From: an uncultured Pseudomonadota bacterium
GTDB taxonomy: Bacteria > Myxococcota_A > Polyangia > Fen-1088
Direction: 5' to 3'
NCBI GenBank assembly: GCA_963847705.1
Contig: CAWKBC010000020.1
Coordinates: forward strand, 1 to 12,140
DNA length: 12,140 bases
The position numbers were made by a program, and so were the translations under genes. This document shows, one piece after another, positions 1-12,140 of this stretch. The stretch's first letter is position 1; each line of letters starts with the position of its first letter. The notes under the pieces were generated by a model. The model did no database searches, was not told the DNA's origin, and saw only the letters and a program-made list of their open reading frames with translations.

Positions 1-12
1 CCAGCGGGGAGT

Positions 13-1305
13 CTAGCGTCGATCCGGGCCGGTGGTGAGCGCGACTCGGTCCCGGCGGGCGACCGGCGCGGCGACGGCGGCCGACCACCGCGCGTGAAGC
101 ACCCAGGTCGGTAACACGGTGCCGACCGCGAGCAGGATCATCGTGGGCCCGCGCTCCAATCCGGGTGGCGCGCCGAAGAGGAGCGCGTACCAGAGGAGCA
201 GCAGCCCCGCGCTGATCGAGATCGAAAGCCGGCGCCCGGGCGCGTCGTCGATCCCCTCACCGATGCTGACCAGCGCATCGATCAACGCGGCGAAGGGGAC
301 CGCGACCACCAGATCGACGAGATAGTGATGCCCCAGCGCCAAGGTGGCGACGATCGTCCCCGCCAACCAGAGCGCGCAGCCGGCACGCAGCGCCGGCCCC
401 AACCGGCGCGCGTGCCAGTAGAGCAGCAGCGTCCAGCCGACGTGGAGAGATGGCATACAGTTGGTCGGGCCGACCGAATGCGGCAGCTCGACGAGCCGGG
501 AGGCACCGGGCAGATCGGTGGGACCCCAAGGATAGCGGGCGCCGAACAGCGGGCTCGGCCCCACCACGGGGTAAAGGTAGTAGAGCAGGTAGCCGGCGAC
601 CGCGGCAGCGAGGATGACGTTCAGGACCTCGCGGCGAGAGCCGCCGCGGCGCTTCTCGCCGGCGATGACCGCCGTCATCGCGAATGGCAAGAAGATGTAG
701 ACGAGAGCCAGGAGCCGAGCCAGGAGCGGGCGCACGGCGGTCACCCGCCCCAGCGCGAAGCTCGGTTGACCGAGCCCCGCATCCAACCTGAGCACCACCG
801 GATCCCACGCGCGCTGGGACACGACGGTCGTCAGATCCAGGGAGAGGTCCATGATCATGCCGAATGCCGGGAGGACCACGGCCCAGTGCAGCCAGGCCCA
901 GGCCTCCGGATCGCGCGGCGAAACGGCTGCGCGGAACGCGAGCGCCGACAAGCTGCCGAACCCCAAGGCCACCAGGACGCTCTGCCCGAAGGGCACCCCC
1001 TGAAAATGGAATGCCCCCAGCCACGCCCGGTGCACCCAGATGCCCCCCACCGCAACGACCAGGAAGACCCGCAGCTCCCGCGTACGTGGCCGGCTCGCCA
1101 GCAGGAAGATCAGCGTGCAGAGCAGGTGCAGCCCCTGGATGGGGTGCACCATCGCCAGCGATCCGGTCGAGCCTCGGGCGGCGCTCAGCGTGGCGACACC
1201 GACGGCCGCGGCGGCCCAACCGAGGATCCGCGCCTGGTGTGATCGCCACCAGGCGATCGGCGGCAGCGCTGTCGGAATGCTGGGACTGTATGCGCTGAGG
1301 CGCAA
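13..1305 (-). CDS. PAP2-superfamily integral membrane protein (PAP2_3 / AUR1-IPC synthase-like phosphotransferase or phosphatase), paralog A
   Basis: 430-aa hydrophobic ORF with many TM segments. Motifs: YYLYPVVGP, NCMPSLH (PAP2 C2 PSxH, about 442-462) and GHHYLVDL (C3 HxxxD, about 313-330). Colinear with the 1482-2702 paralog. The start is a TTG at 1305 and is uncertain; stop TAG at 13-15. Confidence 0.88.
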   Translation of the reverse strand: MRLSAYSPSIPTALPPIAWWRSHQARILGWAAAAVGVATLSAARGSTGSLAMVHPIQGLHLLCTLIFLLASRPRTRELRVFLVVAVGGIWVHRAWLGAFHFQGVPFGQSVLVALGFGSLSALAFRAAVSPRDPEAWAWLHWAVVLPAFGMIMDLSLDLTTVVSQRAWDPVVLRLDAGLGQPSFALGRVTAVRPLLARLLALVYIFLPFAMTAVIAGEKRRGGSRREVLNVILAAAVAGYLLYYLYPVVGPSPLFGARYPWGPTDLPGASRLVELPHSVGPTNCMPSLHVGWTLLLYWHARRLGPALRAGCALWLAGTIVATLALGHHYLVDLVVAVPFAALIDALVSIGEGIDDAPGRRLSISISAGLLLLWYALLFGAPPGLERGPTMILLAVGTVLPTWVLHARWSAAVAAPVARRDRVALTTGPDRR

Positions 1306-1319
1306 ACCAACCAGGGATG

Positions 1320-1332
1320 TTACTTCAGTCCG
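1320..1332. repeat. Left arm of 13-bp perfect inverted repeat (TTACTTCAGTCCG)
   Basis: Exact reverse complement of 1434-1446. On the minus strand it reads CGGACTGAAGTAA and continues into TAACAT (1322-1317), a TAnnnT -10-like hexamer upstream of paralog A. Confidence 0.9.
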
Positions 1333-1433
1333 CTCGAGCGCGCGCGCCCGCGCCGATCCGACCGGGCCGCGCGCAAGAGCCAGACCACCGCCGATCGCGG
1401 CGTCGGCCAGGCGGGGCGCGTGGATGCCGAGGA

Positions 1434-1446
1434 CGGACTGAAGTAA
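1434..1446. repeat. Right arm of 13-bp perfect inverted repeat (CGGACTGAAGTAA)
   Basis: Exact reverse complement of 1320-1332, with 101 bp between the arms. It continues into TAAGCT (1444-1449), a TAnnnT -10-like hexamer upstream of paralog B. Confidence 0.9.
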
Positions 1447-1481
1447 GCTGGACCGAAGCGGTCAACCTTGCGTCTCGCGAC

Positions 1482-2702
1482 TTGAACTCCGCGACCTCGA
1501 CCGAGCCGCAGTCGCGCCGGTGGTGGACCTCACAGGCCTGGCAGACGGCCGGCTGGGTGGTGCTCGGCCTGGCAGCTCCGGCGGTGGATGCGGCCAGGGG
1601 CTCTCCCGGATGGCTGGCGCTCGTCCATCCGATCCAGGCGACGTCGCTGTTCGCGTCGATCGTGTTCTTGTTGGTGAGCGGTCCGCGCCTTCGGGACCTG
1701 TTGCTGTTCCTGGCAGGCGCGGTGGGATTTGCGCTGGGACACCGCGCCTGGCTCCACCTGTTCTCTTTCCGCGGCGTCCAGCTCGAGCAGAGCGCGCTGG
1801 TGGCGGCCGGCCTGGCCAGCCTGGTGGCCCTCGCTGCGCGGGCCGCCGCTTCGGAACGGGGCAGCGAGCCGCGGGCGTGGTTTCATCTGGCGGTGATGCT
1901 GCCGGCCTTCGGGATGGCCATGGGGCTCGCCCTCGATCTCACGGTTCCGCTGCACGGCTGGGCCTGGGATCCGATCGTCCTGGCGCTGGACGCCGGGTTC
2001 GGTCAGCCGAGCTTTGTCGTCGGGCGCGTCGCGGCCGACCACCCCGCGCTGCTGACGGTGCTCGGCCTCGTCTATCTGTTTCTTCCGGTGATGATGGCGG
2101 CGATGCTGGTGCTGGAAAAACGCCGGTCCGTCGACCGCGAGCACGGGCTGCTGAGGGCGATTCTCCTGGCGGCGATCGTGGGCTACGCGCTCTATCAGGT
2201 CTATCCGGTGGTCGGACCGGGCCCGCTGTTCGGCGCCCGCTTTCCCCGTGGGATCGCTGGCCTGGCCGGGCCCCCGCAGCGTCTCGTCGACGTCACCGCC
2301 ATCGAGGACCCGCGCAATTGCATGCCGTCTTTGCACGTCGCCTGGGCGCTGCTCATCTACTGGCACGCGCGGACGCTGGGCACGCCGGCGCGGGCGGCCG
2401 GCGCCCTCTGGTTGGGGTCGACGATCCTCGCCACGCTGGCGATGGGCCAGCACTACTTCATCGATCTCGTGGTGGCCATGCCGTTCGCCGCGCTGATCGA
2501 TGCGCTCGCCGGCGCAGCGCCACACCGGACCTCGGCGCGCCGCCAGCTCATGGTGACGACGGGGGTGCTCCTGGCGATCTGGTACGCCATCCTCCTGCTG
2601 ACGCCGCCGGGCGCGTCAGGCGGGTTGCTGCTGCGGCTGCTCGCGCTGGCGACCGTGGCCGCCAGCTGGACGCTGCACGCGCGCTGGTGCGCCCAGCGCT
2701 GA
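1482..2702 (+). CDS. PAP2-superfamily integral membrane protein (PAP2_3 / AUR1-IPC synthase-like), paralog B
   Basis: Motifs: YQVYPVVGP, RNCMPSLH (about 2313-2336) and GQHYFIDL (about 2445-2468). Similarity to paralog A begins at the WW pair near 1521, so the in-frame TTG at 1482 is preferred over the ORF-track ATG at 1317, which would leave no promoter space. Start uncertain. Confidence 0.88.
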   Translation: MNSATSTEPQSRRWWTSQAWQTAGWVVLGLAAPAVDAARGSPGWLALVHPIQATSLFASIVFLLVSGPRLRDLLLFLAGAVGFALGHRAWLHLFSFRGVQLEQSALVAAGLASLVALAARAAASERGSEPRAWFHLAVMLPAFGMAMGLALDLTVPLHGWAWDPIVLALDAGFGQPSFVVGRVAADHPALLTVLGLVYLFLPVMMAAMLVLEKRRSVDREHGLLRAILLAAIVGYALYQVYPVVGPGPLFGARFPRGIAGLAGPPQRLVDVTAIEDPRNCMPSLHVAWALLIYWHARTLGTPARAAGALWLGSTILATLAMGQHYFIDLVVAMPFAALIDALAGAAPHRTSARRQLMVTTGVLLAIWYAILLLTPPGASGGLLLRLLALATVAASWTLHARWCAQR

Positions 2703-2712
2703 TGGCGCCGGC

Positions 2713-3651
2713 TCAGCGTTGCTCCCGCCCGGCTCCGTCGTCCGGTGGGGCGCGCCCTGACCTGGCGGCCCGCGCGGCGACCTCGCGCGCGATCTCGGCG
2801 TCCAGCTCGGCGCCCAGGATCACGATGTACGCGGACAGCAAGAACCAGGTGAGGATCGTGATGATCACTCCCAGCGAACCGTCGACCCGGTCGGTCTTGG
2901 CATAGGTCGACGCGAACCAGGAGAACAGCGCCGACCCCGCCAGCCAGAGGGCCGTGGCCGCCAGCGATCCGGGCGACACCCACCGCCTGGTCGACGGCAC
3001 GTGCGCCGGCCCGTGGTGGTAGGCGACGCTCAAGGCGAGAAGGACCATCACGGTCAGCATCGGCCAGCGACCCCAGCGGATCAGCTGCTCCGCGAGCTCC
3101 GACATCCGGAAGAACGACAGGACGATGGGAAAGACGATCACCGCCGCGATGGAGATGACGCCCGAGGCGATTGCGCCCATGGTGAAGAGAAACGCGGTGA
3201 GGTTCAGCCGGATGAACCCCCGCGTCTCTTTTTGACCGAAGGCCAGGCTGAGCCCGGTGATGAGCGCCTTCATTCCTTTGGTCGCTGCCCAGATCGCGGC
3301 CACGATACCGATCGCCGCTTCCAGGCTCAGAGTGCCGGTCGAACGGGCGGTGAGCTTCGACATCTGATCCTGGATCGCCGTCCGGATGTCGGGCGGAAGC
3401 GCGCCGGCGAAGGCGTCGATCTGGCGCGCGACGTCCTCGGGATTGGCCACCAACCCGTAGAGGGAGACCAGCGCGGCCAGGGCGGGGAACATGGAGAGGA
3501 ACGCGAAGAAGGCGACGCCGCCCGCGAGCACCGACGCCTGGTGGCGCTGGGTGGCGCTTCGCATCCGGTTGGCGATCCCGCGCCATCCTCCGGCGCGGAG
3601 CAGGGCCAAGATCCCCGGGTCGTCTCCGGGGGCGCTCCCTGGGCTCCTCAA
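2713..3651 (-). CDS. YihY/virulence factor BrkB family inner-membrane protein
   Basis: Typical family segments LAGGVAFFAFLSMFPAL, W..T..M..L..GL..AF....TR, PGSLAATALW, and GSLGVIITILTWFLLSAYIVILGAELDAE. The TTG start overlaps the upstream stop (TTGA, 3651-3648), with GGAGG at 3662-3658. Confidence 0.92.
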   Translation of the reverse strand: MRSPGSAPGDDPGILALLRAGGWRGIANRMRSATQRHQASVLAGGVAFFAFLSMFPALAALVSLYGLVANPEDVARQIDAFAGALPPDIRTAIQDQMSKLTARSTGTLSLEAAIGIVAAIWAATKGMKALITGLSLAFGQKETRGFIRLNLTAFLFTMGAIASGVISIAAVIVFPIVLSFFRMSELAEQLIRWGRWPMLTVMVLLALSVAYHHGPAHVPSTRRWVSPGSLAATALWLAGSALFSWFASTYAKTDRVDGSLGVIITILTWFLLSAYIVILGAELDAEIAREVAARAARSGRAPPDDGAGREQR

Positions 3652-5030
3652 AACGCCCCTCCGCCGGCGGCGCTGAACACGAACCCCAGGCCGACCGCGC
3701 CGTAATAGCCGGTGCGCGGTTGCGGGAAGATCTCCGCCAGCCCCGCGTGCAGGTTGAGGAGCACGTCACCGAGCTCGAGGTTCAGCTGGTACTCGAGGTG
3801 CACGATGGCGGCGAAGCCATCGCCGATCAGCCAGGAGCCGGTGGCGTTGAGCTGGTGGCTGAGCAGACCGGCGACGCTGAGCCCGAGCGGGACGAGCACG
3901 CCGGTGTCGATCACCGCCGCGCGCTTTCCCTCCGGCGCCTGGAGCGTTCCCCCCGCGCCCAGATAGGTCTGGGCGGGGACGAACGGGATCCCGAGCTCGA
4001 CCCCCCCCACCAGCGCCAGGTAGGGATCGCCGGGAGCCTTGAAGGCGCCCACCGACCAGAACGACGCGGTCGCCACCATGTCCTTGTAGGCGGGGCGGAT
4101 GGTGAGCTGCAGCGGCACCAGCTCGCGGTCGGCGATGGTCTTCTCCGCCGTATCTTTGACCTCTCTTTGGACGAAGACCTCCGCCACGTCGGCGAGCAGC
4201 TCGGGCGCCTCGATGGTGAAGGGGAGGATCTGCCAGACGGCGATCTCGTCCTCGGGCACGCGCGCGCCCAGCACGAAGGCGGTGAGGACGCCGCGGACGG
4301 AGAGGGTCGCCGCATCGATCAGGTGCCGCCGCCCCTCTTCGTTGGCCGGGTTGTCGAGGCGGCCGTCGCCGAACGTCACCCAGCGATGTCCTGCCCGATC
4401 GGTCGCCACGCGCCCGCGGGCGTTCCAGGCATCGTGAAACGACTTGGCGGCGGCCGCGCTCGAGGCCGCGCGGTTGAACCCCATGTGCCCGGCGGCGAAC
4501 GAGTCCTGCAGGTAGTGATCGGCGAAGGCGCTCTCGAAGAGCGCCAGCTGGAGCTGCTCGACGCTGCTCAGACCCTCTCCCGCGGCCCCCGCCAGCGCGT
4601 AGGCGATCGCCTGCTGGTGATACTCGGCCCACGAGCGGGTCGACATCGGATTGAAGTGGGCGCTGTTCTCCAGCGCCAGCAGGTAATAGGACTTCTTGCT
4701 GTGGAAACGCCAGGCGCCGGTCTGTGACAGGAACTCCGAGGGATGGCCGAGAAAGTCGCCGGCGATCGCGGTCGCGTCGCCATAGAGCTTGGCCAGGACC
4801 GGCAGGTTCTCTCCGCACACGCGCTCGAGGCGCAGCCTCATCCCGGCATCGGGCGTTCCGCGGGCGGCGACCGTCGCCCTCAGATCGGCGCAGGCGCGCA
4901 GGTAAGAGGTGCGACCGATCTCCTGATGCTCGACCGACGCCCAGGCGTGCGCCGTCGAGGCGGGGACGAGCGAGCCCAAGAACGCCCCCAGCGCGAAAAG
5001 CCCGCGACCCCTTCGCGAACGGCCCGTCAC
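3648..5030 (-). CDS. Secreted Zn-dependent phospholipase C-like protein (PLC/P1-nuclease fold) with probable C-terminal outer-membrane beta-barrel
   Basis: The GTG at 5030 gives a signal peptide ending AHA|W, then WASVEH, IAGDF, SAHF, FADHYLQDSFAAGH (4485-4526) and SFHDAWN. The last 140 aa or so form about 8 amphipathic, Gly/aromatic-rich strands and end in Phe. The ORF-track extension to 5207 looks non-coding. Confidence 0.72.
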   Translation of the reverse strand: MTGRSRRGRGLFALGAFLGSLVPASTAHAWASVEHQEIGRTSYLRACADLRATVAARGTPDAGMRLRLERVCGENLPVLAKLYGDATAIAGDFLGHPSEFLSQTGAWRFHSKKSYYLLALENSAHFNPMSTRSWAEYHQQAIAYALAGAAGEGLSSVEQLQLALFESAFADHYLQDSFAAGHMGFNRAASSAAAAKSFHDAWNARGRVATDRAGHRWVTFGDGRLDNPANEEGRRHLIDAATLSVRGVLTAFVLGARVPEDEIAVWQILPFTIEAPELLADVAEVFVQREVKDTAEKTIADRELVPLQLTIRPAYKDMVATASFWSVGAFKAPGDPYLALVGGVELGIPFVPAQTYLGAGGTLQAPEGKRAAVIDTGVLVPLGLSVAGLLSHQLNATGSWLIGDGFAAIVHLEYQLNLELGDVLLNLHAGLAEIFPQPRTGYYGAVGLGFVFSAAGGGAF

Positions 5031-5036
5031 CTGGGC

Positions 5037-5042
5037 AGTATG
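5037..5042 (-). promoter_or_regulatory. Putative -10 element CATACT of a leaderless promoter for the PLC-yihY operon
   Basis: On the minus strand CATACT lies 6 nt upstream of the GTG at 5030, and there is no Shine-Dalgarno sequence in front of that GTG. Confidence 0.35.
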
Positions 5043-5248
5043 GTTGTGCCAGGAACGTCTGCACCCGCGCCCGGAGAGTTTGCGAGAACGGCTGATCGCG
5101 CGCCGGCGGCGGTGGCGTCCGGGCGCGCCAGCGCCATATTGCCCCCGGGCCACCCTTCCCGGCGGCCTCCAGTCGCAGAAGCAGAAGCGAGGGCAGAGCC
5201 CTGACACCTTCGGCCAGACACCTCCCGGCGATCGCGGCGGCCGCGGTC

Positions 5249-6343
5249 GTGCTGCTCTCGATCCTCCTGGGGTTCCTGGCCCGGTGGCAGTTCCTGACCC
5301 GGCTCGCCCGCTACGCGGAGACGACGCCCTGGGCGGCGGACACCGCCGTCATCGCCTCGATGCGCTGGCCGTTGCCGACCTGGTGCCTCCTGGGCGGCGT
5401 CTACGCGGCGACGAAGATCGTGAGCATCCCGTCGCTGCTCGCCCGCTCCGTGGAGAAGGTGCTGCTCTCGGTGCTCATCGCCTCGATCAGCTTCTGGGTG
5501 GCCAGCCTCCTCGGCCGGCTGCTCGAGCTGCGCGGCGTCGGCGCGGGCCGCGTCCGGGCGACCTCCGGCACCGGCGTGGTCCGGACCGTGGTCCGGGTCG
5601 CCGTGCTGGCCATCGGGACGCTGGTCCTGCTCAGCACCCTCGGGATCTCGGTGGCGCCGCTGCTCACCACGATGGGCCTGGGCGGTCTGGCCGTCGCCTT
5701 CGGGCTCCGAGAGACGCTGGCCAACCTGTTTTCAGGGATGAACTTCACGCTGGCCGGAAACATCAACGTCGGCGACTTCGTGAAGCTGGGCGGGGGACAA
5801 GACGGTCAAGGCGGTTTCGAAGGGTACATCGAGGACATCCAGTGGCGGGTGACGCGCGTGAGGACGCTGCTCGACACGATCATCGTGATCCCCAACAGCC
5901 AGCTGGCCGACAGCATCGTGACCAACTACCACCAGCCCTCGCCTGCCGCCCTCATCCTCGTTCCGGTGGCTGTGCACGCGGCCAGTGACCTAGACCACGT
6001 CGAGCGCGTCACCTGTCGGGTCGCGCGTCAGATCATGGAGACGATCCCGGGCGGGGTCCCGGGGTTCGAGCCGTCGGTGCGCTACAAGGCGTTCGGCGAT
6101 TCGAGCATCGACTTCTGGGTCATCCTGCGGGTGCGGGCCTACCCCGATCTCCTTCTGGTCAGGCACACGTTCATCAAGGCGCTGGTCCGCGCCTTCGCGG
6201 CGGAGGGGATCGTCATCCCCTTCCCGGTCCGCGCGCTCAACCTGTCGCAAGAGGACGCCGCCGGTGCGATCGCCGACCGAGGAGGCTCCTCGGTTGGCTC
6301 GCCTCCCGACTCAGCTGCGCCGCCGACGTTCGGCGAACATTGA
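5249..6343 (+). CDS. mscS: Small-conductance mechanosensitive channel (MscS family)
   Basis: Pore helix LLTTMGLGGLAVAFGLRETLANLFSG, beta-domain INVGDFVKL...EGYIEDIQWRVTRVRT...IVIPNSQL, then FGDSSIDF and C-terminal GIVIPFPVR. Extra N-terminal TMs are present. The true start may be upstream (CTG at 5201). Confidence 0.93.
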   Translation: MLLSILLGFLARWQFLTRLARYAETTPWAADTAVIASMRWPLPTWCLLGGVYAATKIVSIPSLLARSVEKVLLSVLIASISFWVASLLGRLLELRGVGAGRVRATSGTGVVRTVVRVAVLAIGTLVLLSTLGISVAPLLTTMGLGGLAVAFGLRETLANLFSGMNFTLAGNINVGDFVKLGGGQDGQGGFEGYIEDIQWRVTRVRTLLDTIIVIPNSQLADSIVTNYHQPSPAALILVPVAVHAASDLDHVERVTCRVARQIMETIPGGVPGFEPSVRYKAFGDSSIDFWVILRVRAYPDLLLVRHTFIKALVRAFAAEGIVIPFPVRALNLSQEDAAGAIADRGGSSVGSPPDSAAPPTFGEH

Positions 6344-6368
6344 GCCGGGGAATCAGTCGATCCCTTCA

Positions 6369-6396
6369 TTGCCAACTTCCAGGCCAGCCGCACACT
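6369..6396 (+). promoter_or_regulatory. Putative sigma70-type promoter for the phasin-like gene (TTGCCA-N16-CACACT)
   Basis: TTGCCA at 6369-6374 and CACACT at 6391-6396 in a relatively AT-rich intergenic stretch 40 nt upstream of ATG 6436. Confidence 0.35.
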
Positions 6397-6435
6397 GACG
6401 CCCAACGAGAAAATCACTCACGTGATGGAGGGCCA

Positions 6436-6831
6436 ATGTTTGATCTGCTGTTCGAATCGTTCCGCAAGGCATCCGAGTCGTCGATGCAGGTGCCGATGGA
6501 CATCATCAAGAACCTGACGCAGCAGCTGCCCAGCGCCTCCGGGGCCGGGATGGAATGGTCCAAGACCTTTCAGAAGCGCTGGGCCGAGCTCGCCGTCGAC
6601 AGCTTGAACAAGCACCGGGAATCGCTGGACTCGACGTACCGGTCCGGGATTCAGCTCATCGAGCAGACGTTCCGGGTCTCCGACGTCAAGTCGTCCGCCG
6701 ACTACCAGAAGATCGTCGAACAGCTCTGGCAGAAGCTGCTCGACGTGTTCAAGGAGCAGTCCGAAGCTCAGGTTCGCGAGCTGCAGACCTGGGCGGCGAA
6801 GTCGTTCGAGATGCAGCGGGCCTCCGCCTAG
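6436..6831 (+). CDS. Small amphipathic all-helical protein, phasin-like (granule-associated protein candidate)
   Basis: 131 aa from ATG 6436, with RBS GGAGGG at 6427-6432. Rich in Q/E/K/S with no Cys. The segment FRVSDVKSSADYQKIVEQLWQKLLDVFKEQSEAQVRE resembles the phasin 'vks..e...lq' helix break. The CDS is certain; the function is inferred. Confidence 0.6.
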   Translation: MFDLLFESFRKASESSMQVPMDIIKNLTQQLPSASGAGMEWSKTFQKRWAELAVDSLNKHRESLDSTYRSGIQLIEQTFRVSDVKSSADYQKIVEQLWQKLLDVFKEQSEAQVRELQTWAAKSFEMQRASA

Positions 6832-6853
6832 CGGTCACGGGCCGGTCACGGGC
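6832..6853. repeat. Perfect 11-bp tandem repeat (CGGTCACGGGC)x2
   Basis: 6832-6842 and 6843-6853 are identical and start directly after the TAG of the phasin-like gene. Confidence 0.85.
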
Positions 6854-6928
6854 AAATGACGGCGCGCGGGGAGATGACGCTGGCGTTCACGCGCGCCTGC
6901 TTCAGGAGTCAGACGGAAGGAGACCGCA

Positions 6929-7936
6929 GTGGAAAACGGAGCTCGTAGCCGGGTGGCGATCGCCTGCCAGGGGGGAGGGAGCCACACCGCCTTCACGGCG
7001 GGCGTCCTCGAGGGGCTGTTGACGCGCATCCCGGACGACATCGAGATCGTCGCGCTCTCGGGCACCTCGGGCGGGGCGATCTGCGCGACGCTGGCCTGGG
7101 ACGGCCTCCTCCGAAACGATCCGGCGCAGGCGGTGCGCAAGCTGCGGGGGTTCTGGGACGCGATGTCGGCCCGCGAACCCTTGGACAAGCTGGCCAATCA
7201 GTCGCTGATGAGCATGATGAGCCTCCGCGATCTGATGGTCTTGCCGGAGGTGAGCCCGTACAACCTGCCGCAGTGGGGCGAGGACAAGTTTCGCGCCATG
7301 CTGAACGACTACTTCAACTTCGAGGAGCTGCGGGCGCTCGCCCGGCGGCCGGGGGCGCCAGCCATCAAGATCGGGGCGGTGGAGGTGCTGAGCGGCCACT
7401 TCGAGCTCTTCGAGGGCGACGAGCTCTGTGCCGAGTGTCTGCTGGCCTCGGCGGCCATCCCGGAGATGTTCCGCGCGGTCAACGTGCCGGGGCGGGGGGT
7501 GTTCTGGGACGGTCTCTTCTCGCAGAACCCGCCCATTCACAACCTGGTGGAGCACCACATCGACGAGCTGTGGGTGATTCAGATCAACTCCAGCACCTGC
7601 GCCCGCGTCCCCACCGAGACCCACGAGATTCTCGATCGCCGGAACGCGCTCGCTGGAAATCTGTCGATGGAGCAGGAGCTGAAATTCATCGACACGATCA
7701 ACCGCGCCCTCGCCGAGCGGAAGATCCACGACTCCAAGTACCGACGGATTCGCGTCGCGCGCATTGCTCTGGATCGCGAGCTCAACTACCGGTCGAAGCT
7801 CGATCGCAGCCCCGAGCTGCTCTCCGAGCTCCGGGACTACGGGATCATGAAGTGGAAACGATTCGTCAAGGAGCGCACCGCCTGGATGGACGACACGCGC
7901 GCGCTCCGGATGGAATCGCAGCAGATGTCGGTCTGA
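6929..7936 (+). CDS. Patatin-like phospholipase/esterase (possible intracellular PHA depolymerase type)
   Basis: Oxyanion loop ACQGGGSHTAF, nucleophile elbow GTSGG (7061-7075), LASAAIP, and catalytic Asp in WDGLFSQNPP (7508). GTG start with AAGGAG at 6917-6922. Confidence 0.93.
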   Translation: MENGARSRVAIACQGGGSHTAFTAGVLEGLLTRIPDDIEIVALSGTSGGAICATLAWDGLLRNDPAQAVRKLRGFWDAMSAREPLDKLANQSLMSMMSLRDLMVLPEVSPYNLPQWGEDKFRAMLNDYFNFEELRALARRPGAPAIKIGAVEVLSGHFELFEGDELCAECLLASAAIPEMFRAVNVPGRGVFWDGLFSQNPPIHNLVEHHIDELWVIQINSSTCARVPTETHEILDRRNALAGNLSMEQELKFIDTINRALAERKIHDSKYRRIRVARIALDRELNYRSKLDRSPELLSELRDYGIMKWKRFVKERTAWMDDTRALRMESQQMSV

Positions 7937-7965
7937 GGCGGAGAACAGGGGAAAAGAGGGGGGCG

Positions 7966-8952
7966 ATGGGCATTCGAATTTCGGCCGTCGGGGGCTACGT
8001 TCCGAGCACGGTGGTCACCAACGAGGAACTGGCGCGGCGGGTCGACACCTCCGACGAGTGGATCGTCGCCAAGACCGGGATCCGGGAGCGTCGGTTCGCG
8101 GGGCCCGACGAGGCGCCCAGCGACATGGGGTGCGCGGCCGCCGAGCGCTGCCTGCGGAATGCGGCCGTCGACAGATCGGCGGTCGATCTCATCGTGGTGG
8201 CCTGCGCGACGCCCGACCAATCCCAACCGGCGGTGGCCTGCCTGATCCAGGAGAAGCTGGGGATCTCGGAGGGGAACTGCCCGGCCTTCGACGTGAACTC
8301 GGTCTGCTCCGGCTTCGTCTTCGCGCTCAGCGTGGCGCAGGGGATGATGCTCGCCGATCCCAAGGCCTACGCCAACGTGCTGGTCATCGGTGTCGATGCG
8401 TTCTCCAAGATCATGAACTGGAGCGACCGGCGCACCTGCGTCTTCTTCGGCGACGGGGCGGGGGCCGTTCTCCTCACGCACAGCGAGGACGACCGGCGGA
8501 TCCATTTCAAGCTGGGGAGTGACGGGCGCGGCAGCAAGACCATCGCGGTGCCGGCCGGCGGCACGCGCCTGCCGGTCGACGCGAACGTGCTCGAGAAGCG
8601 ATTGAACACCTTCACCATGGACGGCCCCAAGGTCTGGGAGTTCGCGGTGAGCTCCGTCCCGCGCGTCATCCGGGGCCTCCTGGCCGAGCACGATCTGGCG
8701 CCGGCGGACCTCGACCTCCTGGTCCTGCACCAGAGCAACCTCCGGATGATCGAGGCGATGATGAAGTCGCTCGAGCTTCCGCCCGACCGCTCGGTCAGCA
8801 CCATCGAAACCTACGGAAACACCGCGGCTGCCAGCATCCCCCTCACGCTGGAGAGGGCCTGGACCACCGGACGACTGCGGCCCGGAGCCAGGGTGTCGCT
8901 GTGCGGATTCGGCGGCGGCCTCTCCTGGGGCGCGGCGCTGCTCGAGTGGTGA
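7966..8952 (+). CDS. fabH: Beta-ketoacyl-ACP synthase III (FabH/KAS III family condensing enzyme)
   Basis: 328 aa from ATG 7966 behind a purine-rich RBS. Motifs DTSDEWI..KTGIRERR, catalytic Cys in DVNSVCSGF (8305), FGDGAGA, His in LHQSN, Asn in YGNTAAASIP, and GFGGGLSWG. Confidence 0.93.
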   Translation: MGIRISAVGGYVPSTVVTNEELARRVDTSDEWIVAKTGIRERRFAGPDEAPSDMGCAAAERCLRNAAVDRSAVDLIVVACATPDQSQPAVACLIQEKLGISEGNCPAFDVNSVCSGFVFALSVAQGMMLADPKAYANVLVIGVDAFSKIMNWSDRRTCVFFGDGAGAVLLTHSEDDRRIHFKLGSDGRGSKTIAVPAGGTRLPVDANVLEKRLNTFTMDGPKVWEFAVSSVPRVIRGLLAEHDLAPADLDLLVLHQSNLRMIEAMMKSLELPPDRSVSTIETYGNTAAASIPLTLERAWTTGRLRPGARVSLCGFGGGLSWGAALLEW

Positions 8953-9082
8953 CGGTGCAGCGGCGCCAGCCGACTCTGCGTCGCCCGACGGCGACAGAAC
9001 ATGAGCGCGCGGGGTCTCCCCCCGCCCGCCAGCACCGACCCGCGCGACCGGCGCGCGAGTCGGCGGCTGAAGTCCTCCGGGG

Positions 9083-11455
9083 TTAGGCGCGGGCCGTGGC
9101 TTCGCTGCCCGCCGCCGAACCTTCGGGTCCGGCGACGACGACCGGCACGGTCTCCAGCGTCAGCTCCAGCGCCTCGTCGATCTTCTTGACGAAGACGATG
9201 TCCATCTCGGCGCGGACGGTCTCCGGGATGTCGATGACGTCCTTGCGGTTGCGGTCGGGGAGCACCACCCGCTTGATGCCCGAGCGGTGGGCCGCCAGCA
9301 CCTTCTCCTTGATGCCGCCGACCGGCAGCACGGTGCCGCGCAGGGTGATCTCGCCGGTCATCGCCACGTCGCCGCGCACGCGCCGCCCGGTCAGGAGCGA
9401 CACCAACGCCACGGTGATGGCGACACCCGCCGACGGACCGTCCTTGGAGACAGCCCCCTGCGGGACGTGCAGGTGGATGTCCGTCCGCTCGAAGTCGGTG
9501 GTGATGCCGAGATCCTCCACGTGGGTGCGGACCCAGGAGAGGCCCGCGCGCGCCGACTCTTTCATCACGTCGCCGAGCTGTCCGGTGAGGATCAGGGTCC
9601 CCTTGCCGGGCATGGCAGACACCTCGATGAAGAGGATGTCGCCGCCGGTCGGTGTCCAGGCCAGCCCCGTCGAGACGCCCGGGATCTCCGTGCGCTCCGC
9701 AGCTTCGGAGTAGTACTGCTGCGGCCCCAGGATGTCGGAGATGGTCGCCGGCACCAGGTTGGGATCGTAGGGCTGGTTCTCCGCCACCTTCACCGCGACG
9801 TTGCGGATGACGCTGGCGATCTCGCGCTCCAGGTTGCGCACCCCCGCCTCGCGCGTGTACTGCTCGATGACGGTGTTGAGCGCCTCGTCGGAGAGCTTGA
9901 TCCGCTCCTCGTCCAGCCCGTGCTCGGCGACCTGCTTCGGCACCAGGTGGCGCTTGGCGATCTCCAGCTTCTCCTCGCGGGTGTAGCCAGGGATCTCCAG
10001 CACCTCCATGCGGTCGAGCAGCGCCGGCGGGATGGGGTCGAGCATGTTCGCCGTGGCGATGAAGATGACGTCGCTGAGGTCGAAGTTCACCTCCAGGTAG
10101 TGGTCGGAGAAGGTGGAGTTCTGCTCCGGGTCCAGCACCTCGAGGAGCGCGGCCGAGGGGTCGCCGCGGAAATCGGCGCCCAGCTTGTCGATCTCGTCGA
10201 GCATGAAGACCGGGTTGCGTGACCCGACCCGCCGCATCCCCTGGATGATTCGTCCGGGGAGCGCGCCGATGTAGGTCCGCCGGTGACCACGCACCTCGGC
10301 CTCGTCGCGCACGCCGCCCAAGGAGACGCGGATGAACTCACGTCCGAGCGAACGGGCGATCGACTTGCCGAGCGACGTCTTGCCGACGCCGGGAGGTCCG
10401 GCCAGACAGAGGATGGGCCCCTTTTTCCCGGGCGCCAGCTTGCGCACGGCCAGGTACTCGAGGATGCGCTTCTTCACCTTCTTGAGGTCGTAGTGATCGC
10501 TGTCGAGGATCTCCCGGGCCTGGTCGAGGTCGAGCCGGTCCTCGGTCCGCTTCGACCAGGGGAGCTCGACCAGCCACTCGAGGTAGGTCCGCTGGACCGT
10601 GTACTCCGCCGACGACTGGGCCATCTGCTTGAGACGATCGAGCTGCTTGCGCGCGGTCTTCTCGACCTCGGCCGGCATCTCGGCCGCCTTGATCTTCTCC
10701 TCGAACGCGTCGAGGTCGCTGGCGTCCTCGCCCTCGCCGAGCTCGTCTTGGATTGCCTTCAGCTTCTGGCGGAGCACCGCCTCGCGCTGGTGCTTGGAGA
10801 ACTCCTCGCGCACCTGCGAGTCGATCTTCTGCTTCACCTTGATCAGCTCCACCTTGCGCTGGAGCAAAACCAACAGGCGCCGCAGCCGCTCCGCCACATC
10901 GATCTCCACCAGCAGCGACGCGCGCTCCTCGGGCGAGAGATCGACGGTCGCCGCGACGATGTCGCCCAGACGGCCCGGATCCTTGTGCTGGTCGAGCACC
11001 TGCGCCGTCTCGTCCGGAATGTCGGGCGAGATGGCGATCAGCTGCTTGGCCACGTCGTAGACGGCCATGCCGAGGCCGTCGATCTCGATCGGGTCCTTGC
11101 GGATCTCGACCAGCGGCTCGTACGACGCGAGCAGGTAGGGTTTCTCCTGGACGAAGCCGGTCACGCGCCGCCGCTCGGTGCCGCGCAGAACCGCGGTCAC
11201 CCGGTTCTCGGCCGCCTTGACGATGCGAACGACCTCGCCTTCGACACAGATGGTGTAGAGATCGGCGCCTGCCGGCTCCTCGATGTCGGCGTCTTTCTGG
11301 GTACCGACGAGGACGCGTGCGCCCTTGCCGCCCAGCGCCTCGATGAGGCGCAGGGAGCTGGCGCGACCGATCTCGACCGGCATCACTGCTCCGGGGAACA
11401 GCACCAGGTTGCGGAGCGAGAGGAGCGGGAGGGTCTTTGTTGTGTCAGCGCTCAT
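9083..11455 (-). CDS. lon: ATP-dependent Lon protease (endopeptidase La, LonA)
   Basis: 790 aa. N-domain LPLLSLRNLVLFPG, Walker A GPPGVGKTS, RGHRRTYIGALPG, Walker B FMLDEIDK, catalytic Ser in KDGPSAG and Lys in VGGIKEK. RBS GAGGT lies upstream of the ATG. Confidence 0.98.
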   Translation of the reverse strand: MSADTTKTLPLLSLRNLVLFPGAVMPVEIGRASSLRLIEALGGKGARVLVGTQKDADIEEPAGADLYTICVEGEVVRIVKAAENRVTAVLRGTERRRVTGFVQEKPYLLASYEPLVEIRKDPIEIDGLGMAVYDVAKQLIAISPDIPDETAQVLDQHKDPGRLGDIVAATVDLSPEERASLLVEIDVAERLRRLLVLLQRKVELIKVKQKIDSQVREEFSKHQREAVLRQKLKAIQDELGEGEDASDLDAFEEKIKAAEMPAEVEKTARKQLDRLKQMAQSSAEYTVQRTYLEWLVELPWSKRTEDRLDLDQAREILDSDHYDLKKVKKRILEYLAVRKLAPGKKGPILCLAGPPGVGKTSLGKSIARSLGREFIRVSLGGVRDEAEVRGHRRTYIGALPGRIIQGMRRVGSRNPVFMLDEIDKLGADFRGDPSAALLEVLDPEQNSTFSDHYLEVNFDLSDVIFIATANMLDPIPPALLDRMEVLEIPGYTREEKLEIAKRHLVPKQVAEHGLDEERIKLSDEALNTVIEQYTREAGVRNLEREIASVIRNVAVKVAENQPYDPNLVPATISDILGPQQYYSEAAERTEIPGVSTGLAWTPTGGDILFIEVSAMPGKGTLILTGQLGDVMKESARAGLSWVRTHVEDLGITTDFERTDIHLHVPQGAVSKDGPSAGVAITVALVSLLTGRRVRGDVAMTGEITLRGTVLPVGGIKEKVLAAHRSGIKRVVLPDRNRKDVIDIPETVRAEMDIVFVKKIDEALELTLETVPVVVAGPEGSAAGSEATARA

Positions 11456-11490
11456 GGATGGTTGACCTCTGCTTTAGGATGCCGCGGGGT

Positions 11491-11514
11491 GAAAAAGGTA
11501 TAACAGATTTGTTT
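11491..11514 (-). promoter_or_regulatory. AT-rich putative promoter of lon (extended -10-like TGtTATACC)
   Basis: The minus strand reads AAACAAATCTGTTATACCTTTTTC, the most AT-rich patch in the window, about 40 nt upstream of the lon ATG. Confidence 0.4.
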
Positions 11515-11546
11515 CGCGGAACTGGGAGGGGGGCGGTGGCGAGCGA

Positions 11547-12140
11547 TCAAAATCGGCGCACCTCTCCTCCGGCGGTTCGGCGAGCGAGCTCTTCGATCAG
11601 CCTCCGAGTCTCGGCGTCGTCGGGGCTGACCTTGGGCGCCATGATCTCGACGCGGCAGAGCTGATCGCCGCGCGAGCCGTCGGCGTTCTTGACACCGCGA
11701 CCGCGCAAGCGCAGCCGGGCGCCGCTCGACGTGCCGGGCGGCACCGTGACGGTGACACGCCCCTCGACCGTGGGGACCTCGATCTTGGCGCCCAGCGCCG
11801 CTTCGGCGAAGGTCACCGGCAGGTCGAGCTCGATGTCCGACTCGCGCCGCCGCAAGAAGGGATCCGGGCGGACCTCGATGTCGAGGTAGAGATCGCCGGG
11901 CGTGCCGTTGCGCGCGGGGGCCGGGGCACCCTGTCCGGGCAGACGGAGCCGCCCGCCCTCTTCGACGCCTGGTGGGATGCTCACCTCGACGGCGGTGCCG
12001 CTGCCGGTGCGGACCGTGCGCTTGCCGCCCAGCGCCGACTCGATGAAGCTGACCTCCATCCGGCCTTCGACGTCGCTCCCCCGCGCGGGGCGCGTCCGCT
12101 GCCGTCGCGGATCGAAGCCGCCCCCCGGAGCGCCGCCGCC
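11547..12140 (-). CDS. DnaJ class II / CbpA-like chaperone, C-terminal part (5' end lies outside the window)
   Basis: The frame is open to the window edge: GGGAPGGGFDP...RGSDVEGRMEVSFIESALG, IPPGVEEG..LRLPGQG, GDLYL, EAALGAKIEVPTVEG, PPGTSSG..LRLRGRG. The G/F-rich region joins the C-domain with no CxxCxGxG zinc finger. Confidence 0.92.
   Translation of the reverse strand, partial: GGGAPGGGFDPRRQRTRPARGSDVEGRMEVSFIESALGGKRTVRTGSGTAVEVSIPPGVEEGGRLRLPGQGAPAPARNGTPGDLYLDIEVRPDPFLRRRESDIELDLPVTFAEAALGAKIEVPTVEGRVTVTVPPGTSSGARLRLRGRGVKNADGSRGDQLCRVEIMAPKVSPDDAETRRLIEELARRTAGGEVRRF

What the first reader, a model, noticed from the sequence alone, without database searches (positions are those of the whole stretch)
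3648..5030. Zn-dependent phospholipase C domain fused to a probable 8-stranded outer-membrane beta-barrel
Seen: the signal peptide ends AHA, which exposes Trp as residue 1 (4941-4943), followed by His6, GDF, HF, FADHYLQDSFAAGH and HDAWN. Then about 8 alternating-pattern strands follow (MVATASFWSVG, YLALVGGVELG, QTYLGAGGTL, AVIDTGVLVP, SHQLNATGSWL, AIVHLEYQLNLE, VLLNLHAGLAEI, GYYGAVGLGFVF), ending in a terminal Phe. Known: a free N-terminal Trp is a Zn ligand in the tri-zinc PLC/P1-nuclease fold. As I recall it, F(A/T)xH(Y/F)(Y/L)xDxF(A/S)xGH is the signature of the Legionella PlcA/B/C-type PLC family, and this protein matches it at every position. Inference: an outer-membrane-anchored PLC. A 140-aa barrel is too small for a classical 12-stranded autotransporter, so it would be either a periplasm-facing membrane-remodelling enzyme or a non-canonical surface display. 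I do not know a described protein with this architecture.
Basis: partly seen in the sequence, partly recalled or inferred. Interest (0 to 1): 0.72.

Follow-up and report, generated by a model that had tools for sequence, protein, structure and literature searches.

The report
Outer-membrane-anchored zinc phospholipase C family
This gene joins an intact zinc phospholipase-C-type catalytic domain to a domain predicted to be a small outer-membrane barrel; it belongs to a widespread, unnamed bacterial protein family and likely cuts lipids on the inner face of the outer membrane, a role I found described for no phospholipase C.

Summary
The gene (3648-5030, minus strand) encodes a predicted Sec signal peptide, a helical domain starting at Trp1 and an 8-stranded barrel (AlphaFold pLDDT 96, pTM 0.92). 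The helical domain's best structural matches are zinc PLCs (Z 10.7, 9.3). It is homologous to the PlcA-like Pseudomonas/fungal phospholipases (HHalign 99.8%) but lies outside their clade. Nine putative metal ligands are intact in 136 of 136 rows that cover them. The barrel has the membrane pattern (aliphatic face opposite a Gly/polar face), and both termini sit on the short-turn side, so the enzyme most likely faces the periplasm. One correction: the terminal Phe is not the beta-signal; GLGFVF ends at 423 and is followed by a conserved GGG tail. The family is large (772 hits at 50% clustering, some PlcA-like), has no Pfam or NCBIfam model and includes Polyangia/Myxococcota; a distant clade with similar C-terminal strands occurs in Bacteroidota. 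Best reading: a barrel-tethered PLC acting on the outer membrane's inner leaflet, analogous to PlpD. Activity, substrate and location are untested. No paper on it turned up, and the scan had no earlier look-alike by sequence.

The parts
4944..5030 (-). Predicted Sec/SPase I signal peptide (29 aa from GTG 5030, ends A-H-A)
   Evidence: A-x-A-like site in 124 of 127 relatives; no Tat motif or lipobox
4941..4943 (-). Mature Trp1, predicted metal ligand through its free amine
   Evidence: W in 124, F in 6, Y in 6 of 145 rows; role of W1 in PC-PLC from PMC10576769 passages
4224..4943 (-). Helical zinc PLC/P1-nuclease-fold catalytic domain (mature residues 1-240) with putative ligands W1, H6, D63, H96, H143, D147, H153, H170, D193
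   Evidence: (1olp Z 10.7, rmsd 3.2, 160 aligned; 1ah7 Z 9.3, rmsd 3.9, 162 aligned)
4485..4526 (-). PlcA-type signature FADHYLQDSFAAGH (residues 140-153), followed by family-specific MGFNR
4092..4223 (-). Linker (residues 241-284) with short helices, one amphipathic-looking (LLADVAEVF)
   Evidence: median linker 37 aa, range 13-130
3675..4091 (-). Predicted 8-stranded outer-membrane beta-barrel (residues 285-423)
   Evidence: (6x9z Z 14.8, rmsd 1.9, 115 aligned; OprF Z 14.4, 2.5, 123; NspA Z 13.3, 3.1, 135)
3675..3692 (-). Internal beta-signal-like motif G418-L-G-F-V-F423
   Evidence: matches GXX-phi-X-phi (PMC13721041 passage) in the query and 79 of 145 rows
3648..3674 (-). Conserved C-terminal tail SAAGGGAF plus stop; the stop overlaps the TTG start of the downstream yihY gene
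   Evidence: G427/G428/G429 in 131/129/124 of 145 rows; overlap

Best explanation
The protein joins a PlcA-related zinc phosphodiesterase domain to a predicted 8-stranded outer-membrane barrel, and likely acts as a phospholipase C held under the outer membrane, cutting head groups from inner-leaflet lipids. Steps: (1) Sec export; signal peptidase cleavage after A-H-A would expose Trp1, whose amine would complete the metal site, so no propeptide step would be needed (inferred). (2) BAM would recognise the GLGFVF motif and insert the barrel in the usual orientation, with both termini and the short turns periplasmic (inferred from topology). (3) The catalytic domain, linker and GGG tail would therefore sit in the periplasm; the high whole-model pTM suggests they pack rigidly under the barrel (predicted). 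(4) A metal cluster (W1/H6/D147; D63/H96/H143/D147; H153/H170 plus probably D193) would hydrolyse the phosphodiester, with D63 as the catalytic Asp and E5/F64 as the head-group pocket, releasing diacylglycerol or ceramide (inferred by analogy; ligand geometry not seen). (5) The role would be outer-membrane lipid remodelling or turnover, as proposed for PlpD (inferred, weakest step). Shown: sequence, conservation, homology. Predicted: fold, barrel. Inferred: location, orientation, substrate, role.
For: Fold: the catalytic-domain model's top three matches among 48,161 chains are PLCs (Z 10.7, 9.3, 8.9), then S1/P1 nucleases (7.8, 7.5). Homology: HHalign against fungal/bacterial proteins, several named phosphatidylcholine-hydrolysing PLC, gives 99.83%, E 7.7e-30. 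My catalytic-domain HMM hits 120 of 120 and 117 of 117 PlcA-like proteins, including P. protegens and P. chlororaphis 'phospholipase'. PLC rather than nuclease: E5 (137/145) and an aromatic or His after D63 (133/144) mirror the BcPC-PLC choline-pocket residues E4 and Y56 (PMC10576769 passage); the nuclease Lys/Arg at Asp+3 (S1 Lys68; PMC5201275) is Arg in 3 of 144. Membrane barrel: one strand face averages Kyte-Doolittle +2.0 with 6% Gly (0 charged of 50 in the query); the other averages -0.5 with 22% Gly. Natural 8-strand TMBs have 6.3% surface Gly and soluble barrels very rarely do (bioRxiv 2020.10.22.346965 passage). The top fold matches are mostly outer-membrane barrels. Orientation: the loops opposite the termini carry about 2.1-2.3 charges each, the turns beside the termini 0.5-0.7. 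The host has 7 Omp85 matches over the cut-off, and no PldA or MlaA was found in its 85%-complete genome. Precedent: PlpD's lipase domain stays periplasmic and its loss raises phospholipid levels (PMC11116518 abstract and Discussion).
Against: No activity, localisation or expression data. The fold Z-scores for the helical domain (8.9-10.7) lie in the range the tool flags as inconclusive for helical bundles, and Foldseek gave no match at E<=0.001. The position four after H170, an acidic ligand in PC-PLC and P1 (recalled), is Asn or Ser here (acid in 0 of 145), so the third metal site differs. Soluble designed barrels also score high (8ah9 Z 13.4, 6d0t Z 12.7). Strand faces were assigned from sequence parity, not coordinates. 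A propeptide-free PLC against the cell's own membrane would need a control mechanism that is not identified. The gene is patchy (16 of 24 genomes of its genus have a match, some partial), so it is not core envelope machinery. Gene neighbours give no support for a substrate.
Confidence: 0.58

Rival explanations
1. Same location and orientation, but the substrate is not a membrane glycerophospholipid: the barrel only tethers a periplasmic phosphodiesterase that scavenges soluble phosphodiesters or nucleotides, or trims phosphoryl groups from LPS or other envelope polymers.
For: The fold is shared with S1/P1 nucleases (Z 7.8, 7.5). The loop after the motif differs from PlcA-like enzymes (GHxGFNR in 128/145 vs 0/120). 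Substrate cannot be read from the fold.
Against: The closest sequence relatives are named phospholipases. The nuclease Lys/Arg at Asp+3 is missing and PLC-like pocket residues are present. A rigid membrane tether suits a lipid substrate.
Confidence: 0.2
2. The catalytic domain is displayed on the cell surface or released, and attacks foreign membranes (a non-canonical autotransporter).
For: Characterised relatives (Legionella PlcA/PlcB, P. fluorescens PLC) are secreted (PMC6617341 and PMC2613904 passages). The linker is 44 residues. Hop proteins show that 8-stranded barrels can display domains (PMC13721041 passage).
Against: Hop passengers sit in extracellular loop 1, whereas loop 1 here has a median of 9 and at most 16 residues. 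All 8 strands follow the enzyme. The inner face is filled with conserved polar side chains. The termini lie on the short-turn side.
Confidence: 0.1
3. It is a vesicle-borne weapon: kept quiet in the producer, loaded in outer-membrane vesicles, and active on the inner leaflet of a prey or competitor's outer membrane after fusion.
For: Many named carriers are Myxococcota. The gene is patchy and occurs as tandem paralogues in L010, L082 and L084. It would explain tolerance of a propeptide-free PLC.
Against: No immunity-like or secretion gene recurs beside it. Distant relatives occur in a gut commensal (P. distasonis). No direct evidence.
Confidence: 0.07
4. The C-terminal barrel is a soluble lipid-binding module (lipocalin/avidin/YceI-like) of a secreted or periplasmic PLC, playing the part that the C2-like domain plays in alpha-toxin.
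For: Soluble 8-stranded barrels appear in the fold list (Z 13.4, 12.7, 12.1, 10.1). The chain does not end in a classical terminal beta-signal, and Pfam has no OMP match.
Against: A soluble barrel would expose the face with 22% Gly and no Lys/Arg in the query, which is very rare in soluble barrels. An internal beta-signal is present. All named Atlas leads for the barrel but one are outer-membrane families, though all score below 0.9.
Confidence: 0.05

Closest known systems
PlcA-like zinc metallophospholipase C family (Legionella PlcA/PlcB/PlcC, Pseudomonas fluorescens-group PLC, fungal PC-hydrolysing PLC)
   Same: Homologous catalytic core (HHalign 99.83%) with the same ordered motifs: aromatic-x3/4-EH, YG..GD, N..HF, HxxxDxFxxGH, HD, WxxxGD.
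   Different: PlcA-like proteins form their own clade (support 99), have GHxRxPR and HDED, carry a long insertion and an N-terminal extension (motif at median residue 71), and lack the barrel (0 of 237). The characterised ones are secreted. No Legionella sequence was compared directly.
PlpD/FplA (patatin-like Omp85 proteins)
   Same: An N-terminal phospholipase held in the periplasm by a C-terminal outer-membrane barrel, proposed to act on inner-leaflet lipids (PMC11116518).
   Different: PlpD is a Ser-Asp phospholipase A1 on a 16-stranded Omp85 barrel with POTRA, and a dimer. This is a zinc PLC-type domain on an 8-stranded barrel with no POTRA. No homology is implied.
B. cereus / Listeria PC-PLC and Clostridium alpha-toxin catalytic domain
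   Same: Best structural matches (Z 8.9-10.7), with N-terminal Trp and a catalytic Asp followed by an aromatic.
   Different: 12-15% identity, no Pfam match, Asn instead of an acid at His170+4, no propeptide, membrane barrel instead of no domain or a C2-like domain.
OmpA/OprF/NspA-type 8-stranded outer-membrane barrels
   Same: 8 strands, membrane-type face pattern, internal beta-signal followed by more sequence, as in OmpA.
   Different: The large periplasmic domain is N-terminal and an enzyme, the loops are very short, identity is about 10%, and no Pfam OMP model matches.

Membership tests
PLC/P1-nuclease zinc superfamily | All-helical PLC/P1 fold | tested here: met
   6 of the top 8 VIA-align rows are PLCs or S1/P1 nucleases; best Z 10.7, rmsd 3.2, 160 aligned. 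Moderate Z for a helical domain; Foldseek E>0.001.
PLC/P1-nuclease zinc superfamily | Mature N-terminal Trp plus conserved His/Asp ligands in order | tested here: met
   Nine positions intact in 136 of 136 covering rows; cleavage site pattern in 124 of 127.
PLC/P1-nuclease zinc superfamily | Ligands cluster in 3D and bind three metals | not testable with these tools
   Present in the query, 96 of 145 family rows, and 106 of 120 and 112 of 117 PlcA-like proteins.
PlcA-like PLC family | GHxRxPR after the signature and HDED (seen here in the PlcA-like sets) | tested here: not met
   GHxR[TV]PR in 0 of 145 vs 114 of 120 and 85 of 117; GHxGFNR-type in 128 of 145 vs 0 of 237.
PlcA-like PLC family | Falls inside the PlcA-like clade | tested here: not met
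   18 PlcA-like rows form one side of a branch with SH-aLRT 99; the query is outside (quick tree, midpoint root).
PlcA-like PLC family | Direct similarity to Legionella PlcA/B/C | not tested
   No Legionella sequence appeared among the listed hits. The link rests on names and on PMC6617341 passages (PlcB closest to a P. fluorescens PLC, 38%).
PlcA-like PLC family | Zn-dependent PLC activity | not testable with these tools
   Needs an assay.
Gram-positive PC-PLC / alpha-toxin family | Acidic ligand four residues after the last His (recalled numbering) and a Pfam family match | tested here: not met
   Acid in 0 of 145 at position 174; no Pfam match above cut-off.
S1/P1 nuclease family | Lys/Arg three residues after the catalytic Asp (S1 Asp65/Lys68) | tested here: not met
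   G66 in the query; Arg in 3 of 144, Lys not among the eight commonest residues (PMC5201275).
8-stranded outer-membrane beta-barrel (OmpA-type) | Eight antiparallel strands closing a barrel | tested here: met
8-stranded outer-membrane beta-barrel (OmpA-type) | Hydrophobic outer face, Gly/polar inner face | tested here: met
   faces assigned by sequence parity, not coordinates
8-stranded outer-membrane beta-barrel (OmpA-type) | Beta-signal GXX-phi-X-phi at the end of the last strand | tested here: met
   G418-F423 in the query; 79 of 145 rows; internal, followed by a tail
8-stranded outer-membrane beta-barrel (OmpA-type) | BAM-dependent outer-membrane residence | not testable with these tools
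   The host has Omp85 genes; location needs experiment.
Classical (type Va) autotransporter | 12-stranded barrel holding the linker | tested here: not met
   8 strands; no Pfam autotransporter match.
Hop-type 8-stranded display proteins | Passenger inserted in extracellular loop 1 | tested here: not met
   Loop 1 has 1-16 residues; the enzyme precedes strand 1.
PlpD-type PL-Omp85 | Patatin domain, POTRA and 16-stranded barrel | tested here: not met

The most novel reading that the evidence does not exclude
This is the first phospholipase C of the Gram-negative outer membrane: a third class of barrel-borne lipid-remodelling enzyme beside PldA and PlpD that makes diacylglycerol or ceramide in the inner leaflet, is gated by its own GGG tail instead of a propeptide, and is spread across Myxococcota, Bacteroidota (including gut commensals) and other diderms. 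The secreted PlcA-like enzymes would be a derived offshoot that lost the barrel.
Probability: 0.3. Interest if true: 0.8.

Novelty: new variant of a known kind. Interest (0 to 1): 0.6.

Why it matters
Outer-membrane lipid turnover is understood mainly through PldA, Mla and, recently, PlpD. A widespread barrel-tethered PLC would add a new chemistry (head-group removal) at the inner leaflet, in a host where PldA and MlaA were not found. It would also be a rare case of a whole enzyme hung N-terminally under a minimal 8-stranded barrel, and it would place the PlcA-like enzymes within a larger group of apparently membrane-anchored relatives. The family has no Pfam or NCBIfam model and named members are 'hypothetical protein', so defining it annotates hundreds of proteins. 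A distant relative in cultured Parabacteroides distasonis (WP_211744399.1) makes it testable.

Tried and rejected
Sequence libraries gave nothing: Pfam for the query (only DUF7393 at E 0.069, below cut-off) and for 79 relatives (one chance hit); NCBIfam; PDB sequences by phmmer and two profiles. Foldseek on the catalytic domain alone gave no match at E<=0.001. The Atlas returned only unnamed clusters for the whole protein (0.96-0.98; recognition score under the tool's threshold) and leads below 0.9 for the barrel. Gene context was rejected as a guide. Patatin (10 of 22 loci), the 163-aa gene (9), yihY (9) and PAP2_3 (3) recur only among closer relatives and are absent from L016-L021. In L014 and L015 the cluster includes PhaC and/or PHB depolymerase, so it looks like polyhydroxyalkanoate-gene synteny. 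No neighbour recurs across the distant clades. A PagL-like catalytic barrel was considered from the Atlas leads, but no Pfam PagL match exists. Tat export and lipoprotein anchoring were rejected (0 of 127 each). No RNA holder was listed, which is no evidence. No sigma-70-like promoter was found. Aurass et al. 2013, the primary PlcA/B/C paper, is not held. hmmalign could not place the N-terminal motifs of PlcA-like proteins across their insertion; they were read by pattern in 14 proteins and 4 loci. My barrel HMM hit only 5 of 23 held-out long proteins; the misses include 2 PlcA-like proteins, apparent frameshifts and divergent C-termini. Literature searches for the architecture found nothing on it: (0 papers; 10 listed; 20 of 32 listed; 'PlcA-like' absent from all listed; 6 listed), judged from titles and abstract starts. 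Subscription papers, CDD and InterPro were not searched.
Full report
Observation. The frame 3648-5207 on the minus strand is open. Most relatives start about 15-35 residues before the same Trp. In alignment A2 (145 mostly full-length proteins chosen from the 271 held at that point; fragments and near-duplicates left out), 124 of 127 testable rows have an A-x-A-like site before residue 1 and none has a Tat motif or lipobox (my pattern test). The mature chain has 431 residues.

Family. A word-indexed search gave 188 hits among 7,999 candidates; the 120 listed are 56-100% identical, none has a Pfam domain, and named ones are 'hypothetical protein'. The unindexed search gave 772 representatives at E<=0.001, 169 at 1e-10 and 74 at 1e-30; the weaker ones include PlcA-like proteins. 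Most of the 22 genome loci are titled Polyangia, Myxococcales/Myxococcota, Kofleriaceae or uncultured proteobacterium. Atlas clusters at 0.96-0.98 are unnamed, with Bacteroidota, Myxococcota and Ignavibacteriota as the commonest known phyla (a lead only). Within the host genus 16 of 24 genomes have a match, some partial. In a phylum sample 59 of 401 match, but only 3 over most of the model's length, so the gene is accessory. The contig fits its genome in GC and tetranucleotide content. In 78 metagenome loci, 48 match both my catalytic and barrel HMMs; the rest are cut off, frameshifted or distant. Pfam, NCBIfam and PDB sequence searches found nothing.

Structure. AlphaFold on A2 gives pLDDT 96.4 and pTM 0.92: helices at 3-239, a linker, and eight strands at 285-427. 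For the barrel, VIA-align lists a designed transmembrane barrel (Z 14.8, rmsd 1.9, 115 aligned), OprF (14.4, 2.5, 123), a Thermus OMP (13.5), NspA (13.3) and OmpW (12.8), but also soluble designed barrels (13.4, 12.7). Foldseek's only match at E<=0.001 is NspA. The catalytic domain folded alone (pLDDT 96.8) matches alpha-toxin (Z 10.7, rmsd 3.2, 160 aligned), B. cereus PLC (9.3, 3.9, 162) and Listeria PLC (8.9), then S1/P1 nucleases (7.8, 7.5). These are moderate scores for a helical domain, and Foldseek found nothing significant, so the assignment also rests on motifs and profiles.

Catalytic domain. W/F/Y1, H6, D63, H96, H143, D147, H153, H170 and D193 are intact in 136 of 136 rows covering them. 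In Listeria PC-PLC the main chain of W1 binds a metal, W1F is tolerated, an added N-terminal residue abolishes activity, D55 is catalytic, and the B. cereus choline pocket is E4, Y56 and F66 (PMC10576769, passages). Here E5 is kept in 137 of 145, and the residue after D63 is aromatic or His in 133 of 144. The S1-nuclease Lys at Asp+3 (PMC5201275, passages) is not conserved. One departure: four residues after H170, where PC-PLC and P1 have an acidic ligand (recalled), there is Asn or Ser (acid in 0 of 145). D193, invariant here and present in 213 of 237 PlcA-like rows (23 gaps), is the likely substitute (inference). Following a weak hit I retrieved fungal and bacterial proteins, several named phosphatidylcholine-hydrolysing PLC, and Pseudomonas 'phospholipase' proteins. 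HHalign gives 99.83%, E 7.7e-30 over 160 columns. My catalytic HMM hits all 237 of them and my barrel HMM none. PMC6617341 (passages) ties Legionella PlcA/PlcB to P. fluorescens and eukaryotic PC-PLCs, and PMC7025538 (passages) calls PlcC a zinc metallophospholipase C. The primary paper was not held, so the signature is recalled and no Legionella sequence was compared. The two groups differ after the signature (GHxGFNR vs GHxRxPR). In a quick tree of 58 cores (one row dropped for lacking the motif; midpoint root; long branches) the 18 PlcA-like rows form a clade with support 99 that excludes the query, with three divergent signal-peptide proteins and the Bacteroidota-type rows nearest to it. 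Seven rows I labelled 'barrel' there were not confirmed by the barrel HMM. Without an outgroup the direction of evolution is open.

Membrane or soluble barrel. Splitting each strand by parity (from sequence, not coordinates), one face averages Kyte-Doolittle +2.0 with 25% Leu and 6% Gly, and has 0 charged residues of 50 in the query. The other face averages -0.5 with 22% Gly and conserved Glu, Gln, Asn, His and Ser, and has no Lys or Arg in the query. Natural 8-strand transmembrane barrels have a polar core with glycine kinks and 6.3% surface Gly, while surface Gly is very rare in soluble barrels (bioRxiv 2020.10.22.346965, passages). A soluble reading would put the 22%-Gly face in water. The last strand carries GLGFVF, matching the beta-signal GXX-phi-X-phi (PMC13721041, passages) in 79 of 145 rows. 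It is followed by a tail with GGG in 120 of 145; the final residue is Phe in only 56. The host has 7 Omp85 matches over the cut-off; PldA and MlaA were not found in the 85%-complete genome.

Orientation. With eight strands, both termini lie on the side of turns 2-3, 4-5 and 6-7. These have median lengths 5, 5 and 2 and 0.5-0.7 charges each. The opposite loops have medians 9, 8, 3 and 8 and 2.1-2.3 charges. Short turns mark the periplasmic side. The enzyme precedes strand 1, so it would be periplasmic unless the linker crossed the membrane, for which an 8-stranded barrel lined with side chains has no room (established knowledge plus inference). Hop proteins display domains from loop 1, which here has at most 16 residues. 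PlpD is the precedent: its lipase domain stays periplasmic and its loss raises phospholipid levels (PMC11116518, abstract and Discussion).

Context. The stop codon overlaps the start of yihY. Patatin, a 163-aa gene and yihY recur in 9-10 of 22 loci and two PAP2_3 genes in 3, none in L016-L021. The cluster includes PhaC and/or PHB depolymerase in L014 and L015. I read this as synteny among kin. Distant relatives L115-L130 have a signal peptide, the same metal motifs and C-terminal amphipathic strands ending in classical beta-signal-like residues, with no Pfam match in the four scanned; they were not folded. Catalytic-domain matches also lie in 'hypothetical protein' genes of Hymenobacter yonginensis and Parabacteroides distasonis.

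Mechanism and odds. Most likely (0.58) it is a Sec-exported, BAM-inserted PLC that becomes competent when signal peptidase exposes Trp1 and acts on inner-leaflet lipids. Rivals: periplasm-facing with a non-lipid substrate (0.2), surface display (0.1), vesicle-borne weapon (0.07), soluble barrel (0.05). The need for control without a propeptide is unexplained; the GGG tail is a candidate.

Novelty. Searches listed no paper on this architecture (judged from titles and abstract starts; subscription journals, CDD, InterPro and supplements not seen). Also read as passages, with little bearing: PMC10149971, PMC2613904, PMC10017501. The scan held no look-alike by sequence; word search returned only peptidase-Omp85 fusions. 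The parts are of known kinds and the strategy has a precedent in PlpD, but the combination and the family appear undescribed: a new variant of a known kind, interest 0.6.

Noticed in passing
window 13-1305 (-) and 1317-2702 (+): Two divergent PAP2_3 (Aur1/IPC-synthase-like) membrane proteins lie back to back (Pfam E 3e-21 and 2e-21); one has a faint NCBIfam match to phosphoinositol dihydroceramide synthase (E 0.32). Linked to the PLC-barrel gene only in close kin (3 of 22 loci).
   Followed up: partly
window 6340-8952 (+): A 163-aa gene without a family, a patatin and FabH form a run; in L014 and L015 the same genes lie with PhaC and/or PHB depolymerase, suggesting a polyhydroxyalkanoate cluster with a patatin-type depolymerase and a PhaE/phasin-like protein (inference).
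   Followed up: partly
L010:130-2963, L082:1274-4127, L084:1322-4175: Tandem pairs of divergent PLC-barrel paralogues (about 37% identical to the query in L010), each with intact motifs in the L082 example.
   Followed up: partly
L115-L130; L132:5281-7122 (P. distasonis WP_211744399.1); L131:5302-7077 (Hymenobacter WP_270129398.1): A second clade (520-635 aa; several from gut metagenomes) with signal peptide, PLC-type motifs and C-terminal strands ending in beta-signal-like residues; in P. distasonis it follows a DUF5686 gene. Not folded.
   Followed up: partly
L026-L052: Many genomes of the host's phylum encode long proteins (about 460-1,000+ residue frames) with a PlcA-type HxxxDxFxxGH core and other C-terminal regions, some ending in beta-strand-like sequence: further unnamed architectures.
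   Followed up: no
P0457, P0444, P0484 (Pseudomonas phospholipases): The Phe equivalent to Trp1 lies at residue 72-74 right after an Arg, suggesting these secreted enzymes need proteolytic removal of a pro-region, unlike the barrel family.
   Followed up: no
L010, L013: These records are titled as an archaeon and a Chitinophagaceae bacterium but carry genes 62-90% identical to the window's, and L013 is frameshifted; possibly mis-binned or chimeric contigs.
   Followed up: no
window 5249-6343 (+), 9083-11455 (-), 11547-12140 (-), 2713-3651 (-): Ordinary genes: MscS channel, Lon protease, DnaJ C-terminal part (cut by the contig end) and YihY.
   Followed up: no
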